From contig CAZETV010000002.1 of NCBI GenBank assembly GCA_964514965.1, positions 156,445-188,444 on the forward strand: DNA of 32,000 nucleotides, given 5' to 3'. Position 1 is the stretch's first letter. Every line of letters starts with the position of its first letter. This document shows, piece after piece, positions 1 through 32,000 of the stretch. This DNA comes from Candidatus Hadarchaeota archaeon. Its GTDB lineage: Archaea; Hadarchaeota; Hadarchaeia; Hadarchaeales; Hadarchaeaceae. The translations under genes and the position numbers were made by a program. The notes below the pieces were generated by a model. It saw only the letters and a program-made list of their open reading frames with translations, searched no databases and was not told where the DNA came from.

Positions 1-196
1 CCGAGGCGACGATGTGATCCCCTATCCCCGCCTTGCCCATGCGCCTACGTCGACCGCGATAACCGACGACGTTCACAATCTGCAACTCCTTGGCTCCCGT
101 GTTATCGGCACAGTCGAGACGTGCACCAATCGGTAACGCCCTTATAGGCGCCATCGCGGTCACACCAATCGAAGTGCCAACACCTTTCTTCCCCAT
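1..196 (-). CDS. rpl14: 50S ribosomal protein uL14, N-terminal part (truncated by the window edge)
   Basis: My own minus-strand translation from the ATG at 196-194 gives [65 protein letters not shown]. It carries the uL14 hallmark DNTGAKE and sits directly after S17, as in archaeal spc clusters. Confidence 0.9.
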
Positions 197-197
197 A

Positions 198-515
198 CTA
201 CGCCCCCAGTTTCTGCACGACGACGAATGCTTTTGTCTTGCTTAGTCGCCGACACTCCATAATTTTCACTTTATCACCAACGCGAGCGGAAATACATGGT
301 GGGTTGTGAGCATGAAGCTTGGAGGTACGACGTTCATATCGCTCGTATTTTGGGATTACCTGCATTCGCTCCATCTCAATCGTAACAGTACGTGACATCT
401 TATCGCTCACCACGACGCCCTCGAAAGTTCTACCTCGCGCCGAAAGCGTACCGTGGAAGGGACACTTCGGATCGGAACATCGCTCCTTTGGTGATTTTAT
501 TCCCATGCCTACCAT
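198..515 (-). CDS. rps17: 30S ribosomal protein uS17
   Basis: 105-aa ORF with a typical archaeal S17 sequence (CPFHG...VVSDKM.KT..I). Its position between Rpp29 and L14 is the expected one. Confidence 0.95.
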
Positions 516-519
516 AGTT

Positions 520-801
520 TTACCTCCTTAGCTTCACTCGCCCCTCAGGCCGCCCGACGAGCTTCTCTCCGTCGACTTCAACTTTCTCGCCGTTAGGGCT
601 GGTGAACATGAATCTAGAGCTTGCCTTGGGTAAGATCTTGGCCCTGCCATCCTGCTCGATTATCAGTATGTTTCGAGTCTCGTCGATGATTACGCCATAA
701 GTGTCGAGTAGCGTAGGATCCGAACTATTCGTGACCCTAGCCTCGAACCCAATGAGCTCATGCCGCAGCACGTTTCGCTTAGTTATCGGCATACTCTTCA
801 C
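520..801 (-). CDS. rnp1: RNase P protein component 1 (Rpp29/Pop4 family)
   Basis: 93-aa ORF with the Rpp29-like motifs ELIG..A.V..S.DP...G..G.VIDETRN.L. It occupies the conserved archaeal slot between L29/SUI1 and S17. Confidence 0.85.
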
Positions 802-1101
802 CTATCTCGTATCAATCATCTCAGGGGAGAAACCCATCCCCACGAGTACCTCCTTTGCTCGGGCTTTGTGATTGCCCTGAAGTTCGATATGACCTTCTTT
901 CGAAGTTCCGCCGCACGCGAGCTTCGATTTCAAGCTTTTCGTCAGTTCCTTGATATCAAGTTGTTTTTCATCTATGCCCTCAATAATAGTCATAATTTTG
1001 CCGTATTTTCGCTTGATTGAATATACGTTAATCCGTTGTTGTTCGCGGGCGATCTCTTGACAAACACAAAGTTCTTTGGGCAAACCACAGACCTTACACA
1101 C
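802..1101 (-). CDS. sui1: Translation initiation factor SUI1/aIF1
   Basis: 99-aa ORF with an N-terminal C..C...C.C knuckle followed by a SUI1 fold sequence (KRKYGK.MT.I.G.D....D.KEL.K.LK.K.ACGGT). Confidence 0.9.
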   Translation of the reverse strand: MCKVCGLPKELCVCQEIAREQQRINVYSIKRKYGKIMTIIEGIDEKQLDIKELTKSLKSKLACGGTSKEGHIELQGNHKARAKEVLVGMGFSPEMIDTR

Positions 1102-1113
1102 CTCTGGCAGCTC

Positions 1114-1323
1114 TCATACACCTCCCCTTTGTTTTTCTTTCATGATGGTGAGTATTCGAGCTATCGTATGTCGAAGGTCGCGGATTCGCGCCGGGTTCTC
1201 GAGCGAGCCTCCTGCAGCTGCCGTGGCGCGTGTTCGAGCGAGTTCGGCCCGGAGTTCTCTGATCTTTGCCTTCATCTCCTCAAAGTTCAAATCTCGAATC
1301 TCACTGGACCTTAGTATCGCCAT
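1114..1323 (-). CDS. rpl29: 50S ribosomal protein uL29
   Basis: The ORF track gives 111 aa, but the L29-like sequence starts at the internal Met (MAILRSSEIRDL...ELRAEL). The ATG at 1323-1321 gives 69 aa. The upstream 42 codons are an alternate frame of the S3 tail. Confidence 0.85.
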   Translation of the reverse strand: MAILRSSEIRDLNFEEMKAKIRELRAELARTRATAAAGGSLENPARIRDLRHTIARILTIMKEKQRGGV

Positions 1324-2032
1324 TTCCCTCGTCCTCCTCTGGTTTAACCTCTTTTGCTTCTCCTTCAGCAGCCTTAGCTTTTTCCTGCCCCTCGCCCTTT
1401 TCCACTGCTGGAACAGCTTCAGCTGGCTTGGGAATTTCCTCAGATGCAATTTTAATCTCGTCGGGTAGTGGAACCTCAGGGGGCATTATCAGTACCTTTA
1501 TCCCTGCTATTCCCGGCTTCAGCTTCGCAGCCGCGTAACCATGGCTAACCAATTTTTTTGCTGGTTCCCCTGCCTTGCTGAGATAACCTTGATAGAAGCG
1601 TTGAGTACGGGTGCGTTCTCCAGCTATCCTACCTGAAATCGTGACTTCGGCACCTCTGGCACCAGCGTTCATCACCCTCCGCAGCGCAGTGTGCCCGACC
1701 CGCCTCGCGCTTATCCCACGCTCAAGGGCGAACGCGATTCGCTTTGCCATGATAGGGGCGCAGAGTTCAGGCTTCGTGAGCTCGACTACTTCTACCTGCG
1801 GATTCTCCAATCCAAATTTTTGAGCAAGCTCATCAGTGAGATGCTTTATGCTCTTTCCCTTACGTCCGATCACCATTCCGGGCCGCTCGACATAGAGTGC
1901 GACCCGCGTGCCAGTTGGGATCCGCTTGATGTCTGCCCCACCGTACCCCGCACGCTCAAGCTCTCGCTCTAAGAACTCCTCAAGCTCCATACGTTTCAAG
2001 CCGAGCTTAATGAATGTGCGCTCCACGGGCAC
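1301..2032 (-). CDS. rps3: 30S ribosomal protein uS3, with an acidic/lysine-rich C-terminal tail
   Basis: 243-aa ORF with a KH domain (GRKG..I..L) and the S3 C-terminal domain. It lies between L22 and L29. Confidence 0.95.
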   Translation of the reverse strand: MPVERTFIKLGLKRMELEEFLERELERAGYGGADIKRIPTGTRVALYVERPGMVIGRKGKSIKHLTDELAQKFGLENPQVEVVELTKPELCAPIMAKRIAFALERGISARRVGHTALRRVMNAGARGAEVTISGRIAGERTRTQRFYQGYLSKAGEPAKKLVSHGYAAAKLKPGIAGIKVLIMPPEVPLPDEIKIASEEIPKPAEAVPAVEKGEGQEKAKAAEGEAKEVKPEEDEGNGDTKVQ

Positions 2033-2484
2033 TAGGCTACCTCCTTGAGGATTATCTCCACATTAGTCAGCGGCTTGTTGAAAGAGGTGGCTCGAGCGAA
2101 AGCGCGGGGCAAAAATCCGGGGATTGTGATCCCCTTCTGAGCACTTGCGTGCACGACTTTGAGCTTCTCCGTATCGAGCCCTTTGTACGTCGCGTTGGCC
2201 TCAGCATTCTCCAAAATATTCAGAATCGCGCGTGCTGTTTTAACCGGGAACTGTCCGCTTCCCCCTGCCCCTCGCCTGTGCGCAATCTTCTTTCGATGAC
2301 GCTTGAACGGGACGGGCTTTTTCTTATCAACAACAGCTTGCAAATAATCCTTGGCCGTTGCTAATCTCATGCCTCTGATTGCCCTGCAGACTTCCATCGC
2401 GTGCTTTGGGGAGGCCCGCATTTCTTTGCCGAAAGCTTTCGCACATGGTTCATCCACTTTTTTAGAATAACCAAACTTAGGCAT
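2032..2484 (-). CDS. rpl22: 50S ribosomal protein uL22
   Basis: 150-aa ORF with archaeal L22 sequence, in the expected position. Confidence 0.95.
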   Translation of the reverse strand: MPKFGYSKKVDEPCAKAFGKEMRASPKHAMEVCRAIRGMRLATAKDYLQAVVDKKKPVPFKRHRKKIAHRRGAGGSGQFPVKTARAILNILENAEANATYKGLDTEKLKVVHASAQKGITIPGFLPRAFARATSFNKPLTNVEIILKEVA

Positions 2485-2488
2485 TATA

Positions 2489-2887
2489 TCACTTCAACGG
2501 AACATACAACGAACTGCGGGTTGCCCCGATACCAGGCATTCCATGGGTGACCTTCCGGCGCGTTTGGGAGAACTCGCCCAGGCGGTGACCGACCATTTCC
2601 GGCGTCACCTCGACCATGATAAACTCCTTTCCATTGTGAATGGCGAACTTCAGGCCTACCATCTCGGGCAGTATCACCATCTCTCGACAATGGGTTCGGA
2701 TGGGAACATCTATTTTTCCGGTCTCCTGCACCTTTCGAATGCGCTCCATCAACTTCTTCTCTCGAGGCGTGAGGCCGCGAACAAGCGAGCGTCGCTGACG
2801 TGCTGGCAGAAGCTTTGCGAAATCATCAAGCGTAAGCTTCTGAAGGTCCTCAATCGAATATCCTCTAAACATAAACTTCTTCGGCAT
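2489..2887 (-). CDS. rps19: 30S ribosomal protein uS19
   Basis: 132-aa ORF containing GH.LGEF..TR, the typical S19 C-terminal motif. Confidence 0.95.
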
Positions 2888-2891
2888 GTTT

Positions 2892-3599
2892 TTACCTCTT
2901 ACCAGTTCTCTTTGCTGCTATTAACCCCACCTTTTGCCCAGGCGGCGTACCCCTTCCAACGGTTTTCGGCCTTCCTGCATGCTTGCCTCTGCCTCCTCCG
3001 AAGGGATGGTCGACTACATTCATCGCGACGCCACGAACATGAGGGTATGGCTTACCCCGCGCGAGCATGGCGTAATGGCGCTTTCCGGCCTTGACGAACG
3101 GTTTTTCTTGACGCCCACTGCCAGCTACGACCCCCACGGTAGCTCGACAACGTGAGTTGAAATCCCTAATTTCCCCCGAAGGGAGCTGGATTGTCGCACG
3201 GCCGATGTCGTGGGCAATCAAGATAGCATGAGTGCCTGAGGCGCGAACAAAGCGTCCCCCATCCTTTGGTCTTGCTTCGATGTTGTGAAGCGGGGTGCCC
3301 TCCGGAATCTCAGCAAGTGAGAGCGTGTTGCCCACTTTGATAGGGACCGAGACACCACACATTATTTTATCCCCCACCTTTAACCCCTCAGGTGCGAGCA
3401 CTAAACGTTCTTCCTTATCGCCGTACCTTATCCTAGCCACCGGGGCACTCCTGCCAGGATCATGCAAGATGTCAATCACGACTGCTTCAGCCTCTTTTTC
3501 AGCTGCAGGGGACTTAACCTCACCAAGCTTTCGCCAAGACTTTGCACGATGGGTAGGCGACCCTTTGCCGAGTCTTTGAGCTCTTGTCCGCTTTCCCAT
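2892..3599 (-). CDS. rpl2: 50S ribosomal protein uL2
   Basis: 235-aa ORF containing the L2 hallmark VAMN.VDHP.GGG.G. Confidence 0.97.
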
Positions 3600-3862
3600 C
3601 AGATCATCCCCAGTTTCGATGCTATCTCGTCAGCCATAAATTCAGGCGCGAGCCTCACATAAGCGCGTTTTCGTCCGTCTGGAATTATTTCTATTTTCAC
3701 GTTGTCTACTTTCACTTCAAAAAGCAGCTCAATCGCGCGCTTCACGTCCAATCGGGTCGCATCGTTCGCCACGATAAACACGAGCTTATTTTCGGATTCG
3801 ATTAACTTCACGACCTTCTCTGTGGCCTGGGGGTAAAGCACGACTTTATGCGGGTCCTTCAT
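3599..3862 (-). CDS. rpl23: 50S ribosomal protein uL23
   Basis: The L23-like sequence begins at MKDPHKVV. The ATG at 3862-3860 overlaps the L4 stop codon as ATGA, so the longer 102-aa track ORF is probably an over-extension. Confidence 0.9.
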   Translation of the reverse strand: MKDPHKVVLYPQATEKVVKLIESENKLVFIVANDATRLDVKRAIELLFEVKVDNVKIEIIPDGRKRAYVRLAPEFMADEIASKLGMI

Positions 3863-4647
3863 GCGAACAATCCTCCGGCGAGCTTTTGGATAGCTCCTTT
3901 TGTCCATACTGTAAGCCTTCCTGCAATTCCTCCAGGAGCGAGCTGTTCCGCGTTAAGAGTTCCAACTTTCACGACTTCGACACCGGGCAAGTTCCTCGCA
4001 CCTAGTTTGATACCCTTGTCTTCCCCAACCACGATAAGTGGACCGACAGCCTGCCGATATCGCCTGCCGCGCATCTTGCCGCGCCCAGCTCGAACTCGCT
4101 TACTTCTAGCAACGCGTTCCACATCCTGCCACAATCCGAGCTTTAGGAGAATCTCCTTCGTTTGGCTGGCTTTCCCGATTCCCTCAAGCTCGTTAGTTAC
4201 TACAAGCGGGAGCTCAGAAACTTTTTCAAAAACGTGACCTCTAGAGCTGACCAATTTTTTATCTTTGGTAGCGGCGACCGTAGAGCGAATGGCAAGCCGG
4301 CGCTCTTTTCGGTTGATACGCTCTCGAAGAACCTTTTCGACTCTCGGTGGATGGGCCCGTCTACCTCCGACTGTGAAAGGAGCAAAAGCTCCATGCCCAG
4401 CAGCGGGGTAACGAGTTCCCTTCACGCGGCGAACTCTAGCAACGCCATGCCCCTTCCCCCATGTCTCGGCGGAAGTGCGCTTGCCCGCCATCCAGTCTGG
4501 TCCCCAAGATTGAAGCCGGGCAGTCTGGGCAGCCATCACCGCGCGCCTAATGATATCAGGTCTAAACTGCTCATCAAAGATTGCTGGAATCTCAATCTCC
4601 TCCACGGGTTTACCCTCAAGAGAATATACGTGAACTTTCATCTTCAT
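3859..4647 (-). CDS. rpl4: 50S ribosomal protein uL4
   Basis: 262-aa ORF with L4 family sequence. Its start codon overlaps the L3 stop as ATGA. Confidence 0.95.
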   Translation of the reverse strand: MKMKVHVYSLEGKPVEEIEIPAIFDEQFRPDIIRRAVMAAQTARLQSWGPDWMAGKRTSAETWGKGHGVARVRRVKGTRYPAAGHGAFAPFTVGGRRAHPPRVEKVLRERINRKERRLAIRSTVAATKDKKLVSSRGHVFEKVSELPLVVTNELEGIGKASQTKEILLKLGLWQDVERVARSKRVRAGRGKMRGRRYRQAVGPLIVVGEDKGIKLGARNLPGVEVVKVGTLNAEQLAPGGIAGRLTVWTKGAIQKLAGGLFA

Positions 4648-5654
4648 GCACCCTGCTGGGAAGCTGTGCTTATGTAAGTAATAGAGGGAGGCGAAGTAGT
4701 AATTCTGGCAGGCAGGCGCATGGTTTGTCGGAGATGCACAAGCCTTTTCGTGGGGCCTGGTACCGAACCCGAGAGTACTATAAAATCTCCCTTGATTTGG
4801 CCATACCTAAGGAAACCCCCGCTCGGCGTCACCTCCTTTCCATCACCCCCAAGCTTCAAAATGCGCTTGTTGAAATCCGTGCGCTGGTGGTAGCCCATCT
4901 GTCCTGCGGCGGGGACGGTCCACATTACCCGCGCAGGCGACCAAGGCCCAAGCGTTCCAACTTGACGGTGCCCCTCCTTGGTCTTACGAGGCAAAATTTT
5001 GATTCCCCAACGCTTGACGGGCCCTTGAAATCCTTTGCCCTTGGTAATCGCGAGCACATCGATATATTCGCCCTCTTTAAAAACATCTGCAACGCGAACC
5101 TGCTTTCCCAGCAACCCCTTACAGTAATTCCACCTTTCTTCTATCGTGCTGCCCCCGACGCGGATTTCGATCAAGTCTGGCTTTTTCTTGTGCACGTTGC
5201 TGGCACGGGGCTGGGTACACGCGAGTATACGAACATCGACAACTTTTCCTTCTTTAATAAGAGCTTCTGCGCGTTCGACCGATTTCTGCTGGTCGTACTT
5301 TTTGGGCAAGTTTATTTTTTTAGCAAGGTCCTTCGGTAGCTCGCTCACCCAGATATCCGTTGCAGCGTTGAGCCCCCGAGTTGTCGAGCTGTACAGACGA
5401 GCAGAACAGATGACAAGAGGGGGGGTCTCGACGACCGTAGCAGAAATATTTATCTCTTGACCCGAGGTCAGGCTACTCTTGCGATCGTCTATCATAAAGA
5501 CTTGAGTCATCCCTGCCTTGTAGCCGACAAACTCTTGGAGGCGTAAGGTAGCTTCCGCTGGCCAAGCCCGCACATGGGCGACTGGGCGTGGGGCTCGCAC
5601 TCTTGGCATATAGGCGAGTGAGCCCCGTCTTGGACGGTGTTTTCGCCCCCCCAT
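4644..5654 (-). CDS. rpl3: 50S ribosomal protein uL3
   Basis: 336-aa ORF with archaeal L3 motifs (GYKAGMT, KGKGFQG..KRWG). Confidence 0.97.
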   Translation of the reverse strand: MGGRKHRPRRGSLAYMPRVRAPRPVAHVRAWPAEATLRLQEFVGYKAGMTQVFMIDDRKSSLTSGQEINISATVVETPPLVICSARLYSSTTRGLNAATDIWVSELPKDLAKKINLPKKYDQQKSVERAEALIKEGKVVDVRILACTQPRASNVHKKKPDLIEIRVGGSTIEERWNYCKGLLGKQVRVADVFKEGEYIDVLAITKGKGFQGPVKRWGIKILPRKTKEGHRQVGTLGPWSPARVMWTVPAAGQMGYHQRTDFNKRILKLGGDGKEVTPSGGFLRYGQIKGDFIVLSGSVPGPTKRLVHLRQTMRLPARITTSPPSITYISTASQQGA

Positions 5655-5655
5655 T

Positions 5656-6513
5656 TTATCCCTCGTTGAGCGTGTTCAGCAGCGCGAGCGTTGCTACAAG
5701 CGCTTCCTCAGTTCGAACGGTGGCGGCCCCTTGGCTCAGGATCGTATTGATTACGACGCCAAAGAGTTTTCCAGCATCGACGCCTTGGCGTTTGCAGATT
5801 TCGAAGAGGCCCGCATAAGAGCCCCCGAAAGCCACCGTCACGCTATGAGGTTTGCTACTCTCTATCGCTTGCATTACCCCATATAAATTTTGCCCGTGTC
5901 GTGAAGTCCCTATAACATAATCTGCTTTCAGGACTTTTAAAGCATCTGCGAGGGTTTTCGCCTGCATAACTTCATAGCCCCAATATTCGCTGACTTCGCT
6001 CCGTGATACCCGCTCGATTGCGCGTTTGCCCTCACCTAAACTTTCGCCGAGTCTAACCGTTACCCGTTGACCAACACTGAGTTTTTCACTTGTAAGACCA
6101 CGCTCACGTATCCCAAGTTCAAGTAGGCTCCCATTTTTATCCACATCTATAACAACGGCTTCACGATAATTGCCGACGGCAGTTTTTTCACCTACAAGCG
6201 GGTGGGAGGGTATACGCAGCGGCGGTAGCAAACCAGCGTAGCGAAGCTCTCGTGAATGTGGAAATATGAGTTTGCGCAGATATTGTGGCGTTTCCATATA
6301 CTGCAAAAGTGTTGAAATAATTCTAGCCTCAAAGGCTTGATTTTTAACATGGGGATCATCATCATTATAGATGCAAACCTTATCAACGCGGAAAATCGCC
6401 AGCGCACGCCCGATTAAACCAATCTTGAATGTTTTCTGCCGAAGGTCAGGTGCATCAGCAAAAAGCGAAGAAGGCAGCAGCACGAAAAAAGATTTGGATT
6501 TTCTTGACATCAT
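5656..6513 (-). CDS. Putative SPOUT-class RNA methyltransferase (DUF171 / COG2106-like)
   Basis: 285-286 aa. The family assignment is from my memory of the conserved archaeal protein found immediately upstream of rpl3 (motifs include YWGY.V and a C-terminal knot-like region). The start is the GTG at 6516 or the ATG at 6513, abutting the RtcB stop codon. Confidence 0.7.
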   Translation of the reverse strand: MMSRKSKSFFVLLPSSLFADAPDLRQKTFKIGLIGRALAIFRVDKVCIYNDDDPHVKNQAFEARIISTLLQYMETPQYLRKLIFPHSRELRYAGLLPPLRIPSHPLVGEKTAVGNYREAVVIDVDKNGSLLELGIRERGLTSEKLSVGQRVTVRLGESLGEGKRAIERVSRSEVSEYWGYEVMQAKTLADALKVLKADYVIGTSRHGQNLYGVMQAIESSKPHSVTVAFGGSYAGLFEICKRQGVDAGKLFGVVINTILSQGAATVRTEEALVATLALLNTLNEG

Positions 6514-6515
6514 CA

Positions 6516-7970
6516 CTAACCCTTTGCAACTCCCACAGGTTTCAAGCGTGCAACCATTCGAGCGATTCCCGCCTTATGGGACACCTCACAGACCTTATGG
6601 ATATCTTTATAACTCTTTGGCGCCTCCTCCGCAATTATCGAAATCTTAGCCGCTCGCACTATGATCCCCTTCGACTCGAGCTCTTTCTTCACATCTTCAC
6701 CCCAAAACTGCTTGAGTGCTGCTGTGCGGCTCATGTGGCGCCCTGCGCCGTGGGCGGTTGATGCAAACGTTTCCTGCATCGCCCGCTCGGTGCCCACGAG
6801 CACATAGGATGCAGTCCCCATGTCCCCCGGAATAAGCACTGGTTGCCCAACGCTACGATACAGTTCGGGCACACTGGGATGCCCGGGCGGAAACGCTCTT
6901 GTAGCACCTTTTCGATGTACACAAACTTTCTTGCGTCCCCCGTCAATCTGGTGTTCCTCAAATTTAGCGATGTTATGCGCGAGTCCATAAACGAGATGGA
7001 GACCCAATTTTTCTGCGTCCTGTCCAAAGACTTGCTCGAACGAGTCCCTCACCCAATGCGTGATCATTTGTCTATTTGTGAAACCATAATTTGCAGCGCA
7101 AGCCATCGCTGCAAGATATGACTGCCCCTCAGGCGAATTTATCGGTACATTGACGAGCTCTCTATCCGGGAGAGTTATGCCATATTTTCTAACGGTGCGT
7201 TCCATAGTTCTTAAATAGTCCGAGCAGACCTGATGACCCAGACCTCTCGACCCGGTGTGAATCGTGACCGTTACTTGCCCTTCATGGGTTATCCCAAAAG
7301 AGGAAGCAACTTCTTGGTCAAAAATTTTATCAACCACTTGAACCTCCAAGAAATGATTTCCACTTCCAAGGCTGCCAAGCTGGGGGAGACCGCGCTCTTT
7401 TGCACGCTGACTTACTCTACTCGCATCAGCACCAGCAAGACATCCTCCCTCTTCAAGCCTTTCCATGTCCTCTTTCCAGCCAAACCCATTCTCGACAGCC
7501 CACTTTACTCCGTTCTCAAGAACTTCATCAAGCTGGGAATAGGTAAGCTTGACCTTCCCCCTGCTGCCCAGCCCTGATGGCACGTTCCGGAAGAACGCAT
7601 CTACGAGTTCGCGGAGTTTCGGCTCGATGTCTTTTTTGTCAAAATTAGTCAGCAACAACCGCACTCCACAGTTGATGTCATATCCCACACCGCCTGGGCT
7701 AACGACGCCCGTCTCAGCGTCGGTAGCCGCAACCCCACCTATCGGAAATCCGTATCCTTGATGACCATCTGGGAGCGTTATCGAGTATTTGTAAATGCCC
7801 TGCAGAAAAGATACATTCGTGGCTTGCTCCAACGTTAGATCCCTGCACATCTCATTTAACAGCTCGGAGTCAGCGTATATCCTAACTGGAACTCGCATCC
7901 CGGACTTGCAGTCCTTAGGAATCTCCCACCGCACATCGTCGATTTTTTTAATCTTATCCATCCACACCAT
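6516..7970 (-). CDS. rtcB: RNA-splicing ligase RtcB (3'-phosphate/5'-OH ligase)
   Basis: 484-aa ORF with RtcB signatures: GYDINCGVR, GSGNHF.E, HTGSRG.G and a C-terminal HGAGR. Confidence 0.97.
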   Translation of the reverse strand: MVWMDKIKKIDDVRWEIPKDCKSGMRVPVRIYADSELLNEMCRDLTLEQATNVSFLQGIYKYSITLPDGHQGYGFPIGGVAATDAETGVVSPGGVGYDINCGVRLLLTNFDKKDIEPKLRELVDAFFRNVPSGLGSRGKVKLTYSQLDEVLENGVKWAVENGFGWKEDMERLEEGGCLAGADASRVSQRAKERGLPQLGSLGSGNHFLEVQVVDKIFDQEVASSFGITHEGQVTVTIHTGSRGLGHQVCSDYLRTMERTVRKYGITLPDRELVNVPINSPEGQSYLAAMACAANYGFTNRQMITHWVRDSFEQVFGQDAEKLGLHLVYGLAHNIAKFEEHQIDGGRKKVCVHRKGATRAFPPGHPSVPELYRSVGQPVLIPGDMGTASYVLVGTERAMQETFASTAHGAGRHMSRTAALKQFWGEDVKKELESKGIIVRAAKISIIAEEAPKSYKDIHKVCEVSHKAGIARMVARLKPVGVAKG

Positions 7971-8039
7971 TCTTTCACCTTTAAACTAAACGGTGTTTAC
8001 AGCGTTAATTACCCTTTTGTTTGAAAAACATGCAATTTT

Positions 8040-8465
8040 TCAAATATCGACGACCACCTGCACCGAGCAACATTCAGGTTCGCACTTAATTTCCATCATG
8101 TGGTAGGTCATTGCCTTGACTGCAGTTCTCCCGAGGTGTTTAGTCGGGAAAAATGGTTCTCCCCAAGCTCTAGCAATGAGATTGAAGCCACTATTGGTGC
8201 CAGAAATCGCTACCTTGAACTTTGACATCACCAAATTTCGGGTGTCATGAAAGTAGAGCAATTTATCTAACCAATCGTAAAGCAACGCCCCCTCGTCCTC
8301 AGCCTCAAGCTCGATTTCAACCTCCTCGCGCGGTTCAACCTTGCTCGTGTCGACCATCACCTCGAAGAGAGCAAGCGCTGCGTTCTCGAAGGCCTCAGCT
8401 AAGTCACGACCATAAGCGCGAAAGCCGATATCCGACGGGTGCTCAACCCACTCGAAGCGTTTCAT
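8040..8465 (-). CDS. Archease (RtcB activator)
   Basis: Archease-like sequence starts at MKRFEWVEHPSDIGFRAYG and continues to VKAMTYH. I trimmed the ORF-track start (8519) to the ATG at 8465 because the extension runs into the tRNA-Ser gene. Confidence 0.9.
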   Translation of the reverse strand: MKRFEWVEHPSDIGFRAYGRDLAEAFENAALALFEVMVDTSKVEPREEVEIELEAEDEGALLYDWLDKLLYFHDTRNLVMSKFKVAISGTNSGFNLIARAWGEPFFPTKHLGRTAVKAMTYHMMEIKCEPECCSVQVVVDI

Positions 8466-8477
8466 ATCATCACTTAG

Positions 8478-8562
8478 CGCCGGGGAAGGGATTTGAACCC
8501 TTGAGGCCCAAAGGGCCACACGCTCTCAAGGCGTGCGCCTTACCTGACTTGGCTACCCCGGC
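8478..8562 (-). tRNA. tRNA-Ser (anticodon UGA)
   Basis: Hand-folded 85-nt cloverleaf. Acceptor GCCGGGG/CCCCGGC, anticodon arm CACGC-CUUGAGA-GCGUG, long variable arm GGCCC-UUU-GGGCC, T arm AAGGG-UUCAAAU-CCCUU, discriminator G. No CCA is encoded. Confidence 0.9.
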
Positions 8563-8585
8563 ACCAAAATGAAAGTATGTCTTTC

Positions 8586-8597
8586 ACTAATTAACTA
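8586..8597 (-). promoter_or_regulatory. Candidate TATA-like box upstream of tRNA-Ser
   Basis: The minus strand reads TAGTTAATTAGT, centred about 29 nt upstream of the tRNA-Ser 5' end, in the 43-nt gap after the S10 stop. Judged by eye only. Confidence 0.3.
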
Positions 8598-8605
8598 TTT
8601 GAAAA

Positions 8606-8914
8606 TTAGGTCTTGAGCTCGATCTCGATCGCGACCTCTTCAGGCACTTGGATGCGCATGATTTGCCTCATCACTCGCTCGTCTGCCTGCATGTCGATTA
8701 AGCGCTTGTGCACGCGCAGCTCCCATCGATCCCATGTCGCCGTTCCTTCACCATCGGGCGATTTTCTCGTGGGCACCACTATCCTGCGCGTGGGTAGGGG
8801 AATTGGTCCCGAGAGCTTGATGCCGACTCGCTCCGCTATGCCGGAGATCTGCTTGCAGACCTCATCAAGCTTCTTTGGTTCTGTGCTTGAGAGCCTTATA
8901 CGTGCCTTTTGCAA
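8606..8914 (-). CDS. rps10: 30S ribosomal protein uS10
   Basis: 102-aa ORF ([11 protein letters not shown]...) with a canonical S10 N-terminus. The start codon reads TTG at 8914-8912. Confidence 0.95.
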
Positions 8915-8964
8915 TGATATCCCCCACCCTACCTAAAGGAGAGTGGATAATAAAAGAGTTGGGA

Positions 8965-10227
8965 CTACTTAGCAGGTGTCAGATCGATGCAAACCCCTGC
9001 TGCGATAGTCATCCCCATGTCACGCACAGCGAAGCGACTCAGTTGCGGGAGGTCAGCAGCCTTCTCGATTACCATGGGCTTGGTAGGCGTTATCTTAACT
9101 GTCGCCATGTCTCCCTTCTTTATGAATTCCGGCTTATCCTGAACCACTTCACCAGTCTTCGGGTCAAGCTTCTGGGTAATTTCTGATATAGTGCAAGCTA
9201 TCTGCGCCGTGTGGGCGTGGAAAACCGGAGTATAGCCGGCAGCTAACGCCGTTGGATGCTGCAGAACGGCAATTCGTGCGGTGAACTCCTTAGCCACGGT
9301 TGGAGGCGACTTCGGGTGTCCCGCAACATCACCCCGCCTTATCGCGGCCTTATCAACTCCCCGAACGTTAAAGCCTATGTTGTCACCGGGCTCAGCCTGC
9401 GGTATTGTCTCATGGTGCATCTCAATCGATTTTACCTCTGCATTTACTCCCGCAGGTTCAAAGATGAGAGTGTCCCCAACTTTCAATACTCCTGTTTCAA
9501 CCCTCCCCACGGGCACTGTTCCAACTCCAGTAATCGAATACACGTCCTGTACAGGCAGACGAAGCGGCTTGTCGACGGGTTTCGAAGGTACAGAGAACGC
9601 ATCCAGCGAGGCGAAAAAGACGGGACCTGTATACCACTTCATCTTGTCGCTAGCTTTAGTCACGTTATCCCCATGAAATGCCGAAACGGGAACAAACGTG
9701 AATTTTTCTGGATTCTTGTAGCCAACCGTTCTCAGCAGGTCAATAATCTCATCTTTGAGCTTGTTAAACACATCCTCTTTGTAACTCACGACGTCCATCT
9801 TATTTACAACAATCACCAGTTGCCCGACCCCAAGAGTAAAGGCAAGTGCCGCGTGCTCCCGTGTTTGAGGCATGATTCCATCGTCAGCCGCGACCACGAG
9901 CACCGCTGCGTCGGCTTGGCTTGCTCCAGTGATCATATTTTTCACGAAGTCCCGATGACCTGGGGCATCGATGACAGTAAAGGAGTAATTGTTCGTTTCG
10001 AACTTCTTGTGCGCAAGATCAATTGTAAGTCCCCGCTCTCGCTCTTCCTTAAGGGCGTCCATTACCCAAGCGAACTTGAAAGTCTTACCTCTGTCACCCA
10101 TCGCCTCGAATTTTCTTATATCCTCCTCTTTCACCAATCCCCTGTCGTAAAAGGTTCTCCCTACCAATGTGGATTTACCGTGATCCACATGCCCAATTGT
10201 TATCAGGTTCAAGTGAGGTTTCACCAT
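8965..10227 (-). CDS. tuf: Translation elongation factor aEF-1alpha
   Basis: 420-aa ORF with the GTPase motifs [14 protein letters not shown] and NKMD. Confidence 0.98.
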
Positions 10228-10281
10228 TCATATCTCCTCCTATCTAATTCCAATTTGCGCGTGCATTTTAAAAGCCTTGCG

Positions 10282-10887
10282 TTATCTCGCCCCTCTCGCT
10301 ATTCGCTCAGTCTCACCTTTTCGCGCCACAGCGAAACTTTTCATGTCGTTGCTAGCAGCCATGATGAGTTCCTCAGCAAGGCACTCCTCGATAGGTTTTT
10401 TGTTCGAGAAAGACGCTGCGAAGCTCCCGGCCGCGAGATTCTTGAGTGCGATGTCGAGCCTCCGCTGGGGGGAAGAGTCGACTGCGACGTAATAGGTTAT
10501 CCCTCCGTAACTTATCCGGGTAGTCTCCTCGCGTGGGGCCGAATTCTGTATGGCCTCAATCAAAACTTGAACAGGATTTCTATTCGTCCGCTTTTCGATA
10601 ATCTCAAATGACTTACGCACAATGTTATATTCCTTGTATTTTTTGCCGCAGGCTTTGGCGCCGCGGATTGCCTTGCCCCCAAGCTTCCTCACGCCCGGCC
10701 CTGAACGCATAATTTTATTTATCAACCGCTCGACGATCGGCGCACTCGCTTTTCCAAATTGTTTGCGGGAATGCCTTCCGCCGCCATGCAAAACCATACC
10801 TGGCTCCAGTCGAATGTACTGCTTCAGCCCGAGGTCCTCTATCGCAATACCGTCGACTGACCACTTGTCGAAGTACTTGAACTCCAT
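10282..10887 (-). CDS. rps7: 30S ribosomal protein uS7
   Basis: The S7-like sequence begins at MEFKYFDKW. The ATG at 10887 lies 4 nt after the S12 stop, so the 216-aa track ORF would overlap S12. Confidence 0.9.
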   Translation of the reverse strand: MEFKYFDKWSVDGIAIEDLGLKQYIRLEPGMVLHGGGRHSRKQFGKASAPIVERLINKIMRSGPGVRKLGGKAIRGAKACGKKYKEYNIVRKSFEIIEKRTNRNPVQVLIEAIQNSAPREETTRISYGGITYYVAVDSSPQRRLDIALKNLAAGSFAASFSNKKPIEECLAEELIMAASNDMKSFAVARKGETERIARGAR

Positions 10888-10891
10888 CCAA

Positions 10892-11329
10892 TCACCGCGC
10901 TGGCTTCTCCTTGCGCCCCTCCACGAGCTCATTCAGCGAGACATCATTCACTTTAATCACCTTGTAGCGAACGCCAGGAATATCGCCGTAAGAACCACCT
11001 TTCGCACCCCCTATCCCCTCGATGACGACCTCGTCGTGCTCATCGATGAACCCAATTGCGCCATCTCTAGGGGCGAAGGCAGTTACCTGACGACTATTCT
11101 TGATGAGTTGAACGCGAACGCATTTCCTAATCGCGGAGTTTGGCTGTTTGGCTTCGATCCCAACCTTTTCGAGTACAATTCCCCTTCCTTGCGGCGACCC
11201 TTCGAGAGGGTCAGCTTTTTCGTCAAGTCTGAGCACCCGTCGCTTGTATTGAGCACTCTTCCATCTATACTGCTGCCTTTTGGAACCCAGTTTCCGAGCT
11301 GCAAATTCCCCTCTGGAACCTTTACTCAT
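10892..11329 (-). CDS. rps12: 30S ribosomal protein uS12
   Basis: 145-aa ORF containing the S12 hallmark KQPNSA.RK. Confidence 0.97.
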
Positions 11330-11372
11330 AATTCCCCACCTAAAAGAACACTTTCCTTTCCAACCTTAAAAA

Positions 11373-11797
11373 TCAAACAAGTGAGAGGTCTTGAATCCCA
11401 TGATGGCGGAGGGCAAGTTTCTTTGCGCACTGGATTTTTCTGCCTCCTCGACCGATGGCTATTCCTCGGTCTTGTTCTTCGATGTCTATTAACGCGATTT
11501 TCTTGCCTTCACGTTCGACGATGTTGACTCCCCTGACCTTTGCGGGCATTAATATATTTTTTACGAACTTTGCTGGGTCTGCAGAGTATTCGACGACCTC
11601 GACGCTTTTCCCGATTATTCGCTTTGTCCTTTTAATCTTATTTCCACCTTTACCTATGACAAAACCAATATCTCCCATTTTCACAACGAAGGTGAGCCTA
11701 GCTCCATTTTCGTGAATTATACAATCGTGAACCCTCGCTCCCGTCAATCCCTCAAAGAGGGCGATGTAGCGCATTTCATCGGCGCTGAGTTTAATGC

Positions 11798-11801
<4 letters not shown>
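11373..11801 (-). CDS. nusA: Archaeal NusA-like protein (two KH domains)
   Basis: 142-aa ORF with two GKGG/GRGG KH motifs. It occupies the conserved slot between L30e and S12. Confidence 0.9.
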
Positions 11802-15907
<4,106 letters not shown>

Positions 15908-18900
15908 CTATGCCCTATCTTTCAGCCGCAAGCGTGGCGACATGCACATCGACTTGAGTTCGTCAACTAGTAACTTGAAAGCATATGATATCTCCACCCC
16001 GTAAATCTCCGAGTCTTCATCACAAACTGGGCAGTATGTATAATCTCGCCGCCTGTCGTAAATCGCAAAACTGCCGCATTTGCCACATATAAGGCTGGTG
16101 TACCTGTCCGAAGCGTCCAAGAGGCGCTCCTTCAACAACATCGCTGCACCATGACCAATCAAGCAGTCACGCTCCATTTCTCCGAAGCGCAAACCCCCTT
16201 CGCGCGCCCTGCCCTCGGTTGGCTGATGGGTCAGAACCTGCACCGGCCCTCGAGAGCGAGCATGAATTTTGTCCGCCACCATATGGTGAAGTTTTTGATA
16301 ATAACAGACCCCGATGAAGATGTCTGTGGGAATCATCTCACCAGTGACCCCATTATACATTATCTCCTTACCCGTGTGCTTGAATCCGCAAGCTTGAAGC
16401 ATTTCGCGCAGTTGATTTTCCGGCATTCCCGCGAACGGAGTACCATCAATTCTTTGTCCAGAAATCGCCCCGACTTTACCGGCAATCATCTCCAGCAACT
16501 GCCCTACCGACATACGTGAGGGAATAGCGTGTGGGTTGATAAGAACATCAGGGACTATCCCATTTTCGGTGAATGGCATGTCCGCGCTATCTAGGACGAT
16601 TCCAATAACTCCCTTCTGACCATGCCTAGACGCAATCTTATCCCCAATCTCCGGTATACGCAGGTCTCTGACCCGCGCCCTTACGAGTTTGTTTCCCTCA
16701 GATGTCGTGCTCATGAGAATCATGTCAACAATCCCTTCCTCGCTGGGTCTGACCCTTATCGAACTTTCCCGACGTCCATGCTCGACTGCGATGCCGAACT
16801 CGTCTATCTCCTCTAAGAATCTCGGCGGGCTTGTTCGACCAATCAAGACATCCTCGCCCCGAACTTCGGATTCAACCTCAGTTATCCCATCTTCCCCAAG
16901 GTTCCGGTAAAGGCTCGCGTCAGCATACCCTCGAATTTCCTCACTTGGGACCTCGAACTTGTCCTCTTGTCCCCCAAGATACCTACCTTCCTCGGCCTCG
17001 TAAGCCCTGTAAAACGTCGTTCGCCCAAATCCACGACCAATGGAATCTTTGTTGACGATGAGAGCATCTTCCATGTTGTAGCCGCCGTAGGTCGCGATTG
17101 CCACCACAACGTTCTGTCCAGCAGCCCTGCGGTCGAAGCCAACCGCGTCCATCACCTTGGTCCAGATAAGCGGAACTTGTGGGTATTGTAAAAAGTGACT
17201 CCGCGTATCTACACGGTTGTGAATATTGGTTGCTCCAACCCCGAGTGCCTGTTTGGCCATGTTCGCGCCGTAAGTATTCCGCGGTGATTGATTGTGCTCG
17301 GCGTATGGGATGAGTGCTGCGCTTATCCCCAACATCGCTAGCTGGTGAAGCTCTAAGTTAGTGTTTTCTGGTATCAGCTCCTGTTGCGAGATCGCGATAA
17401 AAGAGTTTTCCTCCTCCTCAGCGTCTAAGTATTCTATTACGCCCTCCTGAATCATATCACGCCAAGTGAGTTCACCAGTCTTGACCTTCTCGATGTGTTC
17501 CTCAGCCAAAAGAGATTTCCCGCCTTCGACTACAATTACTGGTCTGCGCACCCGGCCGGCGTCCGTGTTTATCCGCACCTCGTTCGTGTCCTCCCTATAC
17601 GCTATGTTAATTTGCTCATCGACGCTTCCCTTACGACGATGACGCCTGAATTCCTCCACAAGCATTTGCCCATTTTCGGCTATGCCAATTAATCGCCCGT
17701 TTATGTAAACAACACTCTTGCCCTTGTGTTCGCTGCCCTTCTGGATTTTTATGACGCCAAGCTTGTACAAGAGTCGCTCGCACTTCCCCTCTTCTGTTCC
17801 TGTCGAGATTTCAGCCATCAGCGCGAGATTTTTCACAAGCCCACAGTTCGGACCCTCTGGAGTCTCGCACGGACAAATCTTACCCCAGTGCGTCGGGTGG
17901 AGGTCACGTGCCTCGAAGTGGGGCTGGCTCCGGCTCAGGGGAGAGACGACGCGACGTAAGTGTGAGATGGCGGCAATGTAGTTCGTCCGGTCTAAGAGCT
18001 GGCTAACCCCGGACCGTCCACCCGGCCAGTTGCCAGTGGCCAAAGCGTGCCGGATTCGTTCAGTCAGCACATCCGCGCGCGCCGCGGTCTTGACATTCAG
18101 CTCCCTGCCCCTCGCATTTGCCCGCTCGAGCTGATATTTGATGTCCCGGGTGAGGTTGAGAAAAGCTAGCCTGAACACGTTCTCGAGCAAATCACCCGCC
18201 AGTTTCAGCCGTTTGTTCGCATAGTGATCCTTGTCGTTTACATCTCTCCGACCGAGCGCAAGTTCTATCACCTGCTCAGCCATTCTACCTAGATAATACA
18301 CCTTACCGATGCGATCCTTTGGACGGGAACCTATGTGCGGTAAAAGATACCTGTCTAACACCTCTTGTGCCCGCTCCAGCCGGTATTCCTTGGTCTGCCC
18401 TATTGCCACTCGCTTCCCTATTAAGTCGAGTGCATCCTCGCGCGTTTTTACTTCCACCGCTTCCTGTAGGTTCTCAAAGAGTTCACGAATTAGCTCTTGG
18501 TCATCAGAAACAGCTTCTACGATCTCGCGATCGCTCTCGAGCCCCAAGGCGCGCATCAGAACCACGAGCGATACTTGTCCTGGAACGGCGGGAAACGAGA
18601 CGCGCAACAAGCCATCACGCTTCCGCTCGACCACGACGAGTGCCCGAAAACCGCGCTGGGTCGAGAAGACCTTCGCCACCGCGGTGCCCATGCGTTCATC
18701 TCTTTCTACCAAAATCGAGTTCGACGCAAGATCCTCTTGGGTGACAATCACCCGCTCCGAACCATTAACAATGAAATAACCCCCAGGGTCTAGAGGGTCC
18801 TCGCCGGCAGCTATCAGTTCGTCCTCGCTCTTACCACTCAACTTGCAAAGTTTTGACTTGAGCATCACTGGTAGCTCGCCAACATACACTTCTTCTGTGG

Positions 18901-19210
18901 GTTGTTCCTTTCCCTGTTTGATAAGATGTACATCAAGATAAATCGGCGCAGTGTAGCTGAGATTTCGCAATCTCGCCTCGCTAGGAAATATTTCTGGACG
19001 GGATCCATCGGCTTCCTTCACCGAGGGATTACCCAATCTCACCTTGCCAAACTTGACATCGACGCCCGCGATATCGATATCTACGCCGCCTATTCCGTCG
19101 ATGACACTCTGGATTCCATGATCGATGAATTCATTGTAGGAGTCTAGGTGCTGCCTTACAAGCCCCCTTTCCTTGAAGAAAGCCTCTACTAAAGGCCAAG
19201 TGTCCTGCAT
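15908..19210 (-). CDS. rpoB: DNA-directed RNA polymerase subunit B (Rpo2), unsplit
   Basis: A single 1100-aa ORF covers both the B'' and B' regions (GDK.A.RHGQKG, C-terminal zinc ribbon C..C...C..C). Confidence 0.98.
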   Translation of the reverse strand: MQDTWPLVEAFFKERGLVRQHLDSYNEFIDHGIQSVIDGIGGVDIDIAGVDVKFGKVRLGNPSVKEADGSRPEIFPSEARLRNLSYTAPIYLDVHLIKQGKEQPTEEVYVGELPVMLKSKLCKLSGKSEDELIAAGEDPLDPGGYFIVNGSERVIVTQEDLASNSILVERDERMGTAVAKVFSTQRGFRALVVVERKRDGLLRVSFPAVPGQVSLVVLMRALGLESDREIVEAVSDDQELIRELFENLQEAVEVKTREDALDLIGKRVAIGQTKEYRLERAQEVLDRYLLPHIGSRPKDRIGKVYYLGRMAEQVIELALGRRDVNDKDHYANKRLKLAGDLLENVFRLAFLNLTRDIKYQLERANARGRELNVKTAARADVLTERIRHALATGNWPGGRSGVSQLLDRTNYIAAISHLRRVVSPLSRSQPHFEARDLHPTHWGKICPCETPEGPNCGLVKNLALMAEISTGTEEGKCERLLYKLGVIKIQKGSEHKGKSVVYINGRLIGIAENGQMLVEEFRRHRRKGSVDEQINIAYREDTNEVRINTDAGRVRRPVIVVEGGKSLLAEEHIEKVKTGELTWRDMIQEGVIEYLDAEEEENSFIAISQQELIPENTNLELHQLAMLGISAALIPYAEHNQSPRNTYGANMAKQALGVGATNIHNRVDTRSHFLQYPQVPLIWTKVMDAVGFDRRAAGQNVVVAIATYGGYNMEDALIVNKDSIGRGFGRTTFYRAYEAEEGRYLGGQEDKFEVPSEEIRGYADASLYRNLGEDGITEVESEVRGEDVLIGRTSPPRFLEEIDEFGIAVEHGRRESSIRVRPSEEGIVDMILMSTTSEGNKLVRARVRDLRIPEIGDKIASRHGQKGVIGIVLDSADMPFTENGIVPDVLINPHAIPSRMSVGQLLEMIAGKVGAISGQRIDGTPFAGMPENQLREMLQACGFKHTGKEIMYNGVTGEMIPTDIFIGVCYYQKLHHMVADKIHARSRGPVQVLTHQPTEGRAREGGLRFGEMERDCLIGHGAAMLLKERLLDASDRYTSLICGKCGSFAIYDRRRDYTYCPVCDEDSEIYGVEISYAFKLLVDELKSMCMSPRLRLKDRA

Positions 19211-19218
19211 TATACCAC

Positions 19219-19458
19219 CTACTTAATCACGTACCTATACACGACGGCTTTCCCCGCTGTGGCACTGTTACGGGTGATTTCGAGCAAGTCTCCGGGCTTG
19301 GCCCCTATAGCTTTAGCGGCGGGGTCGGAACTTTTGATGAATGGGAGCTGGTGGGGAAAAATCTTGTAACGATCAAGAACCTCTTGCACTTTCTCTTTCG
19401 ACAATATTTCATGTTTTGGCACGAGCACGTGCTGTCCAACGTCAATTTTGGCTGACAT
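19219..19458 (-). CDS. rpoH: DNA-directed RNA polymerase subunit H (Rpo5)
   Basis: 79-aa ORF containing H.LVP.H.IL and the typical RpoH C-terminus YR.V. Confidence 0.93.
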   Translation of the reverse strand: MSAKIDVGQHVLVPKHEILSKEKVQEVLDRYKIFPHQLPFIKSSDPAAKAIGAKPGDLLEITRNSATAGKAVVYRYVIK

Positions 19459-19483
19459 ATTCTCCCCGCATACCGCCTCACAA

Positions 19484-19558
19484 CGGGCCCGGAGGGATTC
19501 GAACCCTCGACACCCGGCTTAAAAGGCCGGTGCGCTAGCCAGACTGCGCTACGGGCCC
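19484..19558 (-). tRNA. tRNA-Lys (anticodon UUU)
   Basis: Hand-folded 75-nt cloverleaf. Acceptor GGGCCCG/CGGGCCC, D arm GCGC-AGUCUGGCUA-GCGC, anticodon arm CCGGC-CUUUUAA-GCCGG, T arm GAGGG-UUCGAAU-CCCUC. Confidence 0.9.
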
Positions 19559-19576
19559 AAGAAAGCGGCTTGAACT

Positions 19577-19591
19577 CTCCTTTTATGCTTT
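19577..19591 (-). promoter_or_regulatory. Candidate TATA-like box for tRNA-Lys and the rpo operon
   Basis: The minus strand reads AAAGCATAAAAGGAG, centred about 27 nt upstream of the tRNA-Lys 5' end in an AT-rich spacer. Judged by eye only. Confidence 0.3.
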
Positions 19592-19707
19592 TCGCTATTT
19601 AAAATCATCGGAAGCACATTTAAAACTTTCTAAATGATGGTACTGTTAACTTAATGGGGCCCAACCACAACCTTTTACGATTTTTGATTTCTTGCCGTGG
19701 GCCTTCT

Positions 19708-20265
19708 CTAGACTAAATGTTCAATCAGTATTTTTATTCCGATACCAATTAAAATAAGACCTCCTATAATTTCAATTTTATTCCCAAAAAGGTGCCTAAA
19801 GCTATTCCCAGCAAAAACACCGAGAAACGACAACAGAAATGTTACAATCCCAACTACGATTATTGAGACCACGATAAGAATTTTTAAAAATGCAAAGCTT
19901 ACTCCAACAACCAAAGCGTCAATACTTGTAGCAACGGATAATACCAACAAAACATGAACATTCATTGGGTTGGTTTCTTTTTTGCTTGATTCTGTCTTAA
20001 TTGACTCATGAATCATTTTACAACCAACCAGACTCAGAAGTCCAAAAGCTATCCAATGGTCAAACCCTGTAATGAAATCTTTCAGGCCAGAACCAGCTAA
20101 CCACCCTATTAACAACATGACAGCCTGAAATAACCCAAAAAATATTGCGATTTTCAAGGCATTATTGATTCTCGGGTGTTTTATTGTTGTTCCGCTTGTG
20201 ATGGATACGGCAAAAGCATCCATTGCCAATCCAAACGCTACTACAAATATTGTGATCATATCCAT
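19708..20265 (-). CDS. mntP: Manganese efflux pump MntP (DUF204 family)
   Basis: 185-aa multi-pass membrane protein with the duplicated MntP motif (GLAMDAFAVS and SIDALVVG). Confidence 0.85.
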   Translation of the reverse strand: MDMITIFVVAFGLAMDAFAVSITSGTTIKHPRINNALKIAIFFGLFQAVMLLIGWLAGSGLKDFITGFDHWIAFGLLSLVGCKMIHESIKTESSKKETNPMNVHVLLVLSVATSIDALVVGVSFAFLKILIVVSIIVVGIVTFLLSFLGVFAGNSFRHLFGNKIEIIGGLILIGIGIKILIEHLV

Positions 20266-20360
20266 TCGATATCACTTTGTATGAAGTTTATTGCCTAACA
20301 TACCCCGCTTTTTACATTAAGGCATTGTGTCGGCCAAATAATTTAACAATGCATTAAATT

Positions 20361-20407
20361 GAGATGCCTTGGCCTAGATTTGAATCCGAAGCGCAGGCTC
20401 GACAGGC
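20361..20407 (-). repeat. Decayed copy of the 3' half of tRNA-Asp (att-like direct repeat)
   Basis: By hand alignment, 20361-20407 matches 21543-21589 at 41 of 47 positions. That target is the tRNA-Asp 3' end plus 4 flanking nt, running back into the 5' strand of the anticodon stem. The last 17 nt are identical. Orientation is the same, and the T-stem of the copy no longer pairs. Confidence 0.75.
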
Positions 20408-20515
20408 AAAATTATTCTAGTGGCGGGAAAAGTTCCCTAATAAGACATTAAGGAAAGTTTTGACGCTCCACAAAGCAAGTAGAGCACATAAATTCTTTGC
20501 GATATATTTCGAATT

Positions 20516-21370
20516 TTAACCTTCCCAAGCTGCCCACTTTTTAAAAATCTTTTCTTGGGATTCGACAGCCTCAGATAAATTGAATGGACTTTCGACGTTT
20601 CCAATTTCTCCTTTAACGGGGATGAAAATTTTGGTCTTAGGATTTTTGAAAGGGCAAGGCGGATAATGAGGGTGTTGCTTTCCCTTCCTCACCCCGGTTA
20701 CATCGCTTTCGGGACAAACACCTCTCATGAAACCTCGACATCCAATCAATCCTCTCGAGATCGGTAGTTGCTCAAGCAGGGCAAGATACATTTGCGCTGC
20801 TAAGCATCTGAACTCCGGAGACGTCCTGACACAAAGACGCAAGCCCAGCAAATTCAATAGAGACCGCAAATTTATCGTGACATGATAAATCCCAACTGCC
20901 TGAGAGAACGGCAGGGTGTACCTCGCCGACTCCCTCGGTACCCCCCGCTCTAGAAGTTTCTCATAAATTTCTATCCCCTGCGAAATGCTTTTCCAAAATT
21001 CCTGCCTTATCGTATCTCCCTCGTCTAACTTCAGTAAATCCCAAGGCAAAATTACTTCGTAAACCGGCCGCTCCTTTTCTATCCCCTCGTCTGCTTTGAT
21101 GTACCTAGTCGAATAACCGCTGTGGCTAGTCATCCTGTGCTCCAAAAACTCCGGGGCATTTCCTTTAGTCATTTTTAAATCGAATTTTATGATTATGTGT
21201 TCTAACGCTGAACTATAATCGTTTCTAACTATCATTTTAAAGATATCTTCGTCAAGAACTACCGGTGGAACCCCCGAGACTCTTGCTGAATAAGCCACTT
21301 CTTTCCAAGCGTTTTTTCCTCCCACTACCTCAAAATTCCAAATTTGAGGTTTCACCACTTCTATTTCCAT
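20516..21370 (-). CDS. thyX: ThyX-like flavin-dependent thymidylate synthase homologue, with a variant motif and a C-terminal extension
   Basis: 284-aa ORF that aligns by eye to Thermotoga ThyX (FEHI...; LEHRMTSHSGYSTRY against FRHRIASYNELSGRY; GVPRESARYTLP against GVPREVARIVLP). Confidence 0.8.
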   Translation of the reverse strand: MEIEVVKPQIWNFEVVGGKNAWKEVAYSARVSGVPPVVLDEDIFKMIVRNDYSSALEHIIIKFDLKMTKGNAPEFLEHRMTSHSGYSTRYIKADEGIEKERPVYEVILPWDLLKLDEGDTIRQEFWKSISQGIEIYEKLLERGVPRESARYTLPFSQAVGIYHVTINLRSLLNLLGLRLCVRTSPEFRCLAAQMYLALLEQLPISRGLIGCRGFMRGVCPESDVTGVRKGKQHPHYPPCPFKNPKTKIFIPVKGEIGNVESPFNLSEAVESQEKIFKKWAAWEG

Positions 21371-21546
21371 CTAAATCACCAACGAAACTGATGTCCCAAT
21401 ATTTGTGTATGTTATGATTCCACCACAATTTAATAGTTTTTCTACGAGGTATAAAAATTAATAATTGACAGTTTTGTGAGAGGCCCTCCCCAATCCGTGA
21501 GTACAGGCAAAAATGAAAACCAAAAAATTTGTGCCTTTTTGCGAGA

Positions 21547-21621
21547 CGCCCTGGCCGGGATTTGAACCCGAGGCGCAGGCTCGACAGGCCTGCATGCTAG
21601 ACCGGTCTACACCACCAGGGC
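21547..21621 (-). tRNA. tRNA-Asp (anticodon GUC)
   Basis: Hand-folded 75-nt cloverleaf. Acceptor GCCCUGG/CCAGGGC, anticodon arm CAGGC-CUGUCGA-GCCUG, T arm UCGGG-UUCAAAU-CCCGG, discriminator G. Confidence 0.9.
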
Positions 21622-21661
21622 CCAAACAAAAATGATTCGCGCCAATAATAAGTTTATCCAA

Positions 21662-21789
21662 GTGGACTGGCAGCGTCTCGGAGTTCCCCTTGGCTCTCGC
21701 ACAAGAGTACAGTCCGAATCGCTGGCAGGCTTAACTTCCGGGGTCTGACGAGACCGGGTGTTGCCCCACCGCTATGACCGCCAGTCCAG
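21662..21789 (-). rRNA. rrf: 5S ribosomal RNA (not linked to 16S/23S in this window)
   Basis: The minus strand reads ...GGCGGTCATAGCGGTGGGGCAACACCCGGTCTCGTCAGACCCCGGAAGTTAAGCCTGCCAGCG..., the conserved archaeal 5S core. Terminal helix I is TGGACTGGC/GCCAGTCCA. The ends are accurate to within a few nt. Confidence 0.9.
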
Positions 21790-21805
21790 TTAATCTTTGA
21801 GTTTG

Positions 21806-21816
21806 TAATTAAAAAG
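21806..21816 (-). promoter_or_regulatory. Candidate TATA box for 5S rRNA
   Basis: The minus strand reads CTTTTTAATTA, centred about 22-25 nt upstream of the inferred 5S 5' end, in the 37-nt spacer after tRNA-Tyr. Confidence 0.35.
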
Positions 21817-21826
21817 CTTGTTTAAG

Positions 21827-21954
21827 TGGTCCCGCGGGCCGGATTTTCAGCAGATTTGCCGCATTTGAACCGGCAACATGTCGGTTTCGGCTTGGGTCTT
21901 TGGCCCGCCTCTCGGCGAACAGCCGACCACTCTACCAAACTGAGTTACCGCGGG
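21827..21954 (-). tRNA. tRNA-Tyr (anticodon GUA), 128-nt gene with intervening sequences in the anticodon loop (31 nt) and the T-loop (20 nt); CCA encoded
   Basis: Removing 21886-21918 and 21844-21863 yields a 77-nt sequence: CCCGCGG-UA-ACUC-AGUUUGGUA-GAGU-G-GUCGG-CUGUAGA-CCGAC-AUGUU-GCCGG-UUCAAAU-CCGGC-CCGCGGG-A-CCA. It has the C1-G72 pair and A73 that are identity elements of archaeal tRNA-Tyr. It is nearly colinear with the M. jannaschii tRNA-Tyr sequence as I remember it. Confidence 0.85.
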
Positions 21955-22050
21955 GCCAAGTTAAAATTGGGATTTATGAACTCTTAAGGTTTCACCCAAG
22001 AAACTCGTGCAACCTGCGGATAGCACTCAACTTTTCCTTCCGATCAATCT

Positions 22051-23097
22051 TTACCTCTTGGACAGCACTTTGGAGGATTTCGATTGTTTTTTGATAGGTT
22101 CTCCTATCCACCGGATACGGAATTCCATCTTTTCCCCGTGTGCGAAAGAAAAGCGCGCCGGGTCTTCCCATGAAGGTGATTTACCGTAAATCAAGTCAGA
22201 AACAAGGGCAAGGGCCCGCACAGCTTTTGGTCCGATCCCTCCGATGGCGACCAGCTCCTCGTAGCTTTCGGGTTGGAACTCATAGGCTTTGAGAAGCGCC
22301 GTCATCGTCCGATCGGTGAACTCTGAAATAGTGTGCTGAGTTGGCATGATGAGGGTACGCACTTTGGGCGAGTGCATTAGGTATTCATCGAGCGATCGTT
22401 GTTCTGCTTCTCGAACATAACTCCCCAACCGCTTTGGATTGTCACGCACGAAGTCTAAACTAGATTTTCTCGCTTCATCGCTCTCGCGCGCAGTCATGTC
22501 GAGAACCACTTTCTCCCGGCGATCACCTACAATACCCGAGTGCGGCTCTTCAACGAAACTTTGGACACCCTCGGAAAGCCAGTGGTAGCGCCTAGCCAAC
22601 TGCTCATGCATTCCCTGCTGCACCACGGCCCAATCCCCATCTTCGCTGAGCACGAAAACATGATGATATAGCTGGTATCCGTCTTGCACACAAGCGTTGT
22701 CGACCTTTGCTGTCATCTTGCTCGCGTACTTGAGAAATTCAATTTTTCTGGAGGAGAGAGAAAAAACATCCGCGAGTTTTTGAATTTCGTTCGGCGTTCG
22801 CTTTGAAACCTTACCTTTCCCCCCGCAGACCGCGATGCCGAACTCTGTTTTTATCGCCTCCTTCAACGCACCACACACGGTAGTGGTCAATCCCGATGAA
22901 TGCCAGTCAAACCCGAGCGTGCATCCCAAAGCTTGAAAAAAGAAAGGATCGCTTATCCTTTTGAGTAATTCCTTTCTCCCGTATTCGTGCACGATTATCT
23001 CTGCTATTGCTCCACCCAAAAGCTTCATCCGACTGAACAACCAAGGTGGACATCTACCACCGTGCAAAGGCAGCTCAGCAACACCAACTCGTTTCAT
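22051..23097 (-). CDS. DUF763-family conserved hypothetical protein, with an apparent frameshift near the 3' end
   Basis: 348-aa ORF with the N-terminus ELPLHGGRCPPWLFSRM, typical of DUF763/COG1415 from memory. The reading frame appears to shift at a G4 run (22134-22137), and the other frame stays open to 21992. Confidence 0.75.
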   Translation of the reverse strand: MKRVGVAELPLHGGRCPPWLFSRMKLLGGAIAEIIVHEYGRKELLKRISDPFFFQALGCTLGFDWHSSGLTTTVCGALKEAIKTEFGIAVCGGKGKVSKRTPNEIQKLADVFSLSSRKIEFLKYASKMTAKVDNACVQDGYQLYHHVFVLSEDGDWAVVQQGMHEQLARRYHWLSEGVQSFVEEPHSGIVGDRREKVVLDMTARESDEARKSSLDFVRDNPKRLGSYVREAEQRSLDEYLMHSPKVRTLIMPTQHTISEFTDRTMTALLKAYEFQPESYEELVAIGGIGPKAVRALALVSDLIYGKSPSWEDPARFSFAHGEKMEFRIRWIGEPIKKQSKSSKVLSKR

Positions 23098-23163
23098 CGA
23101 GATAAATTTGTTCTTTAAACAGGATTAAACCTAGCCCCAGCTAAACCGCCTAAAAACCGAACC

Positions 23164-23191
23164 AAAAAATCTCGGAAGCAAGCAGCCGAGA
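23164..23191 (-). terminator. Hairpin plus T6 terminator-like element ending the nad operon
   Basis: Immediately after the stop codon at 23193-23195 the minus strand reads TCTCGG-CTGCTTGCTT-CCGAGA-TTTTTT. That is a 6-bp stem, a 10-nt loop and an oligo-T run. Confidence 0.5.
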
Positions 23192-23192
23192 G

Positions 23193-23408
23193 TCATTTTG
23201 TTAAGTAATAGCCCGCAGCCTTCTCACGAGCCACGCGCTTCGCATACTTTTTCGTGACGAGTTCCGTCAGTGCATTGTTTGCCATCCCTTTCGGTAGGCG
23301 AGCTATACGCATTACATCATCGGCAGTCTTTAGAGAGTCAGGGCTCGTGGCGCTAATTCGTTTCAGCGCATCATACACTTTTTGGGCATTTGGTGTTAAA
23401 TCAGCCAT
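23193..23408 (-). CDS. Small (71-aa) predicted winged-helix DNA-binding protein
   Basis: The ORF lies 4 nt downstream of nadC. Its pattern of three short helices plus a basic wing (LPKGMANNALTELVTKKYAKRV...AAGYYL) suggests wHTH. No family was recognised. Confidence 0.55.
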   Translation of the reverse strand: MADLTPNAQKVYDALKRISATSPDSLKTADDVMRIARLPKGMANNALTELVTKKYAKRVAREKAAGYYLTK

Positions 23409-23412
23409 GTGA

Positions 23413-24303
23413 TTACCTCAATTTTTGATTTCTCCTGTTTGCGGCGAGCTTAAAATCCTTGCTTTTTATCTCTAATCGCATGTCCAACGCGGGGGCCCGC
23501 ATGGTAATGTAACTCGATGATACCACATCCACACCGGTCGCCACGTAGCTCTCCACATTTGATAGGTCGATCCCTCCCGAAGCTTCAAGGATGACCCTGT
23601 CCCGCAGCCCTCCTCGCTTAAGTATCTTTATCGCGCGTATGATGTTTGCAGGCTTCATGTTGTCGAACATCACCATGTCCGCACCTGCACGAGCGGCTTC
23701 ATATGCATCATCCGGATTGTTTACTTCAACTTCCAACTTTTCCACTTGGCTGTCTTCACGCGCTTGGAGGACTGCCTTACTCACCGAACCGACCAGCCTG
23801 AGATGGTTACCCTTGATTAGGATATGGTCGCTGAGTTTGTATCGATGGGGCTTACCCCCGGCAACCTGAACTGCGCGCTTGTCAAAGTAGGTCAAGAGCG
23901 GAGCGGTCTTCCGTGTAGCCGCTATCACAATATCCGAATTTTTCTTCTTAGCCCGATCGATGAGTTGCCGCGTCGCCGTTGCGATGCCGCTCATGCGCAT
24001 CAACAAATTAAGCGCCACCCGCTCAACCGCGAGGATACCCATGGCTGGGCCCTTGAGGCGAAGAATCACATCCCCAGTCTTAATTTGTTGCCCATCGGAC
24101 TTGAGGGCTTTAGTTTGTACCCCAGCTTCATCAAATGCCACCATAGCCTCGTTTATCCCAGCTAACACCCCTGACTGCTTGGCGATAATTTTGGCCTTAG
24201 TTTTGTATTTAGGTGGGAGTAGAGCTTTGGATGTTACATCGCCAGAACCTATATCCTCCACTAACATTTCGCGGATTTTTTTCCTTACAAATACTCTAGT
24301 CAC
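23413..24303 (-). CDS. nadC: Quinolinate phosphoribosyltransferase (nicotinate-nucleotide pyrophosphorylase, carboxylating)
   Basis: 296-aa ORF with NadC family sequence (DIGSGDVTS, RKT.P, HR..LSD..LIKGNH). It overlaps the nadA stop by 8 nt. Confidence 0.93.
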   Translation of the reverse strand: MTRVFVRKKIREMLVEDIGSGDVTSKALLPPKYKTKAKIIAKQSGVLAGINEAMVAFDEAGVQTKALKSDGQQIKTGDVILRLKGPAMGILAVERVALNLLMRMSGIATATRQLIDRAKKKNSDIVIAATRKTAPLLTYFDKRAVQVAGGKPHRYKLSDHILIKGNHLRLVGSVSKAVLQAREDSQVEKLEVEVNNPDDAYEAARAGADMVMFDNMKPANIIRAIKILKRGGLRDRVILEASGGIDLSNVESYVATGVDVVSSSYITMRAPALDMRLEIKSKDFKLAANRRNQKLR

Positions 24304-25252
24304 TGGTGGCCCTCCCTGAAATCTCGAGCATGCGTTCAGTGGCTGCGCGCGCCTTGGTAGCTATATCCGGTGGCACGCGTACCACATGCTTCTTATCGCG
24401 CAAGGCGAGGTAAAGTTTTTCGAGGGTGTGTTTTTTCATTTGTTCGCACCTCGCCGTCTCAAGCGCAGAGATGAACTCCTTGTCGGGAAATTCACGTCGG
24501 AGCCGCTCGACTAATCCAATCTCAGTGGCGATGATAAATCGCTTGGATGGCGATGCCTTGGCTCGAAGTAACATCTGGCTTGTGCTGCAAATGTGTGAGG
24601 CGAGCTTCTGGACCTCGGGGTCGCACTCTGGGTGCACCAGCACTTCAGCATCGGGGGAGCGCTCCTTCAGCAACATAACATCGGCTGGAGAGAACATCCG
24701 GTGCACATAGCAGTAACCACGGTCAGGGAGCGGAATGATTTTTTTGTCGCTGCGCTGCTGCACGAACCAAGCGAGATTTCGATCTGGGCCGAATAGAATT
24801 TCACTTTCGTCAAGAGCGTTGACTATAAGCGGAGCGTTCGCCGAGGTGCAGGTGATGTCTGCCTCAGCCCTAGCCTCGGCCAACGTATTGATGTAAAGCA
24901 CCACGGCAGCATCGGGATTCTCTCGCTTTGCTTCACGTACGAGCTGCGCCGGAAGTTGGGCCGCCATGGGGCATCGAGCTTCTGGATCCGGGATCAACAC
25001 TGTTTTATCGGGGTTCAGAATTGCCGCGGTTTCCGCCATGAAATCGACCCCACAGAATACGATGAGGTCGACGTTGACTTTCGCGGAGTATCTAGCCAGA
25101 TCGAGCGAGTCCCCTATGTAATCAGCGAGGAGTTGAATTTCCTCCCGCTGGTAGTTGTGAGCGAGGATAATTGCGTTGCGCTCGCTCTTCAACTTCAGGA
25201 TGGCCTCTTTCAGATGCTCGGATTTCATAATCGAGTCCTCAAGATTAGGCAA
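24296..25252 (-). CDS. nadA: Quinolinate synthase A
   Basis: 318-aa ORF with NadA family sequence (ILAHNYQ, GVDFMAE, VHPEC, TE.G). Confidence 0.95.
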   Translation of the reverse strand: MPNLEDSIMKSEHLKEAILKLKSERNAIILAHNYQREEIQLLADYIGDSLDLARYSAKVNVDLIVFCGVDFMAETAAILNPDKTVLIPDPEARCPMAAQLPAQLVREAKRENPDAAVVLYINTLAEARAEADITCTSANAPLIVNALDESEILFGPDRNLAWFVQQRSDKKIIPLPDRGYCYVHRMFSPADVMLLKERSPDAEVLVHPECDPEVQKLASHICSTSQMLLRAKASPSKRFIIATEIGLVERLRREFPDKEFISALETARCEQMKKHTLEKLYLALRDKKHVVRVPPDIATKARAATERMLEISGRATSD

Positions 25253-25270
25253 TATTCACAATTTATAAAG

Positions 25271-26098
25271 CTATGTTCCAACACGAATGCTCTCGCTCAG
25301 GTTCCGAAGAGTCTGAATAGCTGAGAGCGCCGCGAGGTAGCTCGTCTTTGGGGAATCGGAGAACGATACATTCCGCGCCTCGGTGACGAGCTCTCCTGCC
25401 TTGCCCAAAACGCGAATCTCGTGAATGTTGCGGTTAAGCTTTGGGTCGGCGACGATACGAACTTTTGTTTTATCTAGTCCTATACCAGCCAAGCTCAGGG
25501 TTGCCGCTACATTAACACTTCTAGGGAATGCCTTAACCGCTTCTCGTGCAGAACCCTCAAATACGACACGAGGTTTTTTTAGCCTCTTTAGGTTAATGCC
25601 GCGTTTCTCAAGGTATACGCTGTAAGCCAGCGTTGTTGACGGCTTCCGTGTTGTTAACGTTACTTTCTTGATTCCACCTAACTCAGCCGCCTTTACTCCA
25701 TCAATGCCTAATACAGCACCTGACGGGATATAGACCCTACGGCCACTTTGCTCAGCTGCATTACGCACAGTTCTTAACAATTCCTCGTCCGCAAATGCGC
25801 CTACGCTCATAACCATAATATCTTTACCTGAGCGGAGGATATCGAGTGAATACTGCTCAACCGCCAGTTGGGAAGATGCCTCGATAACCAAGCCCACGGT
25901 TTTGTCGGAGTATATCTCTGCCGCGCTCCTTGCTATCCGTGGTTTTAAGCTCAGCTTTTTCGCCAACGCCTCGGATTTCTCTGGTTCAAAGTCATGAAGC
26001 CAAGCAAGTTCAACTTTTCCCGCTCTACCCTCGTCTATGGCTTGTGCCAAAACCGCTCCTATTGCGCCACAACCAATTATGGCGACCCTCAACCGCAT
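25271..26098 (-). CDS. nadX: L-aspartate dehydrogenase (NadX type)
   Basis: 275-aa ORF with an N-terminal Rossmann motif IIGCGAIG and the SVGA...PSGA.G pattern of the TM1643-type family. It is syntenic with nadA and nadC. Confidence 0.85.
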   Translation of the reverse strand: MRLRVAIIGCGAIGAVLAQAIDEGRAGKVELAWLHDFEPEKSEALAKKLSLKPRIARSAAEIYSDKTVGLVIEASSQLAVEQYSLDILRSGKDIMVMSVGAFADEELLRTVRNAAEQSGRRVYIPSGAVLGIDGVKAAELGGIKKVTLTTRKPSTTLAYSVYLEKRGINLKRLKKPRVVFEGSAREAVKAFPRSVNVAATLSLAGIGLDKTKVRIVADPKLNRNIHEIRVLGKAGELVTEARNVSFSDSPKTSYLAALSAIQTLRNLSESIRVGT

Positions 26099-26130
26099 CG
26101 AGACCCCTTAAACTTACCACAGCCAACTGT

Positions 26131-27624
26131 TTAATCTTTAGGATGTGGGTTGGACAACGGGTTTATTCCTTGCTCCATTTGCTTTACGTATGATTTTAAT
26201 TTTTTCTTCGTTAAGTTCAATATGAATTTTCCAATGAAGAGTTTTTGTAGGGGGCGGCTCTGGAAGTAATCGTCTGCCATTTCGCCAATCCATTTCAGGT
26301 CGTGCTTTATACAGGCCCCGAGCAGCATCCAGTGCTCCGGCAACATGCCTTTAAGATTGAAAAATTTCTTCTTATCCAGCGCACCTATCGGCACGAAGAA
26401 AAGGGGAACGATGAAAGACCTGTATTCATCTAGTCGTTCGATTAGCTCAACTGTTTTCATGACATCCCCAGGAGTTTCCTTGGGGAGCCCCATTATCAAA
26501 GTAGAACACGGTTGCCAGTTATTATCACACAACAACTTATGGGCTTCCACTACCACCTCCGGCCACTCCTCAGGTTTGAATGGAGCCACCTTGCCTCTCA
26601 TATGCTCCCGCACCAGCCTCGGAGACGCCGTTTCTATCCCTACTTGACCCGATATCCACAGTTCCCCATTGGATTTTGAATTCAGCATCTCCGTTAGGCG
26701 CTCGATGAGGCTGGGCTTCGTCATCACGGATGCAAAAGCAAAGTGAGAGAGCCAGACATTATCCGTTAGTTTCAGGCCCTCCCTAAAAAGTTTCATGACT
26801 TTCTCCTCGTCTGGAATCACGCCTTTGGCACCATATCTAAGAACATCCTCTGCATGCAATAACGCCCCCTCCGCTCCAGCTTTGAGGTTGACTTTAATTT
26901 CGTCTAGGATTTGCTTTATCGGCCTGCATCTATAATTCAAAAGCGTGGGAATGCAAAATTTACATCCTCTACCGCAACCTCGTGCGATTTCAACGAGCCC
27001 GCATATAGTTGGATTTTTTATCGAGGCGATCCGCTCAAGGGGCACAACTTCACCTTCTACAAGCCGAGGTAGCTTTTCGCCATTCAACGCCCGCTTGAAC
27101 ATCTCCACCGCGGTTATCTCGCCTTCACCAACGACAACACAATCTATGCCGAACTTGGCCATTATCCGTTCATTCGCAAGCTGCCATGCGCCGGGACCCC
27201 CAGCTATCACCTTTACTCCATTTTCTCTAAACGAAGAATTTGCGAGGAGTTTCCGGTAATAAAAAGCCGTGTAAGTCTCCTTTCTCATCAAACTACCGAA
27301 TGTCGAAGAAGCGGGCCCCCAACCTAGAGGATCGTTAGCCGTGATTCCTACCGCCTTGGTTTCCTCATTGATAACTTTATGTAAGTGCTCGGGGTGTGCA
27401 ACAGTAACGTTAAATCCTTCCTCAAGCAAGGCTGCTTCTATTTTCCTAGTTCCGCAAGGGGCGAATTTCGGGATACCGTCATGCTCGGGAATCGGCGAGC
27501 AGAATAATCTTTTGTATAACCATTCGGGTATCAACTTGGGTGCACAGGCTGCAAAACCAACGAATATGCCGCCGCCGTAATCGGACATCAGCGAACGATC
27601 TGCGGTTAGAACTATCTCACTCAT
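26131..27624 (-). CDS. Radical SAM domain protein (COG1032-like, degenerate B12-binding-type N-domain), function unknown
   Basis: The CxxxCxxC cluster motif is in IARGCGRGCKFC, and the N-terminus LTADRSLMSDYGG is typical of this architecture. The first ATG is at 27624. The track start at 27636 is a TTG. Confidence 0.8.
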   Translation of the reverse strand: MSEIVLTADRSLMSDYGGGIFVGFAACAPKLIPEWLYKRLFCSPIPEHDGIPKFAPCGTRKIEAALLEEGFNVTVAHPEHLHKVINEETKAVGITANDPLGWGPASSTFGSLMRKETYTAFYYRKLLANSSFRENGVKVIAGGPGAWQLANERIMAKFGIDCVVVGEGEITAVEMFKRALNGEKLPRLVEGEVVPLERIASIKNPTICGLVEIARGCGRGCKFCIPTLLNYRCRPIKQILDEIKVNLKAGAEGALLHAEDVLRYGAKGVIPDEEKVMKLFREGLKLTDNVWLSHFAFASVMTKPSLIERLTEMLNSKSNGELWISGQVGIETASPRLVREHMRGKVAPFKPEEWPEVVVEAHKLLCDNNWQPCSTLIMGLPKETPGDVMKTVELIERLDEYRSFIVPLFFVPIGALDKKKFFNLKGMLPEHWMLLGACIKHDLKWIGEMADDYFQSRPLQKLFIGKFILNLTKKKLKSYVKQMEQGINPLSNPHPKD

Positions 27625-27706
27625 CCATATCCCCAACTGGGGTGCAAATTATCCTGCATATAATCTAGACCATAAGATATTTAGGTTTTTTTTCATATGG
27701 ATAAGC

Positions 27707-28036
27707 GTGGCAAAAATGGGAGTAGACAATCTTATTGTGGAAATATCCAATTTTTTCAACATTCGTTCTACGAGTATAAAAATTCTTGACATTTTGTTTA
27801 GAAGTAAAAAGGGACTTTTGGTATCTGAAATAATCATGCGCAGCAAAAAGTCTGAACGATCGGTAAGAACCCACCTAAAACTTCTCCTCAAACTTTGCCT
27901 CATCAAAAGAAAAAGGGTGATTACTAAAAAAAGGAAGCTTGCCTATCGCTACCTTGCACTTCGAACCCACGAACTAATCCGGTCAACAAAAAAAGAGATG
28001 CGTCGAAGATTGCACAGATTAGAAACAAACATGTGA
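27707..28036 (+). CDS. Winged-helix transcriptional regulator (ArsR/TrmB-like)
   Basis: 109-aa, very basic ORF with a wHTH-like core (ILDILFRSKKGLLVSEIIMRSKKSERSVRTHLKLL). It lies directly upstream of the transporter gene. Confidence 0.65.
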   Translation: MAKMGVDNLIVEISNFFNIRSTSIKILDILFRSKKGLLVSEIIMRSKKSERSVRTHLKLLLKLCLIKRKRVITKKRKLAYRYLALRTHELIRSTKKEMRRRLHRLETNM

Positions 28037-28055
28037 AGTGCTTAAGGGTGCAAGG

Positions 28056-30302
28056 ATGATAAAGAAGGTAGCAGGAGCAGTTGAACGAAGACCCTATCTG
28101 GTTATCATTTGTGTTTTCTTGATAAGCGGCTTCATGACTTACGGAGTCACTAAACTTTCGACCACAACAGAGTTCAGAGAATTTTTACCTGAGGACTCAC
28201 CAACGGTTAAAACAACAGTGGAATTCGAAAACAACTTCGGCGGTACAACCGAGAGAATTCTACTCAAAGCCGAAAATGTTTTTAATGAAAACACGATTCG
28301 AGATATCCTTGAGCTGGAGAACGCACTCCAAAATGAGCCTGAGCTACGAGATTACATTACAGAAGTGAAGTCGTATGTCGATTATTTGGGGATTACCGAA
28401 AACATGCTGTTGCTACCCGAACCCCAACTCAGAGCATACCTTTACTCTCTGCTCACCCAACCTCAAGTAGTAAGCGCCGTGGAGAGACTCATAAGTAACG
28501 ATCAAAAGGCAACTATCATCAACGTCTCCACGGCATCTGAACTACCTGCGGACGAACGGACGAAAAAAACCGATACTTTTATCGAATTCATCATTGGGTT
28601 TAGCGAAAATAATGAGAATCTGACGCTTGGAGTAACAGGCGACGACATTCTCCACAACGATATATTTGGATTGATGAATAGAGACAATCAAATACTGATA
28701 TCTGCAGCAGCCATCTTAGTCATCGTGATTCTTTTCTTCATATTTAGAAGACTTTCAGATATTGGTATCTCCGTTCTCACGGTCGCGCTTGGCGCACTCT
28801 GGGCGCTGGGGGCTATGGCGTGGTTAGAACTGAAGTTTACGATGATTCACGTAGCCCTGATCCCACTGATTTTCGGGCTGGGGATAGATTACTCCATTCA
28901 CATGCTTAACCGCTATTACGAAGGGCTAGGCAATGGCATGCGTACTGAGAGGGCTATCTCGACTTCCATACGAACTACCGGCGCAGCGATAACCCTCGCC
29001 GCAGTGACGACGATAATCGGATTCAGCTCTTTTATGATCTCCAACTTCCCCGCGATAAGCACGCTCGGAGCTTTTGCTGCACTCGGTATCGCTTTCACCT
29101 TTTTGCTCGCAACGATATTTTTGCCAGCTATGCTACTACTGCGTGACCGAAGAGGAAAGAAAGTAAAAAAGAAACTAGCAAGACGTGGGGAGCGATTCGA
29201 TAAGTTATTATCAACAACGGTGGTTGGGATCGAGCGCCACAGGAAATTGATAGTGACAGCGGCGATTCTTATGACCGCGATATGCGCATTTTCTGCTTAC
29301 GGTATCTCCACGACTATGTCTTTTGAGAGCTTCCTTCCTGCGGACGTTCCTTCCATGGCTACGATGAACGAAATAGAGGAGCAGTTTGGCGGGCAATCGG
29401 TAATCATAGTTTTGGCGAAAGGGGATATTAATAGCCCTCAAGGATTGCAGGTAATGTTCGACCTAGAAAACTCAGTGCTTTCTGAAGGGGACAATTTAAT
29501 CACAGACTCAATGAGTTTGGCAAACATCGTTTCTCAAATTACAGGCGGCATCCCATCATCAAAGGACGAGGTTGAGGCAGTAATCAACAACATTGACCCA
29601 ACTCAGCTTAAAAAACTCTCGAGTGGCGATACAGCAGCAATCTACTTTTACGTGAACTCGAAAACTGACCAAGATATGACGGAAGCAACTCGGATAATCA
29701 GGGGACACGTAAAAGAAAATATGAATAATTATTTGAATCTGAACATCGATGGCGAACCAGCCGTGGGTGGAGAGCCGGTCATCATCAGTGATATCGTTAA
29801 TGGAATATCATCGAATATGATACGAACGACAATACTCGCCTTTTTACTTTGTCTGATAGTCTTGATTATCGTCTTTCGTTCGCCTATTTTGGGTGGTATA
29901 GCACTGTTGCCAATGCTTTTAACAGTTAGCTGGGAATTCGGCACACTTCGCGCGTTGGGTTGGTCGCTTGACGTGTTGACAATGAGTATATCAGCGTTAA
30001 TCATAGGTATAGGAATAGATTATGCTATCCACGTCATTCATAGATTCAGAGAGGAGCGCGGGCAACACAAGCTTGAGCTCCAAAGCGCAATCCGAACCAC
30101 CATGATGAAAGTCGGAACCGCATTATTGGCTGCGGCTGCGACCACAATTGGAGTATTTGGTGTACTGGCACTCTCGACTATGCCAGCTATTATGAAGTTC
30201 GGAACGCTGACCGCGATTGTGATTTTCTACGCTTTCGTTGCAGCTTTGGTAATTCTGCCGTCGATACTCGTTATCTATTCGCTCTGGAAACGAAAAAAGT
30301 GA
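28056..30302 (+). CDS. MMPL/RND-superfamily membrane transporter (COG1033-like, two 6-TM bundles)
   Basis: About 750 aa with duplicated TM blocks carrying GIDY.IH motifs (GLGIDYSIHMLNRY and GIGIDYAIHVIHRF). The ATG at 28056 follows a GGTG. An alternative GTG start lies at 28038. Confidence 0.85.
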   Translation: MIKKVAGAVERRPYLVIICVFLISGFMTYGVTKLSTTTEFREFLPEDSPTVKTTVEFENNFGGTTERILLKAENVFNENTIRDILELENALQNEPELRDYITEVKSYVDYLGITENMLLLPEPQLRAYLYSLLTQPQVVSAVERLISNDQKATIINVSTASELPADERTKKTDTFIEFIIGFSENNENLTLGVTGDDILHNDIFGLMNRDNQILISAAAILVIVILFFIFRRLSDIGISVLTVALGALWALGAMAWLELKFTMIHVALIPLIFGLGIDYSIHMLNRYYEGLGNGMRTERAISTSIRTTGAAITLAAVTTIIGFSSFMISNFPAISTLGAFAALGIAFTFLLATIFLPAMLLLRDRRGKKVKKKLARRGERFDKLLSTTVVGIERHRKLIVTAAILMTAICAFSAYGISTTMSFESFLPADVPSMATMNEIEEQFGGQSVIIVLAKGDINSPQGLQVMFDLENSVLSEGDNLITDSMSLANIVSQITGGIPSSKDEVEAVINNIDPTQLKKLSSGDTAAIYFYVNSKTDQDMTEATRIIRGHVKENMNNYLNLNIDGEPAVGGEPVIISDIVNGISSNMIRTTILAFLLCLIVLIIVFRSPILGGIALLPMLLTVSWEFGTLRALGWSLDVLTMSISALIIGIGIDYAIHVIHRFREERGQHKLELQSAIRTTMMKVGTALLAAAATTIGVFGVLALSTMPAIMKFGTLTAIVIFYAFVAALVILPSILVIYSLWKRKK

Positions 30303-30585
30303 AGTGTTAGATGAATTCGGGTATTGAAAATCATTTATCCTTGTTAATCCCTTTTTAACATTATACCATTTCTTGCCCACCACCGACGCACATAATCACT
30401 AGCCTCTTCACAAGTTCCTCTTTCATTTCATGTATAATGGTCACCACAAAACGAAAATATACAACCGTTTACTCATACAAGAAATGGGTTCGGAAAACTG
30501 GATAAAAGGGATATAAACCAATTAAAACAATTTATTGAAACGAACAATGAGACCAAGCTCCTTGAATTGAGTCGGGCGAAGGCGG

Positions 30586-30780
30586 ATGAATAAAGCCAAT
30601 TATTGTCCGCATTGTGGTTCGAAGAAGGTGAGGTGGGCGTCTGGACTTCCACAGCTATGGGCAGTTTACGATTGCTTGGAGTGTGGATACCGAGGTTCTC
30701 TTATCGTCGACGATGCTGACCTTGCGAAGAGAATTAGAAGATCTTGGTTGCGAAAGCAGAAGGCGCTAGCAAGAAAATAG
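30586..30780 (+). CDS. Small zinc-ribbon protein (hypothetical)
   Basis: 64-aa ORF with CPHC...x25...CLEC and a basic C-terminal tail. No family was recognised. Confidence 0.5.
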   Translation: MNKANYCPHCGSKKVRWASGLPQLWAVYDCLECGYRGSLIVDDADLAKRIRRSWLRKQKALARK

Positions 30781-31172
30781 GATCCACAACGCCCCTCGTC
30801 GCCGTGATACGAGGAAACGAATATGTTGTGATTTACGGGTAGCTCCTAGTCACAAGAATTGGGGATAAAATAGCTATCCTGTTGATTCCCCGAGAATTCT
30901 TGGAACGCATGCACATCTGGCTATAATCGTCGCCTAGGCTCGAATTTTTTGGTTTTGAGAGTAGAGTACCGAGAAGCGAACTGCGTTACAAAGACTAGGG
31001 AACATGGCTAAGTCGCCTGCTGCAGAACTCCGAGGTCGTAGGACTAATCAAGCAGAAACTCCGGGAGATGGGGTTACACACCGGGTAATCATGGTGCTGG
31101 GTGCTCGATCTTGAAATATGATAGAATTTATTTGGTAACATAAATATGCTTTTATCGGAGCGAGGATAGTTG

Positions 31173-31529
31173 ATGGACATACTAATCTTGTTCTATTGGT
31201 TAATATCGTTGATAGTGACGCTTGTCCTAATACTCGCGGTTGCTGTATCTCTTATAAGTATTACCGAAGGTCTCGCGGAAGATGTGAAGTGGACAAGCGG
31301 ACCTTCTATAACGCGTTTGCTACTTCTGTTTTTCCTGTTTTGCGTATCAGTGTTAATACTGAACCTCTCCTTGACCAGTACGATACTCGGACATTTGACA
31401 GGGGATTTCTTCGTTATTCGGGTTTTATTCGTTATTTTATTTGGAACTTGCACACTCATAATTGGTTTCCGTTTATCCGTATATGTAAAAGAAATATTTC
31501 GTAGAATAAAGAGACATAAAATGGGTTGA
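31173..31529 (+). CDS. Hypothetical small membrane protein (3-4 TM segments)
   Basis: Strongly hydrophobic 118-aa ORF. GAGGA lies 7 nt upstream of the ATG, and the C-terminus is basic. Confidence 0.5.
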   Translation: MDILILFYWLISLIVTLVLILAVAVSLISITEGLAEDVKWTSGPSITRLLLLFFLFCVSVLILNLSLTSTILGHLTGDFFVIRVLFVILFGTCTLIIGFRLSVYVKEIFRRIKRHKMG

Positions 31530-31764
31530 AGGGAAAAGGGACAAGGGATTCTTCGTCCTGAGTTCTATTGCAGGGAAAAAACAACATGACACGTGGAGTT
31601 GGATTCGAAGGAGATGTTAATTTTCCCTTCTCCCTCCCGCCCCCTCGCTGCAGTTCCCTCGGTAGTGACGTGGGGAAAAGGAGCAAACCTGGGGGGGCAG
31701 ACACATCTATTACTGGAACCTGAATCATCACTGAGCTTTGCATGAACTAGTTTCTGCGCATAGA

Positions 31765-32000
31765 TTACCTGGTGAAGAAGTAGACATTGCCATCAGCACT
31801 ACCAGCGGCGATATAGGATCCGTCAGAGGAGATTGAAACTGACCAGACCACACTACCAGTCGCATATGACCAAAGCGGAGTGCTACCACCTCTAGAGAAG
31901 AGATAAACATTGTCGTCATAACTGCTGGCGGCGATATAAGAGCCATCAGAGGAGATTGAAACTGACCAGACCACACTACCAGTCGCATATGACCAAAGCG
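31765..32000 (-). CDS. Beta-propeller (WD40-like/PQQ-like) repeat protein, C-terminal end (5' part outside the window)
   Basis: The frame reads ...LWSYATGSVVWSVSISSDGSYIAASSYDDNVYLFSRGGSTPLWSYATGSVVWSVSISSDGSYIAAGSADGNVYFFTR*. This is a 41-aa blade-like repeat. The ORF stays open to the window edge. Confidence 0.7.
   Translation of the reverse strand, partial: LWSYATGSVVWSVSISSDGSYIAASSYDDNVYLFSRGGSTPLWSYATGSVVWSVSISSDGSYIAAGSADGNVYFFTR
31805..32000. repeat. 123-bp tandem coding repeat (the last 50 nt of each copy are identical)
   Basis: 31828-31877 matches 31951-32000 at 50 of 50 positions. The preceding 23 nt match at 20 of 23. The period of 123 bp equals one 41-aa blade. Confidence 0.85.

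Follow-up and report, generated by a model that had tools for sequence, protein, structure and literature searches.

The stretch of DNA examined here (32 kb, referred to below as the window) very probably carries, to judge from its sequence, a functional tRNA-Tyr(GUA) gene whose 128-nt precursor, read from the minus strand (21954-21827), is interrupted by three BHB introns. Removal of 19, 12 and 20 nt joins four exons into a tRNA of 77 nt. The original prediction had described a 128-nt tRNA-Tyr gene split by three introns, two of them non-canonical, with a 77-nt product including an encoded CCA. This description is borne out: the positions of the introns (35/36 and 59/60, both non-canonical, and one canonical) by BHB analysis, by orthologues lacking single introns and by counts of conserved pairs, the product by the presence of every feature quoted for it, and the tyrosine identity by ARAGORN, which assigns the 77-mer to tRNA-Tyr(gta) with a standard cloverleaf.

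The spliced tRNA has C1-G72, A73, an anticodon loop CUGUAGA that includes G37, a variable loop AUGUU, a T arm GCCGG-UUCAAAU-CCGGC and the encoded CCA. Archaeal tyrosine identity elements are A73, C1-G72 and G34 U35 A36 (PMC9976931), and this set is complete in the spliced product.

In minus-strand order the gene reads CCCGCGGUAACUCAGUUUGGUAGAGUGGUCGGCUGU / UCGCCGAGAGGCGGGCCAA / AG / ACCCAAGCCGAA / ACCGACAUGUUGCCGGUUCAAA / UGCGGCAAAUCUGCUGAAAA / UCCGGCCCGCGGGACCA, from exon 1 to exon 4. Exon 1 (21919..21954), in which orthologues differ in the D loop only, provides tRNA positions 1-35: the acceptor 5′ strand CCCGCGG, the D arm, the anticodon-stem 5′ strand and C32 U33 G34 U35. It is followed by intron A (21900..21918; 19 nt, UCGCCGAGAGGCGGGCCAA) at the non-canonical position 35/36, by exon 2 (21898..21899), a micro-exon of 2 nt consisting of A36 G37 and set by the borders of introns A and B, and by intron B (21886..21897; 12 nt, ACCCAAGCCGAA) at the canonical position 37/38. 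Placing intron B at 38/39 instead gives an identical product. Exon 3 (21864..21885) covers positions 38-59, that is A38, the anticodon-stem 3′ strand, the variable loop, the T-stem 5′ strand and U54-A59. Intron C (21844..21863; 20 nt, UGCGGCAAAUCUGCUGAAAA) interrupts the T-loop at 59/60, and exon 4 (21827..21843) supplies U60, the T-stem 3′ strand, the acceptor 3′ strand CCGCGGG, A73 and the CCA (21829-21827). All these features lie on the minus strand. The original prediction had 31 nt removed from the anticodon loop and 20 nt from the T-loop. The second of these stands as it was, with a strict motif at 59/60; the first is correct as a total but is made up of two introns of 19 and 12 nt, split by the 2-nt exon AG.

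Splice motifs were sought with a BHB geometry comprising three helices (outer h, H of 4 bp, inner h′) and 3-nt bulges placed on opposite strands, with predicted cuts after the second base of each bulge; the strict hBHBh′ criterion demanded 4 bp in H and at least 4 bp in both h and h′. Introns A and C both have strict motifs. That of intron A (raw nt 37-55) consists of H GGCU/GGCC, h GGUC/GACC (4 bp) and h′ CGCC/GGCG closed by a GAGA loop, with bulges GU/U and AA/A (the slash marks the cut), and it is part of the unconstrained MFE fold at 60 and 80 °C. That of intron C (raw nt 92-111) uses the 5-bp T stem as h, with H UUCA/UGAA, h′ GCGG/CUGC (4 bp) and bulges AA/U and AA/U. Intron B has a relaxed motif of the hBH, or bulge-helix-loop, type: h is the 5-bp anticodon stem, H (CUGU/GCCG) has three of four pairs with a U33.C mismatch, the bulges are AG/A and AA/A, and there is no h′. 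Once A and C are gone, the anticodon region reads GUCGG CUGUAG/ACCCAAGCCGAA/A CCGAC.

Two strict motifs are thus present within 128 nt. Among dinucleotide shuffles of these 128 nt (n=2000), 2.5% contained one such motif and 0.1% two or more; the background in the window is 23 per 64 kb (both strands). That both arose by chance, each at a place where excision restores the cloverleaf, is unlikely. A blind recursive search that covered every BHB-bounded excision of 10-60 nt at any position found removal of A, B and C to be the sole route from the 125-nt body to a tyrosine cloverleaf.

Orthologous loci were collected by scanning GTDB representative genomes with a degenerate 5′-exon pattern, which yielded 87 loci (designated by L and a number; the genome of the window is not one of the representatives). 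A scan of metagenomes for genes with an intron at 35/36 added only two examples; loci L088 and L089 are on metagenome contigs. The flanks of the window gene are 89-92% identical to Hadarchaeota/Hadesarchaea MAG contigs (L014, L087 and L012), and the neighbouring DUF763 gene is 90-91% identical to those of L014, L087, L012 and L061 and groups with them. The host is therefore a member of the Hadarchaeota (Hadesarchaea), and the link to Thermoproteales-type archaea made in the original prediction does not hold as a statement about the host.

Among these loci introns are present or absent as whole units, and the differences coincide exactly with the predicted borders. Intron B is the only intron in L087, in L017 and in seven more distant genomes; B and C occur together in L014, L033 and L047; and the complete A, B and C set is found in the window, L045, L088 and L089. 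Apart from one changed variable-loop base, the genes of L087 and L017 are what the window gene would be without A and C, and their single intron, B, has an identical sequence of 12 nt. L014 corresponds to the window gene minus A, its introns B and C being identical to those of the window. Intron A is thus missing from L014, L087 and L017 at its exact borders, and orthologues without it read CUGUAG/ACCC at this point. G37 is kept in 22 of 22 Hadarchaeota genes.

An additional intron, D (18-31 nt), was observed at 43/44, where the anticodon stem meets the variable loop. It accompanies B in L012, L061, L080 and L063, and both B and C in L051, L055, L069 and L085; this last combination is a second three-intron layout, found in Candidatus Hadarchaeum genomes. 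The motif of intron D is relaxed and HBh′-like, its H being formed by bases 38-41. A short duplication, GGGACCAC-TTGGACCAC, was also seen after the 3′ end of tRNA-Tyr in L089 (395-420) and is absent in the other orthologues.

The orthologue series bears directly on how the anticodon loop is divided. One could read the gene as having only two introns, the T-loop intron and a single 31-nt intron at 35/36 (UCGCC...AGCCG), which would leave a loop CUGUAAA with A37; this is what ARAGORN itself annotates once the T-loop intron has been removed (tRNA-Tyr with i(37,31)). Such a segment is not bounded by any BHB motif with at least three of four pairs in H and at least 3 pairs in h, and the blind search did not yield it. 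Moreover, orthologues without A show A36 G37 as exon, G37 is kept throughout the Hadarchaeota genes as noted above, and the 19-nt segment is an exact unit of presence or absence between the window and L014. We consider the single 31-nt intron highly improbable. A related reading would make the gene a tRNA-Asn(GUU), again with the T-loop intron and one 31-nt intron, in this case at or near the canonical position and leaving a loop CUGUUCA or CUGUUAA. It has in its favour that U and C come after G34 U35 in the gene and that ARAGORN types both artificial assemblies as tRNA-Asn, a mis-typing which the original prediction had foreseen. These intron borders, however, carry no BHB motif, the canonical variant would place C at position 37, C1-G72 together with A73 is the archaeal tyrosine set (PMC9976931), and the orthologues are unambiguously tRNA-Tyr. 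An asparagine gene is consequently the least credible of the readings considered and can practically be dismissed. The division into introns of 19, 12 and 20 nt is the one retained below.

Conservation of pairing agrees with this division. In the four genes with introns A, B and C, all 144 of 144 pair cells in the acceptor, D, BHB-A and BHB-C helices are standard, compared with 34-49% when partners are slid. Compensatory changes among these genes affect the T stem as well as helix h′ of intron C, and each pair of the intron A motif is retained in L045, L088 and L089. Covariation support for intron A is nonetheless thin: it amounts to one GC-to-GU change in four sequences, most BHB pairs being invariant. 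The introns at 59/60 can be compared in ten Hadarchaeota tRNA-Tyr genes, where H has four of four pairs except in L033 (three of four) and one h′ pair shows a compensatory change from CG to UA. Across the A, B and C genes, 15 of the 16 cells in helix H of intron B form a pair, the sole miss being the U33.C of the window. The exon side of this helix is fixed, its intron side is GCCG, ACGG, AUAG or AUGG, and four of four pairs form in L045, L088, L089, L031, L086 and L040 with differing intron sides.

In 37 °C MFE folds of the precursor and of the intermediate spliced at A and C, a competing helix, UCGGCU/AGCCGA, replaces the anticodon stem. It was considered as an alternative splice motif and rejected: its bulge has 2 nt, and at a distance of 4 bp the cut would land in the anticodon. 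Nor is this register conserved: L031, L086 and L040 lack it and form all four pairs in the canonical register.

The gene escapes standard annotation tools, as originally predicted. ARAGORN reported nothing at the locus in default or intron modes (the latter run on 21780-22010), and there was no Rfam match at the gathering score. In E-value mode Rfam gave a partial tRNA match only (22.3 bits against a cut-off of 29), which leaves out 34 nt of the anticodon loop and pairs the T arm wrongly; the same mode detected no other disrupted tRNA in the whole window. The L087 orthologue, which lacks A and C, serves as a natural control for the 77-mer. It scores 56.3 bits on the Rfam tRNA model (model positions 1-71), and ARAGORN calls both L087 and L017, which have intron B only, tRNA-Tyr. 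Orthologues with two and three introns are likewise missed by ARAGORN and Rfam. Hadarchaeota genomes annotated with these two tools alone would therefore seem to lack tRNA-Tyr.

Upstream of the gene is a TATA-box-like element, CCTTAAGAG (21981..21989, minus strand), at -35 to -27 relative to the mature 5′ end. Of 24 genes compared, 17 have (C/T)TTAAGA(G/A) or CTTAATAA at this position, irrespective of intron content; these are the window gene together with L014, L087, L012, L061, L017, L033, L047, L088, L089, L080, L063, L051, L055, L069 and L085, plus L045 with TTTATTTT. The element may act as a promoter, and the gene as a whole is predicted to be expressed. A run of five T residues, GCTTTTTAATT (21811..21815, minus strand), 12 nt past the CCA, is a likely transcription stop; a T-run also follows tRNA-Tyr in most of the close orthologues. 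Directly downstream on the same strand are a 5S rRNA gene (21665..21785; Rfam 86.8 bits) and then tRNA-Asp (21621-21547), and this order of tRNA-Tyr, 5S rRNA and tRNA-Asp is conserved in L014, L087 and L088. The other flank is occupied by the DUF763 gene (22051-23097, minus strand).

The wider RNA gene cluster (19483-21785, minus strand) continues from tRNA-Tyr, 5S rRNA and tRNA-Asp to ThyX and MntP and then to tRNA-Lys, directly upstream of rpoB. The segment with tRNA-Lys and rpoB is also kept in L087, L012 and L088.

Failure of the standard tools to recognise the gene, in a view limited to 32 kb, could also be expected of a decaying pseudogene, that is a former tRNA-Tyr disabled by insertions while another gene supplies tRNA-Tyr. 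The exons, however, show no damaging change relative to orthologues and all three insertions retain EndA-type motifs. The A, B and C layout recurs in L045, L088 and L089 with compensatory changes, and promoter-like elements, terminator elements and gene order are all conserved. Three introns are, in addition, found in 8 of the 22 Hadarchaeota tRNA-Tyr genes examined. A pseudogene is thus very unlikely, and a functional three-intron gene is the reading followed here.

In archaea, BHB bulges are the cleavage sites of EndA, and the exon ends are ligated by RtcB. Applied to the present gene, EndA would cut behind the second of the three nucleotides in each bulge and the RtcB encoded in the window would ligate the exon ends. 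Introns A and C form perfect motifs in the primary transcript, and either might be removed first, independently of the other. Intron B would have to wait. The BHB of intron A takes up tRNA bases 26-33, the future anticodon-stem 5′ strand, and pairs them both to bases of the intron and to G37 A38 C C, so that neither the anticodon stem nor the intron B motif can form properly while A is present. Excision of A and ligation would join CUGU to AG and allow the anticodon stem to form, presenting intron B in a bulge-helix-loop from which it could be removed. Since A36 G37 alone separate the two introns, ligation after removal of A should precede cleavage at B, as the dinucleotide exon would otherwise be lost. 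The motifs and cut sites are read from the sequence; this order and the enzymes involved are deduced from the known archaeal pathway. Archaeal tRNAs in which a second BHB becomes available only when one intron has been excised are known (PMC8450103); a literature search on ordered removal of first and second introns in archaeal pre-tRNA returned nothing relevant.

The relaxed motif of intron B and the HBh′-like intron at 43/44 in relatives imply an EndA of broad specificity. The one Hadesarchaea EndA published is of the alpha4 type and has an L3 loop, a combination linked to a greater extent of tRNA gene disruption (PMC5829648). No EndA gene was found in the 32-kb window. The window does contain an RtcB RNA ligase gene (6516..7970, minus strand; Pfam RtcB, 596 bits over the full profile), whose product, by analogy with the known archaeal pathway, may join the exons of the tRNA-Tyr precursor.

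The RtcB gene is 14 kb from the three-intron tRNA, next to a gene for a putative RNA methyltransferase (5656-6516) and genes for ribosomal proteins L3, L4, L2, S19, L22 and S3. A permissive scan showed three strict-BHB-like motifs inside its open reading frame (7836-7807, 7722-7695 and 7340-7298, minus strand). These are probably due to chance because the reading frame is uninterrupted and aligns with the entire Pfam profile.

The most interesting detail of the locus is how patchily intron A is distributed among near relatives. The DUF763 genes with which that of the window groups (L014, L087, L012 and L061) are 90-97% identical among themselves, and none of these genomes has intron A. At 90-97% identity in this gene, the intron sets met with are thus B, B and C, B and D, or A, B and C. 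The DUF763 gene of L088, on the other hand, is 74% identical to that of the window and groups with those of L017, L033 and L047, all likewise without intron A. Intron A itself is nevertheless identical at 18 of 19 positions between the window (21900-21918) and L088 (614-632), whereas introns B and C differ far more. A further copy of intron A, in L089 (308-326), was also compared with that of the window.

Near-identity of intron A despite 74% identity of the neighbouring gene, together with its absence from the nearest relatives, would suggest that the intron has moved laterally or inserted repeatedly. The alternatives are several precise losses of intron A or its lateral spread. The idea that the Hadarchaeota tRNA-Tyr locus records ongoing movement of BHB introns, with a mobile intron of 19 nt spreading laterally or inserting more than once, is a tentative one and, from the sequences compared, rather doubtful. 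If it were true, a mobile intron A would have inserted 2 nt from an existing intron, making a dinucleotide exon with a forced order of splicing, and this in a lineage whose published EndA is of the alpha4 type; the locus would then provide a natural series for how archaeal tRNA introns arise. No donor copy of introns A, B or C was found in the window or in any of the 89 loci. The only hit to intron A outside tRNA-Tyr genes with E <0.1 was a match of 17 nt in L004 (611-627), which was set aside as chance, being in coding-looking DNA with no tRNA signal.

Several elements of this picture are already documented: three-intron archaeal tRNAs, introns at 59/60, ordered removal of close introns and tRNA gene disruption in Hadesarchaea have all been published. 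Archaeal tRNAs can carry up to three BHB introns, which is the published maximum per tRNA gene, at non-canonical positions including 59/60, with rapid gain and mainly in Thermoproteales (PMC4090602; PMC4033280; PMC4390854). Thermoproteales tRNAs with three introns include tRNA-Pro(UGG) of Pyrobaculum islandicum, with introns at 25/26, 37/38 and 56/57, and tRNA-Glu(UUC) of P. calidifontis. These share with the window gene the combination of one canonical and two non-canonical BHB introns, one of which is in the T-loop region. The window gene differs in belonging to Hadarchaeota, in its tyrosine identity, in its set of positions (35/36, 37/38 and 59/60) and in having two introns only 2 nt apart. 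The published Hadesarchaea EndA is alpha4 with an L3 loop, unlike the (alpha-beta)2 enzyme with its crenarchaeal loop (PMC5829648). Closely spaced archaeal introns that need ordered removal are mentioned in the description of tRNAscan-SE 2.0 (PMC8450103), and introns A and B match this arrangement.

Extra disruption of tRNA genes in Hadesarchaea was reported by Kaneta et al. 2018 (PMC5829648), as proportions for one genome; the main text has no description of this tRNA-Tyr locus or of its intron polymorphism series. In the literature searched, which did not extend to the primary Thermoproteales papers, no published example of a 2-nt exon between introns was found, nor any description of this tyrosine locus, of the pair of introns at 35/36 and 37/38 separated by a 2-nt exon, or of the polymorphism series. 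In Caldiarchaeum, near-identical genomes differ in intron number at one tRNA locus, which was read as recent gain (PMC3293823). That case involves a mobile element that carries a recombinase as well as a tRNA fragment, whereas no such element was seen beside the window tRNA-Tyr.

Three-intron tRNAs are usually associated with Thermoproteales; this locus adds a Euryarchaeota-related lineage to their range, and the clean series of intron presence and absence at one orthologous locus bears on both gain and loss of archaeal tRNA introns. It leaves the known splicing mechanism unchanged. The tRNA-Tyr gene of Methanocaldococcus jannaschii is uninterrupted, and the mature tRNA has C1-G72, A73, an anticodon loop CUGUAGA and a T-loop UUCAAAU. 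The mature molecules of the two organisms are thus very alike, whereas their genes differ in that only that of the window is interrupted.

The tRNA-Tyr genes of Aigarchaeota/Nitrososphaerota relatives (loci within L002-L083, from Caldarchaeum, Geocrenenecus, Wolframiiraptor and Nitrososphaeria) have a nearly identical 5′ exon, and carry long anticodon-loop introns of about 40-55 nt which start directly after CUGUAG.

Follow-up and report, generated by a model that had tools for sequence, protein, structure and literature searches.

A strict bulge-helix-bulge intron very probably interrupts the T-loop of the only tRNA-Tyr gene found in a Hadarchaeota genome with a single alpha-type splicing endonuclease

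Up to three bulge-helix-bulge (BHB) introns per tRNA, at canonical as well as non-canonical positions, were reportedly described by Sugahara and colleagues in 2008 in the Thermoproteales (Pyrobaculum, Thermofilum, Caldivirga), and individual introns are said to be present or absent among relatives there, as they are at the locus described here. The Thermoproteales have an (alpha-beta)2 splicing endonuclease (EndA) that carries a Crenarchaea-specific loop, whereas the Hadarchaeota EndA reported below is without it. Introns at the T-loop position that concerns us, between nucleotides 59 and 60, are already known from pre-tRNA-Pro(GGG) and pre-tRNA-Cys(GCA) of ARMAN-2 (Ca. Micrarchaeum), the former with a strict hBHBh' motif beside a 53/54 intron and the latter with a relaxed hBH motif (Fujishima et al. 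2011, PMC3239211). The tRNA-Pro intron resembles the present one in its strict motif, in belonging to a multi-intron tRNA, and in using the T-stem as its outer helix (PMC3239211), but it belongs to another phylum and to a tRNA of another identity, and the ARMAN-2 enzyme is a three-unit epsilon2 EndA with an ASL loop, where we find a single alpha-type subunit. Enzymes of the alpha4 and alpha'2 types need a strict 3-4-3 motif (PMC3239211), and both types are described as 'typically' restricted to the canonical position (PMC3239211, PMC3241643). The lineage studied here, as Hadesarchaea, is also known to combine an alpha4-type EndA with a marked increase in disrupted tRNA genes, in a study that found substrate range to be least influenced by EndA subunit type (Kaneta et al. 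2018, PMC5829648). That account is a genome-level tally of one MAG (YNP_N21; Figure 7 of PMC5829648), with no individual intron, comparative analysis or assay. The T-loop intron reported here, with comparative validation, adds to the non-canonical archaeal tRNA introns, none of which had been individually described in this phylum.

The intron lies in a tRNA-Tyr(GUA) gene on the minus strand of a 32-kb stretch of DNA (the window, 32,000 nucleotides at its full length) from a Hadarchaeota archaeon, which is uncultured and whose genome is a MAG. The gene and its associated features are as follows.

21827-21954, minus strand: tRNA-Tyr(GUA) gene, 128 nt, with three introns, C1-G72, A73 and an encoded CCA
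21900-21918, minus strand: intron 1, 19 nt, interrupting the anticodon at 35/36; precisely inserted when compared with orthologue L006, motif read from the sequence
21886-21897, minus strand: intron 2, 12 nt, at the canonical position 37/38; placed by comparison with the intron-less orthologue L026, motif read from the sequence
21844-21863, minus strand: 20-nt intron UGCGGCAAAUCUGCUGAAAA, between T-loop positions 59 and 60, read from 21863 to 21844
21981-21988, minus strand: A/T-rich box CTTAAGAG, 27-34 nt upstream of the tRNA 5' end

From 21954 to 21827 the minus strand reads CCCGCGG UA ACUC AGUUUGGUA GAGU G GUCGG CUGU[19 nt]AG[12 nt]A CCGAC AUGUU GCCGG UUCAAA[20 nt]U CCGGC CCGCGGG A CCA. Excision of all three introns in silico leaves a flawless 77-nt cloverleaf that ARAGORN calls tRNA-Tyr(gta). 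With the 20 nt in the T-loop alone removed, ARAGORN calls a tRNA-Tyr with an anticodon-loop 'intron', and with the T-loop insert as the only one kept it reports 0 genes. The intact gene is missed in the window both by ARAGORN at default settings and by Rfam at its gathering threshold, with which three other tRNAs and a 5S rRNA are detected there; it is because of the T-loop intron that standard finders report no tRNA-Tyr in such Hadarchaeota genomes. A search of the 1.28-Mb, 94.5%-complete genome found neither a second tRNA-Tyr gene nor a separate 3' half. The box CTTAAGAG is likely an archaeal TATA-type promoter element, and a conserved YTTAA(G/T/A)A box is found at the same distance, about 30 nt upstream, in most of the orthologues whose flanks were compared; the gene is presumably transcribed.

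The original prediction placed the intron by folding the T-arm by hand, and each element of that fold is present in the sequence and backed by homologous genes.

21870-21874, minus strand: T-stem 5' strand GCCGG (positions 49-53), outer helix h, paired with 21838-21842
21866-21869, minus strand: U54 U55 C56 A57, exon strand of the central 4-bp helix H, paired with UGAA at 21846-21849
21863-21865, minus strand: 5' bulge A58 A59 and U, with the predicted cut after A59; from the sequence
21850-21862, minus strand: inner hairpin h', GCGG, CAAAU and CUGC with one G.U pair; in the RNAalifold register and with compensatory changes
21846-21849, minus strand: UGAA, intron strand of the central helix, H'; from the sequence and the orthologues
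21843-21845, minus strand: 3' bulge A A and U60, with the predicted cut before U60; from the sequence
21838-21842, minus strand: T-stem 3' strand CCGGC (positions 61-65); from the sequence

The minus strand across 21838-21874 thus reads GCCGG UUCA AAU GCGG CAAAU CUGC UGAA AAU CCGGC, with two 3-nt bulges on opposite strands around the 4-bp helix UUCA/UGAA, a T-stem of 5 bp on one side and an inner helix of 4 bp on the other, and the motif is, as had been claimed, strict rather than relaxed. Its handedness is that of a canonical BHB, the 3-nt bulge lying 3' of the central-helix segment on each strand (5' h-H-B-h' ... h'-H'-B-h 3'). Cutting after the second base of each bulge and ligating in silico gives a tRNA-Tyr with the T-loop UUCAAAU. 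The central helix is not recovered when the same 37 nt are folded thermodynamically. The 37-mer has a folding z of -2.58 and direct evaluation of the BHB structure gives -12.1 kcal/mol, but the minimum free energy structure of the single sequence, at -13.1 kcal/mol, lies 1 kcal/mol lower with a shifted inner helix (CGGCA/UGCUG), in which UUCA is unpaired and the G of UGAA is sequestered.

Composition-preserving shuffles of the 20 nt reach a 4/4 central helix with a flush inner helix of at least 3 bp in 0.064% of 200,000 trials. Strict BHB-like motifs are frequent by chance on the genome scale, with 14,133 in the 1.28-Mb genome, or about 350 per 32-kb window (h of at least 3, H of 4, h' of at least 3, 16-100 nt), and, the motif alone being so common, it is its setting in a tRNA and the comparison with orthologues that make it significant. 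Given this background, and given that standard tRNA finders and Rfam miss the locus, it might be argued that the gene is dead or decaying and holds an unspliced insertion with a coincidental resemblance to a BHB. We consider this extremely unlikely, as the 94.5%-complete genome has no other tRNA-Tyr gene, every one of the gene's stems is perfect once spliced in silico, the promoter box, the CCA and the synteny with 5S rRNA are conserved, and the insert is itself conserved with compensatory changes in 8 genera. Moreover, when each of the 14,133 candidates was excised and passed to ARAGORN, just one, at 21844-21863, yielded a tRNA with a T-loop junction. The same strict-BHB-plus-ARAGORN pipeline found no other T-loop intron in the genome, a search of the genome for further copies of the 20-nt intron at up to 4 mismatches returned only noise, and a relaxed genome scan for 59/60-type inserts gave 923 hits, mostly spurious.

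The main support is comparative. A BLAST search with the locus as query, run on 65 genomes from the same order, recovered 40 orthologous tRNA-Tyr genes. The site is occupied by an insert of 18-24 nt in 20 of the 40 and empty in the other 20, where the T-loop is exactly UUCAAAU; the product predicted for ligation is thus the sequence of every intron-less orthologue. Insert carriers span genera g1, g3, g5, g6, g7, g8, g11 and g12 of the window's family, and within the window's own genus the insert is present in 7 genes and absent from 4. A 5S rRNA gene follows downstream in many orthologues, as it does at this locus. All 20 inserts have hBHBh' geometry, and the central pairs are complete (4/4) in 17, where UUCA faces UGAA or one of the wobble-compatible variants UGGA and UGAG; the remaining three have GGAA, which produces an A57.G mismatch. 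Standard pairs occupy 99.1% of the pair cells of a 17-sequence alignment, compared with 37-56% when the 3' partners are slid, and none of 500 column shuffles reached the observed covariation score. The outer and inner helices are 100% paired over 17 distinct sequences, with double-sided changes in three and two pairs respectively. The T-stem covaries between GCCGG/CCGGC and GGGAG/CUCCC, and the compensatory changes in two of the four inner-helix pairs include pair 14:28, which is C-G in 10, U-A in 5 and G-C in 2 sequences. RNAalifold applied to the orthologues recovers the outer and inner helices in the register of the hand fold. It did not predict the A/U-rich central helix from these sequences; that helix cannot covary because its exon strand is the invariant T-loop.

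The orthologues also decide the position of the junction, which this gene alone would not, as cuts at 58/59, 59/60 and 60/61 (UUCAA^A..GAAA^AU, UUCAAA^U..AAAA^U and UUCAAAU^G..AAAU^C, with ^ marking each cut) all ligate to UUCAAAU. A real intron whose cuts lie one base to either side of 59/60 is nonetheless very unlikely. The third base of the 5' bulge varies among orthologues (U, C, G or A), A58 and A59 being fixed, and U60 is constant in 40 of 40. With the 5' bulges AAC, AAG and AAA, a cut at 60/61 would give UUCAAAC, UUCAAAG and UUCAAAA, and with the 3' bulges ACU, AGU and AUU, a cut at 58/59 would give UUCAACU and similar products, against the UUCAAAU read in all 20 intron-less genes. Only 59/60 gives UUCAAAU in all 20 insert-bearing orthologues, and the BHB rule, by which cleavage follows the second bulge base, leads to the same position; the claim of a 59/60 intron with both cuts after the second bulge base is upheld on both counts.

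Three unrelated-looking types of 59/60 intron occur in genus g1 (GCGG..CUGC, GUGGC..GCCAC, and GGGU..ACCC with GGAA), together with four genomes in which the site is empty. The GUGGC type recurs in other genera, without any difference in g3 genomes and almost unchanged in g6, g7 and g12. This distribution suggests either allele exchange or a very fast turnover of tRNA-Tyr alleles. The 20:20 ratio of presence to absence among close relatives and the three types within one genus offer material for the study of intron gain, precise loss and allele exchange.

Genes for a splicing endonuclease and for an RNA ligase are both present in the genome.

G000 C1:874866-875426: EndA gene, 186 aa, matching PF02778 and PF01974
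6519-7826 of the window, minus strand (G000:C2:162963-164270): RtcB RNA ligase gene, matching PF01139 (E = 1.3e-179)

The RtcB gene is within the same 32-kb window as the three-intron tRNA, which is probably a coincidence. EndA matches both PF02778 (E = 3.5e-20) and PF01974 (E = 1.4e-33) and scores 113.9 bits on TIGR00324 against a cut-off of 59.6 bits. It has the form of an alpha4-type enzyme, about 180 aa in one subunit, which carries an N-terminal and a C-terminal EndA domain as well as a Tyr/His/Lys triad that aligns with those of M. jannaschii, APE and ARMAN-2. Its best single-domain match among solved structures is the M. jannaschii alpha4 enzyme (1A79; 124 bits, end-to-end alignment), and the single gene together with this match indicates that it presumably assembles as a homotetramer. 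Its identity to the Hadesarchaea DG-33 EndA is 93%, and every one of its nearest neighbours comes from a Hadarchaeota MAG. No second EndA, beta or alpha' paralogue was found in the 94.5%-complete genome with PF01974, NF007085 and NF007086 at E <= 10 or with phmmer --max. A strong EndA match is present in 37 of 40 relatives, and 36 of these have it at one locus only; in G004 two almost identical matches lie on different contigs. Weak PF01974 hits in ORFs of about 360 aa in four relatives were considered as a possible second EndA and rejected, as these are LigD-type Prim-Pol proteins.

The features of broad-specificity (alpha-beta)2 and epsilon2 enzymes, L1 (Lys44 in APE) and the ASL (L2), are not found in the N-terminal part of this EndA. 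The Crenarchaea-specific loop is absent, the 9-residue APE insertion VEKPRGADF being missing so that the sequence reads GKPLS-GGKLQL like that of M. jannaschii. The Tyr-His loop has the M. jannaschii length, with 9 residues between, and is 5 residues shorter than that of ARMAN-2; an L3 insertion was not confirmed in the alignment of this loop with M. jannaschii and ARMAN-2, whereas the Hadesarchaea enzyme has been called 'L3-harbouring' (Kaneta et al. 2018, PMC5829648). The motif G-E-K-P-G-E in the Tyr-His loop is shared with DPANN alpha-type EndAs, and the motif that follows the catalytic region is AHSVHKK, with an Arg to His change from the AHSVRKK of M. jannaschii and of close relatives.

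A genome encoding only a homotetrameric EndA restricted to canonical sites had been named in advance as grounds for doubting that the T-loop intron is processed. Such a genome is what we find, with one alpha-type gene and no beta, but this does not refute splicing, because the motif is strict, which is the form that alpha4 and alpha'2 enzymes require, because this is the sole tRNA-Tyr gene in the genome, and because such introns occur alongside a single EndA throughout the order. It could be supposed instead that an alpha4-type EndA without a specificity loop is unable to act in the T-arm and that the insert is removed by another route, such as self-splicing, a guide RNA or an unrecognised second nuclease; reviews do limit alpha4 cleavage to introns at the canonical position (PMC3239211, PMC3241643), and neither a beta subunit nor a Crenarchaea-specific loop was found in the genome. 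A route of this kind is exceedingly improbable in our judgement. At 20 nt the insert is far below the size of a group I or group II ribozyme, the weak EndA-like hits otherwise seen in relatives are all LigD-type proteins, and what is conserved is exactly the motif that EndA recognises. Archaeal EndA, moreover, recognises the BHB without the mature domain, as seen with mini-helices and APE EndA (PMC3241643), subunit type contributes least to substrate range, and the alpha4 enzyme of Hadesarchaea coexists with many disrupted tRNAs (Kaneta et al. 2018, PMC5829648).

We therefore hold with high confidence that the 20 nt are an archaeal hBHBh' intron at 59/60 in the T-loop of the single Hadarchaeota tRNA-Tyr(GUA) gene, presumably spliced by EndA and RtcB. 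In the proposed mechanism, U54-A57 of the T-loop would pair in the precursor with UGAA near the 3' end of the intron, so that the two 3-nt bulges would lie between the T-stem on the lower side and a small hairpin of the intron on the upper. The single alpha-type EndA, presumably as a homotetramer, would then cut after the second base of each bulge, leaving a 2',3'-cyclic phosphate and a 5'-OH, and RtcB would ligate A59 to U60 to restore UUCAAAU. The spliced sequence expected across the junction is ...GCCGGUUCAAAUCCGGC... Since neither of the two anticodon-loop introns overlaps this BHB, it could be processed independently of them; of those two, the 35/36 intron is predicted to be removed before the one at 37/38.

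It is quite possible, and we propose it tentatively, that in Hadarchaeota a one-subunit EndA resembling that of M. jannaschii, with neither a Crenarchaea-specific loop nor a beta subunit, has to remove introns lying in the T-loop, within the anticodon (35/36) and at the further sites known from orthologues. It would also have to deal with relaxed forms, for example the 12-nt 37/38 intron, which lacks an inner helix, and the T-loop introns of the three orthologues whose central helix contains an A.G mismatch. If so, broad tolerance of position and motif would need no heteromeric or loop-bearing EndA, the basis of the 'EndA-intron co-evolution' model. A pre-tRNA-Tyr with a strict 59/60, a strict 35/36 and a relaxed 37/38 intron would provide a three-substrate test of the view that 'alpha4 means canonical position only'.

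The two introns of the anticodon loop are only two bases apart. That at 35/36 has a strict hBHBh' motif (H GGCU/GGCC, bulges GU^U and AA^A, h' CGCC/GGCG), and its outer helix GGUC/GACC borrows G37 along with three bases from the 5' end of the intron at 37/38. That second intron resembles a relaxed bulge-helix-loop, in which an inner helix is missing and only three of the four central pairs are present.

Across the order, tRNA-Tyr is interrupted at at least five different sites in differing combinations, and one gene, L026 (G040), is without any intron. An extra intron of about 22 nt follows position 9 (CCCGCGGUA^AGGCGCCC...CCCGUAA^ACUCAG) in L008 (G004), L005 (G018), L009 (G002) and L027 (G014), and is preceded upstream by a near-copy of the acceptor 5' strand (GGTCYCGCG). 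A variable-region intron of 17-32 nt (CCGAC AGGA...CCCGGGAN AUGUC) is found in L010, L015, L018, L019, L021, L120-L125 and L128.

A genome-wide tRNA census with ARAGORN -i was set aside as untrustworthy, as it contained many implausible calls (SeC, a 441-nt 'intron'). The strict-BHB excision pipeline, applied to both C1 and C2 of G000, returned further interrupted tRNAs that were not individually curated, among them a candidate tRNA-Phe(GAA) with a D-arm BHB intron and an anticodon-loop intron, a candidate tRNA-Leu(UAG) with an intron near position 7-8 and an anticodon-loop intron, and a candidate tRNA-Met with an intron near position 31.

Follow-up and report, generated by a model that had tools for sequence, protein, structure and literature searches.

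The canonical archaeal tRNA intron, reportedly as set out by Marck and Grosjean 2003, lies at position 37/38 and has a relaxed BHL or HBh' motif, and nested or closely spaced introns in Pyrobaculum and Thermofilum are said to have been the subject of Sugahara et al. 2007, 2008 and of Tocchini-Valentini et al. 2009 (PNAS 106:20246). [quoted passage not shown] In the nuclear tRNAs of Cyanidioschyzon merolae, strict motifs of low dG in the D or T arm are removed first and the weak 37/38 motif always last (Soma et al. 2013, PMC3728597). tRNAscan-SE 2.0 already provides for closely spaced BHB introns that are removed one after another. Reviews give three as the maximum number of introns per tRNA gene (PMC4033280, PMC8450103), and the portion we have of a 2024 supplementary table on Asgard archaea has columns for up to four (Valentin-Alvarado et al. 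2024, PMC11291895). For Hadesarchaea, the part of Kaneta et al. 2018 (PMC5829648) at hand reports an alpha4 endonuclease with an L3 loop, together with raised tRNA gene disruption.

The stretch of DNA analysed, hereafter the window, is 32,000 nt long and comes from a Candidatus Hadarchaeota archaeon. Its positions 21954-21827, read on the minus strand, are a tRNA-Tyr(GUA) gene split by three short introns, here called I1, I2 and I3. The gene and its parts are:

21827..21954, minus strand: complete tRNA-Tyr(GUA) gene, 128 nt with the encoded CCA; mature tRNA 77 nt
21919..21954, minus strand: 5' exon, tRNA positions 1-35, ending ...GUCGG CUGU, inside the anticodon after G34-U35
21900..21918, minus strand: I1, 19 nt (UCGCCGAGAGGCGGGCCAA), position 35/36, strict hBHBh' motif
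21898..21899, minus strand: micro-exon A36-G37, 2 nt, separating I1 from I2
21886..21897, minus strand: I2, 12 nt (ACCCAAGCCGAA), canonical position 37/38, relaxed bulge-helix-loop
21864..21885, minus strand: middle exon, positions 38-59, A CCGAC AUGUU GCCGG UUCAAA
21844..21863, minus strand: I3, 20 nt (UGCGGCAAAUCUGCUGAAAA), T-loop position 59/60, strict hBHBh'
21827..21843, minus strand: 3' exon, comprising U60, the T-stem 3' strand, the acceptor 3' strand, A73 and the encoded CCA

On the minus strand the 5' part of the gene reads CCCGCGG UA ACUC AGUUUGGUA GAGU G GUCGG CUGU [34 nt], and the 3' part reads CCGAC AUGUU GCCGG UUCAAA [20 nt] U CCGGC CCGCGGG A CCA. Deletion in silico of 21918-21900, 21897-21886 and 21863-21844 leaves a 77-nt tRNA-Tyr(GUA) that is accepted by ARAGORN and carries C1-G72, A73 and an encoded CCA, all tRNA-Tyr identity features being present. 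The intact gene is missed because of the three inserts. ARAGORN, run on the unedited window, finds no tRNA-Tyr and reports only tRNA-Ser, tRNA-Lys and tRNA-Asp; Rfam at its gathering threshold likewise misses tRNA-Tyr and recovers the same three tRNAs plus a 5S rRNA in the window. A permissive Rfam scan returns a sub-threshold partial tRNA match (22.3 bits) with a 34-nt insertion after CUGU, and finds no further tRNA genes in the whole window. Three of the 34 inserted nt are needed to complete the anticodon loop, so that 31 nt are extra, and both the sequence and the Rfam alignment bear out the sequence-only reading, which had these 31 nt begin after U35, inside the anticodon GUA. The consequence for annotation is plain: with the gene invisible to ARAGORN and to gathering-threshold Rfam, tRNA-Tyr would be counted as missing from the genome, and recognition of the three introns repairs the call.

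The genes around the locus, and the one recognized component of the splicing machinery, which lies outside the tRNA locus, are:

21665..21785, minus strand: 5S rRNA gene (Rfam RF00001, 86.8 bits), 41 nt downstream of tRNA-Tyr on the same strand
21547..21621, minus strand: tRNA-Asp(GUC), intronless, downstream of the 5S gene (ARAGORN, Rfam)
6516..7970, minus strand: RNA ligase RtcB, which reunites exon halves following endonuclease cleavage (Pfam PF01139, E = 6.6e-179)

A splicing endonuclease gene was not found in the window. The 5S rRNA and tRNA-Tyr are possibly co-transcribed. On its other side tRNA-Tyr adjoins a gene for a DUF763 protein (22051-23097), whose closest relatives, at 76-91% identity, are in MAGs labelled Hadarchaeota, Hadesarchaea or Hadarchaeales; the Hadarchaeota belong to the kingdom Methanobacteriati. 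The same tRNA-Tyr gene follows DUF763 at eight genome loci, the gene order DUF763 - tRNA-Tyr - 5S is conserved among relatives, and over 6 kb the window aligns collinearly with the closest locus (89% identity).

Could the inserts simply be junk, in a decaying pseudogene or an assembly artefact? Standard tRNA finders do fail here, and the source is evidently a metagenome-assembled genome. However, the exons are intact, with every tRNA-Tyr identity feature, dozens of independent contigs have insertions at these same sites, with variation that preserves the motifs, and the synteny with DUF763 and 5S is conserved. We regard decay or misassembly as very improbable.

What do the relatives say about the inserts? 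Metagenomes were scanned with the pattern TAGAGTGGTCGGCTGT-N(0-30)-AGACC, which also matches genes without either or both of the anticodon-loop introns. The scan gave 70 stretches, 4 of them unrelated, and adding the genome loci and the window brought the collection to 75 tRNA-Tyr genes (72 complete, 49 distinct). The 5' exon segment TAGAGTGGTCGGCTGT is identical in all of them (75/75), but it was itself the search pattern. Once the introns are removed in silico, 72/72 complete orthologues are called tRNA-Tyr(GUA). I2 is present in every gene (75/75; 72/72 complete), I1 in 28 of the 72 complete genes (~40%), and among these 72 there is none with I1 but without I2, and none that is intronless. 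The sequence-only reading had split the insertion into two adjacent introns and had proposed comparing their presence and absence in orthologous genes; the comparison strongly supports the split, since I2 is constant and I1 varies as an exact block.

That block can be followed in near-identical genes. The orthologue L140 equals L084 plus the 19-nt I1 block, and L144 equals L085, L096, L122, L134 and L146 plus the same block, making two exact plus/minus pairs; a third pair, the window against L001/L125, differs by the 19-nt block and a single substitution, and falls within the collinear 6-kb region. Orthologues without I1 read CUGU-AG-ACCC... Because relatives lack exactly 19 nt, I1 stands as a unit of its own and the 31 nt comprise two introns, and of this separation into two we are close to certain. 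I1 occurs in both T-stem haplotypes, in 12/28 GCCGG genes and 16/43 GGGAG genes, which implies repeated precise loss, or transfer. As regards transposition of the intron, neither the window nor the fetched loci contain an I1-like sequence outside tRNA-Tyr.

The contrary proposal, that one 31-nt intron is removed in a single step to leave the loop CUGUAAA, draws on the fact that ARAGORN accepts such an intron once the T-loop insert is deleted, and that the CUGUAAA product folds as a tRNA-Tyr. The comparative data contradict this proposal. A 31-nt cut has a central helix of only 2/4 and neither flanking helix, outer or inner, so that the earlier failure to draw any BHB motif removing all 31 nt at once is confirmed by scoring. 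In addition, relatives lose exactly the first 19 nt and retain the last 12, and I2 variants that end CU|A or CC|A give only G37. We give a single-step removal practically no credence, and return to two introns.

The motif of I1 occupies the following positions:

21895..21928, minus strand: I1 motif footprint, with outer helix GGUC (21928-21925)/GACC (21898-21895) and central helix GGCU (21924-21921)/GGCC (21905-21902)
21920-21918 and 21901-21899, minus strand: I1 motif bulges GU|U and AA|A, respectively; the inner helix is CGCC/GGCG with a GAGA cap

Written out, it is GGUC GGCU GU|U CGCC GAGA GGCG GGCC AA|A GACC, a strict hBHBh' with a central helix of 4/4, an outer helix of 4 bp and an inner helix of 4 bp, and a dG of -15.6 kcal/mol at 37 C. 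Every helix, bulge and cap that the sequence-only reading had listed for the first 19 nt was found where it had placed them. The outer helix takes in G37 and the first three bases of I2. Across the 11 I1 variants found in orthologues the motif is kept in all, with GNRA loops in most, and removal of I1 restores a canonical cloverleaf and anticodon loop according to ARAGORN, as it does for the 72 orthologues.

How much weight should a strict-looking motif bear? BHB scanning and scoring looked for two 3-nt bulges across a 4-bp helix, plus outer and inner helices, and within the tRNA gene this gave two strong matches, I1 and I3. The frequency of such motifs is about 30 per 64 kb, in the window as in shuffled sequence, or ~7e-6 per cut-site pair. 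Since strict BHB motifs are equally common in shuffles, significance rests on exact placement and on the orthologues, not on the motif. The ~30 matches of the scan in the window, counting both strands, were set aside as evidence, the shuffles having given the same number.

I2 is a weaker element. Once I1 is removed it reads GUCGG CUGU AG|A [CCCAA] GCCG AA|A CCGAC, with the anticodon stem as outer helix, a 3' bulge AA|A and a central helix CUGU/GCCG paired at 3/4, and its dG is -4.1 kcal/mol. The assignment of the last 12 nt to site 37/38, with an A-A|A bulge and an imperfect CUGU/GCCG helix, thus holds up under motif scoring. The boundaries 21896-21885 are equivalent to 21897-21886 because an A flanks both ends. 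A strict hBHBh' cannot be drawn for I2, where U33.C is a mismatch and there is no inner helix; it qualifies only as a relaxed BHL/HBh', and because of these two defects its splicing needs an enzyme tolerant of relaxed motifs.

Variation among the orthologues is informative here. I2 is 12-17 nt long in these genes, and several variants have a perfect 4-bp central helix. The 20 variants have GCCG, GCUG, GUAG, GUGG, GCGG, AUAG, AUGG or ACAG just ahead of their last two bases, so that C32 always faces G, G34 always C or U, and U35 always G or A, while the partner of U33 is free. In a gap-free alignment of 13 distinct rows, 96.6% of cells pair in this register, as against 18-49% in slid registers. 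The variation in the helix is one-sided because the partner strand is the invariant anticodon loop; with the exon strand invariant, double-sided covariation is not possible and a shuffle control is uninformative. In those variants whose end is CU|A, CC|A, UC|A or AC|A, only A36-G37 can be exon. This makes the mature loop CUGUAGA, as the sequence-only reading had it, and not CUGUAAA.

I3, with the motif GCCGG UUCA AA|U GCGG CAAAU CUGC UGAA AA|U CCGGC and a dG of -12.1 kcal/mol, was absent from that reading. Its 13 variants in orthologues show compensatory changes in the inner helix, and it is missing from two of the orthologues, L002 and L004. We conclude that its removal is independent of I1 and I2.

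Are I1 and I2 removed in a fixed order? The motif of I1 is strict with or without I2. After a hypothetical removal of I2 it is at least as good, with an outer helix of 5 bp, because G37-A38-C39-C40 re-creates GACC. I2 behaves otherwise: its motif rises from a score of 1/4 in the precursor to 3/4, with an outer helix of 5 bp, once I1 has been removed. Both motifs use G27-U33, and they are therefore mutually exclusive. The earlier reading had located the dependence in the 5' strand of the I2 central helix, which it thought to exist only after the first splice. This was mistaken, as the unspliced RNA already contains C32-U35 (21922-21919), upstream of I1. It is the U35-A36 junction that arises when I1 goes, and through it the 5' splice site G37|A comes to lie beside the C32-U35 helix; in the full precursor that cut site lies 21 nt from the helix.

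Folding agrees with this in part. With the other arms held in the cloverleaf, the full precursor has an energy of -46.2 kcal/mol in the I1 conformer and -39.5 kcal/mol in the I2-like conformer, a difference of about 6.7. The unconstrained MFE fold of the precursor, at -50.8 kcal/mol, is neither splicing conformer, and unconstrained MFE folds of the precursor and of the intermediates favour an alternative CGGC/GCCG pairing and do not return the splicing motifs. The enzyme must therefore select or stabilise the motifs.

The precursor has two properties of the sequential-splicing class, since it contains two or more introns (three inserts) and, by motif scoring, the I2 motif cannot form until I1 is removed. 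It is not a case of nested introns: I1 and I2 are adjacent with A36-G37 between them, and only their motifs overlap. The modelled one-way dependence, with I1 spliced before I2, fits every computation, and we think it probable.

One may ask instead whether there are two introns with no fixed order, I2 or its 3' site being cut in the unspliced precursor and both intermediates occurring. Loss of I2 leaves the I1 motif just as good, so that nothing on the I1 side forbids an I2-first path, and the half of the I2 motif on its 3' side (anticodon stem, AA|A, CUGU/GCCG) is formable in the precursor at -39.5 kcal/mol. The I2 3' cut site would then lie in a helix-bulge-helix half-motif and could be cut before I1 is removed; excerpts of two papers describe some archaeal enzymes that cleave relaxed half-motifs (hBH, HBh') (PMC4090602, PMC5829648). 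The difficulty is at the other end of I2. Its 5' site, 21 nt from the central helix, is in no bulge or small loop of the precursor, where the motif scores 1/4, and in the more stable I1 conformer this site is base-paired within the outer helix. Recognition is described, in the accessible part of PMC4090602, as being of two bulges with 4 bp between them (Xue et al. 2006, cited there). Splicing in no fixed order is, we think, unlikely, and I1 before I2 remains our preferred order.

The relatives provide a further argument for I1 before I2. The anticodon arm of the I1-spliced intermediate is the same as that of the natural primary transcript of relatives without I1, and the intermediate is therefore a usable substrate in nature. 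The junction CUGU|AGACCCAAGCCGAA, made when I1 is removed and I2 kept, is also encoded by the I1-less strains; the junction GGGCCAAAG-ACCGAC, made when I2 is removed and I1 retained, is encoded by 0/75 genes. Genes that occur in nature both with and without I1, and are otherwise identical, make for a clean comparative argument about which intermediate is competent.

A pathway can be proposed as follows. In the precursor, G26-U33 would pair with the 3' part of I1, with G37 and with the ACC that opens I2, giving a strict motif, while the T-arm would form a second strict motif around I3. The endonuclease would cut I1 at GU|U and AA|A, and I3 at AA|U and AA|U, and RtcB, which is encoded in the window, would ligate the ends. 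Removal of I1 would join U35 to A36 and free G27-G31, so that the anticodon stem GUCGG/CCGAC could form. C32-U35 would then pair imperfectly with the GCCG of I2, placing the AG|A and AA|A sites in bulge-helix-loop geometry, and a second round of cleavage and ligation would give the loop CUGUAGA. The DNA displays directly a gene with three inserts, the motif of each, and independent presence or absence of the inserts in relatives; that splicing takes place, with I1 leaving before I2, we infer. Taken as a whole, the locus is quite likely a functional tRNA-Tyr(GUA) gene with three independent BHB introns, in which I1 is spliced before I2.

How have these introns come and gone? Additional introns are seen in relatives, at 9/10 and in the variable region. 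Four introns are present in seven genes, and five in one, L083; for the variable-region intron of the relatives no convincing BHB register was found. A tentative reading is that the Hadarchaeota tRNA-Tyr gene may be an allelic series of 1-5 BHB introns at five fixed sites, 9/10, 35/36, 37/38, ~43/44 and 59/60, with L083 perhaps the first five-intron tRNA gene, and with the 35/36 intron turning over between near-identical genes. The series includes a 2-nt micro-exon, in a non-TACK lineage whose endonuclease is, in the part of the literature at hand, reported to be a simple alpha4. One possible route for the loss of I1 is reverse transcription of the I1-spliced intermediate; loss by way of such an intermediate would account both for the abundance of I1-minus/I2-plus genes and for the absence of I1-plus/I2-minus ones. 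If the allelic-series reading is true, these genes would be a ready system for the study of how splice order is enforced, and of tRNA intron gain and precise loss.

How does the locus compare with what has been described? I2 resembles the canonical 37/38 intron in its position, in the use of the anticodon stem as outer helix, in its 3-nt 3' bulge and in the pairing of its 3' part with nucleotides 32-35. It differs in being very short (12 nt), in lacking an inner helix, and in the U33 mismatch of the window variant. Compared with C. merolae, the energy ranking is the same (I1 -15.6, I3 -12.1 and I2 -4.1 kcal/mol), but the motifs of that alga fold independently, whereas here those of I1 and I2 overlap at 27-33 and are mutually exclusive. 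The likeness to the Thermoproteales is that the motif of the last intron depends on prior removal of others. Unlike the Thermoproteales, the present host belongs to the Hadarchaeota (Methanobacteriati), which are non-TACK, I1 and I2 lie side by side across a 2-nt exon and not one inside the other, and the dependence is one-way, as the I1 motif borrows the first three bases of I2 but would be restored by A38-C40.

Two lineages call for separate comment. Hadesarchaea YNP_N21 is from the same phylum, and enrichment of disrupted and multi-intron tRNAs is noted for it in the available part of Kaneta et al. 2018 (PMC5829648); what that part gives is genome-wide proportions, whereas the present work concerns the architecture of tRNA-Tyr and the polymorphism of its introns. 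The intron-rich tRNAs of the Asgard Atabeyarchaeia and Freyarchaeia belong to another phylum, and, relative to the portion of that report at hand (PMC11291895), an analysis of ordered splicing is given only here. As the ordered removal of closely spaced introns is published (PMC8450103, PMC3978253, PMC3728597), we are dealing with a known phenomenon in a new lineage. The locus is a well-supported new example, outside the Thermoproteales, of that documented phenomenon; its novelty is modest and it involves no new mechanism. Its interest is that it extends heavily disrupted, stepwise-spliced tRNA genes from the Thermoproteales and Asgard archaea to the Hadarchaeota.

The tRNA-Tyr gene of the window contains a third intron, in the T-loop, which forms a strict hBHBh' splicing-endonuclease motif:

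21844-21863, minus strand: 20-nt intron of tRNA-Tyr at 59/60

The sequence-only reading described the two anticodon-loop introns, I1 (19 nt, at 35/36) and I2 (12 nt, at 37/38), and was incomplete in that the 59/60 intron had no place in its account. It is because of this 20-nt T-loop intron that ARAGORN fails on the gene, even in intron mode. Among relatives the 59/60 intron occurs in 13 sequence variants, with compensatory changes in the inner helix, and some relatives have no intron at 59/60 at all. In the window, a BHB scan is uninformative unless it is anchored by an independent frame, for instance a tRNA. Counted over the whole window and both strands, strict BHB-like geometry (a central helix of 4 bp, at least 4 bp in each of the outer and inner helices, G-U pairs permitted) turns up about 30 times, no different from shuffled sequence, where the count is 18-37.

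What accounts for the repeats around I1 and I2? I2 begins with ACCC(A/G) in all 75 orthologues, including genes that lack I1, and this start repeats A38-C39-C40 downstream of I2 (21895-21897 and 21883-21885, minus strand). The ACC repeat at the I2 start supplies the outer helix of I1. Its retention in I1-less genes may mark a relic of an ancestral I1; alternatively, the 5' site of I2 may itself need the repeat. A MAFFT alignment (A1) sets GGTCGGCTGT, the 5' exon end of the I1-less genes, against GGCGGGCCAA, where I1 has its 3' end; the two agree at 6 of 10 bases. The segments compared were:

21900-21909, minus strand: 3' end of I1
21919-21928, minus strand: 5' exon end

This likeness could be a target-site-like duplication at insertion, or it could simply reflect the near-palindromic GGCC/GGCU central helix.

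tRNA-Tyr, 5S rRNA and tRNA-Asp follow one another head to tail on one strand within 408 nt (21547-21954, minus strand), with 41 nt between tRNA-Tyr and 5S rRNA, and are probably a single transcription unit. Upstream lie:

21972-21980: A/T-rich TATA-like element, TTCATAAAT, about 20-25 nt from the tRNA-Tyr 5' end
22051-23097, minus strand: DUF763 ORF, 348 aa

DUF763 homologues are mostly 368-369 aa, and the alignment spans only 93% of the window's ORF. Since the closest relatives, at loci L001, L002 and L016, have the same C-terminus as the window's ORF, the difference is more likely a C-terminal change specific to the lineage than a frameshift from sequencing. Elsewhere in the window, among ribosomal-protein and RNA-polymerase genes, is the tRNA-splicing ligase, with an adjoining gene:

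6516-7970, minus strand: RtcB, tRNA-splicing ligase (Pfam E = 6.6e-179)
5656-6516: putative RNA methyltransferase (PF02598)

Many relatives (L016, L036, L083, L087, L092 and others) have a further insert of 15-40 nt in the variable region, after CCGAC-A, containing a long internal hairpin, e.g. GGAUCG...CGAUCC. No convincing BHB register could be placed for this insert, 43/44 giving 3/4 in some relatives and 2/4 in others. The tRNA-Tyr gene of L083 has five introns, at 9/10, 35/36, 37/38, the variable region and 59/60:

metagenome contig Ga0315310_10019024, about 1530-1712: L083 tRNA-Tyr, five introns

Seven orthologues (L003, L082, L095, L100, L113, L128 and L147) have four. Once the introns are removed, ARAGORN finds a clean tRNA-Tyr in every one of these four- and five-intron genes. 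The maximum per tRNA gene in published reviews is three introns (PMC4033280, PMC8450103); one 2024 Asgard table allows for four (PMC11291895).
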